Source: Macrostomum lignano (lineage: Eukaryota). From it: a stretch of 64,000 bases of DNA. The translations under genes were made by a program, and so were the position numbers. This document shows, in pieces, positions 1 through 64,000 of this stretch; positions within the stretch are counted from its first letter, which is position 1, and the number at the start of each line of letters is the position of its first letter. The notes below the pieces were generated by a model, which saw only the letters and a list, made by a program, of their open reading frames with translations, had not been told where the DNA came from and ran no database searches. The stretch spans positions 1,623-65,622 of the forward strand of contig NIVC01003501.1 of NCBI GenBank assembly GCA_002269645.1. The letters run 5' to 3'.

Positions 1-320
1 ACTCAGGAGGTTACTCAGGGGGAGACTGTGGGTTACTCAGGGGAAGACTAAGGGGGAGACTGTGGGTTACTCAGGGGAGACTGTGTTACTCAGGGGGAGA
101 CTGTGTGGGTTACTCAGGGGGAGACTGTGGGTTACTCAGGGGGAGACTGTGTGGGTTACTCAGGGGGAGACTGTGTGGGTTACTCAGGGGGAGACTGTGG
201 GTTACTCAGGGGGAGACTGTGGGTTACTCAGGGAGAGACTGTGGGTTACTCAGGGGGAGACCGTGGGTTACTCAGGGGGAGACTGTGGGTTACTCAGGAA
301 GAGACTGTGGGTTACTCAGT
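1..320. repeat. 22-24 bp minisatellite (GTGGGTTACTCAGGGGGAGACT)
   Basis: Tandem copies read directly; the array runs off the window start. Confidence 0.95.
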
Positions 321-728
321 AGGCTACTCAAGGAAGCAGTAGACTGCTCGGGAAGGCTTTAGACTCAGGGGCCTTTGGATTGCAAGTTTATGGCACTTCC
401 TCAATTGCTTTTATAGCCATCCTAGCAGTCTACCACCCAGTCAAAGCATCCGTGTGTACCTTTGAAGAGGGACGGCTTGTTCAAGCACAGACCATCGAAC
501 TCTCCATTTGGTGCCGTGGTAGAGGGCGCTGCAATGAGCCGCACAGGGGTTTGGATACTAAATGGAATTAAATAAAACAGTTTACAATGTGCCACATGCC
601 TGACAAACTTTGTACGAATTCTGTGGGTAGTTGAGCAGTTTTCCACAATATTTTTCGCGACTGCAATAACAAAAGAAGACTGCAAAAAGCTTTCAATTAG
701 TGAAGTTTTTCTTCGTTTCAACTGGTTT

Positions 729-838
<110 letters not shown>

Positions 839-1251
839 GGTCTGGTCGAGTCTAGCTCAGTTGCCATGGTTACAGCTCTTCTCTCGGCCTCTTGTGCTTA
901 ACGTAAAAAATAGAATACGAGCCACATTTATAATATCATTTAGGAGACTTGGAAATGAAACTGCAATTTATTTGCTTATTTTGCTCATTTTATGGCCCAC
1001 GGCGGCTGCAGCGGGCTGCCTAGAGATGGGCTTGAGGCAGCAATGAATCGTTGCACCCAATTTTGAGCCTAATCGTATTAACACAGGAAATAAATTCTAT
1101 TACATAATTGCTAATTTAACAAGCTAATTTAATATGCAATCAGACAAGTCAATATTGTTTTAGATCTATTGATAAATATATTAACTTTTCAATTTGGCAG
1201 CGTGTCGATATTTACTTTTGTCTCACTTTCGAAACGAATTAGTACTTAATG

Positions 1252-1822
1252 CCCTCAAACCTCATATCCCCTCAAACCTCACGTCCCCAAACCTCATATC
1301 CCCAAGCCTCATATCCCCAAACCTTATATCCCCTCAAACCTCATATCCCCTCAAACCTCATATCCCCTCAAACCTCATACCCCCCCAAACCTGATATCCC
1401 CAAAATTCATATCCCCAAACCTCATATCATCAAACCTCATACCCCCTCAAACCTCACATCCCCAAACCTCACATCCCAAACCTCACATCCCCAAACCTCA
1501 CATCCCCAACCTCATATCCCCAAACCTCATACCCCCTCAAACCTCATATCCCTCAAACCTCATCCCCAAACCTCATACCCCCTCAAACCTCATATCCCTC
1601 AAACCTCATATACCCTCAAACCTCATACCCCCAAACCTCATATCCCCAAACCTCATATCCCCTCAAACCTCATATCATCAAACCTCATATCCCTCAAACC
1701 TCATATACCCTCAAACCTCATACCCCCAAACCTCATATCCCCTCAAACCTCATATCATCAAACCTCATATCCCCTCAAACCTCAATCCCCAAACCTCAAT
1801 CCCTAAACCTCATATCCCATCA
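1252..1822. repeat. ~16-17 bp minisatellite (AAACCTCATATCCCC[T]C)
   Basis: Degenerate tandem copies; explains the PHIP/SNLI ORFs. Confidence 0.95.
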
Positions 1823-3295
1823 TATGAGGTGACTATGGCCTTTCACGACCCTCAGCGCGATAAAAAAACGAGATATTTGCTCTAAAGGCTGTGAAATGAG
1901 AAGTCAGTCTGTGCCATAGAACTCCACCTCGCCTGGGTGTCTCCTTTCCATCCTAGCAACAAAAATGGCCTGGGCAGTTCTGCGTGCTAAAACAGCTCTT
2001 ATTAGCAGAACAATTTTAAACAGCTCCCAGCATTCTAATTTTCTCAGGCACCAATTTTTGCTAGTTTTTGGTTCCCTCTCTCCCAGTTCCCACTCGTTGC
2101 CAATGGCAACGAAACAAAATTTTTTTGACACTCAGACTCCGCCACTGGGGCCGGTGAGCCCTCAATGCATTGCTCCCGAGATTCTCAGACCCCCCTTCGT
2201 ATCCCTCGCCCGCAGCTCCCCGGTCCTTGCCGGAAGTGCTTCGGCCGGGAGTGCCGGGGCTGGAGACGGCATTGAAGAATTTTTGCCCCCAAAGAGAGCA
2301 AAATCTGATGTCGCAGAGGCTGGAACCCGATTTAAAAAAAGCTATTGAGCTCCCCATAGCCTCCGCGTGCGCCACAGCCACAAAAGCTTGGCTCCTCAGG
2401 CTCCGTCATCATCACCCTAGCCATCACTTTTAATGGGCTAGCTTTGGGCAATAAAATCTTTTTGGTGAGCCAGCGCCTTGCAGCTTAATAATACTTCTTT
2501 TTTGGGGCCTTTTTGCGACTGAAAAGACTTGAAAAATCAATCACGGGCCAGAGTGGCCCAGCCGGTGGGTTCATTGCAGATTTTCAATGGCAAAATCTCG
2601 CACTAAAATTGATTCCACGGGGGGGTCCGTGCGGCAGTGGGTGACACGGCTGTCTTAGCAGGGCCAGTGGGGCAACCCTTCCGCTCTGAGCCCGGCGCGG
2701 TCATAATGAAGTCTTGGAGGTGAGCTCCTTCTGAGAGGCTCATCTCACTTGAGCAGGAACTGCACACACACAGAGATCTATTCTTTAGCATCAACTAGAA
2801 TAGGTAGAGAGGCTTGAATCGCACAGCACAATATCAATGCTTTAATCCCACAGTAAAATACCGATAGTCCCTGATCCCCGCGCAGAATTTTATGCCTAGC
2901 TAAGAAAAAAAATAAAAGCAAGTTTAGTCTTGAAGAAGGGGAGAACTGAAAATTTGCAGCTGCTTTTAGCTGTCTCTCTCTCGCATTGTGCGCGGCCAAG
3001 GGGTTGCTCTGTTTTCTTTCAAAAAAGGCAGTCTTAAATAAGCTGTTTTCCTGTCCAGTGCTTGACCAACCTCTCGATTCTCCGGAGCTCAACAACTTGC
3101 TGGCTTGTGGCCTTCTGTTTGGCGGAATATTCAGCCACAAATATTCTTATATCCCTTTATCCCTTCTGCAAAGCAGTTTTTTGACTTGGCTATTTTTCCT
3201 GTTTATCCGTCCAAGGAGATCTGGAACTATAAAGTCTGGAGTCAGTGGCGCTCCAGGAGTTTTAAATACCCTGAGTGGCGCCAATATTTGTTGTC

Positions 3296-3565
3296 TTGAT
3301 TGGCGCCGTCTGTCTCTTGGTTGGCGCCGCCTGTCTCTTGGTTGGCGCCGCCTGTCTCTTGTTTGGCGCCGCCTGTCTCTTGTTTGGCGCCCCAGTCTCT
3401 TGGTTGGCGCCGCCTGTCTCTTGGTTGGCGCCCCCAGTGTCTTGGTTGGTGCCCCCAGTCTCTTGGTTGGCGCCGCCTGTCTCTTGTTTGGCGCCCCCAA
3501 TCTCTTGGTTGGCGCCCCCAATCTCTTGGTTGGCGCCCCCAATCTCTTGGTTGGCGCGCCCCTGT
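3296..3565. repeat. 21 bp minisatellite (TTGGCGCCGCCTGTCTCTTGG-like)
   Basis: About 13 tandem copies. Confidence 0.9.
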
Positions 3566-4037
3566 CTCTTTCAGTTACAAGAAAACTAAAACAGCTTTAA
3601 TGTCAAAAAAATTGTTCAAGAACCCCCAGTCTTAGGGAAGAGAGTCACTCAATTCCAAGTTCCACTTTTAGCTGTCCTGGGCCAAAAAATTTCCCCTCAA
3701 AAAGAGCCTCTCAATTGTAAATTTTATAAATCGATCTCAACTCGATTGCGGTGGCCCGTAGGGGGTAGGGGTTGGTGGTGCAAACTTTTTTCTAGTAAAA
3801 TTTTACCCCATGCAGAAAAGCACGCCTCTTTTATGCTGCCTTACCAGTAGATTCCATTGAAGGAGGTTCAGTGCAGATCCACCTCTCTCTCTTTCTCTCT
3901 ATCTCTCTCTTTCTCTCTGCCATGGCCGATCTGACAATTATTAGAATTTCACATGCTACAAAGACTGCTTCGCTCTCTGCGACTGCGGAAGTCATTTGGT
4001 GGCGCCATGGCAACTACTTCGAATTGTCTAACTCGTA

Positions 4038-4865
4038 TATGAGAATAATCAAACTAGCATATGAGAATCATCAAACTCCTATATGAGAATCATCAAACTT
4101 GTATATGAGAATCATCAAATGAGAATCATCAAACTAGCATATGAGAATCATCAAACTCCTATATGAGAATCATCAAACTTGTATATGAGAATCATCAAAT
4201 GAGAATCATCAAACTAGCATATGAGAATCATCAAACTCCTATATGAGAATCATCAAACTTGTATATGAGAATCATCAAATGAGAATCATCAAACTAGCAT
4301 ATGAGAATCATCAAACTCCTATATGAGAATCATCAAACTTGTATATGAGAATCATCAAACTCGTATATGAGAATCATCAAACTAGCATATGAGAATCATC
4401 AAACTAGCATATGAGAATCATCAAACTCGTATATGGGAATCATCAAACTAGCATATGAGAATCATCAAACTCCTATATGAGAATCATCAAACTAGCATAT
4501 GAGAATCATCAAACTAGCATATGAGAATCATCAAACTAGCATATGAGAATCATCAAACTCCTATATGGGAATCATCAAACTCCTATATGAGAATCATCAA
4601 ACTCCTATATGAGAATCATCAAACTCGTATATGGGAATCATCAAACTCCTATATGAGAATCATCAAACTCCTATATGAGAATCATCAAACTAGCATATGA
4701 GAATCATCACACTCGTATATGAGAATCATCAAACTAGCATATGAGAATCATTTAAATTTTATATGAGAATCATCGTCGACATGAGAATCATTAATATGAG
4801 AATAATTAATATGAGAAAAATCTTGGATGAGAAACCACAGATTTGAGAATCATCTATGAGAATCA
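4038..4865. repeat. 22 bp minisatellite (ATATGAGAATCATCAAACTAGC)
   Basis: Tandem copies; a truncated unit recurs every ~80 bp in the first third. Confidence 0.95.
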
Positions 4866-5220
4866 CACAAGATAATAACAGTTCTCACCACTGCCTGCGC
4901 TGCTGAGGCTGTCACCGCCGCCGCCGCCGACGCCGCTGTTGCCATGACAACTAGTCAAGTCCACCGCCTCCTGCTCCCTAGTGCACAGATTCAGCGGCTG
5001 ATCTTCATCCCATTCGTCTTGGACGTCGGCTTTGTCGGAGCTGCACAGATTGTCGAGTCGCTTCCTTTTGCACTCCGGGGGCGGCAGAGATTCAGTTGAA
5101 GGCGACCCAGCTGGCGGCGGCTGAGGCGTCGCTTCACCGACAACACCTTCCGGTGTGACAGTTCGCGACAATTGCAAACGCCGGCAGATGTCATCCAGCA
5201 TGAGGGTGCGGCGCATGATT
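4863..5220 (-). CDS. probable coding exon of an unidentified nuclear/transcription co-regulator-like protein
   Basis: GC-rich ORF preceded by a CAG acceptor (5221-5223); contains KRKR and PLNLC/AVDLT motifs; upstream exons not found. Confidence 0.4.
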
Positions 5221-5671
5221 CTGTCTCTAGCTGTACTGGAGCCTGACCTCGGTGGAGTGACTGAGTCTGCCGAGTGCTCACTCTAGCTGTACTGGATGGA
5301 GCCTGACCTCGGTGGAGTGACTGAGTCTGCCGAGTGCTCACTTTATAGAACAAGCTTCTTATAATACTATCAACGCTACGAAGTGTTGCAGCCCCAACCA
5401 ACCAAAATTATTTTATTTCTACGGTAAAAAACGCAAGGCATTGTTGGACCCTCCTGACAGCTGATTGGCTGGTGCCAGGGACCTCCTCGGTCAGACTTGG
5501 ACTTGGACTGGAAGCGACACAATACGCTCGTAAAATCGGAATCAAATAGCCATCGTATATAGGATTGGCCAAAAAATGGAGCACAATTAAAGTATAGATT
5601 TCTTATTAAAGGGGGACTTGCAGTTTTTAGCATTTAAAAACTTTTCAACTATTAACAAATTATTTATTAAC

Positions 5672-6511
5672 CTGATTGATCCCATCATGATCATTGATCC
5701 TATCATTGATCCTATCATCGATCCTATCATTGATCCCATCATTGATCCCATCATTGATCCTATCATTGATCCTATCATTGATCCCATCATTGATCCCATC
5801 ATTGATCCCATCATTGATCCCATCATTGATCCCATCATTGATCCTATCATTGATCCCATCATTGATTCTATCATTAATCCTATCATTGATCCTATCATTG
5901 ATCCTATCATTGATCCTATCATTGATCCCATCATTGATCCTATCATTGATCCTATCATTGATCCCATCATTGATCCCATCATTGATCCCATCATTGATCC
6001 CATCATTGATCCCATCATTGATCCTATCATTGATCCCATCATTGATTCTATCATTAATCCTATCATTGATCCTATCATTGATCCTATCATTGATCCTATC
6101 ATTGATCCCATCATTGATCCTATCATTGATCCTATCATTGATCCCATCATTGATCCCATCATTGATCCCATCATTGATCCCATCATTGATCCCATCATTG
6201 ATCCTATCATTGATCCCATCATTGATCCTATCATTGATCCCATCATTGATTCTATCATTAATCCTATCATTGATCCTATCATTGATCCTATCATTGATCC
6301 TATCATTGATCCCATCATTGATCCCATCATTGATCCCATCATTGATCCCATCATTGATCCTATCATTGATCCCATCATTGATCCCATCATTGATCCCATC
6401 ATTGATCCCATCATTGATCCTATCATTGATCCTATCATTGATCCCATCATTGATCCCATCATTGATCCTATCATTGATCCTATCATTGATCCCATCATTC
6501 ATCCCATCATC
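5672..6511. repeat. 12 bp minisatellite (ATCATTGATCC[C/T])
   Basis: About 70 copies; a variant unit recurs at ~5861, 6041, 6245. Confidence 0.97.
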
Positions 6512-7383
6512 TACCCCCCTCTGCCCCATCCGCATCCCTTGCCCCACTGCCCCTCTTCCCCTGCCACCTCTGTCATGTTCCACGGTACCTGAGATTAAGA
6601 GCCGTTGCGGGTCCTCCAGTCCAGATATTCAAAGGTCCCTGATTCAGTTTATTAGTTGCTGCTGTCGCCTACGCTTAGCGCAACAGGCTTTGTCTTTGAA
6701 AAATTTTGCTTTCTTAATAAAATAAACGCGAGTGAATTTTGCCTCAGGCCTGTGCATTTTTAAAGGTTATTTTTCAGTGAAACAGGCTGCCAGCACACAG
6801 CTGAGAGGTATAAATAACACTGCCCACTCTATGGATGCTGCTCTTTCATGTTTTCCTTCCGTTGTTGTTTTTAGTGTTTTTCCTTCCAACACTATCAATT
6901 GTTTAGTTCAAGTTTAAAACCTCTGACCATCAGATGGCGAACGCTTAAAACACTCACATTTATCGGTCATACATTTCATGAACCTCTAGGGGTCATTTAA
7001 GTCATAACAGATTAAGAGTAATACCAGATTAATGGTCATACTAGTCATGCTCCCAAGGATCATAGCTCGTACAAGGACAACTTAAGTAGAAGGACGCAAC
7101 ACTCGAAATCTATGGTAAAAGTTTTGAAGGCCACTTTTCGCCGAAAAATACACTACGGAGATAGGGAATTTCACGATTTTCAACACTAAAACAGTGATTG
7201 GGTCTCTTAACAGTGTCAGAGAAAGTTCTAATCACACTATTTTGTGCCTCACATGCTGCTCTAACGACGCGTTAATTGATTAATCGATTGAATGCAAAAA
7301 ACGTTTAAAATAATGACAAGACCAATTGGATCATAGGTCATAACACTTGTAGAGGTCATATGGATCATAACCCGCCTACGGGA

Positions 7384-7770
7384 GGGGGCCGTGTAGCCCA
7401 GTGGTCAAGCGCGGCGCTCTGGTGTGCCAGCGGCCCAGGCTCGATTCCAAGTGCAGTCAATATTAATTTGGAGCTAAACTGGAATCTCGGCTTGGCTCTG
7501 CTCGTGCAATTAACGCCATTGAGAGCCAACCCCCCAAGGCACAGTGAAGTGTACATGCCTAACGATAAATAAAGCTAGGGCCGCTGTACACTCCTGTGTG
7601 TGTGTGCCTGTGCGTATGACTGCGTACGTATCCGCGCGCTTGTGTGCCTGCTCAGGGGAGTCGGCGGAATGGGCAGCAATGCCTCTCGCCGGTTGTGTGA
7701 CAATGTCGCTTAAAGTGCGCCGGGTATACACAGCCCCTTGACTCTAATAAAAAGTAATAAAAAAACAAAA
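7384..7770 (+). mobile_element. tRNA-derived SINE, family A, copy 1
   Basis: A box TAGCCCAGTGG, B box GGCTCGATTCC, A-rich tail; homologous to 28053-28384 and 60154-60523. Confidence 0.9.
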
Positions 7771-7802
7771 GCCTGCACATGGATCATAACCTGCCTAAGT
7801 GT

Positions 7803-8255
7803 CTTGACTCTTATAGTCATAACCCAAGGGTCACATGGGTCATAACCCGCCTGAGAGTCACAAGAGTCATAACCCGCCCGAGAGTCTCATGGGTCATAAC
7901 CCGCCCGAGAGTCACATTAGTCATAACCTGCTCGAGAGTCACCTTGGTCATAACCCGCCCGAGAGTCTCATGGTTCATAACCCGACCGAGAGTCTCATGG
8001 GTCATAACCCGCCCGAGAGTCTCATGGGTCATAACCCGCCCGAGAGTCTCATGGGTCATAACCCGACCGAGAGTCTCAAAGGTCATAACCCGACCGAGAG
8101 TCTCATGGGTCATAACCCGCCCGAGTGTCACATGGGTCATAACCCGCCCGAGAGTCTCATGAGTCATAACCCGCCCGAGAGTCTCATGGGTCATAACCCG
8201 CCCGAGAGTCTCATGGGTCATAGCCCGCTTGAGAGTCACGTATGGATCATAACCC
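7803..8255. repeat. 27 bp minisatellite (GGTCATAACCCGCCCGAGAGTCTCATG)
   Basis: About 16 tandem copies. Confidence 0.95.
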
Positions 8256-9867
8256 GCCAGCCACCAAAGCGAAATGTCTTTGTCTTGAAAATGGAAACTC
8301 TTACGCAATTAATGCGAGTCAAATACTTCTGGTTGAATTCAAAAACCTTTTACCAGCGTATATAACCGTATTTCATTTTCTAAGAAAATGTTACCACCAA
8401 TGTTACCAAAATTTACCACCGCGGCAACGGCAAACCTCTGGAATTTGTGAATTCCAATTGAAAAATATTCCCCAGGGATCCATTTGAAATCTGCACAGCT
8501 CTGGGACTGCAAAATATTAATGGGTAGTGGGGGGGGGTAAATTTTGGGCTGGAAGTGGCTGCTGACGCTGCAACTTCTTAGCCCTTCGTGTTTTTCAATA
8601 GAAACAGCAAGTAAAAAGCAAACTGTGTCAGCAAGAAGGCAGATACAATCCCTGCAAGGCGCGCCTCTTCTGGCGCCAATCCCCCACCCTCTCTCAGACT
8701 CCATTCAGATTGGGGATGTGGGTAGGGTAGGGTGGGCGGCCTCTTCACCAGGAAGTTGGTGGCATTTCCTCCCCAGATTTGTTATAAATTGTCTCCTTCG
8801 CGCGGGAGGTGAAACACCCCCGGCTCCGCGGCTGCGGACAAGAAACACGCGAAGGATAAAAGACGTTTCTAATAGTAAAAGAGACTTATGCGGATAGGGA
8901 AAATGCAGACAAATTTGCCCCAAAAAACAGCAGCAAGAATCTGTGGAAATGCAATCGCTCGATTGGGGTGACCCGCAGCTTTTTGGACCCATAAATCACC
9001 AGACACCCGGTGGCTGCACTTAAGAGTTGGGTGGGGGGGGGGCAACTCCCAGAGACCTGATGAATTGATGGCACTGGCGAACTGATCCGCGCGTCTGCTC
9101 TCTCTCTCTCCGGTATTCCGCGCGCGTATTGGGTAAAATCGAGCCGGAATTTCCAGGAAACAACTGCCGCCTCCTCCGCCTCGATCGGTAAGTGTCTCCG
9201 CGTGAGAGCAACTTCAGCTGAACAAAATCAAGTTTGCCGTAGCTTTGGTGCTGCTTTTTTGTGAAAGAATCGCAGCAGCCCATTAAAATCCAGGCGTATC
9301 TGCCCGTGGCCTTTCCAGCCCCCCCCCCCCCAATTCGATAGCCTGTTTTGCTTCGCGGCTGAAATATTCTGCAGAAGAATCAAACATATAAGAAGTGAAA
9401 TCTGCTTCAACTGGTGGCGTCATTTTTCTGCTTCCCGTCTTCCTCGAATCGTGACAAAAAAGTGTTGCACGGATTTGATGCTTGGGGGAACTGCTGGGTT
9501 CATCCGGAACTCGATAAGGCCAAAGCGAGGCTGTGCGGTGCGACTGGCGAATGCATTATGATTATGACTCCTCCAACAGCAGACAAAGAGGAGGAAAGCA
9601 TGAAGACCAAAAAACCATATCATTTCTGTCAAAAAATTAACTGCCTTCCCTCATTTGCATCGATTTGCTAAGTTAACTACTGACAGTAATATGTGCGCAT
9701 AATTCTGCACTTCACTACTACTGCGAGCGTAGCAATACAAGTACGAGCGCGTATATGGAAATGGAATTACATTTTTAAATCACGTAATCTATCTAGTATT
9801 TATGTCTACAACCTTGTCTATATCTATATTTGTGTCCATATCTACAACTATATATCTATATCTATAT

Positions 9868-10598
9868 AGAGGAAAGAAGAGAAGAGAAGAGGAGAGGAAA
9901 GAAGAGAAGAGAAGAGGAGAGGAGAGGAGAGAAGAGGAGAGGAGAGGAGAGGAGAGGAGAGGAGAGGAGAGGAGAGGAGAGGAGAGGAGAGGAGAGGAGA
10001 GGAAAGGAGAGGAGAGGAGAGGAGAGGAGAGGAAAGGAGAGGAGAGGAGAGGAGAGGAGAGGAGAGGAGAGGAGAGGAGAGGAGAGGAGAGGAAAGGAGA
10101 GGAGAGGAGAGGAGAGGAGAGGAGAGGAGAGGAGAGGAGAGGAGAGGAGAGGAGAGAAGAGGAGAGGAGAGGAGAGGAGAGGAGAGGAGAGGAGAGGAGA
10201 GGAGAGGAGAGGAGAGGAGAGGAGAGGAGAGGAAAGGAGAGGAGAGGAGAGGAGAGGAGAGGAGAGGAGAGGAGAGGAGAGGAGAGGAGAGGAGAGGAGA
10301 GGAGAGGAGAGGAAAGGAGAGGAGAGGAGAGGAGAGAGAGGAGAGGAGAAGAGGAGAGGAGAGGAGAGGAAAGAAGAGAAGAGGAGAGGAGAGGAGAGGA
10401 GAGGAGAGGAGAGGAGAGAAAGAGGAGAGGAGAGGAGAGGAGAGAGAGGAGAGGAGAGGAGAGGAGAGGAGAGGAGAGGAGAGGAGAGAGAGGAGAGGAG
10501 AGGAGAGAGAGAGGAGAGGAGAGGAAAGGAGAGGAGAGGAGAGGAGAGGAGAGGAGAGAGAGAAGAGGAGAGGAGAGGAGAGGAGAGGAGAGAAGAGG
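9868..10598. repeat. (GGAGA)n polypurine microsatellite
   Basis: About 730 bp of almost pure purine on the + strand. Confidence 0.97.
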
Positions 10599-11030
10599 AC
10601 CACCCGAGGGCCGGTTAGAGAGAGGCTTTGCGGGCCGCATTAAGCGGACAAGTGGCCCAGGATCAAGGCAAGCTGCGACAGAGGGGCCCAGGTCTCACTC
10701 GCGAATTTACTCGCCGCTAACGCAAAAGTGCTCCATCGTGTGCAAACACGAACGAGTAGCGCTTCCTTGTTAGCATTTTCCACTTGCAGCTTCCCCGAAA
10801 GCTATTACTGCGATAGTGATGAGCTATTATTCAATACTTGAGGCGCACCCGTGCTATAAAAAACTCTTGCTTCTGCATTTCAGTCCTGATAGCTCTCCGA
10901 GAATATTCCAGCAAGAAGCTTTATCGACATGTTATCGAGAACACAGTTCCATACGAGCGTACTCGTAAAATCGAAGTTGTTTACACTGTTTCTCAAACAG
11001 AAGGGCTGAGTTATTCGTCTGAGTGACTGT

Positions 11031-11983
11031 TCACGGGAGAGATGCAAAGAACTGGGAAATTTCTCGCTCTGTCATGGAGGCATTGGCGATGGCTACGGCC
11101 TTGACGGTGGCTTTGAGGAAGTCTCCAGGATACCGGCGACCAACTTGAATCACGTAGCAGGGCCTGGGCGACATTAGGTTCGAGTACTTCGTCACGACAA
11201 AGGAGCCATTGAAGTAGAGATTGCAGTTCCTTTCAGACCGGCTCACTCCAATGTCGATCCAACTTTCCGCATTCATCGAAGCACATTGGAAGTTACAAGT
11301 GCTTCAGGAACATTGTAGTACAGCAGTCCTGGATTGTCGAATTCCCACAAATGCGGACCCCATGTTGCCAGTCTGTCGCACTGGCCGGCCTCCATGAACG
11401 GCTGGACTCTCGGCTGCCTCTTCAGCCGCAGCAGCCAGGTGAAGGAGCCCCCGTTCACTACGTTTCCCACATCCTCGGTCGCCGCGTACGAAGACGCCCC
11501 GTCGAACTTGGCTCCGTCCTCAGTCCAGTCCACGTTCTCGCTGTGCAGCCGGTAGTTGCTGGGCTCGGCCTGGCACACGAGGTTGTCGAACCGGCTGCCG
11601 CCTCCTGCCAGCCACGCAGCCACAAAGCGCGCACCGACCGACTCGGAGCAGCTCGACAGAGACGAGAAGCGGTACACGCTGCACCGGCTGTCGCTCGGAG
11701 ACTCGGTCGCGTTGCGGGCCTGAATGTGCCGGCACACCGTCTGGTAGCGGAAGAGGCAGCACGCAGCGGTGCGCTCATTCCACTGCGCAACCAGGTCTCC
11801 GGGACTGGCGCCCGCCTTCATCATGCAGGGCGCCACGCTGGGCGCCTTCCAGCAGCCTTGAGCGACGGTCTCGTTGAGGCAGCGGTCGCCGAGTTTGCAC
11901 CACTTCGTCCTGCAGCCGGCGGAGACGGCTGTAACCACGAAGGTCAACAGAAGAATGACGCAGAGCCTTGAAGTCATCTTCAT
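11031..11983 (-). CDS. intronless secreted protein: Cys-rich N-terminal region plus LamG/concanavalin-like domain, split by a 1-nt frameshift at ~11275
   Basis: Signal peptide MKMTSRLCVILLLTFVVTAVSA; ~12 Cys; LamG_3-like motifs FDGASSY, GGSFTW, W..IGV..LYFNG, IQVGRR..F.ATVKAVAI..ASMTEREISQ. ORF 11273-11983 and ORF 11031-11276 overlap in ATGA. Confidence 0.75.
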
Positions 11984-12439
11984 TTTTGTATTAAGTAGAC
12001 TTTTACGTTGCTAATGGTGTGCTTATTTCTTGAGTGATAAAATTCTCCTTATTTAAACACGTAATGCGAGTGTATTTTTCCTGTTTTAGTCAGCATATGT
12101 ACACTGCACAGGTATGAAAGCCATTGGTTGTTGGCTATCGGACTTAAACAAGTGTAATAAAAACATTGAAAAATGCTGTCATTGGATACGATCGCGAGTA
12201 GTTACTCATCAGTGATGGTTTTTCGATTCTACAATGTACGCAGCTGCCACAACAGAATATACACAGAATGCCGATTCGAGCATTTTTTTTAAAAAATCGG
12301 TGCAAGAATTGAAATCACACCACGATTTGGCATTCTGTGTATATTCTGTGGCTGTCACTTTGTGGCCGATTTCAGCTCCCTCAAAAGACGTCTCTCTATC
12401 AGGGATGCCAATACGGAATTCCGGGAGAGCCAAAAGAGT

Positions 12440-12890
12440 GCCAACTGGGAGGCCAAGTGCCTGCTGTTTCTGCCCTGGTCTGGTCTCTGGCGGCCAACTC
12501 GTGAGGCGGAGGAGGCTCTGGTGGCTGTCTACCTGCAGCGGCAACAGGCCGCTGTTGACAACGCCATTCAGGCCGTCACCGCCGCTGGACCCGACGCCAA
12601 ATGGTGCGGGGTCTGGTCCGTCATCAACGCTCTGACCGGGCGGAAACTGCGCATCCCGCTCAACCTGGCTTGGCGATACTCCGGATGAACGCCATCGTCA
12701 ACGCACCGCCGCCCCCGCTGCCAAACGATCTGAGGCTGCCGCCGGGGACGCCGTTGCCGGCAGAGGAGAGTTTTAATGTAGCCCCAGTCAGCACAGCCGA
12801 CGCTGTGATGCTCGCCTTGAGGACACCGGGCGGCAAGCGCTAGGTCCGGACGAGTTGCCCATGGAGGCGCTGCGACTCCACTTTGTGGCT
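12440..12890 (+). mobile_element. degraded non-LTR retrotransposon ORF2 fragment (region just upstream of RT)
   Basis: Frameshifted peptides ...VWSVINALTGRK... and ...LALRTPGGKR*GPDELPMEALR resemble the LINE K-x-GPD pre-RT motif. Confidence 0.6.
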
Positions 12891-13040
12891 AGCTAGGTCG
12901 CCAGGATTCTATGTTAATTTTTTATTCCAGCTGAGGCGGCTCCAGCGTGTTTGGCTACGCCGATCTCGCCCTGCTGTCCTCGACCTTCGAGGGCGCCCAG
13001 TGCCAGCTGGACCGGCTGGTGAGCGTTGCAGCGAGCGGTT

Positions 13041-13233
13041 GGTTGTAGGAACGCCCCGAAGACGTATCCAATTCATTCTTGATCCTCTTAGAAGCTCGTT
13101 TCTACAAAAACAGTGAATCTAATAGAAAGTCTTCTACTCATTATTTACATGTATTATTTATTCATTTTGTAGAAACGAGCTTCTTAGAGGATCAAAAATG
13201 AATTGGATACGTCTGCGGGGCGTTCCTAAAACC
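13041..13233. mobile_element. ~190 bp fold-back element/MITE with ~70 bp inverted arms
   Basis: 13041-13110 is the reverse complement of 13165-13233 with 4 mismatches, around an AT-rich spacer. Confidence 0.75.
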
Positions 13234-14131
13234 AAAAAATACCTATTGGAGACGTCTAACTTTCTATTGGATACCGTTAATCAGAAAGTCTGGAGAATGG
13301 GCAACTCAACAACACCTGGCGGCTAGCTTCCCATTGGCAATAGTAGCTGAAAGCCCAAAACTCAAAAGGGTAAAGCGCAGTCTAGTCTTGAGCTAGGAAT
13401 ATTTATTAATTAATTTAATAGCAGGCGGTGTTGACACAGGCTTTGGGGGGTCGTACATGTACAGGCTTTGGGGTGTGCATGACTTGCAATGTACGTACAT
13501 GTACGTTTTAACCCATCAGAATGGGGGAAAGGTGGCTTGAGGCAAAGTGGGCAGGTGCAATAGGCGATCATGAGTGTAAGAAATAGTAAAGACGGGCAAT
13601 GATATAAAAACATTTTACTCTTCAAACCAGATACGTAATTTTGCTATTCGGGATATGTTTACATGTAGATCGAGAGTAAAATACAAATAATAGGAGTTAA
13701 ATTGTAAATTATTTACTTTTTCATAGTTTAAGTACTAATTAGTCTTAGCTAGTCAATTTTATATATTTTGAAGAAGTAATTTACTGCTTTATAAATATTT
13801 TAATCGAACATTGCAACTTTGCAAAGATTGTCTGAAATTTTGTTGCAAAAGCAAAACTCGTGATGCACACGTTTTGTGAATGTGTTTAAACAATTTTTAT
13901 CTACTTATTTTTAACATAAATTTTATAACAACATATTAGGACGATAGTTTTATTTTTAAAAATATTTTTATGTTTCAAATTATATACTTTCGTTTCTTGT
14001 CAAAGCATATTGATTGATCACCATATGAACCAAAATGCCTTAATACATATTAATTTAATTTACGAGATTACAGATTTTATACATTGCTATTTTGTTTTTA
14101 GAAGGCAACAGAATAATAATATACAGAAACC

Positions 14132-17100
14132 ATGTTTGAAGACGAGGAGGAAGAAACTAACAGCGCTGAGGGAGAGGCAGAGAATGAGCAGCAAGCCGAC
14201 GAGGAAGGCGAAGAAGCCGAAGAAAGAGAGGGAGAGGAGGAAGAAGAAGCAAAAGTCGAAGAAGAGGAAGAGGTAAGATGCTATTTAGGATTTATTAAGT
14301 TAAAAAATGTTTTTTAGGTAAAAATGTTGCTTTTGATTTGGTCTTCTCGAAAAATTCCTCAGAGCCTGTTAATATATTTCCTTAATTCATAGTGAAAAGT
14401 ATATTCCATAAATTGATGACTAAACCACTGAAGTTAGCTCGTCTTTAATCGATAATTATTAAAGAACAATAAGAAATAAATCAATATTCAAGAACTTTAA
14501 ATGGTAGCATAAAGATATTCTCTGTTAAAAATCTGTGTCTTTGTATTTTTGATGACCTATTAATGACATAAGTTTAACTCAAATAGTTCCTGTGCATTTA
14601 AAGGCCAGTTTTAATAATACATTACTCGTACCATTGCTCCAATAACCATTTGCACAATAACTTCTACTCTATATTTAATTTGGTTTCTGGGATCGCAAAA
14701 AATCTAGCTACAATTATTGATGCCTAAGTAGTTTATGCTATTTTGCAAATAGAAGCAGCCTGGTTTGAAGTTTCTTGAATTGTTAGACTGCTTATAAGAG
14801 TTAGAAAAGGTAAATTTAAACTAAACTTCTAGCTTTCTGTACAGTTAAGACGAAAATAGCTTAAAAGCTTTGTTTTGTAGGAAAAGCGTTTATTTAAAAA
14901 AAGCAAAAATTATATAGGGCCTATTAAAGTTGATATCTTAAAGCTATATTTATAATTTATCTGAATTTATTGTTTTTTTCTAATAACAAGACCGTATGTT
15001 AATGTAAAATATTTGACAAGTAAACAACTAAAATAATTTTGCCTCCCATTTGCAACAGGAATTCCCAGCAAACCCGCTTACAGAGGAGATGATGCCCGAA
15101 TGTATTTCGCTGCTTTGCAAGATCGGCAGCGGACTGGCGCACGCCTACGTAAAGCTGGACTGCAAGGGGCGGTGAGTTGCGCCAGAGCCAGAGCAGAATC
15201 AGGGAGCTGCGGGGCCGCTGAAGAATGATGGCGGTGGAAAGGGGGGTGGTGAGCAGCAGCACTCCCTGAAGAGTCGGAGGGAGGCAGATGAGCAGCGGCA
15301 CTCCCTGAAGAGTCGGGGGGAGGCAGGTGAGCAACTGAGGAGAGTCGGGGGGAGGCAGGTGAGCAACTGAGGAGAGTCCGGGGGAGGCAGGTGAGCAGCT
15401 GAGGAGAGTCGGGGGGAGGCAGGTGAGCAACTGAGGAGAGTCGGGGGAGGCAGGTGAGCAACTGAGGAGAGTCGGGGGGAGGCAGGTGAGCAACTGAGGA
15501 GAGTCCGGGGGAGGCAGGTGAGCAACTGAGGAGAGTCGGGGGGAGGCAGGTGTGCAACTGAGAGTCGGGGGGAGACAGGTGAGCAACTGACAGTCGGGGG
15601 AGGCAGGTGAGCAACTGAGGAGAGTCCGGGGGAGGCAGGTGAGCAACTGAGGAGAGTCGGGGGGAGGCAGGTGTGCAACTGAGGAGAGTCGGGGGGAGGC
15701 AGGTGAGCAACTGAGAGTCGGGAGAGGCAGGTGAGCAACTGAGGAGAGTCCGGGGGAGGCAGGTGTGCAACTGAGAGTCGGAGGGAGACAGGTGAGCAAC
15801 TGAGAGTCGGGGGAGGCAGGTGAGCAACTGAGGAGAGTCCGGGGGAGGCAGGTAAGCAACTGAGGAGAGTCCGGGGGAGGCAGGTGAGCAACTGAGGAGA
15901 GTCGGGGGGAGGCAGGTGAGCAACTGAGGAGAGTCCGGGGGAGGCAGGTGAGCAACTGAGGAGAGTCCGGGGGAGGCAGGTGAGCAACTGAGGAGAGTCC
16001 GGGGGAGGCAGGTGAGCAACTGAGGAGAGTCCGGGGGAGGCAGGTGAGCAACTGAGGAGAGTCGGGGGGAGGCAGGTGTGCAACTGAGAGTCGGGGGGAG
16101 ACAGGTGAGCAACTGACAGTCGGGGGAGGCAGGTGAGCAACTGAGGAGAGTCCGGGGGAGGCAGGTGAGCAACTGAGGAGAGTCGGGGGGAGGCAGGTGT
16201 GCAACTGAGGAGAGTCGGGGGGAGGCAGGTGTGCAACTGAGAGTCGGAGGGAGACAGGTGAGCAACTGAGAGTCGGTGCCTCCCCCGGAGAGTCCGGGGG
16301 AGGCAGGTGAGCAACTGAGGAGAGTCCGGGGGAGGCAGGTGAGCAACTGAGGAGAGTCCGGGGGAGGCAGGTGAGCAACTGAGGAGAGTCGGGGGGAGGC
16401 AGGTGTGCAACTGAGAGTCGGGGGGAGACAGGTGAGCAACTGAGAGTCGGGGGAGGCAGGTGAGCAACTGAGGAGAGTCCGGGGGAGGCAGGTGAGCAAC
16501 TGAGGAGAGTCCGGGGGAGGCAGGTGAGCAACTGAGGAGAGTCGGGGGGAGGCAGGTGTGCAACTGAGAGTCGGGGGGAGACAGGTGAGCAACTGAGGAG
16601 AGTCCGGGGGTGGCAGGTGAGCAACTGAGGAGAGTCAGGGGGAGGCAGGTGAGCAACTGAGGAGAGTCGGAGGGAGGCAGGTGAGCAACTGAGGAGAGTC
16701 GGGGGGAGGCAGGTGTGCAACCGAGGAGAGTCGGGGGAGGCAGGTGAGCAACTGAGGAGAGTCGGGGGGAGGCAGGTGAGCAACTGAGGAGAGTCGGGGG
16801 GAGGCAGGTGAGCAACTGAGGAGAGTCGGGGGGAGGCAGGTGTGCAACTGAGAGTCGGGGGGAGACAGGTGAGCAACTGAGAGTCGGGGGAGGCAGGTGA
16901 GCAACTGAGGAGAGTCGGGGGGAGGCAGGTGAGCAACTGAGGAGAGTCCGGGGGAGGCAGGTGAGCAACTGAGGAGAGTCGGGGGAGGCAGGTGAGCAAC
17001 TGAGGAGAGTCCGGGGGAGGCAGGTGAGCAACTGAGGAGAGTCGGGGGGAGGCAGGTGAGCAGCGGCACTCAGAGGTCAAGGTGGCTAAGAAGCTGAAAG

Positions 17101-20100
17101 CAGAGGCGGCCCAAGTCAGCGCTAGAAAGTCATTAAAAATCGCAACATCCCGCCGCAAAAAATCCAGTGAGCTGACGAACATCGAGCTGCTTCAGCGGTA
17201 CGTTCATTTGAGATACGTTGACCTGTCCAACAACCACATCAAGGACATCTCACCATTGAGCAACCTGACTGAGCTGCTCACGCTGAAGTGCGAGAACAAT
17301 GCCCTAGCATCCGGGGAGCTAGCCCAGCTGCCGTACCTTCAGTACCTGAACCTCAACAACAACAAGATCTCCTCATTCCAGGGCATCAACCATCCACTGC
17401 TGGAGCACCTGTCACTCAACTGTGAGTAAAAGCCAAATTAGCAATTAGCGTATTTCTAATCGAAGGAATTCAATGCCATTCTGCCTCCTGGCGAAGTAAG
17501 ATCTCAAATTATTGACAAAGTTCAATAATTATTTACTGCCTCATTAGTCACGATTAGCCAAGTCGCATTTTCTTGATTGAATTCTGTTTTTTCATCTGCC
17601 TCTGCTTTTGCCTCACTGTGTTGGTTAATGTAACACTTGCGGGAAATTCCATGACCAAAGAGGAAGAAGAAAAATAGGAGACTCCATGACAAACATACGA
17701 GTAGAAGCTCCATGACACACGGGGAAGCTACATGACATACTGGGAAGCTACATGACACACGGGAAGCTACATGATACACGGGAAGCTACATGATACACGG
17801 GGAAGCTACATGACACACGGGAAGCTACATGACACATTGGGAAGCTCCATGACACACGGGAAGCTACATGACACATGGGGAAGCTACATGACACACTGGG
17901 AAGCTACATGACACACTGGGAAGCTACATGACACACTGGGAAGCTACATGACACATGGGGAAGCTCCATGACACACTGGGAAGCTACATGACACACGGGG
18001 AAGCTACATGACACACGGGGAAGCTACATGACACATTGGGAAGCTACATGACACACTGGGAAGCTACATGACACACGGGGAAGCTACATGACACATTGGG
18101 AAGCTACATGACACACGGGGAAGCTACATGACACATTGGGAAGCTCCATGACACACTGGGAAGCTACATGACACACTGGGAAGCTACATGACACATGGGG
18201 AAGCTACATGACACACTGGGAAGCTACATGACACACTGGGAAGCTACATGACACATGGGGAAGCTACATGACACACTGGGAAGCTACATGACACACGGGA
18301 AGCTACATGACACATGGGGAAGCTACATGACATATTGGGAAGCTCCATGACACACTGGGAAGCTACATGACACACTGGGAAGCTACATGACACATGGGGA
18401 AGCTACATGACACATGGGGAAGCTACATGACACACGGGAAGCTCCATGACACACTGGGAAGCTCCATGACACACTGGGAAGCTACATGACACACGGGGAA
18501 GCTACATGACACACGGGGAAGCTCCATGACACATTGGGAAGCTACATGACACACTGGGAAGCTACATGACACACGGGGAAGCTACATGACACATTGGGAA
18601 GCTACATGACACACGGGGAAGTTACATGACATATTGGGAAGCTCCATGACACACTGGGAAGCTACATGACACACTGGGAAGCTACATGACACATGGGGAA
18701 GCTACATGACACACTGGGAAGCTACATGACACACGGGGAAGCTACATGACACATTGGGAAGCTACATGACACATTGGAAAGTTACATGACATATTGGGAA
18801 GCTCCATGACACACTGGGAAGCTACATGACACACTGGGAAGCTACATGACACACTGGGAAGCTACATGACACACGGGGAAGCTCCATGAAACACTGTGAG
18901 AAGCTACATGACACACTGGGAAGCTACATGACACACGGGGAAGCTCCATGACACACTGTGAGAAGCTACATGACACACTGGGAAGCTACATGACACACTG
19001 GGAAGCTACATGACACACTGGGAAGCTACATGACACACTGGGAAGCTACATGACACATGGGGAAGCTACATGACACACGGGAAGCTCCATGACACACTGG
19101 GAAGCTCCATGACACACTGGGAAGCTACATGACACACGGGGAAGCTACATGACACACGGGGAAGCTACATGACACACGGGGAAGCTACATGACACATTGG
19201 GAAGCTACATGACACACTGGGAAGCTACATGACACACGGGCAAGCTACATGACACATTGGGAAGCTACATGACACACGGGGAAGTTACATGACATATTGG
19301 GAAGCTCCATGACACACTGGGAAGCTACATGACACACTGGGAAGCTACATGACACATGGGGAAGCTACATGACACACTGGGAAGCTACATGACACACGGG
19401 GAAGCTACATGACACATTGGGAAGCTACATGACACATTGGGAAGTTACATGACATATTGGGAAGCTCCATGACACACTGGGAAGCTACATGACACACTGG
19501 GAAGCTACATGACACACTGGGAAGCTACATGACACACGGGGAAGCTCCATGACACACTGTGAGAAGCTACATGACACACTGGGAAGCTACATGACACACG
19601 GGGAAGCTCCATGACACACTGTGAGAAGCTACATGACACACTGGGAAGCTACATGACACACGGGGAAGCTACATGACACACTGTGAGAAGCTACATGACA
19701 CACTGGGAAGCTACATGACACACTGGGAAGCTACATGACACATTGGGAAGCTACATGACACACGGGAAGCTACATGACACATGGGGAAGCTACATGACAC
19801 ACGGGAAGCTACATGACACACGGGGAAGCTACATGACACACGGGGAGGCTACATGACACATTGGGAAGCTACATGACACACGGGAAGCTACATGACACAT
19901 GGGGAAGCTACATGACACACTGGGAAGCTACATGACACACGGGGAAGCTACATGACACATGGGGAAGCTCCATGACACACTGGGAAGCTACATGACACAC
20001 GGGGAAGCTACATGACACACGGGGAAGCTACATGACACATTGGGAAGCTACATGACACACTGGGAAGCTACATGACACACGGGGAAGCTACATGACACAT

Positions 20101-23100
20101 TGGGAAGCTACATGACACACGGGGAAGCTACATGACACATTGGGAAGCTCCATGACACACTGGGAAGCTACATGACACACTGGGAAGCTACATGACACAT
20201 GGGGAAGCTACATGACACACTGGGAAGCTACATGACACACTGGGAAGCTACATGACACATGGGGAAGCTACATGACACACTGGGAAGCTACATGACACAC
20301 GGGAAGCTACATGACACATGGGGAAGCTACATGACATATTGGGAAGCTCCATGACACACTGGGAAGCTACATGACACACTGGGAAGCTACATGACACATG
20401 GGGAAGCTACATGACACATGGGGAAGCTACATGACACACGGGAAGCTCCATGACACACTGGGAAGCTCCATGACACACTGGGAAGCTACATGACACACGG
20501 GGAAGCTACATGACACACGGGGAAGCTCCATGACACATTGGGAAGCTACATGACACACTGGGAAGCTACATGACACACGGGGAAGCTACATGACACATTG
20601 GGAAGCTACATGACACACGGGGAAGTTACATGACATATTGGGAAGCTCCATGACACACTGGGAAGCTACATGACACACTGGGAAGCTACATGACACATGG
20701 GGAAGCTACATGACACACTGGGAAGCTACATGACACACGGGGAAGCTACATGACACATTGGGAAGCTACATGACACATTGGAAAGTTACATGACATATTG
20801 GGAAGCTCCATGACACACTGGGAAGCTACATGACACACTGGGAAGCTACATGACACACTGGGAAGCTACATGACACACGGGGAAGCTCCATGAAACACTG
20901 TGAGAAGCTACATGACACACTGGGAAGCTACATGACACACGGGGAAGCTCCATGACACACTGTGAGAAGCTACATGACACACTGGGAAGCTACATGACAC
21001 ACTGGGAAGCTACATGACACACTGGGAAGCTACATGACACACTGGGAAGCTACATGACACATGGGGAAGCTACATGACACACGGGAAGCTCCATGACACA
21101 CTGGGAAGCTCCATGACACACTGGGAAGCTACATGACACACGGGGAAGCTACATGACACACGGGGAAGCTACATGACACACGGGGAAGCTACATGACACA
21201 TTGGGAAGCTACATGACACACTGGGAAGCTACATGACACACGGGCAAGCTACATGACACATTGGGAAGCTACATGACACACGGGGAAGTTACATGACATA
21301 TTGGGAAGCTCCATGACACACTGGGAAGCTACATGACACACTGGGAAGCTACATGACACATGGGGAAGCTACATGACACACTGGGAAGCTACATGACACA
21401 CGGGGAAGCTACATGACACATTGGGAAGCTACATGACACATTGGGAAGTTACATGACATATTGGGAAGCTCCATGACACACTGGGAAGCTACATGACACA
21501 CTGGGAAGCTACATGACACACTGGGAAGCTACATGACACACGGGGAAGCTCCATGACACACTGTGAGAAGCTACATGACACACTGGGAAGCTACATGACA
21601 CACGGGAAGCTCCATGACACACTGTGAGAAGCTACATGACACACTGGGAAGCTACATGACACACGGGGAAGCTACATGACACACTGTGAGAAGCTACATG
21701 ACACACTGGGAAGCTACATGACACACGGGGAAGCTACATGACACATTGGGAAGCTACATGACACACGGGAAGCTACATGACACATGGGGAAGCTACATGA
21801 CACACGGGAAGCTACATGACACACGGGGAAGCTACATGACACACGGGGAGGCTACATGACACATTGGGAAGCTACATGACACACGGGAAGCTACATGACA
21901 CATGGGGAAGCTACATGACACACTGGGAAGCTACATGACACACGGGGAAGCTACATGACACACGGGGAAGCTACATGACACATGGGGAAGCTACATGACA
22001 CACTGGGAAGCTACATGACACACGGGAAGATACATGACACACTGGGAAGCTACATGACACACGGGGAAGCTACATGACACACTGGGAAGCTACATGACAC
22101 ACGGGGAAGCTACATGACACACTGGGAAGCTACATGACACACGGGAAGATACATGACACACTGGGAAGCTACATGACACACGGGGAAGCTACATGACACA
22201 CGGGAAGCTACATGACACACTGGGAAGCTACATGACACATGGGGAAGCTACATGACACACGGGGAAGCTACATGACACACTGGGAAGCTACATGACACAT
22301 GGAGAGCTCCATGATTGAAGGTTGGATAAAAATGGTGGAAACAAACGCATCTAAAGTTTCAGGGTAATCCCAAAATTTTAGCTTAAACTTAGGGTGATTT
22401 TATTCCCCCAGTCAACAGAGTGAAGTACATCGAAGGCGTGGACCCCAGCATCATGAACCGCCTGCACACGCTTGAGCTCCGAGGCAACCAGCTGGCAAGC
22501 ACTGACGGACTCCACCTGCCCAACTTGAAGAACCTCTTTCTGGTGAGATTGCGGATGTAATATTTCATGTCTGATCCTGAGAGATTGTGCCTGCTCATGT
22601 GCGATCCTGAGAGATTGTGCCTGCTCATGTGCGATCCTGAGAGATTGTGCCTGATCTTATGCGATCCTGAGAGATTGTGCCTGCTCATGTGCGATCCTGA
22701 GAGATTGTGCCTGATCGTGTTCGATCCTGAGAGATTGTGCCTGATCTTATGCGATCCTGAGAGATTGTGCCTGCTCATGTGCGATCCTGAGAGATTGTGC
22801 CTGATCATGTGCGATCCTGAGAGATTGTGCCTGATCGTGTGCGATCCTGAGAGATTGTGCCTGATCGTGTTCGATCCTGAGAGATTGTGCCTGATCGTGT
22901 TCGATCCTGAGAGATTGTGCCTGATCGTGTTCGATCCTGAGAGATTGTGCCTGATCGTGTGCGATCCTGAGAGATTGTGCCTGATCTTATGCGATCCTGA
23001 GAGATTGTGCCTGATCTTATGCGATCCTGAGAGATTGTGCCTGATCGTGTGCGATCCTGAGAGATTGTGCCTGATCGTGTGCGATCCTGAGAGATTGTGC

Positions 23101-25441
23101 CTGATCGTGTGCGATCCTGAGAGATTGTGCCTGATCGTGTGCGATCCTGAGAGATTGTGCCTGATCTTATGCGATCCTGAGAGATTGTGCCTGATCGTGT
23201 GCGATCCTGAGTAAGAACTTAGGTCGAAGCGCACCTTCGGACACGCAATGTAGAAGCTTACATGTACACTCAGTCGCTGCACAGGCTGCCAGTCAAACAG
23301 TAGAAACTCTCGAAGTCATTCGCAAATTACACAGGCTGGCAATCGGATCCGCCAAGTGACCGGACTCGGCCGGATGGAGAGCCTGACCACTCTGCACCTG
23401 CGCGACAACCAAATTGAGACGCTGGACGGATTCACCGATCAGATGAAGAATCTGCAGTACCTTAATATGCGGTATGAATAGGAATGCTCATAAAAACTCT
23501 CATGCATATTAAGGCGTAAAGCAAAGGCTCTCTAAACCGAATCGAAAACCCATTAATCAAGTAGAGGCCCTATGACTGAAGTGAGAATTCAGAAAGCCCC
23601 ATGGGAATTGGGAATTTATGATCAAAGCTCCATGATTGAATAGGAAGCTCTGCATGGGACCAAAAGGAAAGCTCCATCACCAAAAGGAAAGCTCCATGAC
23701 CAAAAGGAAAGCTCCATAACCAAAAGGAAAGCTCCATCACCAAAAGGAAAGCTCCATGACCAAAAGGAAAGCTCCATAACCAAAAGGAAAGCTCCATCAC
23801 CAAAAGGAAAGCTCCATAACCAAAAGGAAAGCTCCATAACCAAAAGGAAAGCTCCATGACCAAAAGGAAAGCTCCATAACCAAAAGGAAAGCTCCATGAC
23901 CAAAAGGAAAGCTCCATGACCAAAAGGAAAGCTCCATAACCAAAAGGAAAGCTCCATGACCAAAAGGAAAGCTCCATGACCAAAAGGAAAGCTCCATAAC
24001 CAAAAGGAAAGCTCCATGACCAAAAGGAAAGCTCCATGACCAAAAGGAAAGCTCCATAACCAAAAGGGAAGCTCCATGACCAAAAGGAAAGCTCCATGAC
24101 CAAAAGGAAAGCTCCATAACCAAAAGGAAAGCTCCATAACCAAAAGGAAAGCTCCATGACCAAAAGGAAAGCTCCATGACCAAAAGGAAAGCTCCATGAC
24201 CAAAAGGAAAGCTCCATGACCAAAAGGGAAGCTCCATGACCAAATGGAAAGCTCCATAACCAAAAGGAAAGCTCCATGACCAAAAGGAAAGCTCCATGAC
24301 CAAAAGGAAAGCTCCATGACCAAAAGGAAAGCTCCATGACCAAAAGGAAAGCTCCATGACCAAAAGGAAAGCTCCATGGCCAAAAGGAAAGCTACAGGAT
24401 CAAAAGGAAACCTCCATGATCGATAGGAAATTACCGGGATAAAATAGAAAACTCTATAAGAGTAGCAACCCAATAAACAGCCAGCTAAATATCCCATAAT
24501 TCCTCCAGCGGAAACGGCATCAGCTCGCTGAGGGAGCTTAACAAGCTCAAGTGCTTGCCGATGCTCCGTGCTGTTGTGCTGTCGGAGAATCCCATCGCCG
24601 AGGACGACGAGTACCGGCTCGAGGTGCTGACGGTGCTGCGCAAGGTGATCCGGCTGGACAAGGACGAGTACCAGGATGACGAGCGGGAGGAGGCTGAGGC
24701 TCGCTACGAGCAACGGCGACTCGAGGAACTGAACAAGGAGGAGATGGAGGTAGGTACTCTTGTGCATCTCCTCTTTAGTGGTGGGATAAATTGGAAGCCA
24801 GAAACATCCCAGCAAGGCCGATTAATTAATTGCTACAGTACTCCAAAACATCAGGGAATGATTATTAGTGACTCACCGCTACCCCTGAACCCACAGGGAA
24901 TGATTATTGTTGACTCGCCACTACCCCAGATCCCCCAGGGAATGATTATTGGTGACTCGCCGCTACCCCAGATCCCCCAGGGAATGATTATTGTTGACTC
25001 GCCGCTACCCCAGATCCCCCAGGGAATGATTATTGGTGACTCGCCGCTACCCCAGAACCCCCTCATGGAATGATTATTGGTGACTCGCCGCTACCCAGAA
25101 CCCCCTCATGGAATGATTATTGGTGACTCGCCGCTACCCCAGAACCCCCTCATGGAATGATTATTGGTGACTCGCCGCTACCCCAGAACCCCCTCATGGA
25201 ATGATTATTGGTGACTCGCCGCTACCCCAGAACCCCCAGGGAATGATTATTGGTGACTCGCCGCTACCCCAGAACCCCCAGGGAATGATTATTGGTGACT
25301 CGCCGCTACCCCAGAGTGATGACTCGAAGCAGATCAGATAACTATAACAACTAACATCAATCGTGATAATTTCAGGAGGGTAAAGAAGAGGAAGATGATG
25401 CAACAGCGGAGGCAGCGGCAGACGAACCAGTTGAAGAGTGA
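14132..25441 (+). CDS. LRRC23: leucine-rich repeat-containing protein 23 (axonemal radial spoke component), ~360 aa, 7 exons
   Basis: Exons 14132-14272, 15059-15171, 17168-17421, 22412-22542, 23335-23471, 24509-24749, 25376-25441; all GT-AG, phases consistent (1083 nt). Diagnostic sequence PLTEEMM..ISLLCKIGSGLAHAYVKL, YVHLRYVDLSNN, LHTLELRGNQL, LTTLHLRDNQIETLDGF, RLDKDEY..DER matches LRRC23 as recalled. Confidence 0.95.
15250..17065. repeat. 28-33 bp minisatellite in LRRC23 intron 2 (GAGGCAGGTGAGCAACTGAGGAGAGTCGGGGG)
   Basis: Roughly 55 tandem copies; source of the 500-700 aa minus-strand ORFs. Confidence 0.97.
17705..22310. repeat. 20 bp minisatellite in LRRC23 intron 3 (GGGAAGCTACATGACACACT), 4.6 kb, with a ~2.0 kb higher-order duplication
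   Basis: Roughly 230 units; rare variants recur at +2003/2004 bp. Confidence 0.97.
22565..23212. repeat. 30 bp minisatellite in LRRC23 intron 4
   Basis: GATCCTGAGAGATTGTGCCTGATCGTGTGC, about 21 copies. Confidence 0.97.
23661..24420. repeat. 20 bp minisatellite in LRRC23 intron 5 (CAAAAGGAAAGCTCCATGAC)
   Basis: About 38 copies. Confidence 0.97.
24853..25315. repeat. ~42 bp minisatellite in LRRC23 intron 6
   Basis: GGAATGATTATTGGTGACTCGCCGCTACCCCAGAACCCC..., about 11 copies. Confidence 0.95.
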
Positions 25442-25906
25442 AGTCGGATACGATGATTGGGACAAAAGAAAATTCCATCCGTGATCTGATAACACTAAGT
25501 TTATGCATACTATCTATATAAACAAAAGGAAATGCCGTACGCACCAGCCACAAGTTGTGCGATTTAACTTTTTGTCTGTTTGTTTCTTTGATATATTTTG
25601 ACTTGTGACTAAGCTTCGACGAATAGCTATTCCCATATTGTTTAGCTTACATATTTTACTACTTATGGTATGCTTTTTGTTGCTGAACGAAGGGATTTCA
25701 TTAATGTTTTTCTATTGGAAACTAAACCAAATATAATTACCAGATGTTATTGACAATTGGCTTTGTTCTAATATTTAATTCATATTTCTAAGAAACAAAA
25801 CGCTCGAAAAAGAGAAGTTGGACTTGTCTCATTTAATTAACAGGTACCTATATGATATACATAGCATAGTCAGTGGCTTGCCATTATGGATGAGTGGTCG
25901 CTTTTT

Positions 25907-26688
25907 CTCACAGCTATTGATTATCCTGTAGCTTTATCACAGCTATTGATTATCCTGTAGCTTTATCACAGCTATTGATTATCCTGTAGCTGTCTCACAG
26001 CTATTGATTATCCTGTAGCTTTATCACAGCTATTGATTATCCTGTAGCTATATCACAGCTATTGATTATCCTGTAGCTATATCACAGCTATTGATTATCC
26101 TGTAGCTTTATCACAGCTATTGATTATCCTGTAGCTTTATCACAGCTATTGATTATCCTGTAGCTGTCTCACAGCTATTGATTATCCTGTAGCTTTATCA
26201 CAGCTATTGATTATCCTGTAGCTATATCACAGCTATTGATTATCCTGTAGCTTTATCACAGCTATTGATTATCCTGTAGCTTTATCAACGCTATTGATTA
26301 TCCTGTAGCTTTATCAACGCTATTGATTATCCTGTAGCTTTATCAACGCTATTGATTATCCTGTAGCTTTATCACAGCTATTGATTATCCTGTAGCTATC
26401 TCACAGCTATTGAATATCCGGTAGCTTTATCACAGCTATTGATTATCCTGTAGCTTTATCAACGCTATTGATTATCCTGTAGCTTTATCACAGCTATTGA
26501 TTATCCTGTAGCTATCTCACAGCTATTGAATATCCGGTAGCTATCTCACAGCTATTGATTATCCGGTAGCTATCTCACAGCTATTGATTATCCGGTAACT
26601 ATCTCACAGCTATTGATTATCCTGTAGCTTTATCACAGCTATTGATTATCCTGTAGCTTTATCACAGCTATTGATTATCCTGTAGCTT
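25907..26688. repeat. 29 bp minisatellite downstream of LRRC23 (CACAGCTATTGATTATCCTGTAGCTTTAT)
   Basis: About 27 copies between the convergent LRRC23 and DDAH-like genes. Confidence 0.95.
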
Positions 26689-27518
26689 GGCTTTCGATGG
26701 CAAGAATTTTTGCTTCTTTTACCCCGCCATTTTTGCTACAGATGCTCTTCAACTGTAGCAATTAAATAAAAGCAATTCACGCAAGGCAATAAGTTGCAAT
26801 ATGATTCACGTGATTTAATTGTCTCGGACAAATTAAAAACTGTTTTGGAAGCAGAGACGGGCCAAGCAATATAATCAGAAATAATCAAGTTTCGGTACTG
26901 GAGCAGCAGTGCTTACCATGCAACATGTATATGTATATGACATTACAGACACTAAAGGTCAACTCCGATTAGGTTGGTGTTACAGTAAAAAGCGCAAGCT
27001 AAAAAAACACACAAACAATTTTCATATTAAACACAACTATTGAAGGCTGACAATAGTCACAAGAAGCTGATTATGTATAATGTGTTGCAATAATGAATAG
27101 AACTAAGCATATAGCAATTATGATATAATCTACAGACAGTAGACAGTAGAATACCAAGCTATATAAAGGTAAAATTAAATTAGTAAAATTACTGATCAAC
27201 AAGAAGACAGAGAAACTTGAATATAGAGACTAATAAAATTTTATCAATTAGCTTCACGCATGCACAAATTCAACTGGGATGGCCTTAGCATGGGTTTAAC
27301 AATACTTGCTGTATAGATAATTATTGATCAAACAAATAGCAAAACGCAGGCAACCGATAGGCGAAGAAAAATTCGTTACTAAAAAATTATTTTAATATAT
27401 ACTAATGACAGTAATAAGCATACTGTTCAAACGAGTTTGATTGACACATTCGCGCACAAAAACACTAGTCAATGTATGTGTGTTTAGCAGGTCTCGGACA
27501 GCCGATAAAGCGCAGTGC

Positions 27519-30500
27519 TCAAGCCAGAGTTGACATGATATTCTTCAAGTTGCTATTCTTAGTTTTCTGCACTAGCAAGCACAGCTTGGTCATCGGCACC
27601 CGCTGCTCAGTGAGGTGCGGCAGCGAGATCGGTATCCTGTTGTAGTCGATCTTGTTCTCGAATATGCCGATGCTGTTGGGGATCAGTTCTGGCGACAGGT
27701 GCACCAGGAAGCCGTTGATGTACAGGCAGTTGCTAGCCTGATCCTCGGGCAGCTGGATCACCCGGTAGCTGTACGTGGCCTTCCAGTTGATCTCCTTGAT
27801 GGTCTTCTGCGCGGCCGGGTTCAAGCCGACAGCGATTACATTGGTGCCGGCCATGCAGACCAGATCCTTCAGCGAGGTTGTGCCCTTCTTGGTGTCCAGC
27901 TGGGGCACGGACACGATTGTCACCGGGTACTCGGGAACGTTTTAGCAACGCAGGTGGCGCCGGCCTCGTTCGTGTGAGTTGAGATGCCAACGATGATCTC
28001 CTTGCCTATGGGAAGGTGATTTTGAAGTAAAGCTTACAATAAGTAGCACTCAGGGGGCCGAAACCCAGGTGTGTGTCCAACGGCCCAGGCTCGATTCCAA
28101 GTGCAGTCACATTAACTTGTGGCTAAATTGGAATCTTCGCTTGGCTCTGCTCGTCCAACCCCCAAGGCGCAGTGAAGTGTACATGCCTGACGATAAATAA
28201 AGTCAGGGCCGCTGTACACTCCTGTGTGAGTGTGTGCCTGTGCGTATGACTGCGTACGTATCCGCGCGCTTGTGTGCCTGCTCAGGGGAGTCGGTGGAAT
28301 GGGCAGCAATGCCTCTCGCCAGTTGTGCGAGAACGTCGCTTAAAGTGCGCCAGGGTGCACACAGCCCCCTTCCAGTTATTATTAGGCTACTAATGCGAGA
28401 GTCGGCCCGCAGATGGCGAGAAGACAAGAAGTCATGCCGCCTGAGCATGACCCCTGGGCACGCACACAATCGTCGGGCATGTACATTGTGCACTTTAACT
28501 TGGGGATAGAGCCCCAAATGGGTGTGACTTTTTGAAATCAGTAAACTATCAAAGCTTCAAACTTTTGAACTTGCACAATAGATCTGTAGGGCGTTAGCAC
28601 TAAAATAAATTACTACTTACTAGTGTAAGATTTGAAACCTTGGGTTCAAGCCTGAATTTACAAATTATATTAACAGCTCATTAACTTACCAGTGAATAGT
28701 ACATCGCTACCTTCAAGCTGGGCTCCATCAATGGAGATCTCGGCCACTTTCATGCCTAGCTGACGCTTCAAAGTCTGTCGTATGGCACTTATCTGCATAG
28801 GAATTATAATTATATTATAAAAAACTATTTATTTAGTTTTAATCTATGACTAAAGCCAAGGTTTTTATACTTTAGAATATATTGAATTATGGCAACTAGT
28901 TGTTTCACCCATAAACTGTTTTGGCCATGGACATTTCACCCCTAGACCATTTTGCCCATAGACCATTTTGGCTTAAGCCAATTAGACTAGTTTGGCAAAG
29001 GTAGCAACAAATGTAAATGCCCAAACTTGGAGAAAGAATTGATTGAATAATTGATTCTTAATTGGTGACAAATCTTATACTTTTAGAATTTTTGGTTTTA
29101 CCTTGCTTGTAACTGAAACCCTTTCTCTTGATCTACTAATTGAAATGGCTTATCGCTTATCATGCTTTTGAAAGGAATAACTTTCTTAAAAAAACTTGTA
29201 ATGATTCACAATCTTATTAAACACAATTGTCAGTGTTGGGCACCAGTCTGTTAATAAGCGTTAATCCATTAATAAGCATTAAGATTTTTTTAAACTAACA
29301 GATTAACAAATTTGTATTAATAATTTTGTGAGTAAACAACAAATTCATTGTTAACATTAATGGCAATATCAATGACCAAAGATGAAAAGAAAAAACAAAA
29401 ATATGTCTGACAAGAAGTTACAATATTACAAATGTTTTTGAATTTACCTAAATGCTTTATTCATCTCTGTTTATAACAATGATCATGCAAATGTAACAAC
29501 TTCTTACTAATGAACTTTAAAAAAGAATTAAAATTGTGAAATTTATTGCTTTTGCGTGAGCATCAATCATTTTGATTCACTTTTTTAACAATATTTTGTG
29601 ACTTTCTGCTGCGCCTGCTAATGCTACTAAAGCAACCTTCTTATTCATATTTTATTATTAACTAATTAGCTTTTAAGTTTCAAATAAATAAGTTACTTTT
29701 TACTGTTTTCTTACTTTTAGTAGTATTATGCATACAAGTTTTATAAATTATTATTTATTACTTTTTAGCTTATAAATCACTTAGATGATCTCTGTGTTTT
29801 GCTAAAAAGATGAAAAAGCAAACACAGTACATTATGAAGTCTGTTTTGGAAAAAAAGTGCAAGATTTATCTATTAAGTGAGTTAACTTTAATAGATTAAT
29901 GCTTATTAATGATTATCAATTAATTTCCAGTTAACTTTAAAAAAATTAAGAGTTAATAAGTTAAGATTATTTGTTTTAACACTAATGCTTTTGCCATTCA
30001 TGGAAGTTAAGATTTTCATTAGGGTGCCCAACACTGACAATTGTAATAATTCATGTTGTGTAGCAACAATTCATATTGTATTATACAATAAAACTAAATA
30101 TTAGCATTAAATAGTATTGAAAAGACAAATCTAAAGATACATATAGAGCTAAATCTCTAAATTATATAATTACCATTCTGGCCAAAATGCTCATAGCCAA
30201 ACTGGTTTATAGGCAAAACAGACTATGGGCAAAATGGTCTAAAGGCAAAATGTCCAGGGCCAAAATTTTTAGGGGCAAAACAACTGGAATTCTAAATTAT
30301 AATTGAACTCAATTTTATTGTCATTAAGCAATCAACAATTGCTTGATTGAAGCTTTATTACTGACAAATTGCCTTTTCTTAAAGATAAAACAACATAGAC
30401 AAAATATCTTAGGATAATAAATATAAATAAAAATATGTATGGTCAAGTTATCATTAATTATTATTTGTAATATTAAGAAGTATTACTATAGTAAATTTTT

Positions 30501-30936
30501 AGTGACTAGTTTTACTGTCAGACTTGGAATTATAGATGGAATGTTTGCTGAGCTTAGATTCATGCAGTCTAAACTTACTTTTCCTCAAAAAACTATATTT
30601 GGGCCAATTATAGTTTATATTGGCAATATTATACATCAATTTAAAAAAAACTTTCTAGTCAAGTCAAATAGATATGCTTACCTCTCCTTGCCTATTGCCA
30701 TATGGATTGCACATTAAAGCAATGTTGTTGATAATTACTGCAGTGTCATCAACAAATGGACTAGTTGGATGCCGCTCTTCAACGTCAATTTCTAAAACAT
30801 CCATAAAACTTTGTCTTAAAATTTCAACAAGATTTTCATGCTCCGCCCTTGCTGTTTCAATGTCAATTTTTGGGTACTTTTGAGAAAAAGACTGTGGAAT
30901 CTTTTGAACGATGGCATAGTTGTACTTAAATGCCAT
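27519..30936 (-). CDS. DDAH: dimethylarginine dimethylaminohydrolase-like protein (~281 aa), predicted non-catalytic; 1-nt deletion in exon 3
   Basis: Exons 30682-30936, 28690-28792, 27519-28005 (GT-AG). Motifs PFVDDTAV, LEGSDVLFTG, GISTHTN..GA, F[P]EYPV, MAG.NVIAVG, ASNCLYING. Exon 3 is 1 nt short at TTCCCGAG (~27932). Confidence 0.88.
28053..28384 (+). mobile_element. SINE family A, copy 2 (A box missing), in DDAH-like intron 2
   Basis: Body nearly identical to 7430-7740; B box GGCTCGATTCC retained. Confidence 0.9.
28890..30292. mobile_element. old fold-back/MuDR-like element with ~100 bp diverged, internally repetitive terminal inverted repeats
   Basis: 28893-28975 aligns to the reverse complement of ~30205-30290 (TTTTGGCC.TGGACATTT..CC..TAGACCATTTTGCCCATAG); possible TSD T[G/A]AATTAT. 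Confidence 0.55.
29231..30036. mobile_element. non-autonomous hAT element (806 bp)
   Basis: 14-bp TIR CAGTGTTGGGCACC / GGTGCCCAACACTG; perfect 8-bp TSD ACAATTGT at 29223-29230 and 30037-30044. Confidence 0.9.
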
Positions 30937-33900
30937 TTTAGCGAGCACTGATAAAAAAGTTACTAATTGGGTTTACTTGGAACAGCGATTGATAAAGCAC
31001 GATTTAAGTCTCGCCTATATATAGCGCATAAATTACAAGGAATATAAATACAATTTGAAATTGAATGACAAATCTTGATTTATAGGAAATGAACCCTTAT
31101 ATTTTCTTTGTGTGTCTTTCAGGCTAATTTAAAATGCGATATGTCCGGCGTACTACTTTTGTCCGGCGTTTTACAGGTTGTAGGATGACTTTGTTATAGC
31201 ATATGAGATGCCCGGCGTATCTATACAATGGGTGTGTATAAAAGCTGGCACTGGCACATTGGACACATTCGACACCCCTTTTTATAACAAAATTAGATAT
31301 GAAAATGCAAAATAAACTTGCAGAGCTACTTTTAAAAAATTTTTAAAAAATGATAATAATAGAAATGACATCCTTGCTTTTGTGATAGATGATTTGTTAA
31401 ATATTCTTTGTATTATCGTTTTTTGTACATGTTTAATTTGGCATTCGATTTTTTAAAATAATCGCACATGCAAAAACTGTACAGCTTGCAATGCTATTAC
31501 TCTGTGATTTTACTACCCCGAAGGTTCTGTACTACAGGCGTACCGATTTAATGCTAAATATGCCTGATATATGAAATGATCAAACTAATAGTCAGAACTC
31601 AATTCTCCATAAAATGATGAAGCATTCTGCTCTTATCAAAAAACCACAACTTATTTTGTTAGGATTACTTCATGAAGAACGAACTTTGGATATTCCAAAT
31701 TGCAAGTATTTCTATAATAAAATAGTTAATACATTGGCAGATTATTTGATGAAAAAATTGCACCCAAAAAGTTTTTTTTACTTTGAAAGATGATGAAAAT
31801 ATTAATAATTTCCAAGCTTCTTCTTTTATTAGTTCAATTACTTTTTGTATGATTTCAACCAACAAAAAAGGAATAGTTACTCAGTGAAAGTTCAAATTAC
31901 AGTCTCTTCTTTATATACAATCCTTTTAAGAAAACCTTTATTATTATGAATAATTTGCCAAGTCATGATATTTAAGAAATTGTGCTAATCATTTAAATTA
32001 TGAGTTAAAAAATGCAAGCATATAAGTAAAAAATCTACCCTATAGACCAAGAAGTCTTTTTACTGAAAAGTTATATGTGACGCTTTGAATAAACAACATA
32101 TAAACCATCTTCACATAACATTAATTGTCATTTATTTCAGACCTAAATCCTTTAGCACATTAAATATTCTGCACGTATGTTGCAGGGTATACTTCCTTCT
32201 TCTAAAATCCTACAAATGACACAAAGTTTTAATAGGCAAATTTATTAGTATTGTTTATATTAATATTTCTATGTTTATGAGAAGTTTTCCAATAAGAACA
32301 AGTTCCCAATCATTAAAACACGATTTTTTAATTCTAATGTCTAAAATTATGGTGTTCTAAGGGACCAAGTGATAGGTTTTAAGCTACTATTAGCACCTGC
32401 ATGATTTATTTATTTAATACCTACACATTCCTTAATATCTATAGTTTGCCTAATTGCCTAATTGCTAACCCTAATTCTAGCCTTCTTGGCTTACAAGTTT
32501 GAGTCTTCACAGCATATTATTCAATTCAAGCCCTACTAATTTTATTAGCCTCTCTTAATTTTATAAAATAATAATTTTCTTTAGTGTAACTGCTCCAAAA
32601 ATTTAAATTTTAATTTAAGTAGTGTGCCGAAACACCACTTGCACCATTACAGCCCTGTCTATAATTTTTTTGTGCTAATTGGTTGACCACTTTCAATAAT
32701 TTTCTTGGGTCAAGAGTGTGATATCTGCATATCGCAGCATGAATTTTTTAAAGAATCCCTAATTTTATACAAGGAATCATATATATTTATAGAAAGTTAG
32801 CTCTTAGAGTAGAGATAAAGTACATAAGACTATTAAAAGCAACTTTTCATACAATTGCTTATGGTAATGATTTCTATTGTTATAAAGTTACAAATAAATA
32901 AAAAGTTACATTGCATTTAAACTGTTCTTTATGAGTTGTAAGCCTTTCAACTCAGAGTGCACTTCAATTGCTTTAATATACATTGCTAGATGTTATTTAG
33001 CATTTCTTTGTTATTTATCATTTAACTCATTGCATTGTTTAATTGCTAATTTCATTTGCTCAGCTGCAATATTTATTACTTTTTTATTAATGCCAATGTT
33101 TGTTATACTTTTTCTCCCAATTTTTAGTGTTTGTGGTATTCTTTTGTCAAATTTTAATTTTTCAGCTGTATCTATCTTTACAAAAAATTGTACCTGTAAA
33201 CTTATGGTTTTTTGCTTACAATGGTACTGTACTAAATTATATTTTATTTCCTTGTTAGATTCTCTAAATTGAAAAAGTAATGCACTGCTTTATTATCATG
33301 CATATTGAATATTAAGGATAGTTAGTATTCCTTCCTTGAAAAAGATTCTAGAGTTGGATTCTTTTTGATAAGAGAATAAATAATTTATTGAGTTTAAATG
33401 TTTTTAAAACATTAATTAATTGCATTTTGATGGAAATCATAACTTAAAAAATTATTCGTTTTTTTATTTAAGACACGGGGGATTTCAAAAGTCCATATTA
33501 ACAACAAATCAAACATTAAAATTATGGGAGAGAGAGAGAGAGAAGTATTAGATTCACTTTCACCATTGCTGTTGATTTATGGAAAGGCAGTAAACAAGCC
33601 AGAGCAGCTGCAAATTGTCAAATATGCCATGTCCGGCTATAAAATTCTGCAACTAGTCTGCTGCTCACTTTTTCCAACGTTTATTGAGGACAAGAAACGG
33701 CATTTAATGTTTCTATGTTTTCTGTAAGTGCACAAACTAGGTAAATGAAAATGACGTACCGAAAGTAGTTCGACAATAAAGCAAGATAAGAAATGAATTT
33801 AAATGTAGTATAAAACTTGTTGATACTACCAATCTCATGGTTGTTAGAAGTATATGAAAAAGTGCAATTATAAATAAATATTTACATTTTCATTCGAAAG

Positions 33901-34981
33901 CCAAAGTATATTTATTCAAGCAAAACAACGACCAAAACTCGATTTTTGTTAACATAAGGGGTGTCCAATGTGCCAATGGTGCCCTGCTTTTATACATACC
34001 CTCTATACAATAACGTTCACAGCAAAAATAGTCTGGAGAAAGAGAGAGCTGTTGCATCTTTTTTCTCGCTTTTATGTCTGCTACCTGGTTCTTTTTTATT
34101 ATGAGCTTCTGTGTGTGTCTAAAAGTGGAGATTTAACCTTTTCCCTATATGCCGTGAACTCAACATTTAACTGAGTTTTTACCTATGAGTTGTCTTGCAT
34201 CCACATGTTGGCAAAATGCTTAAATATTATTAGAGTTGTCTTTTTTAAAGTTGACAAATGCTGGAGCGGTGCAGTTCTATAATTCATGTCGAAACACGCG
34301 ACCTTCTACTTCAAGTAAATAAGTATGATATATATAGACATGCATATATATAGACGTGTACATGTATTTTGTATGTACATGTACAGTATGAGTGCAATCT
34401 AACGAGTAAAGTTAGGATGGCTGATGCAGAATAATGCACAATGGAAACAATCTTCAAGCGGCTCTGTGACTGTTGTTATGATATGACAATTTACAACTTT
34501 ACCCCACAAGGTACGGTGAATGAGCAATTATACAAATAATAATCATTATAATTGTTTTCATCCTAAATACATAAATCGGAAAGTACATACTTCATGATCA
34601 CAAAAAATTTAACAAACAGCAAACGGAGATTTCGCTTATTTATCAATCGTACGTACAAGTACGTCTGGAATCTGTGGGTTTAAAAGTGCTGCTAAATTTA
34701 GATCATGCAACAACTTGCGGAAAACATTTGAATGGAAGGACGATATGAGAAGCCACTCCATACAGCAATCGTCTGTTCATAGCTTGACGTATCTAAAAGA
34801 TCCATGCTAGAATACTTTTCCGTGGAGCAAAAGAGCAATGCACAACTGCAAACGAGCGTGAAGCATCTGAAATCCGCATTCACTTTCAAGGATTAAATAT
34901 CATTTAGCGGCAGAGTAGATAAAGATAAACTCGATCATTTGGCAGCGACGAGCGTACATGTGATTCATAACGATAGTTTTT

Positions 34982-37958
34982 CTATAGCACGCTGCAGCAT
35001 CTTCTCTGGCTGCCGCAGCCGCTGTCGCTGTCGCTACCATGTCGACGCCGACGTCGAAGGTCCACAGCGCTTGAGCCGTTGCGCATCTGCATGGAGCTGT
35101 TCGCCAAGCTGACTCCAGTAGCGCCGCTGCGACCAACTAAGGAGTAGTACTTCAGCAGTTTGCGGGCCACCTCTCTCAGCATGTCGGACACACCGTCGCC
35201 TTTTGTTAAGGAAATGTAAGTAAAAATACTGAAGGAGGATGCATACATTTTTAGTTACCGTTGTATCAGCACGTTCGTATCGCTTGTTTACGTAATATTT
35301 AGCGATGCTTCATGCCTCCATAAATGAATCCTATTCAACTGTTTTAAAGAAACCTGCACTTGCTTTGTGCCACACAAGCTTCAACCTGCCGTTCGCACAT
35401 GTAGATGCAGGCTCAAACTGCGTCATCATTAAGAGAACATAATTTCAAACAACCTGCAGGCGAAAAACTTAAAGTGCAACTGATCCACAGTTTTGAGCAT
35501 TTAAAAGTAATAGCTGCAATGCAAACAAGCGCGGGCCTTCAAATAATTTTCATTATCTGATGGCGCAACGTCCTGAAAAAACGGTAACTCCTTCTAGTGG
35601 TCCTTGATTTAATGATTGCTGCATGCACCTACTGACCTGTTTTTGCAGATACAGACGAGATGAGCTTGCAGTTGAATGTTGCTGCAAAGTTTTGCAGTTG
35701 CTCCTGCGTTATAGCCGGATTGAGGTCGTTCTTATTGGCCACGATCACCTTCAGGCCTATTGAATTGGAAGTGTGTGGGTGACTTGAGGAGCTGGGACCG
35801 CTATTTTGCTGCTTCAGTTCGTGTCCTAGTCTAGCATTGTAGTTATGTAGGCTACATGCAAGCGTATAGGCCACAACCCCCTTGTAGCATAATCTAGCCT
35901 AGTGGTCAGAGCGTCGGACTCGTACGACTTGAAGGTCGGGGGTTCGATTCTCGACCGAATCGGAACAATTTGTGTCCTTGAGCAAGACACTTAGTTCTGC
36001 ATTGCTTCAGTTCACCCAGCTGTAAGATGGGTGCCAGCATTAGCTGGGGTATTTGAGGCTGTGTGGTGACCCCCCAGTCCTTAGACTGAACAGCCGTACG
36101 CAGCCTTCAGATGCTCCGCGCAATAGCTGCGGCTGAGCTGTCGGTTGCACATCTGGCCCAATTGGGGCAGGTGTAATAAAAAATAATATTAGCTAATTCA
36201 CTCACAGTCTTTACAATAAAAGTCCACATCCTGATTCCATCGGTGTAGACTGTCTAACGAAGTTTTATCGTCACTACTGCAGGTTAGTAGTACGCAGTGC
36301 GTATTTCTGTAGTAGTTTCTAGTTAGTGTGCGAAATCTTTCCACGCCAGCTGTGTCCCAGAGAGCGAACTGTTGATTGATTGACAAGGTTGTACTTTAGT
36401 ATCAAGCAGGTGTATGAATCATGTGGCATCCACAAAGAATGACCGTGTTTTAAAAGGCTATCATATGTCAATCCATAAACTATCGTATGTCTTGAGTATC
36501 ACAGAGAGGCAGCCAAAATTCTGAGTAAAGAAATTGGACTCCTATAGCTGAAAAATAAGGGTTAGTCTTCTAAATTGCCAACGAGTTTTTTAAACCATGC
36601 AGCCAGGCAACCCGATGAAGCACTGTGGAACAATGGTTCAAAGCATTCTATAGAGAGAGTAAGGCGATGCTGGCTCCCGACCAGAACGGAATACTTTATC
36701 GATCTGTTGAAACAGTTGGGAATCAGTACTCAAAGAAAGAAATATGAAGTCATGGTCATGCGGGATTCGTTTGACACAAAAAGCACAGGCTCCCCCTCCC
36801 AGCCTCCACTGAGCCCCATAGCCAATATGCCGGAAGTGAGAGCAGATGGAGAGGTTCAGGCGACTTGGGGCAACTAAAATACATGGATTAAAAGTGCTTT
36901 TTTCTTTCTATATGGCACGGAGATAGGATGAGTGGCCAGGCTACTATGGCAAGGAAGAATACGCATGCTGAGTCTGCTTCCGACACGACGCGTCCTGGCA
37001 ACCCGAGAGCAGCGCTATATGCTATTCTATAGAACTAAAGGCATCAACCAAAACCAGCTGGTCTGTTTTTAATAAACAATTTAGAAGGCCCAGCGTCTAC
37101 AATTTCCTACGAGATTTAAAAGCTCTTATAGTTTACCAAAGCTGTTAATTAGATGCAGGGTAAAAATGGCTGATGAAGAATTGGTGAATTGTATATTAAG
37201 GGGAGACAGCATCAGTTTTCGTTGATTGGTCCACTGAACCTGAACGGGAAGTTTTAGAAGTTTTTTTTTCAGTAGCATTGGTAGTGAGAAAAAGGTTGGT
37301 TAAAATATGGCATCACAATGAGAAGCCGTACCCCTCACGTTTGACTATAGTGGCTTGTGGGTGTAGGAAATTTCCCGGAACTGAACTGACGGCTTAGTTC
37401 ACACTGGCTCTCTCGCCCGTCTCTTCCTCTGCCCGCATGTCTTCCTCCACGTTAAAAAAGGTTTCCAGGCGTGCCTACCAGCCTGGTTACAAGCTCTCGA
37501 TACGCTCACAGATGCGAGGCTGCTGAGCAAACTAGCAGACAAGAAGACTTATAGCATGATTGTTTCCTTCAAAGCTATTGACAAAATTTGATTCTATTCT
37601 CGGTGGCAACAAGAAAGAAGCGAATGAAATGCAAGTCTCTTCTGCAAGACACCATTCAAGGTGAGTCCTGTACACCCGCACCACTGCACACCGGCTGAAA
37701 TCAAAGCACTATTTTTAATATTCTGCTCTGCTAAAACTGCTGACTGACAACTATGCATGAAAATTAAAAACTGACCTTAACACGAGCCTCATCAACTTCG
37801 ACTGACGTGCTGCAGCTGTCGATGCCTACGGTGACATCGGCGCTGAAGATGTCCTCCTTGATGCGCATAAACAGCGAAGTCTTGCCAACGCCACTCTCGC
37901 CAATGAGAACCAGCTTAAACATTGGCGTCCGCAGCATTGAGTACCTGTGATCTTGCAT
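34982..37958 (-). CDS. divergent Rab-family small GTPase (~227 aa) with C-terminal CCSVL prenylation motif
   Basis: Exons 37776-37958, 36206-36368, 35637-35756, 34982-35199; phases consistent. G1 GESGVGKT, G2 TVGID, G3 WDTAGVE, RabF-like RFRTLTRNYYR, G4 NKND, G5 SAK. The start ATG is uncertain. Confidence 0.9.
35881..36180 (+). mobile_element. tRNA-derived CORE-like SINE, family B, copy 1
   Basis: A box TAGCCTAGTGG, B box GGTTCGATTC, central GTGTCCTTGAGCAAGACACTTA..TTCAGTTCACCCAGCTGTAA; five copies in the window. Confidence 0.9.
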
Positions 37959-38541
37959 GACCTCCCCGGTGATCCAAAACTCTGCAGTGGGGGTCAATTT
38001 AGGACGCTGACAACCGGAAATTAGTAGGCTTAGGCCAGGCTGCTAAGTAATTAAGTTCTTGGTATCGCGCAAGTTATTCCAACTCGGAGCTTTTTTGCAA
38101 AATCAAGAAATGCAGAAATTTACTCTGTATAAGAACCTTTCACTCTGTGCACATTCCAGCACCCACCCCAGGGCAGCAAGATAAGAAAGTGCAGCCAAAA
38201 TCTGTTTATGGTAGTACAAGCCTGAGATCAAACTGCAGGGACCAAAACGATGTACAAAGTGGGCAATGTTTGTTCTTGTGAACGTCAGCAACTGAAATAG
38301 CTGTTCAAAGAAATGACGACATGTTTGGGTAGTAATTTTAGATTGCAAATAAAATAACTTTTACAGCATATCACGAGTATAAATTTCCCTGCAATCACAC
38401 GAAGGATTGTTAATTTCTATTTACAGGAAATGACCATCTGAATTTACACTTTTGTTCAAATTAGTAATGACAATAAATGATTCGTTTGTATACATCAGAT
38501 TTTTGGAACCGATAGAACTTTGGACCGTATATACCATTAAA

Positions 38542-38835
38542 GGGTTGTAGCCTAGTGGTTAGCGAGTCGGAATCACGTCTGAAAGGTCGGGGGTTCGATT
38601 CTCGACCCACTTGGAACAATTTGTGTCCTTGAGCAAGACACTTAACTCTGCATTGCTTCAGTTCACCCAGCTGTAAATGAGTGCCAGCATTAGCTGGGGT
38701 ATTTGAGGCTGTGTGGTGACCCCACAGTCCTTGGACTGAACAGCCGTACGCAGCCTTCAGATGCGCCGCGCAATAGCTGCGGCTGAGCTGTCGGTTGCAC
38801 ATCTGGCCCAATCGGGGCAGTTGTAATCAATTATT
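38542..38835 (+). mobile_element. SINE family B, copy 2
   Basis: Full length; highly similar to copy 1. Confidence 0.9.
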
Positions 38836-38996
38836 ATTTCTATTATACCTTACCTATAAGCACGTATACGTATAAGAACTGACCACTTTAAAGAATATCT
38901 AGCAAGTTATAGATAAACTTTTCTTCTATAAGGGTTCCGACTTGAATTCCGAACATTAACTAAAATCACCATTACCTGCACACCACCCCCTTCCTG

Positions 38997-41160
38997 ATGC
39001 TCAGAGCCCAGCTCAGCGGCAAAAGTCTGAGCGCCAGCACTAGCGGAGCAGGAGGCCACGGGGCTTCTGCGCTTGTCAGCGACATAAATCGCGATGCTGA
39101 CCGACAGAGCGCGCGCTTCTTCGGCATTCACAAGGTGGCGCAGTCCAAACAGCGGGGCCGCGGGCCCCAGCTCAGCGAGTGCTACGTCCTGCTGCCTGGA
39201 GAGGGTGTCGTCAACATTCCGTTTGATGAGGCTGGAGATTCTGAGGCGACTCTGGCTAGTGTTGGACAGCAACTGGAGCTGCAGACTGGATTCGCCATGT
39301 CTGCCTGTTGCTTGGTGCCCAGCAGTAAGAATTTCGTCTGAAGCATTGTAGCCTTTTATTTACTAGATCTTTTGATAAAGAACTCGATTGGAGCAATAGA
39401 CAGCTAGCGGCTTCGAAGTCGTCACCTACCGGAAGTCACTGAAGTCAGTTAGCGCTCAGTCCTGTGTCATAAGAGGTCCCGGGATCAATTCCAGGTTTGA
39501 TAAAAAATGTAGGACTCATAGGACTTTTGAACTCTCATAAGTATATTTATTAAAGCGCCATCTTCTTCCAAATTGTCGTCTATTAGGTGAAGTCGCCAAT
39601 CGACGTGAAAACGCCGGTAGCCGGATCTTTCATGGTGCAACGCTGAGCCTGAGCCTGCAGCCGGCCTACCAGCAGCTGCTGACAGACGTGCAGGCGGGCA
39701 ACTGCTCCGGGGTGCGAGCCTGGCTGCTAGCGGCTGCCAGAGCGGCTCCAGGCGGCGGTGTTGAAGCAGCCGACGGTCGACTTAGGCTACGACCGGTCGC
39801 GCACGCGGGGCTCCTGCTGGCCTGCTGCCTTGGAAGCCTGACTTTTGTGCGCCTGTTTCTCCAGAGCATGCGTGAGTGCTGGCTGGGACCGATAGAGAAA
39901 GTAACACTCTTCGAAATTGTCATCCAAGTCTTCACTTAGTAACAGAAAATCTTCGTGTGACAACAACAGAATGCACAGGCCACGAGTGGCCACAAAGGAG
40001 GCTAAGGTACGCTCGTATCAGAACAAACGCATTTAGGCCGCACTTCTCAAGAAGTGAGCTCCCTCAGTCAGAGTCAGAACTGGGTCTCTCGCATCCCTCA
40101 GAAGCAGCTGGCTCCGTCCATCCAGCTTCTCCAGGTCATCCGTCAGGGTCCATATAATAATGAGGATATGTATGTATAATAACTATGAATAATTATTCAT
40201 GTTCAGCCAGCAACTTTCAAGAAAATACGCCAAAACCCTAGCAAAAGTGGGCACTAGAAGTACTAAGAGTAACCTAAAATCAGCTGGCTAGGCTATTTTG
40301 CTAAAAGTTGCCCCTTTAACTCTGCTGTCAACATATTTTCTATAATTGCAAGTGCACTTAATTGCTAGTTCTAGACAGACAATCTACAGTCCGTCACTAC
40401 TTGGGTTTAGAGATAAGCCTTGAGCATGCTCAGGCGAGAGCCCAAATCTTTAATTTCATTCGGAAGAACCCAGCGCGCGTTGCAGTTCGCTGAAGCAACG
40501 AATTAGAAGAAAGTGGCGCTTAAAATGACGCTTTTGGTTCCTAAAGTGGGCATTTTTGTTTAAACTGCTGATAGCAGGATCCTTTCTTCCAGAATCAAGG
40601 TGCGCATTCGAACAAACCGAATAAACCGTTCTTGAGAATTACCTTGAAACTGAATATAGATACTTTCATTATTCGATAGCAATGCGGAAAGCTAAGTGAA
40701 ATTCTGTAAAGGTTTCAGGAATACGAGTATTTGCATTTTTACCAAGAGAAAAATAAGAATACTAATAATATTCGATTACACCTGCCTTAATGGCCAGATG
40801 TGCAACCGACAGCTCAGCCACAGCTATTGCGCGGCGCATCTGAAGGCTGCGTACGGCTGTTCAGTCCAAGGACTGGGGGGTCGCCACACACAGCCTCAAT
40901 TACCCCAGCTATTGCTGGCACCCATTTTACAGCTGGGTGAACTGAAGCAATGCAGAGTTAAGTGTCCTGCTCAAGGACACAAATTGTTCCGATTGGGTCG
41001 AGAAAGTACGTCTCAATACATGATTGCTAATGTTAAATTTAAATCAGCAATCAGATTAAAAGCGGTGGGTTTCAACACCAACTACTTAGAAAGTAGTAAA
41101 ATCTATTAGGTATGTATTAAAATGTATGAAGAGTTCGCTTCAGCACACTAGAGAGAGAGG

Positions 41161-41249
<89 letters not shown>

Positions 41250-42666
41250 AAGTCTAGTGTCTAAACGCACGAGCTCCCACTTCCAGACCTAGGCCTGGGA
41301 ACAAATTCAGTGATCACTTTACTGTTGTGGGCTCCTCTTCTTAGTTGCGCGGGTTCGTAGAGCTCCTGGTCTTCCTGTTATCCTTCCTCCGGAGTAGTTT
41401 TCTTGATATCTAAAATCGGCCGAACGTGAGAGCGTAACGATTCAATTCGTCGACTTCGGAATATTCCTTGAGTTCAAAATCAATACTTTATCGAATGCAG
41501 GAATCAGAGATGCGCCCTAGTAACAGAATCAACTCTATAACAATGACGAGGTCCTCCAGAAAGGGCGCCTTCTTCTAGAACTAACGGAATTGGAGTCGTG
41601 TGCCCCTATCGGTTACTCTAGGGTAACAAAATCAATCAATCGGTAAACCTCTAAGGGTATTTATTGGAATCGATCCGCAGATCCTATCCGATCCCTTAGG
41701 AAAAGGGAGGCCTCGAATTCAGTAAAATCAGTAAATTCAACTGATCAGTAACGGCCGGCAATAACACCGCTCTCAATAATCAAAATAACGAAGACTCGAA
41801 CAAAGGCTTACCGAACGGTATCTACTTCTCCCAGAGATGTAGCCTCGTAGTTCTTGGGTGTTCTCAAGTCCTCTTGAGGCTGCTCCGAGTTTAAGATTTT
41901 TGCTCGGATTTTGGCTTGTATTTATAGGCAAATTATTGCCTATATTTTAGAATTTTAGCGAATCCAATAGGTTTCGGGCATCATTTACCATATTCGGGAG
42001 TTCTAAAATTAAATGTTGCGAACCGGCACAATAAAAGTGTCATTCGCTGTTTCGTGATACTACTGAGAATAGATTTTGATCGCATAACCAACCAACAAAC
42101 TGACAAAACTTTTGGTTTTTACGTATTTTTATCTTACTACTTCTAGAAGTATGTTTGTACTGTATTTCGTAGATCTCTACAAGTACAATAAATAACTCCC
42201 CAAGATCTGCCACCCCATTCCAGCCGAGCTGGCCAACACGGTCACGAGTCGGTCAGGCCGCACCTGCTTGCACCTGGCTTGCTATCACGAGCTAGCCGCC
42301 ATCTGCCGACTGCTGCTCAGTCGGATGTGCCGTCAGGCTGCCGGCTACGCCGACTGCAACGGCCTGCGAGCGGCCGACTACGCCAGTCAGGGGTCACCGG
42401 CTCGAATCCTGGCGCTGAAGGCGTCGGCAGCTCCATCGACATCTAGGCTACAGGGTCGATTGGAGGGAAGATTTTCCAGCACAGATGAAGATTGTTGTCA
42501 TGGTAAAGGTTGCCAATCAACGACGCATCGTCTACGGCTGTTCGACTTCCCGATGCCGGACCATCGGTCTGGAGGCTGCAGTGGCTGTTGCCAGCATCGG
42601 CAGCAGCTTTATCAGCCCTACCTTCCGGTGCTGGGGTCGAGGACTCGGACTGATGCCGGACCCTGA
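38997..42666 (+). CDS. ankyrin-repeat protein (~351 aa; 5' end uncertain)
   Basis: Exons 38997-39324, 39587-39871, 42224-42666 splice in phase (1/1). Ankyrin motifs GRTCLHLACYHELAAICRLLL and DCNGLRAADYA; second degenerate repeat GLLLACCLGSLTFVRLFL. Confidence 0.65.
40776..41004 (-). mobile_element. SINE family B, copy 3 (5'-truncated)
   Basis: Reverse complement of the CORE and 3' part of copies 1 and 2. Confidence 0.9.
41152..41246. repeat. (GA)n microsatellite
   Basis: Seen directly. Confidence 0.95.
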
Positions 42667-43141
42667 TTGAGGCCCTGGGAGAGATTTGTTTTTGAGTTTA
42701 AACTCACGCTCCATGTACGCTCGTATACTTCTAATAGCGTATTTATATCTGAAAGTAAGAAAAATGAAGTAAAATTTCGATATTGCGCTCTTGTGAATCG
42801 TAAAATTATTTGCCGTATTTACCATAGCTACTATAGACAGATGTTTGAAGTTCAACGATTCTTACCTATAGATAGTGTATTTATGCATTTAAACAACACG
42901 CGCGGTGAAGGAAGTTCAGTGGGATTTTTAGTCACTTTCGCATTTTATATTTCGGGGCAAACGAAAGTTGATAATTGCTAGGCCGTAAAAACTTATATAT
43001 AAACTGGAGCAGACCAGTATTGGCAAACAATAAAAGGATAGCTCCTATGGTCGATAAATAGAGCTCGGGATGTCCGCCGTCGTAGTGTCGGTCTCCTTCC
43101 TTTCTCTCGACTCCAGAGGAGGACGCCTCGTCCAACCTAGT

Positions 43142-43589
43142 CAACCAACCAACCAACCAACCAACCAACCAACCAACCAACCAACCAACCAACCAACCAA
43201 CCAACCAACCAACCAACCAACCAACCAACCAACCAACCAACCAACCAACCAACCAACCAACCAACCAACCAACCAACCAACCAACCAACCAACCAACCAA
43301 CCAACCAACCAACCAACCAACCAACCAACCAACCAACCAACCAACCAACCAACCAACCAACCAACCAACCAACCAACCAACCAACCAACCAACCAACCAA
43401 CCAACCAACCAACCAACCAACCAACCAACCAACCAACCAACCAACCAACCAACCAACCAACCAACCAACCAACCAACCAACCAACCAACCAACCAACCAA
43501 CCAACCAACCAACCAACCAACCAACCAACCAACCAACCAACCAACCAACCAACCAACCAACCAACCCGCAACCAACCAACCAACCAACT
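43142..43589. repeat. (CCAA)n microsatellite
   Basis: About 110 units. Confidence 0.97.
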
Positions 43590-43947
43590 ATAATGGTTTA
43601 ATGTACGTAAAAATTCCTTTATTATAATTTTTGGTAATATACCTTTTTGCTTCCTAATTGGTTTTTACTGCGTCCAATTCGGTGCGCTGCAAACAGCCCA
43701 GCAGAGTCATTCACCACAGAATATATAATATAAAATACCAAATAGGACGCTACAAGGTCGTATTAACCTGCAGCTGGAACCATTTCAATCAGATATTGTT
43801 TTAGCTCGTATTGTTGGCCATAGACTGCCGATTCCCAAACTTCGCGAATGTTTGCTATTTAAACCTTGTTTGCAATGAAATACTCGCAATCCAACGACCA
43901 AAATACGTGCTAAGCTAAGCCACTTTATTGTAGTTGTCTGATTCTAC

Positions 43948-46109
<2,162 letters not shown>

Positions 46110-46750
46110 CTGTATATTGTACATTGTACAGAGTATACATTATAGTGCAGTTATAGCGCATGCATTATTGGCATTTTATATATAGCTAATGTGTAAACCT
46201 ATGTAGCTGGCTATATACATGTACGAGCGTATATTTCATGCAGCTAACAGCATCCATAAGATCGGATAAATTCAGAAATGAAAGCTGGCCAAGAGTGCAT
46301 CTTTTGTCTGTGCGCATCTTTCAGGATAATAGAACAATTCCCATTTTTGTTTTCAAGAGATCTGCCGTTTACCAATGCAGCTTAATAGCAATTAATGTAC
46401 ATGTTTTTTATGATCAGCTGTTAATACAGAACATGCAGCTACTGTATAAACGAAAAATATACTTGTGTTGAAAACAATATTGCTTACAGGCTTACGCAGC
46501 CATGCACTATAACCAACAAATAAGCAGGTGTATCTTCAATTTAAATTTTAATATGTAGTAATATATGTACTTTTTTTATTCATTACAAAAACACATTAAT
46601 TGCGATGTTTTATAAAGATGTGCAGAAAGCAGTGTAATTTCCGATAAATATGACTTACATGTATAAACTCGTCCATTTTACTCGTACAAATTTTTTTATG
46701 ATGGTTGCAAAGTTTTACACATATTTTAGACAACTATAGAATTCTTGTGG

Positions 46751-47050
46751 GAGGGGGGGTTGTGGCCTTGTGGTTAGAGCGTCGGACTATACTGTACGAC
46801 TTAAAGTTCGGGGGACCCACTCGGAAAGTGTCCTTGAGCAACATACTTAACTCTGCATTGCTTCAGTTCACCCATGTAAAATGGGTGCCAGCATTAGCTG
46901 GAGTAATTGAGGGTTTGTGTTGCGACCCCCCAGTCCTTGGACTGAACAGCCTTACGCAGCCTCCAGATGAGCCGCGCAATAGCTGCGCGGCTGAGCTGTC
47001 GCGGTTGCACGTCTGCTCAATTAAGGCAGGAGGAATATATTATTATTATT
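46751..47050 (+). mobile_element. SINE family B, copy 4 (more diverged)
   Basis: Aligns to copy 2 with several small deletions. Confidence 0.85.
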
Positions 47051-47346
47051 ACCATTATTAGTATTCTTGTAACTTTTCTTAGCACAAAAAGCAGAAAATA
47101 TTGATCATGACACTAAAAGTTTCAAATTGCAAAGATGTAGGCCGCACGCTACACTCTCTGCCTCACATTATTCATGACTCACCCTCTGGCCTAAACTTGT
47201 TTACCGATTCTCGATCAATCACACATCGCTTCACCCCCACCCCCGATATTGACTAATAAATATATTAAGCAAACAAAACCACACAGAGGCCACCCTTTTC
47301 GGCACGCAAACGTATAGACTTCACATTGGCATCGCAAGCAGTCAGA

Positions 47347-48132
47347 ATGTCTGTGCCTCTGCAGCTACCCCCGCATGAGCAGTTTAATGATCAAACAGAG
47401 CAACACAACCTCTCGGCAAAGTGGGAGGAGTGGTCCGGCCGTTTCAAAAGGTTTGTCGCAGCCAGTGGCATCACAAGTGCGGACCAGCAGCGCGAAATTC
47501 TTCTCTACGTAGGCGGCAAGCAGCTGGCGGACACATCCAAAGAGCTGAATCGACCTGGAAAGTCTCTTGACGATCTGATCGAGGCATTCAGGACTCACTA
47601 CAGCGACAGGCACAACCCTGTGTTTGTCAGGTACGAATTCCGGCATTGCATCAGCAAACTGGCGAGTCACTGGACGCCTGGACACAGCGCCTCTACGCAG
47701 CAGCCGAGGGCTGCGAGTTCGGGTCGCAGCACGACTTGCTCATCCGAGACCAAATAGTGGCCGGCTGCAGATCCGTTCAGCTCCGGCGGACACTCCTTCA
47801 AACTCGAAGCATCAGCCTCAAGGACGCACTGCAGCAAGCAATAGCCTTCGAGGCGGCGGAACTTCAGTCAGCAGCCATCGAAGCGCGGAACAACGAGACG
47901 ATAAACTCGATCCAGCGAAAACGCCACGGCCAGGAGTCCCGATCGGAAGCCAAATGCATTCGGTGCGGAGAGCTGGGCCACCGCACGTGCGAATTGGCAA
48001 GAGGGAAAACCTACCATAAATGCAACAAAATCGGACACCTGGCGAAGGCCTGCTTGTCCAGCCCCGGCGGATTCGATGAGAAAGTGCACGTGGTATCGGC
48101 CCAGGGGCGAACCGAGCCAGAGGACCTGGAGA
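47347..48132 (+). pseudogene. gag of the LTR element (1-nt frameshift at ~47646; cut by the LINE)
   Basis: Two overlapping ORFs join into a typical gag; knuckles CIRCGELGHRTC and YHKCNKIGHLAKAC. Confidence 0.85.
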
Positions 48133-48235
48133 CTTGACTTACTTGACTTAGCTGCAGGGCGGTCCGAAGACGCAGCGGGGAGGCGAGCGTCGCCCATTCC
48201 GCTAATTCCTGAAAGGCCCGCATAGACTAGGCCGG

Positions 48236-51200
48236 TCAGGGAGGTCTGCCGGTCCTGTCTGCAGCGATGTCTTCGGTGGGGAAGACGGAGGCTCGCTTGG
48301 TGGCCCGGAGGAACCGGATGAGCCGTGGGATGTTCTTGGGCCGGCAAACGTCGTCCAGGGACGGGTTGGGCCCGAGGTGGTTGAGCCGGTCTTGGTTGAA
48401 GGCCGGGCAGTAGCAGACGAAGTGCTTGGCGTCTTCGTTCTCGAGGTTGCAGAAGGGGCAGAGTTCGCTCCGGCGGGCACTTCGGAGGAAACAGTGCCTG
48501 GCAAAGCAACCGTGACCTGTGAAGGTCATTGTGAGAGCGCGGATATCTTTTCGATTTTGGTTCAAACGGATTCTCCGCGGCTTGAGGGACGGATTGGGCA
48601 CTGCCGCACGGGATTGGCGGCAGTTGGAGATACCATCCTATCTGCGCAAGTGCAGGATGTCCGCCCAGTCGTTAATCTGACGATTAATGACAGTGGCGGG
48701 GATGGGGGCCAGGGGCACGGGGCCAAGGAGCGAGCCGGAACAGCTCGCCTTAGCGAGGGAGTCGGCGAGCTCGTTACCTTTGAAGCCGGCGTGTCCTGGG
48801 ATCCACGTAAGCCGGACGGTGTTCCTCCGAGCCAGCTTGTTGAGCTGCCCGATACAGTCGCGGACTGTTCGGGAGTTCGTAGTGGTGTGACACAGGGCCT
48901 GCAAAGCGGCCTGGCTGTCAGAGTGGAAGAATATTCTTCTGTCCTTGAAGTCCCTGCAGTGGAGCTCAGCTGCACAGGAGCTGATGGCAAGGACTTCGTT
49001 CTGGAAGACGCTGGAGAGTCTACCAGTGTGTTGGGCGTAAGTGGCGATCACGCGGCCGTTGATAAAGATGCAGACTCCAAAGCCGGATAAACCGTCTTTG
49101 GAGGATCCGTCAGTAAAGCAGTGAACCTCCTGAGGGGCCCAGCTGTCGTTGGCGTTCTCCCTAGAGAGGATAGTGACCTTGAAGCGTTGGTAGAGATTGA
49201 GGGAGCGCGGCACAGCGTCCGAAAGGACAGCCGCACTCCCACTCTCCTCCAGAACTTTAAGGCACAGGTCAGAGTGCGGCAGAAGCTTGCGCTTCGCCAT
49301 CGCTCTTTGTGGCTTGAAGCTAACACCAGCCTCAATGAGCCGGCGGGTGGTTTTAGCAGCCTCGCGACGGACGAAGATGTCCAGGGGCGGGAGGCAGAGA
49401 AAGGCGTTGAGGCCGTCAAAGGGAGCTGAGAGTGGGGCATTCAGGATCATGCGGCACGCGCGTCCCTGCACCTTTTTGAGGGCTTTGTGGCAGGTTTTAA
49501 TATGCAAGGCGCTGGTCCAGACCAGTCCGGCGTAAGTGACGGCCGGCCGGACCATAGCGGTGTAGATCCACCAGAGCCGCTTCGGGGTGAGGCCCCAGGT
49601 GGTGCCGACGGCTCTGCGCAGCTGCGCAAGAATCGCGAGGGCTTTTTTGGTTTTGGCCTGAACGTGGGTGGACCAGCTCAGCCGGTGGTCCAGCGTAACG
49701 CAGACACTTGGTTTGCTTGCAGGATGGAATTTCCACCCCGTAAAGCTTTAGTGGGCGAATACGCCAGTTTACCCTGCTGGTGAACATGATCGCGACAGTT
49801 TTGGTCTCAGAGAGTCTGAGGCCGCACCTGTCCGCCCATTGTTCAGCAAAGCGAATAAAGTTTTGCAGAAGATCCCTAAGGGTTTCGGGTGACGGTCCGG
49901 ATGCCACGGCTGTGACATCATTGGCGTAACCGACCTTAAGGATGGGGTCAGGATGGCTGTCCTGGAGGAGCTCATCGACGACCATGTTCCAGAAAACTGG
50001 AGGAAGGACACTGCCCAGGAGGCTGCCTTTGCAGAGGGTTACCGTCCGTTGGTGGCCCAACAGGTGTGCGGTGGCAGTACGGTGGCTGATCATATACATG
50101 ATCCACCAGGTGAGGTGCGAGTGGGTTCCTCTAGCACGTAGAGCTCTGTCAAAAGCCTCAAAGAGGACATTATCGAAGGCTCCAACAATGTCGAGGAAGA
50201 CGGCAAGAGCGTAGCCAAGAACGGCTTTCTCCAGTATATCGACCAAGACGTGAAGCGCGCTCTCCGTGGACCTGCCTGCCCGAAAGGCGTGCTGGTTCTC
50301 ACTGAGCGGCTTGTTCTTCAGTTCCACAGAGAGGAGGCGCCAGAGCACCAGTCTCTCTAACAGTTTCACCAATGAGGAGGTCAGGCTAATTGGTCTGAAG
50401 GATTTAATGGACCGGTAGTCCGGTCGGCCGGGCTTGGGGATAAAAACCACCTTGGCCTCGGTCCAGGGTTTCGGAACAAAGCCGAGTACAATGCAAGCTT
50501 TCAAGAGCTGGCAAAGGTTCCGCAGGAAACCGGTGCATTTCACCGCCTCTCGCAGGAAAGCTTGCACAATTCCGTCCGGTCCTGGGGATTTGAAGGCTTT
50601 GAAGGAGGAGACTGCTTTAGTAACGCGGTCCTCCGTGATGATTGAGTCAGCCAGTACGTGTCCGCCCACTGAGTGATCAGGGGGGGGGGGTCGGGCCTGG
50701 CTGGCTCGTTCGGGAAAAACGCTGTTAGCATCGCTTCCAGTGTTTCTCCTGGGTTCTCAGTGAGCGAGCCGTCGACTATTTTGACTGAGGAGAGTTTGGA
50801 AATTTTGTCCAGGGTGAGGGCTTTAACAATTCTGGAGGTGGGGCGGGAGCCCTCAAGTTCCTCACAGTATTCGCGGCCACTTGTTGGTTTTGGCGTTCCT
50901 AACCTGCCTCTTGAACTCGTGGATAGAGTTCAGGTAGGCGGTTTGGTCGGCCGGGTTTTTAGTTTTTTGGGCTCTACGGTGAAGCCTTTTGGCTCTGCGA
51001 CGGAGGTCGCCAAGCTGCGGGTTCCACCATGGGGCCGACTGTTTGCCTTTATATGCCTTTAGTGGACATGAGGCTTCGAAGGCAGCAGTGAGCGAGTCCA
51101 TAATAAGTACGGCCGCAAATTCATCTGCTTCCTCGCAGGTGTTGATGGAGACTGGAGCGCTAGTGCAGCGATAGTTTTCCTCCAGGGAAAGCCTGAAGGT

Positions 51201-51941
51201 GGTCCAATCGGTATTCCTAGCATTCCGTTTCCAATAAAGCTGGCCTGCGTTACGGGCGCCGGCCAGCGTGAAAGAGATGAACTTGTGATCGGAGAGGGAC
51301 GCCTCAGGGAGCACCCGCCACTCCCTAGTGCTCTGGAAGAGCCTGGGCGTGGCGAGGGTGGCATCCAGCACCTCCGATCGGCGTCCGTTATTGAAGGTAG
51401 GGGTACTATCCGAGTTACAGAACTCAAGGGTTGTAGTAGCTATATAAGCCAGGAAGTCTTCACCTCTCTGGTTAATATCAGAACTGCCCCAGTGGGTATG
51501 GTGGGCGTTGATATCGCCTGCCACAAACAGCTCATATTTTCTGGTGGAGCAGAGCTCGACCAGTGTGACAAGCTCTCCTGGGATCATCTCGCCGTCGCCC
51601 GGTAGGTAAACCGAGGCGATGATGGCAGTCCTCCCAGGGAGTATGTCTTCGGATTGGATGACGCAGATGTCCCTGGTGGACAGGTCCGATCTGAGCCATG
51701 CGTTAATAGAACTGGACACCATGATGCAGGATCTTGGTGCCAGGTTTCCCTCCCGGGTGCCAGCGGTTAAACACTGGTAGCCGGTGGGGACATGTTGGGG
51801 GCTGCCCCTAAGCGTCCAAGGTTCCTGGATAAGGATAATCCCTGGAGCGTATTGGTCAGTGTGCCTCAAGAGGTTGACCGAAGCAGCAATGCTGTGCTGC
51901 AGGTTGACCTGCAAGCAGTGAATGCCCTGGGAGACAGTCAT
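48236..51941 (-). pseudogene. LINE ORF2: AP endonuclease, reverse transcriptase, RNase H, C-terminal zinc finger (several frameshifts)
   Basis: APE: LQVNLQH, IQEPW, GDINAHH..WG, LDATL, SDH. RT: FRPISLTS, QHAFRAGRSTE, FLDIVGAFD, YAND (YADD mutated). RNase H: FTDGS, SSVFQNEVLAI, HSDSQAAL, WIPGHAG..GNELAD. C-terminus: TGHG..CPFC...KHFVCYC. Confidence 0.93.
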
Positions 51942-51943
51942 AT

Positions 51944-53476
51944 CTACTGTCCAGGGGAGGAGAAAAGCAACTCATTCTCAGCCTCATCGGTGAGAATTGA
52001 GTCGCCAATTTCCATTGGCTCAGGCTCAGCCGCCTCCCTAGCCGCGGCGGAGGCGGACGTGGCGCCCACGGCAGGTGAGTCACCTAGCCGCGCTGCACCG
52101 CCCTCCTCCCCAGCGACTGGGGTACGGCTGCTGCCTTCGCCTTGCGCCCCGCCGTCGGGAGTCTGAGCTCGGCCGGCAGCGTTCTCCTGGTGGTAATCCC
52201 ACCAGTTGGATGGCTGAGCCGTGCCGTCGTCCAGTTCCTTCGGCTGGCTTTGAGTAGTTTTACGAGTGGCACGAGTCCGCTAAAGGTGAAGTCTCAGAGA
52301 CTGAGCTTCGTCGAGTGCGCGCTGGATTAGCCCGGACCGCCGGTTACTGCGGGCGGGTCTACGTCCGCGCGAGGCAGACTCAGCAGCGCGAATAGCCTTG
52401 TTAGGCTCGGGATCGGGTTGCTGCTGCCGCTTGGCCGGCGGAGCCTGAGCCCCAGCTCCGGGAGCGGCGCGCTTCCCGTTGTTCTTAGACTCCACCTTGC
52501 CCCCCTCGCAGCGGAGGATGGTCAGTTGGTGGAGACCAAGGTGGAGGTTTGAGCCATGCGGTAGCCGCTTGGCCCATCCCTCCGTCAGGCCGAAGATGAT
52601 GACAGTGGCCCCGGTCGTGCCCTTGCGGACCGTGTTGTGGTACACAAGACCACTGGCGTAAAGATCCGGGTGCCGCTTGAGCAGGAGCTGCCGCAGCTGC
52701 TCCCCGGACTTGATCGCACTGTCGGCCGGGACCCAAATCCGATGGCGGATGGTCTTCGGCCGCTCGCTCTCCAGGGCGAAGGTCAGCTGGCCCAGGTCGC
52801 TGTGCCAGTCGAACTTGGGCAGCTGATACCGCAGGAGCTGGGTGCTCTCCTCGGATTTGCACCACAGAAGGATGCACCCGTTCGCCTTGGTGGACTTGAC
52901 GATGTCCACAAAGACGCCCTCAAGGATTAGTTTGAGTAGGCCCTCGTCGATGGTACGCCACGCGACGTCGAGCTGCTCGGGCGTCAGGTCGAAATCCCCG
53001 CCGAGGATCATCACGGCGGGTTGCAGCGGCTGCTTGACCTTGGAGGCGTAGGAATCGGAGATCTTGAGCGGGGCCGCTTTGTCCTTGGAAGGCGGTAGGC
53101 CAGCAGGGTTGCCCCCCTGAGAATCCGAGGACACGGCGGTTCCTGACGGCCCAGCCGCGCCACCGGACTCCCCAGAGGGCTTCCCCACCGCGGTGGCTCC
53201 AGAAGGCCTCACCGCGGCTTGCCCGCCCTCCGCGGACGCAGCAGCAGCCCGCTTCTCCTGCCGCTTACGGTTGCGGCGGATGTTTCGCTGCCGTCGGGAC
53301 TCGGCCGTGCGCGGTCGGCTAGACTGGCGGCCAGGGTGCTCGGCAGCAGCGTCAGCTGGCCCGGTTGGACCAGGTTGGACGTTGGAGCTACCAGTGGTAG
53401 CTACCGGAGCGGCTGATCCCGGTGGGCCAGTGGCGACCGGGTCAGTTTCATTGGTAAAATTGGCGTTAGTGGCCAT
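51944..53476 (-). pseudogene. LINE ORF1 (~510 codons, one premature TAG at 52280-52282)
   Basis: The frame continues past the TAG to ...LLFSSPGQ*, ending 2 nt before the ORF2 ATG; central region resembles the DUF4780-type ORF1 of LOA/Lian elements (recalled). Confidence 0.8.
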
Positions 53477-53678
53477 AGCTGAAAAGCGGGGGAGGGCTAC
53501 TCGTTATGCGAGTTAAGTACCCGACTGGCCGACACCCCAAGCCAGCCGGTTTGAAAAAGGGACCGCTAGCGATCGGACTCCCCGGCCTTCCAGCCCATCG
53601 GCACGGTCAAACACCTTAGGCATTAGAGGGTACGTTAAGCAGCACCACGGCCTGCAGGCTGGTAAGCCAGACCCGCAT

Positions 53679-53981
53679 ACCCAAATTCGGCCGAAGCCAC
53701 CGGATGGGTCACCAGCGCCGGAGCCCAGTCTGTCCAGCAGCCCTAGGGTCTGCCTTGAACACACGCGGGGACGAGTACCCCTGGGTCGACTTGCGAGACA
53801 GCGTGGGGGGATCTGCGGCTGCCAGAGGCAAATAGCGGGTCCAGACCTCCCACCAGCCTTGACCTGCTAAAGATAGGGCAGGCGTAAAGCGTCGCAGACC
53901 AGCGTCGCAGCGTCACAGACTTAGCCCATAGGCCTAGTCTGTCCCATACTTCACTGGCATGCTGAATACGCCTTCGCATGC
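53679..53981 (-). ncRNA. HDV-like self-cleaving ribozyme at the LINE 5' end
   Basis: P1 GCATGCG(53981-75)/CGCGTGT(53767-61); P2 ACCCAG(53786-81)/TTGGGT(53684-79); P3 GGG/CCC; L3 TACTCGT; P1.1 AC/GT(53760-59); J4/2 CGAAT with C at 53689. Confidence 0.8.
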
Positions 53982-54560
53982 GAGGACCTGGAGAGCAGTT
54001 GCGAGGTTTTCTGTCTCGAATCCCGACGGAATCGCCTGCCGCGCGTCAGGGCGGCCATCAGGAGCCGCAAAGCCGACCTTCTGATCGACAGCGGCGCGGG
54101 CTGCAACCTGATGAGCCTGAAGACCTTCTGGTCCATCGGAGGCAGGGCAAAGGATCTCCAGGCATACAAGCGTCGAGTGCACCCGTTCGGTTCCACGAAA
54201 CCGCTGGCCACGCTCGGGATGGCCAGGCTTCGGACCGCCGTTTACAACATCAGCGCCAGCATCAAGTTCATCATCGTGAGGGAAGCGGCAACGACGATCA
54301 TCGGGAGGGAGACGAGCGAAGAGCTGGGCATCCTGCGCATCTGGCCTCCGTCACGCAGCTCCTGCTTTCAGGGACACCAACGGCGAGCGCCAAGCCCCAT
54401 GAGCTCAACGAGAGACCTACGACTATCTGATGGTCGGACAACGCAGCAGCGGGACCGGCAGGACTGGAGCGGAGCACGGGTGAATCGGGCTGACAACTCT
54501 GGCCTCACAGGGGCGCCGCGGAGCAACATCAGACTGAGTGGCCAGGGCAAATACAAGTAA
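53982..54560 (+). pseudogene. retropepsin protease portion of the LTR element gag-PR ORF
   Basis: LPRVRAAI..KADLLIDSGAGCNLMS...IIGRETSEELGIL; ends at TAA 54560. Confidence 0.85.
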
Positions 54561-56020
54561 TGCGAATCATTTGCACCGGCTATTGATTGCTTTCTGAAAA
54601 CCCTATCGTGTCGTACCTATAAATTTACATGTACATGTAGTTGCAAACTTTTTCAATGCATTCGATTCATTGCTGCAGAACTTAACAACCCAGCTCAATG
54701 CGCTCAAGCTTTGCTGAATTTTACATTGCACTGCAATTTTTAAATTCTCTGCTATCGACTACTTGCACACTCGAATTCGTAATTATTGAATTTATTCTCC
54801 CTGATCATATACTCGCTTGCTTTAATGTAAAGCGTTCTGAACTTTATTCTCTGTTTCATGTGAATTTTTATTCCCCTGGGGAAGGGTGTAGGCCGCACGC
54901 TACACTCAAGGACTTCTAGACTAGAAGTCCTTGGCTACACTCTCTGCCTCACACTATTCATGACTCCCCTCTCGCTTAAACTTGTTTACCGATTCTCGAC
55001 CAATCACGCATCGCTTCACCTCCACCCCCGATATTGACTAATAAAAATTAAGCAAACAAAGCCACACAGAGGCCACCCTTTTCGGCACGCAAACTTGCTT
55101 AAGACTTAATAGTTTATTCACGGCACGTCGAAAATTTCTTATCTACTTTTACTGCTTTTTAAAAGAGCAGTACGTACCGTGAAAGGTCTTGTTTATAACA
55201 AAGCTGAAAACTTATACTGGCTTTTCACGATTAAAATAGTTCTATATTTCATCATCTACAACTTATTGCTTTAAATTATTAAAAGCTAAAGCTGTACAAT
55301 AGTAAAATTAATACAATCAAAAGTTTTTTCTTCAGAATTTGACGTCGCACACGAAATAATAATATATAATGCAGGTACGGTGAAATAGTGATATCAAATG
55401 TGACTGCATTTTCTGATAAAGTACGTCGTACTGCTTCTCAGTTTTTACTTCGAGAAAAAATAAAGTACCCTTTTATCTTACAGAGTTTGCGCTTTCCGGA
55501 CGGCTTTTTATTTCATAGTGTCATAACTTACTAGACACTCACTCAAGTCAAGATGTTATAGAAGTTTTCTCTTATTACTTTTTTTCCCATAGAATAAAGC
55601 TTGCACGTGCTTTTGTGACAGTATTCTTTTATGGCTTTTAAAATTTAAGAAATTTTTAAAAGTAACACATATCCGAAAAAATACTAAAAAATTAATATTT
55701 ATTCGGTTATTAAATTAAAATAAAAAATTGAAATTAAATTAGCAGCTCTGGAATAAAAAATTAATAGAAGTCGGTCTTTGTCTCTGTGTACTATTTGTAA
55801 TTATCTAAGTGGCCAAACTCATTTTAAATGCAATAATTTTTTTATCTTTTTAATTCATATAATCATTTTAAAATGGAATTTACAAGCTTGCTAGTAGCCA
55901 ACATAAAAAAAATAATAGAAAATAGTAATTAATAATTATGTTTTTATTTCATGCAAGTGGTATCCAACTAATATCTTTATTTCAGCATCTGACGCGATCC
56001 ACACTTTACATTAATTAGCC

Positions 56021-56275
56021 ATGAGCAGTGAACCAGAGAAACTAAAGCCAGTTCTTCCCCAACATGGCATGCTATTCCAAGAGCATGTTCCAGGGCCTGT
56101 GCTCTGTAAGCCGCGGCTGCTGCCATTGAAGTCATTTACATTGGAGCGTCTGGAGACTCTGCAGCGGGACGCAGAGGATGCAGTAAAGAAGGCGGACACT
56201 GAGGCCCGCATGCAGGCTGGGGCTGTGCTGTACCAGGCTGAGGAGGATGCTGGCGCTATGCTGGAAGCCAGTTGA
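56021..56275 (+). CDS. BBIP1: BBSome-interacting protein 1 (BBIP10/BBS18), 84 aa
   Basis: VLPQHGMLFQE..PVLCKPRLLPLKSFTLERLE matches the BBIP1 signature VLPKQG.LF.E...VLCKPKLLPLKS.TLEKLE. Confidence 0.93.
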   Translation: MSSEPEKLKPVLPQHGMLFQEHVPGPVLCKPRLLPLKSFTLERLETLQRDAEDAVKKADTEARMQAGAVLYQAEEDAGAMLEAS

Positions 56276-56436
56276 TCTCCTGCTGACAAAATATTGTTTA
56301 AAAGCAATATTTTTCCATGGCTTTTTCAAATTTTATTCGTCTTTAAAATACAAGCGGTCTCAACTCTGTATCTAAATGTACAATTTTGCCCAAGGCTAAA
56401 GATCTACTTAATTTCTCTTTAATGATAACCTGCATT

Positions 56437-56626
56437 CAGTGGCGTAGCCAGGATTTCCTTCTGGGGGGGGGGGGGGGGTCACAGTCAGTCACAGGCTCAC
56501 AGTGGCAACCGGGGGCAGCTAGGGGTGCTAGGCCTCTGCGACGGGGGAGGGGGCCTGAAAATTTGGCCTGGATCAGCCGGCTGGGGGGGTTCATGACCCC
56601 CATGACCCCCTGTGGCTACGCCCCTG
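56437..56626. mobile_element. hAT-type MITE (190 bp)
   Basis: TIR CAGTGGCGTAGCCA / TGGCTACGCCCCTG; 8-bp TSD CCTGCATT at 56429-56436 and 56627-56634. Confidence 0.92.
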
Positions 56627-57526
56627 CCTGCATTCCATTGTAGAAAGCTTATTAATTTGATTAATAAACTTGAGCACAGACTATGTGTTAAGCTGTCTCA
56701 TATACCTAATGCAGGTGTTTAAATAATGTTTGAAAACTTATCTAACGAATTCAGTACTGTTTGCTGTAAATTTTTAAATTGTATGCCGACTTCAAAACAT
56801 GTTCTCTTTAAAGTAATTTTCTATTGTTTATTCATTCAACCCATGCTTTCGTAATTATTCCATTGTAATAACTTTGTATTATCGTCGTGACCTGCTGTTT
56901 GTGCCTGTATTAATTATAATTGAGCCCAATCTGCTGGGTCAGACGCCACCCCGCTTTTTGTTTGTTTATTTATCGTAAAAATACTGAAAGTGAAATGACG
57001 CTCACAAGAAGTTGTTGACCGAATTTGTCTATGGCAAAACCCTTTCAGTGCTATGCGTTCTCTACATACTCGTACGTTCCTGACGGGCCTCCATGCAGGA
57101 AATTTCTAAGAATATCCAGTTTAGCGTCATTCTTTGTCAGTTGTCCATGAACTTATCGTACTGTGATGGTCTTAGCTCCAGTGGAAATGCAAGGTTTTGC
57201 ACGAAAAATACACTGAACACATTAGCACACAGCCCTTGGATGGGCACCGCCTGCTATATTTCTATTGTCTACTACTGAAAGTAGCTGCCGTAAGATTTTA
57301 ACTGCTAAATTCTATCTCAATTTCCGGTAAATAGGATAGGATCTCATTAATATTAATAATAAGTAGATTGCTACTATAAAAACGAAGCTTCTAGCAGGAA
57401 GAGAAGTAAATGCAAATAACAAACACAAAAGTTTTTGTTTTAATCAGTGCCTCCGATCAAACGCCAAACAAGTCTTGATCGCGTTTGTTTATTTAGCACT
57501 GGACAGTTCGGGTTAATCGAACTATT

Positions 57527-57814
57527 TTACAGCTTGATGCAGCTGATGATCTGGATGGCGCTGCCGCCGCACTTGCTGGCCAGGCAGGTGGCCAGCTTGG
57601 TGATGTTGGTGCCGCCGGAGAAGAAGCAGGTGATCAGGTTGGAGATCAGGCAGGTCGCGGAGCTGATGCCGTTCTGCTTCAGGCAGTTGGTGTCGATGCT
57701 CAGCACGGGCACGACCTCGTGAATGATGTCGTTAATGACCTCATTCTTCTGCTCAGGGGTGTAGGAGGCGGCGGCGAAGGCCACGAGAGCGAACAGGCAG
57801 GCGAGCTTGTACAT
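57527..57814 (-). CDS. small secreted six-cysteine protein, 95 aa, intronless
   Basis: Signal peptide MYKLACLFALVAFAAA; strong GC3 bias; TATAAATA at ~57903-57910 and AATAAA at 57488-57493 on the minus strand. Confidence 0.85.
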   Translation of the reverse strand: MYKLACLFALVAFAAASYTPEQKNEVINDIIHEVVPVLSIDTNCLKQNGISSATCLISNLITCFFSGGTNITKLATCLASKCGGSAIQIISCIKL

Positions 57815-57902
57815 GGCTGTGCTGTTGTGTGCTTTGGCGCTGATGTGGAAGGCTTGTTCTAGTTAGCTGATGAATATGGTTTTGACTCCGCCAGCCGTGC
57901 CT

Positions 57903-57910
57903 TTATTTAT
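57903..57910 (-). promoter_or_regulatory. TATA box of the secreted six-Cys protein gene
   Basis: TATAAATA about 90 nt upstream of the ATG. Confidence 0.55.
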
Positions 57911-58380
57911 AATACCGCTGTGCCGCTGCAGGTGACGCTGTCTCGGACACTCCTGCTTCGCCCACGGCCCTGTCAAACTTGTCAATTAATTAGTTGTCCG
58001 AGGTCACCTGGCTGCGTACTCTGGCATGCAGTGCAGATTTTCCTTAGTTTTTAGGCTACTAAATTGTGTAGAGTTCATAACAGTTCGTGGGACACTGGCA
58101 TGTGCGAGGCGTCAAAGAGGTTTAGTTGTCAGCGCGGGTGTGACTTGTCAACTTGATTTTCTGATATTTTTGGATTCTAGCATGGAAAATTTGTCACCTA
58201 CTACAAAGTCAAAAACTTGTTTGACAAGTCATTTTCTGTTCGTGACCTTCTCTTCTCAGTTGGTAAACTCTATGATTTTCTGAATATTTCAATTTAGCTA
58301 GGCTCGTAATATGGAAGAAACTGCATGCATGAATGCGGACCAGGATCGTACATTTATGTATTGGCGCAAGTTTAAGTAAT

Positions 58381-58678
58381 AATTTATTACACCTGCCTTA
58401 ATGGGAAGATGTGCAACCGACAGCTCAGCCGCAGCTATTGCGTGGCGCATCTGAAGGCTGCGTACGGCTGTTCAGTCCAAGGACTGGGGGGTCGCCACAC
58501 ACAGCCTCAATTACCACAGCTAATGCTGGCACCAATTTTACAGCTGGGTGAACTGAAGCAATGCAGAGTCAAGTGTCTTGCTCAAGGACACAAACTGCAC
58601 GTTCCGATTGGGTCGAGAATCGAACCCCCGACCTTTCAGTCGTGAGTCCGACGCTCTATTAACTACTACCGCTACACC
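58381..58678 (-). mobile_element. SINE family B, copy 5
   Basis: Reverse complement of copy 2, including the B box. Confidence 0.9.
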
Positions 58679-59071
58679 TCTTTAATGGTTAAGGATATAG
58701 GTATTATGGCTCGTACTGGAGCCTCGTAATGAAAAGTTGTAGTCTTTACGTATAAATCTTAGTCACAACAAGGACCACTTAGAAACTTAATTACGTACTT
58801 CTTAAAATGAATTGTCCTTATGAGTTGAGCCCCTGCTGACTAAGCTCTAGTCATATTTTTGGAAGTTCCTTGTTAAGCGTGTAGGCAATGTATCCTGAAT
58901 AGGAGTATAGGATATAGATGATATAGAAATATAGTGTAGATATAGTTTAACGTCGGCACCTGATGTACAAAAACTACACCAATTTGTGTACAAGTCTGCA
59001 TATCACATCAATTTTGTCTTTCGTCTGATGGCGGTATGAACGAGCCTAAAGTTATTAATTGACAAGCGTCA

Positions 59072-62050
59072 TCAGTCCTCAGCTTCCCCAGCATCCGCTG
59101 TTTCCTCCGCTTCTTCCGCCGCCTGAGGCTTCGTATCCGCCTCGGAAATTTCATCTTCACAGACAGTCCGCCTTCGCTGCAGCATCCGCCGCTTCCGCTG
59201 CAGCTGGCGGGTCAGCTCGTCTCCCGCTGCTTGCGGCTGGCTGGCCTTCCGCTGCCTCTTCACTGAGCCGGAGTTTGGCGGAGTCGAACCCAGCTGCGGC
59301 TGCGCCAGAGCAAAGCAGGCCAGCGCATTCTCTTCGTCATCCTCATCTTCGCAGCCGTAGCGCCGTCTCAGGTAGACTTCCCACAGACGGGCGACAATCT
59401 CCGTGCAGATAACGTCGCCGGAGTTGAGTGCAATCATCTTCAGCAGAAAGGTGCCGTCGTGCCGGAGAAAGTCTCTGATGAAGCGGCTGATGTCGCGCTT
59501 GTCAACTGCGGGCGATCGGTCGGCCAGTTTAAGGTAGCTGCGCACGAACTGGGATCGCTTGCGGAACAGCAGGATGCGGGCGACCCAAACTGGCAGGCTT
59601 AGCGCAGTTAGCGAGGCCGTAGTGATCACCCAGAACCACAGGAAGATGTAGATCTTCTCGTTGATCATGTTGATGGGCAGGGTGCACTGGGAGTAGACGT
59701 AGTTGCCGCCAGCCGGTGCTCTGTAGAACACCGCGCACACGCCGACGCGAGGGAAAATCATCGTCTGAGTCCAGTCACGGCCGTGGCGCAGGTTCTGCAG
59801 TACAGCGGCGCCGAATGCGAAATAGCTGGCGTTGAAACCCAGGAAAGAGTGCATCAAGTAGAGCTGGCCCACCGCGTTTCCAATGTAGCACATTTTGATG
59901 ATAAAGTAAGTGAAAATCAACCAGTTACCAAGCCGTTGCGATGGCAACAGTCGGCGGAAACTGCCACGTAAGCGCTCTGTGGTTGTCAATTTCTGAAAGG
60001 AATATAGGGTAAGAGAAGACCTGGACAACATCTTGAAATATCCTAAAAAAGCTCCCTGAAGGAAATATAAGGGGATAGGAAGGTACCTCGGGTGCCTTTC
60101 ATACTGAGAAATTTCACGCTTAAATTTGTTGCGCGTTCGCGTACATTCGTGTATTTTTTTTTTTTAGAGGCAGGGGGGTTGTGTGCACCCTGGCGCATTT
60201 TAAGCGACATAGGCACACAACCGGCGAGAGGCATTACTGCCCATTCCGCCGACTCCCCTGAGCAGGCACACAAGCGCGCGATACGTACGCAGGCACACAC
60301 TCACACAGGAGTGTACAGCGGCCCTAACTTTTTTTTTATATTATCATTAGGCATGTACACTTCACTGCGCCTTGGGGGGTTGGCTGTCAAGGCCGTTAAT
60401 TGCACGAGCAGAGCCAAGCCGAGATTCCAATTCAGCCCCAAATTAATGTGGCTGCACTTGGAATCGAGCCTGGGTCGCTGGCACACCAGAGCAGCTGCGC
60501 TACCGCTGGGCTACAGCCCCCCCGTACATTCGTGTAGTGGGTGAAGACATTCGTGTAGTGGGTGAAGACATTCGTGTAGTGGGTGAAGACATTCGTGTAG
60601 TGGGTGAAGACATTCGTGTAGTGGGTGAAGACATTCATGTAGTGGGTGAAGACATTCGTGTAGTGGGTGAAGACATTCGTGTAGTGGGTGAAGACATTCG
60701 TGTAGTGGGTGAAGACATTCGTGTAGTGGGTGAAGACATTCGTGTAGTGGGTGAAGACATTCGTGTAGTGGGTGAAGACATTCGTGTAGTGGGTGAAGAC
60801 ATTCATGTAGTGGGTGAAGACATTCGTGTAGTGGGTGAAGACATTCGTGTAGTGGGTGAAGACATTCGTGTAGTGGGTGAAGTGTAATTTCAGGCGAAGC
60901 ACTCTTTCTATTTGCTTTGTGTAGCTTAACTTTCTATCCAAGGATGATTGATTTTTTATCTTCGGTAAGTCAAACTAGGCAATTAAAAAGTCGCAAAATA
61001 TTAATTTATATTTGATCTATCATTTATTATCCATGATAACAAAAGATTGCCTCACCCCATGTGGTCCACTACTGCAACGGTGCTTCTTGTTGTGCTGAAA
61101 AAGCAACTGCTCCAGCCTTCTACAGACGTGCTGCACCAGCTTTGCATGCTTCTCGCCATCGGCAGTCACAGCGTCGTTAGCCGTCCGAATAATGTGACCG
61201 ATGTCCGTGCCCGCCCTGTTGTAGCTCATCATGCCCCAGAGTACTCTGGGCAGGTAGAACATCAGCGACTGCAGGCCCAGCACGAATGGCACCCACTGGT
61301 AGTAGACAATGCGGCGGTCTCTGTACACCCCGATCGGGTCCGGCTGGCTGTTGTCGATATGAAACTCGGCGATGGGGACGGCGAACGTTCCTTGGGTAGC
61401 GGCGGGTGAACAAGAAGGGGGGGGCATCAGCGACTGTGGCTTACGCAAAAAAAGTTTATCAATATACTCGTATTTTGCGTGTACATGTACCTATTTTAAG
61501 TCAAACGATGCCCAATAGGTCCAATTTTGGTGATTTTAGTTCGGCTGATGATAATTGACGTTTTGTGTACCATTACCAATGTAACATGGGCAAAATTGGC
61601 GTATCTTTTAAGGAATATGTTGTAGATCAGGTTCCCTAATATGTAGCTAATGTATTGCAATAAAAATTTGGACGTGTCCAGTATGTTTTTTAGGTCACGT
61701 GGACATCCCTGCGACCTAGAAAAATACAAGCAATTGCTTCCGCACTGTCAGCGGTCGCTGCTCAGACAGTTTCAAAAACAAACAAATGCCAGACGTTCCC
61801 AAATCAACTCACCTTCCGTCCAGCAATAATTGTTAACGTACTGTTCTTGACCGCTGTGGGCTCCAACCTCGTTCGGTATGTAGCAGGCTACAGGCGACAG
61901 CACGTAGGTCTTTAGTGTCACCGTGGTGCAGCAGACCAGCAGCAGAATGACGGTCACTTCAAAGTTGAGCCGATCGGAGAAGTCTTCCACCCCGGCGTAG
62001 GTGACCTGCTGCAGTTTGTTGAACTTGTCGAATATCTCGGCTGCAGCCAT
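59072..62050 (-). CDS. innexin (gap junction protein), ~497 aa, 3 exons
   Basis: Exons 61813-62050, 61056-61390, 59072-59992. Motifs EDFSDRLN, C..P, NNYCW, YYQWVPFVLGLQ, FPRV..C, CTLPINMINEKIYIFLWFW, FLRHDG.FLL. Confidence 0.96.
60154..60523 (-). mobile_element. SINE family A, copy 3 (full length, tRNA-Ala-like head), in innexin intron 2
   Basis: Head GGGGGGCTGTAGCCCAGCGGTAG..GGCTCGATTCC, poly-A tail, 13-bp TSD GTACATTCGTGTA at 60141-60153 and 60524-60536. Confidence 0.93.
60526..60882. repeat. 21 bp minisatellite (ACATTCGTGTAGTGGGTGAAG)
   Basis: About 17 near-perfect copies. Confidence 0.97.
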
Positions 62051-63159
62051 GCTGCACGAACTCCGAGCATGCGTCTGGGGAAAATGCTCTCCTCTCTGTC
62101 TGTGTGCGCCTTCCTCTTTCCTTTCGCCTTGAACCCAGCTTATAGCTAGTATTGATACAACGGCTTGGGAAGTCCACCCGAAGCAATTCCTTTCCTTCCC
62201 CAGAAACTCCCGTCGCGTTTTGCTCGTTTGCTGCTCCGTGCAACGGTCGCTGGCGTGGGGAAGAGATCAGGCGCAGAGATACACGCCCTTCCCAGCTGAT
62301 GATCCCATTCTGGGACTATTTCTGGACGTACTTGCTTACCCCCCGCATGTTTGTCAGCGAGTTCGCACTGCGGTGGCCCAGCGTACATCGATTGACGCTC
62401 GCCGGTTCTGAGAGAGATTGGATGGAGTTGATGGAGACAAAGGCCGGAGGACGCGGTTCTCAGACCTTACCAATGGTCATTCTGCCATAGACGCCAAACG
62501 AACAGACATACTCGCTCGTAGATCAGCAGATATTGGCAGAAAAAAAGAATTTAAGACGGCCCTATTGTGTTCGGGTGCATGTAAAATTCATTCGGTGGTA
62601 AAGTTAGTAAAGTTAGTAAAGCTGGCTGCACCCAATTATGTGGACATTTTCATTCCTAGCAAATTGTTCAATTTATGTCTGGGAGCGACCTTTAGGAAAA
62701 ATATCGATAGCAGCAGTAAAGAGTAAACTACCAACCAACCAACTAATACAATACCGCTTTGAACTGGATATGAGCCAGCATGGACACAGAATGGATTAAC
62801 CATTTTACACTCTCTTCTTTGCCAGGCAAACAAATTCTTTTCATTGACAGGGACCATGGGAGAGACAAAGTAAACATGCATTCACATAGATACTCGTCAC
62901 CCAATGAAGGTATCCCATGCTACAAGAGGATTATAGCAGAAAGTTCATTCGGTTGGAAATAAATTATGTGACATGCTTTTAATAAATGTTAAATATCGGC
63001 ATTAAAAGTACACAAACACAAATGTATTTACATACATTCCTCTTTTGCTTAGCTTTGTCTTTGTCGTACAAGCTGTACTTTTTTTTCTACTACGTGATAG
63101 CAAGCATGCCCAGTGGCTTTTTGGAACGTTTTAAAAGCATTTGGGAATTGAGTAAGACA

Positions 63160-63951
<792 letters not shown>

Positions 63952-64000
63952 TTACATGCAAATTATCACATCTCAGGCCCCTGATAAAGTCACGACAAGA

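Follow-up and report, generated by a model that had tools for sequence, protein, structure and literature searches.

A candidate HDV-like ribozyme at the 5' end of an APE- and RNase H-bearing LINE in Macrostomum lignano

The stretch of Macrostomum lignano DNA analyzed here (the window) comprises 64,000 nucleotides of contig NIVC01003501.1 (GCA_002269645.1) and carries on its minus strand a LINE of 5,849 bp, extending from 53981 to 48133 (Table 1). The element has a separate ORF1 and an ORF2 in which the Pfam domains Exo_endo_phos_2, RVT_1, and RNase_H follow one another, giving the order APE, RT, RNase H. ORF1 contained no domain in the Pfam search and had no homolog in a search of 5.8 billion proteins. 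Frame arithmetic from the ORF coordinates implies that ORF2 is broken by a minimum of two in-frame stops and one frameshift; therefore, this copy of the LINE is not young, and as an old copy it may have lost the ability to cleave. The label "LOA/Lian-like" that was applied to the element in the initial annotation is compatible with its APE, RT, and RNase H architecture, an arrangement that also occurs in other RNase-H-bearing LINE clades, such as I, Tad, and Ingi, and is not diagnostic of LOA. For the endonuclease, the best match had 52% identity and came from a 1.5-kb contig; for the RT, identity reached 43% at most, and the best matches were unnamed or generic. Where relatives of the element's proteins were named, they came from a beetle, a leafhopper, a moth, and a spider, with insects nearest for the RT and a spider nearest for the endonuclease. 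Self-BLAST revealed no other copies of the LINE in the window. An innexin gene also lies in the window; it is encoded on the minus strand, its exons falling near 62050-61772, 61433-61020, and 60031-59072. Such a gene could occur in any invertebrate, and neither it nor the arthropod relatives named above lends support to the flatworm attribution made in the initial annotation.

The boundaries of the insertion are well defined. A 13-bp TSD, which reads GAGGACCTGGAGA on the plus strand, is present at 48120-48132 and 53982-53994, the two copies being identical at 13 of 13 positions. When the flanks were joined with a single copy of the TSD, an uninterrupted ORF was obtained that runs from a gag zinc knuckle into the DSGA motif of an aspartic protease and includes ...PEDLESSCEVF...LLIDSGAGCNLM.... 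Because the empty site restores this gag-to-protease ORF, we conclude that the LINE was inserted in the antisense orientation within an LTR-retrotransposon-like sequence. Since the bases adjoining the TSD are not the same on its two sides, the LINE begins unambiguously with G53981, an assignment that is based on the TSD and the empty site and is independent of any RNA folding. The initial annotation had noted that the predicted ribozyme cleavage site coincides with the TSD boundary, and this coincidence was borne out: in this one copy, the TSD and the restored ORF of the empty site place the 5' end of a full-length insertion at the predicted site.

Table 1. Positions in the window of the LINE, its flanking duplication, and the elements of the candidate ribozyme
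Feature	Position	Strand	Details
TSD copy, 5' side of LINE	53982..53994	minus	TCTCCAGGTCCTC as minus-strand reading
P1, 5' strand	53975..53981	minus	GCAUGCG; predicted cleavage 5' of G53981, the first base of the LINE
J1/2	53787..53974	minus	188 nt; two hairpin domains predicted
Competing long-range helix, 3' strand	53789..53804	minus	pairs with nt 1-14 (53981-53968)
P2, 5' strand	53781..53786	minus	ACCCAG
P3 around L3	53768..53780	minus	GGG/CCC
L3	53777-53771	minus	UACUCGU, 7 nt; fits U-N-C-N-C-G-U
P1, 3' strand	53761..53767	minus	CGCGUGU; partner of 53981-53975
P1.1, 3' strand	53759..53760	minus	GU; partners are the C and A in L3 (C-G and A-U)
P4 region, model A	53690..53758	minus	69 nt; irregular hairpin with about 10 unpaired nt before it
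J4/2, model A	53685..53689	minus	CGAAU; candidate catalytic C53689
P2, 3' strand, model A	53679..53684	minus	UUGGGU; P2, -6.8 kcal/mol
P2 extension, candidate	53672..53677 with 53797-53792	minus	UGCGGG with CUCGCA; 6 bp, -6.9 kcal/mol; putative
3' half, model B	53724..53754	minus	found by the relaxed anchored descriptor
P4 hairpin, model B	53754-53736	minus	19 nt, -8.4 kcal/mol
J4/2, model B	53732-53729 (CAGA)	minus	GGA then CAGA; candidate catalytic C53732
P2, model B	53728-53724 with 53785-53781	minus	CUGGG with CCCAG; -6.7 kcal/mol
LINE ORF1	52280..53476	minus	398 aa; AUG at element nt 506
LINE ORF2, four pieces	48236..51941	minus	from ORF list and Pfam
APE endonuclease piece of ORF2	51941-50862	minus	Pfam Exo_endo_phos_2
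RT piece of ORF2	50669-49497	minus	Pfam RVT_1
RNase H piece of ORF2	49555-48638	minus	Pfam RNase_H
C-terminal Cys/His motif of ORF2	48601-48236	minus	
LINE 3' tail	48133..48150	minus	(TAAGTCAAG)x2
TSD copy, 3' side of LINE	48120..48132	minus	13/13 identical to 53982-53994

Read from G53981 to 53679 on the minus strand, the element's 5' end can be drawn in the nested double-pseudoknot order of an HDV ribozyme, namely, P1, J1/2, P2, P3, L3, P3', P1', P1.1, P4, J4/2, and P2' (model A), and our own descriptor also recovered an HDV-like core at this end. P1 in the HDV-like family is about 6 to 7 bp long and canonically opens with a G.U wobble. In the candidate, P1 consists of 7 bp with two wobbles, G1.U (U221) and U4.G, and has a duplex energy of -8.6 kcal/mol. 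J1/2 folded alone gave -75.0 kcal/mol and two predicted domains, one at nt 9-102 and the other at about nt 115-190, and GGCGU (nt 10-14) could pair with ACGCU (nt 178-182) to form a helix that closes the whole of J1/2 next to P1. A 3-bp P3 encloses an L3 that supplies both the P1.1 pairs and the U...C...G positions conserved in the family. The helices can all be placed in the correct order, as was claimed in the initial annotation, and its description of P1 (GCATGCG with CGCGTGT, including G1-U and the U-G at position 4), of the 188-nt J1/2, P2, P3, and L3, and of a 2-bp P1.1 containing an A-U pair (A-C of L3 with G-U at 53760-53759) was accurate in both coordinates and pairings. The P4 of approximately 70 nt was reproduced in part: a 69-nt region is in place and folds alone at -23.9 kcal/mol; however, it is not a clean helix, since 10 nt are left unpaired after P1.1 and the 58-nt hairpin that follows is closed by only 2 bp. 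The proposed catalytic cytosine does lie at 53689, in a J4/2 that reads CGAA plus an extra U and is, as had been noted, 1 nt longer than the usual C-N-R-A pattern.

The folding energies give a mixed picture. P2 and P3 were present in the minimum-free-energy fold without being forced, and forcing P1 and P3 carried a penalty of 6.6 kcal/mol, a value that excludes any credit for P2. The overall folding energy was not better than that of shuffled sequences (z = -0.6), and the thermodynamic z-scores (-0.6 and -0.3) were uninformative. The minimum-free-energy fold contains a competing helix in which nt 178-193 are the partner of nt 1-14 (-12.9 kcal/mol, versus -8.6 kcal/mol for P1). This helix may represent a folding trap, or the inner part of it (nt 10-14 with nt 178-182) may close J1/2 beside P1 in the active fold. 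A hairpin across nt 1-25, also anticipated in the initial annotation, was present and likewise competes with P1. In addition, the base at position -1 of this copy of the LINE, a C, could lengthen P1 onto G222 and disturb P1.1, an effect comparable to one reported in L1Tc and R2.

To score the motif against chance, we used a descriptor that specified a 6-bp P2, a 3-bp P3, an L3 of the form U.C..G., a 7-nt P1', P1.1, C-N-R-A with an optional base, and P2', and that was compiled from reviews, from drz-Agam-2-1, and from general features of the HDV-like family. Without anchoring, two cores were found in the window, compared with 0.79 expected from block-wise dinucleotide shuffles, and with the strict descriptor full motifs occurred in the shuffles at a rate of 0.47 per 128,000 positions, or approximately 4e-6 per position. 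Since the unanchored count is no rarer than chance, the motif alone proves nothing. A different result was obtained when nt 1-7 were held fixed and the following 693 nt were dinucleotide shuffled (n = 20,000): a motif anchored at nt 1 arose in 0 of 20,000 shuffles with the strict descriptor, in 3 with the relaxed descriptor, and in 60 with the loose descriptor. The strict descriptor was set after the candidate was known, and the relaxed rate, about 1.5e-4, is therefore the fairer figure; the loose rate is 3e-3. The significance of the motif comes solely from its anchoring at the TSD-defined end, where it is very unlikely to have arisen by chance. The initial annotation's statement that the coincidence of the cleavage site with the TSD boundary is unlikely by chance agrees with the anchored result.

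Two other pairings or matches in the window were considered and set aside. The 3' strand of P1 has a second 7-bp partner at 54046, 65 nt upstream, but this partner lies in the flank and begins with A rather than G. The second descriptor match, at 61443-61554 on the plus strand, has the same L3 but is antisense within an innexin intron; its helices are AT rich and weak, it is not followed by a LINE, it has no similarity to the LINE and no Rfam match at E<=10, and we judged it to be probably a chance occurrence.

Database searches lent the candidate no assistance. None of the Rfam HDV-family models (HDV_ribozyme, CPEB3, drz-agam, and related models) matched anywhere in the window at the gathering score, and the HDV covariance-model search that had been put forward in the initial annotation as a check came back negative even at E<=10, both over 451 nt and over the 126-nt core. 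Ribozyme families of all kinds were in fact absent from the Rfam results for the window, the 451-nt region, the 126-nt core, and the second candidate. The HDV models of Rfam are narrow in sequence and assume a short J1/2, so this outcome constitutes mild negative evidence, but it is still a failed test. Comparative searches were similarly unproductive. ORF1 was absent from the seven loci that bear relatives of the LINE (L001-L004 and L007-L009), in which the relaxed descriptor found cores at a density near one per 9 kb on each strand, equivalent to background. None of the other relatives fetched, the Macrosteles LINE being described below, had a convincing core upstream of its endonuclease region. 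A scan of metagenome contigs with a 19-mer core yielded two matches, both in high-GC actinobacterial sequences and attributed to chance, and a pattern with 21 specified bases in which P1' was left free had zero matches in genome or viral contigs.

HDV-like ribozymes are known to cleave the 5' ends of R4, Dong, baggins, L1Tc, RTE, and Drosophila R2, and it has been proposed that they free promoterless elements from cotranscripts (PMC3774820, PMC6765202). The precedents that the initial annotation had invoked in R2, RTE, L1Tc, and LOA-type elements are thus published, baggins being of the LOA type. The candidate resembles the ribozymes of all six elements in lying at the start of the element, with cleavage 5' of P1 nt 1, predicted in the case of the candidate, corresponding to the 5' end; it shares with L1Tc, in addition, the presence of APE, RT, and RNase H and a TSD of about 12 to 13 bp. 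The likeness to R4, Dong, baggins, L1Tc, and RTE is one of description, and the candidate differs from them in being a predicted ribozyme and in having an ORF1 without detectable relatives. The differences from R2 are greater: R2 inserts site specifically in 28S rRNA genes, has a single ORF and a restriction-like endonuclease, and uses 28S sequence for part of P1, whereas the candidate LINE has an APE endonuclease and sits in an LTR retrotransposon. In most R2 elements, moreover, the cut falls in 28S sequence, upstream of the junction; for the candidate it is predicted at the junction itself.

Neither the length of J1/2 nor the A-U pair of P1.1, which had appeared unusual in the initial annotation, can be regarded as such, since both have already been published, as has the baggins ribozyme. 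In R2, P1 and P1' are separated by 23 to over 700 nt; the J1/2 loops of silkmoth R2 are 216 to 498 nt in length and the P1-P1' distance in honeybee R2 exceeds 700 nt, so the candidate resembles these elements in having a very long J1/2. Structured J1/2 domains accelerate cleavage in that they pinch P1 and P2 toward each other. In R2 ribozymes, P4 varies or is missing, and some of them can dispense with it; conservation is confined to the catalytic C and a few bases of the core. Similarly, U:A and noncanonical P1.1 pairs occur in fast ribozymes that have been crystallized (PMC13635239). The Caenorhabditis briggsae and Ackermannviridae members of the HDV family, with crystal structures from 2026, combine a U:A pair with a noncanonical pair in P1.1 and cleave rapidly; like the candidate, they lack two G:C pairs at this position, and because U:A occurs in P1.1 of these fast ribozymes the A-U pair of the candidate falls inside the known range. 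They differ from it in being compact, with a short J1/2, and are reportedly sensitive to the integrity of J1/2.

A close parallel is drz-Agam-2-1, a fast ribozyme from Anopheles gambiae whose sequence and structure are given in the supplement of PMC4908430. Both have a 7-bp P1, a structured insert in J1/2 (P1.2 in drz-Agam-2-1), a 3-bp P3, a 7-nt L3 of the form U-N-C-N-C-G-U, a 2-bp P1.1, and, if the candidate is drawn as model A, N-C-N-A-A in J4/2 and a long P4. Compared position by position, P3 is ACG/CGU in drz-Agam-2-1 and GGG/CCC in the candidate; L3 is UCCACGU versus UACUCGU, with agreement at 5 of 7 positions; the 3' strand of P1.1 is GG versus GU; the bases after P1.1 are UAA versus UCAA; and J4/2 is GCUAA versus CCGAA plus one U. 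The only difference in L3 that touches P1.1, a change from C to A, is compensated by a change from G to U in its partner, so that P1.1 comprises two C-G pairs in drz-Agam-2-1 but a C-G and an A-U pair in the candidate. The two differ further in that the J1/2 of drz-Agam-2-1 is about 45 nt long with one domain, whereas that of the candidate is 188 nt long with two hairpin domains; in P2, which is continuous over approximately 12 bp in drz-Agam-2-1 but consists in the candidate of 6 bp and a possible further 6 bp beyond a 5x1 internal loop; and in the extra U of the candidate J4/2. The Rfam drz-agam models remained unmatched.

Based on the anchored shuffles, the boundary defined by the TSD and the empty site, and a core pattern that matches drz-Agam-2-1, an HDV-like ribozyme is the best-supported reading of these data, and we estimate a probability of roughly 0.7 that the 5' end of the LINE carries a genuine ribozyme of this kind, or its decaying remnant in an old copy, which, by cleaving itself off a longer transcript, defines the end of the element. 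The initial claim of an HDV-like ribozyme at the exact 5' end is therefore supported in part, by its location and its pattern, and it is weakened by the Rfam result, by the failure of the searches to find a second copy or close relative, by the atypical P4 and J4/2, and by a second way of drawing the 3' half (model B). The analysis shows that the helices can be placed, that the boundary is exact, and that the anchored motif is very unlikely by chance; the occurrence of cleavage, the identity of the catalytic C (C53689 in model A or C53732 in model B), and any role of J1/2 are inferred. In this scheme, the ribozyme would be encoded in the first 260 to 310 nt, approximately, of the LINE RNA, and the LINE would be transcribed inside a longer host or read-through transcript. 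In the folded RNA, P1 would stack on P1.1 and P4, and P2 on P3; the J4/2 cytosine together with a bound Mg2+ would then cut the backbone immediately 5' of G1, so that the released element RNA would begin at its own first base and carry a 5'-OH there. This RNA could be copied to its end by target-primed reverse transcription, and new insertions would begin at G1, directly beside the TSD, as the present copy does. The 188-nt J1/2 would form a peripheral domain with a structure of its own, like those of the R2 and drz-Agam-2 ribozymes, possibly serving also in the translation of uncapped RNA or in protein binding. The seven upstream AUGs that precede the ORF1 start fit non-scanning initiation on an uncapped RNA, although they constitute weak evidence.

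An unlikely alternative is that the resemblance is fortuitous, that is, that a GC-rich and structured 5' UTR mimics the motif, that the 5' end reflects the start site of an internal promoter or happenstance, and that no cleavage takes place. Such an origin would account for the chance frequency of the unanchored motif and the recurrence of the same L3 in an unrelated intron, for the second partner of the P1 3' strand at 54046, for the lack of an Rfam match and the nonsignificant fold z-scores, and for the absence of the motif from the relatives examined; the loose anchored rate and the many degrees of freedom available in the initial annotation are also in its favor. It is difficult to reconcile, however, with the outcome of the strict and relaxed anchored tests, with an anchor position that was set independently of the fold, and with a core that matches a validated ribozyme position by position, the compensated P1.1 pair included. 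It can also be envisioned that the 5' UTR holds a functional structure of a different kind, IRES-like or protein binding and built around the long-range pairing of nt 1-14 with nt 178-193, to which the HDV-like pairings are incidental. This possibility we consider highly improbable. The helix is part of the minimum-free-energy fold and more stable than P1, the upstream AUGs suggest non-scanning initiation, and the 5' RNA of R2 reportedly binds the R2 protein and behaves in an IRES-like manner; nevertheless, such a structure would leave unexplained the canonical order and register of P3, L3, P1', P1.1, and J4/2, and the two roles are in any case compatible, since the same RNA performs both in R2 and L1Tc.

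Model B retains the ribozyme but gives it a compact 3' half that ends at element nt 258, in which case C53689 would not be catalytic. It was recovered by the relaxed anchored descriptor, and it has several attractive properties: a P2 of five Watson-Crick pairs with a favorable energy, a P4 that is a clean hairpin and begins 4 nt after P1.1, following UCAA, and a C-A-G-A that directly adjoins P2 with zero spare bases. These are offset by the three additional unpaired bases (GGA) between P4 and the catalytic C, which result in a 7-nt J4/2, and by a short, 5-bp P2 without a possible extension, since ribozymes with a large J1/2 reportedly need an extended P2. Model A suits such a ribozyme because its P2 can be extended by CUCGCA/UGCGGG; moreover, its CCGAA is closer to the GCUAA of drz-Agam-2-1, and the minimum-free-energy fold takes the P2 of model A. 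We lean toward model A and regard model B, which can be placed equally well, as the less likely of the two.

A more elaborate possibility, to which we assign a low likelihood, joins several of these elements: the LINE, belonging to a LINE lineage from a poorly sampled invertebrate, would carry an active and distinct sub-type of HDV-like ribozyme in which J1/2 acts as a switch or platform and as the translation entry for ORF1. As part of this same improbable scheme, nt 1-14 might pair with nt 178-193 in an off state or form P1 and the closing helix in an on state, nt 185-190 might pair with either the 5' end or the P2 extension, and J1/2 might double as the entry site for translation of the relative-less ORF1.

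With regard to significance, R2, RTE, baggins, L1Tc, and drz-Agam-2 already provide documented cases of the mechanism, of a long J1/2, and of a weak P1.1, and no new question is opened; the candidate is probably a further example of the known LINE 5' ribozymes. If it is active, it would explain how this LINE family can obtain a precise 5' end with no need of a promoter of its own, and the retrotransposons that bear HDV-like ribozymes would then include an element of the APE/RNase-H type whose J1/2 is very large. Such a ribozyme would be of use in transposable-element annotation, as a marker of full-length 5' ends, and it would provide another natural test case for the tuning of HDV-like ribozymes by peripheral J1/2 domains.

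A possible counterpart was considered in the Macrosteles LINE (L003), which has the TSD AAGCAATGAGAA and a 5' end at 8388. It was rejected because it has no anchored HDV motif, P2 and J4/2 being absent, with P1, P3, L3, and P1.1 drawable at that end. This LINE is intact and is the best defined of the distant relatives.

The HDV-like descriptor, a search pattern covering P2, P3, L3, P1', P1.1, J4/2 and P2', matched the window at a second place, a compact core of 112 nt with a J1/2 of 6 nt (see the table). This match lies in an AT-rich innexin intron, antisense to the gene, and no LINE follows downstream; comparison with the window's LINE revealed no similarity, and an Rfam search of the match returned no HDV family. 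Chance alone would yield approximately 0.8 such cores per window, and we regard the identity of its L3 with that of the main candidate, the putative ribozyme that starts at the first base of the LINE, as a minor coincidence for which we have no explanation.

Coordinates of the descriptor matches, genes, repeats and retroelement features (each part of the second match is listed under the coordinates of the whole match)
Feature	Location (strand)	Details	Basis
Second match, P1	61443-61554 (+)	ACGCAAA/TTTGCGT	descriptor
Second match, P2	61443-61554 (+)	TTATCA/TGATAA	descriptor
Second match, P3	61443-61554 (+)	ATA/TAT	descriptor
Second match, L3	61443-61554 (+)	TACTCGT, same as main candidate's L3	descriptor
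Second match, P1.1 and J4/2	61443-61554 (+)	GT; CTGA	descriptor
L002 core	L002 1894-2020 (+)	L3 TACTCGA, P1.1 GT	relaxed descriptor
Macrosteles LINE	L003 8376-13105	related, apparently intact	
LINE leader	53476-53981 (-)	7 upstream AUGs	
LINE ORF1	52280-53476 (-)	398 aa	
LINE ORF2	48236-51941 (-)	broken	ORF coordinates
ORF2 stop, EN to RT	50864-50862		
ORF2 frameshift, RT to RNase H	near 49500-49555	implied	frame change
ORF2 stop, RNase H to C-terminal motif	48640-48638		
gag-pol sequence	47326-48132 and 53995 to ~54560 (+)	host of the LINE	
Innexin gene	59072-62050 (-)	at least 3 exons	Pfam Innexin, E = 1e-46, 3e-16, 1e-14
Long simple/tandem repeats	45051-46109, 60432-60941, 62986-63984		

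The relaxed descriptor, a looser form of the same pattern, identified a further core at L002, a fetched locus carrying distant relatives of the LINE. The L3 of this core is nearly identical to that in the window, and its contig also holds two related LINEs; no recognisable LINE 5' end was found at the core, which probably represents background. The named relatives of the LINE proteins are arthropod. The innexin gene marks the host as an invertebrate animal, and in combination with these arthropod names it lends no support to a flatworm attribution. A related LINE from Macrosteles quadrilineatus (GCA_028750875.1) encodes an ORF1 of 300 aa and an ORF2 of 1022 aa, has a (GATAA)n tail and the TSD AAGCAATGAGAA, and carries a GC-rich 5' UTR of ~437 nt that begins with GGGGGCG. 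When an HDV-like fold was sought from its first base, P1, P3, L3 (UGCAAGG) and P1.1 could be drawn; neither P2 nor J4/2 could be placed.

In the window's LINE, the N-terminal half of ORF1 is of low complexity. No Pfam domain was found in ORF1. A search of 5.8 billion proteins with a cutoff of E ≤ 1e-3 returned no homolog, and the fetched loci carrying LINE relatives contain none either; this ORF1 looks like an orphan type. Numbered from the first base of the element, the ORF1 AUG is at nt 506, 3' of all the upstream AUGs (nt 3, 22, 35, 53, 304, 359 and 384). Such a leader would be awkward for cap-dependent scanning and would fit ribozyme- or IRES-type initiation. The ORF2 of this copy is broken: EN and RT share a frame and are separated by at least one stop, RT and RNase H lie in different frames, which implies a frameshift between them, and a further stop separates RNase H from the C-terminal motif in the same frame.

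The LINE is nested, in antisense orientation, within LTR-retrotransposon-like gag-pol sequence, with the CCHC zinc knuckle encoded on one side of it and the protease DSGA motif on the other; removal of the LINE together with one TSD copy reopens the reading frame. The window also contains three long repeats: one translates to ~200 consecutive Tyr codons, another has a 21-nt unit with the translation THYTNVF, and another consists of microsatellites rich in GA and AC.
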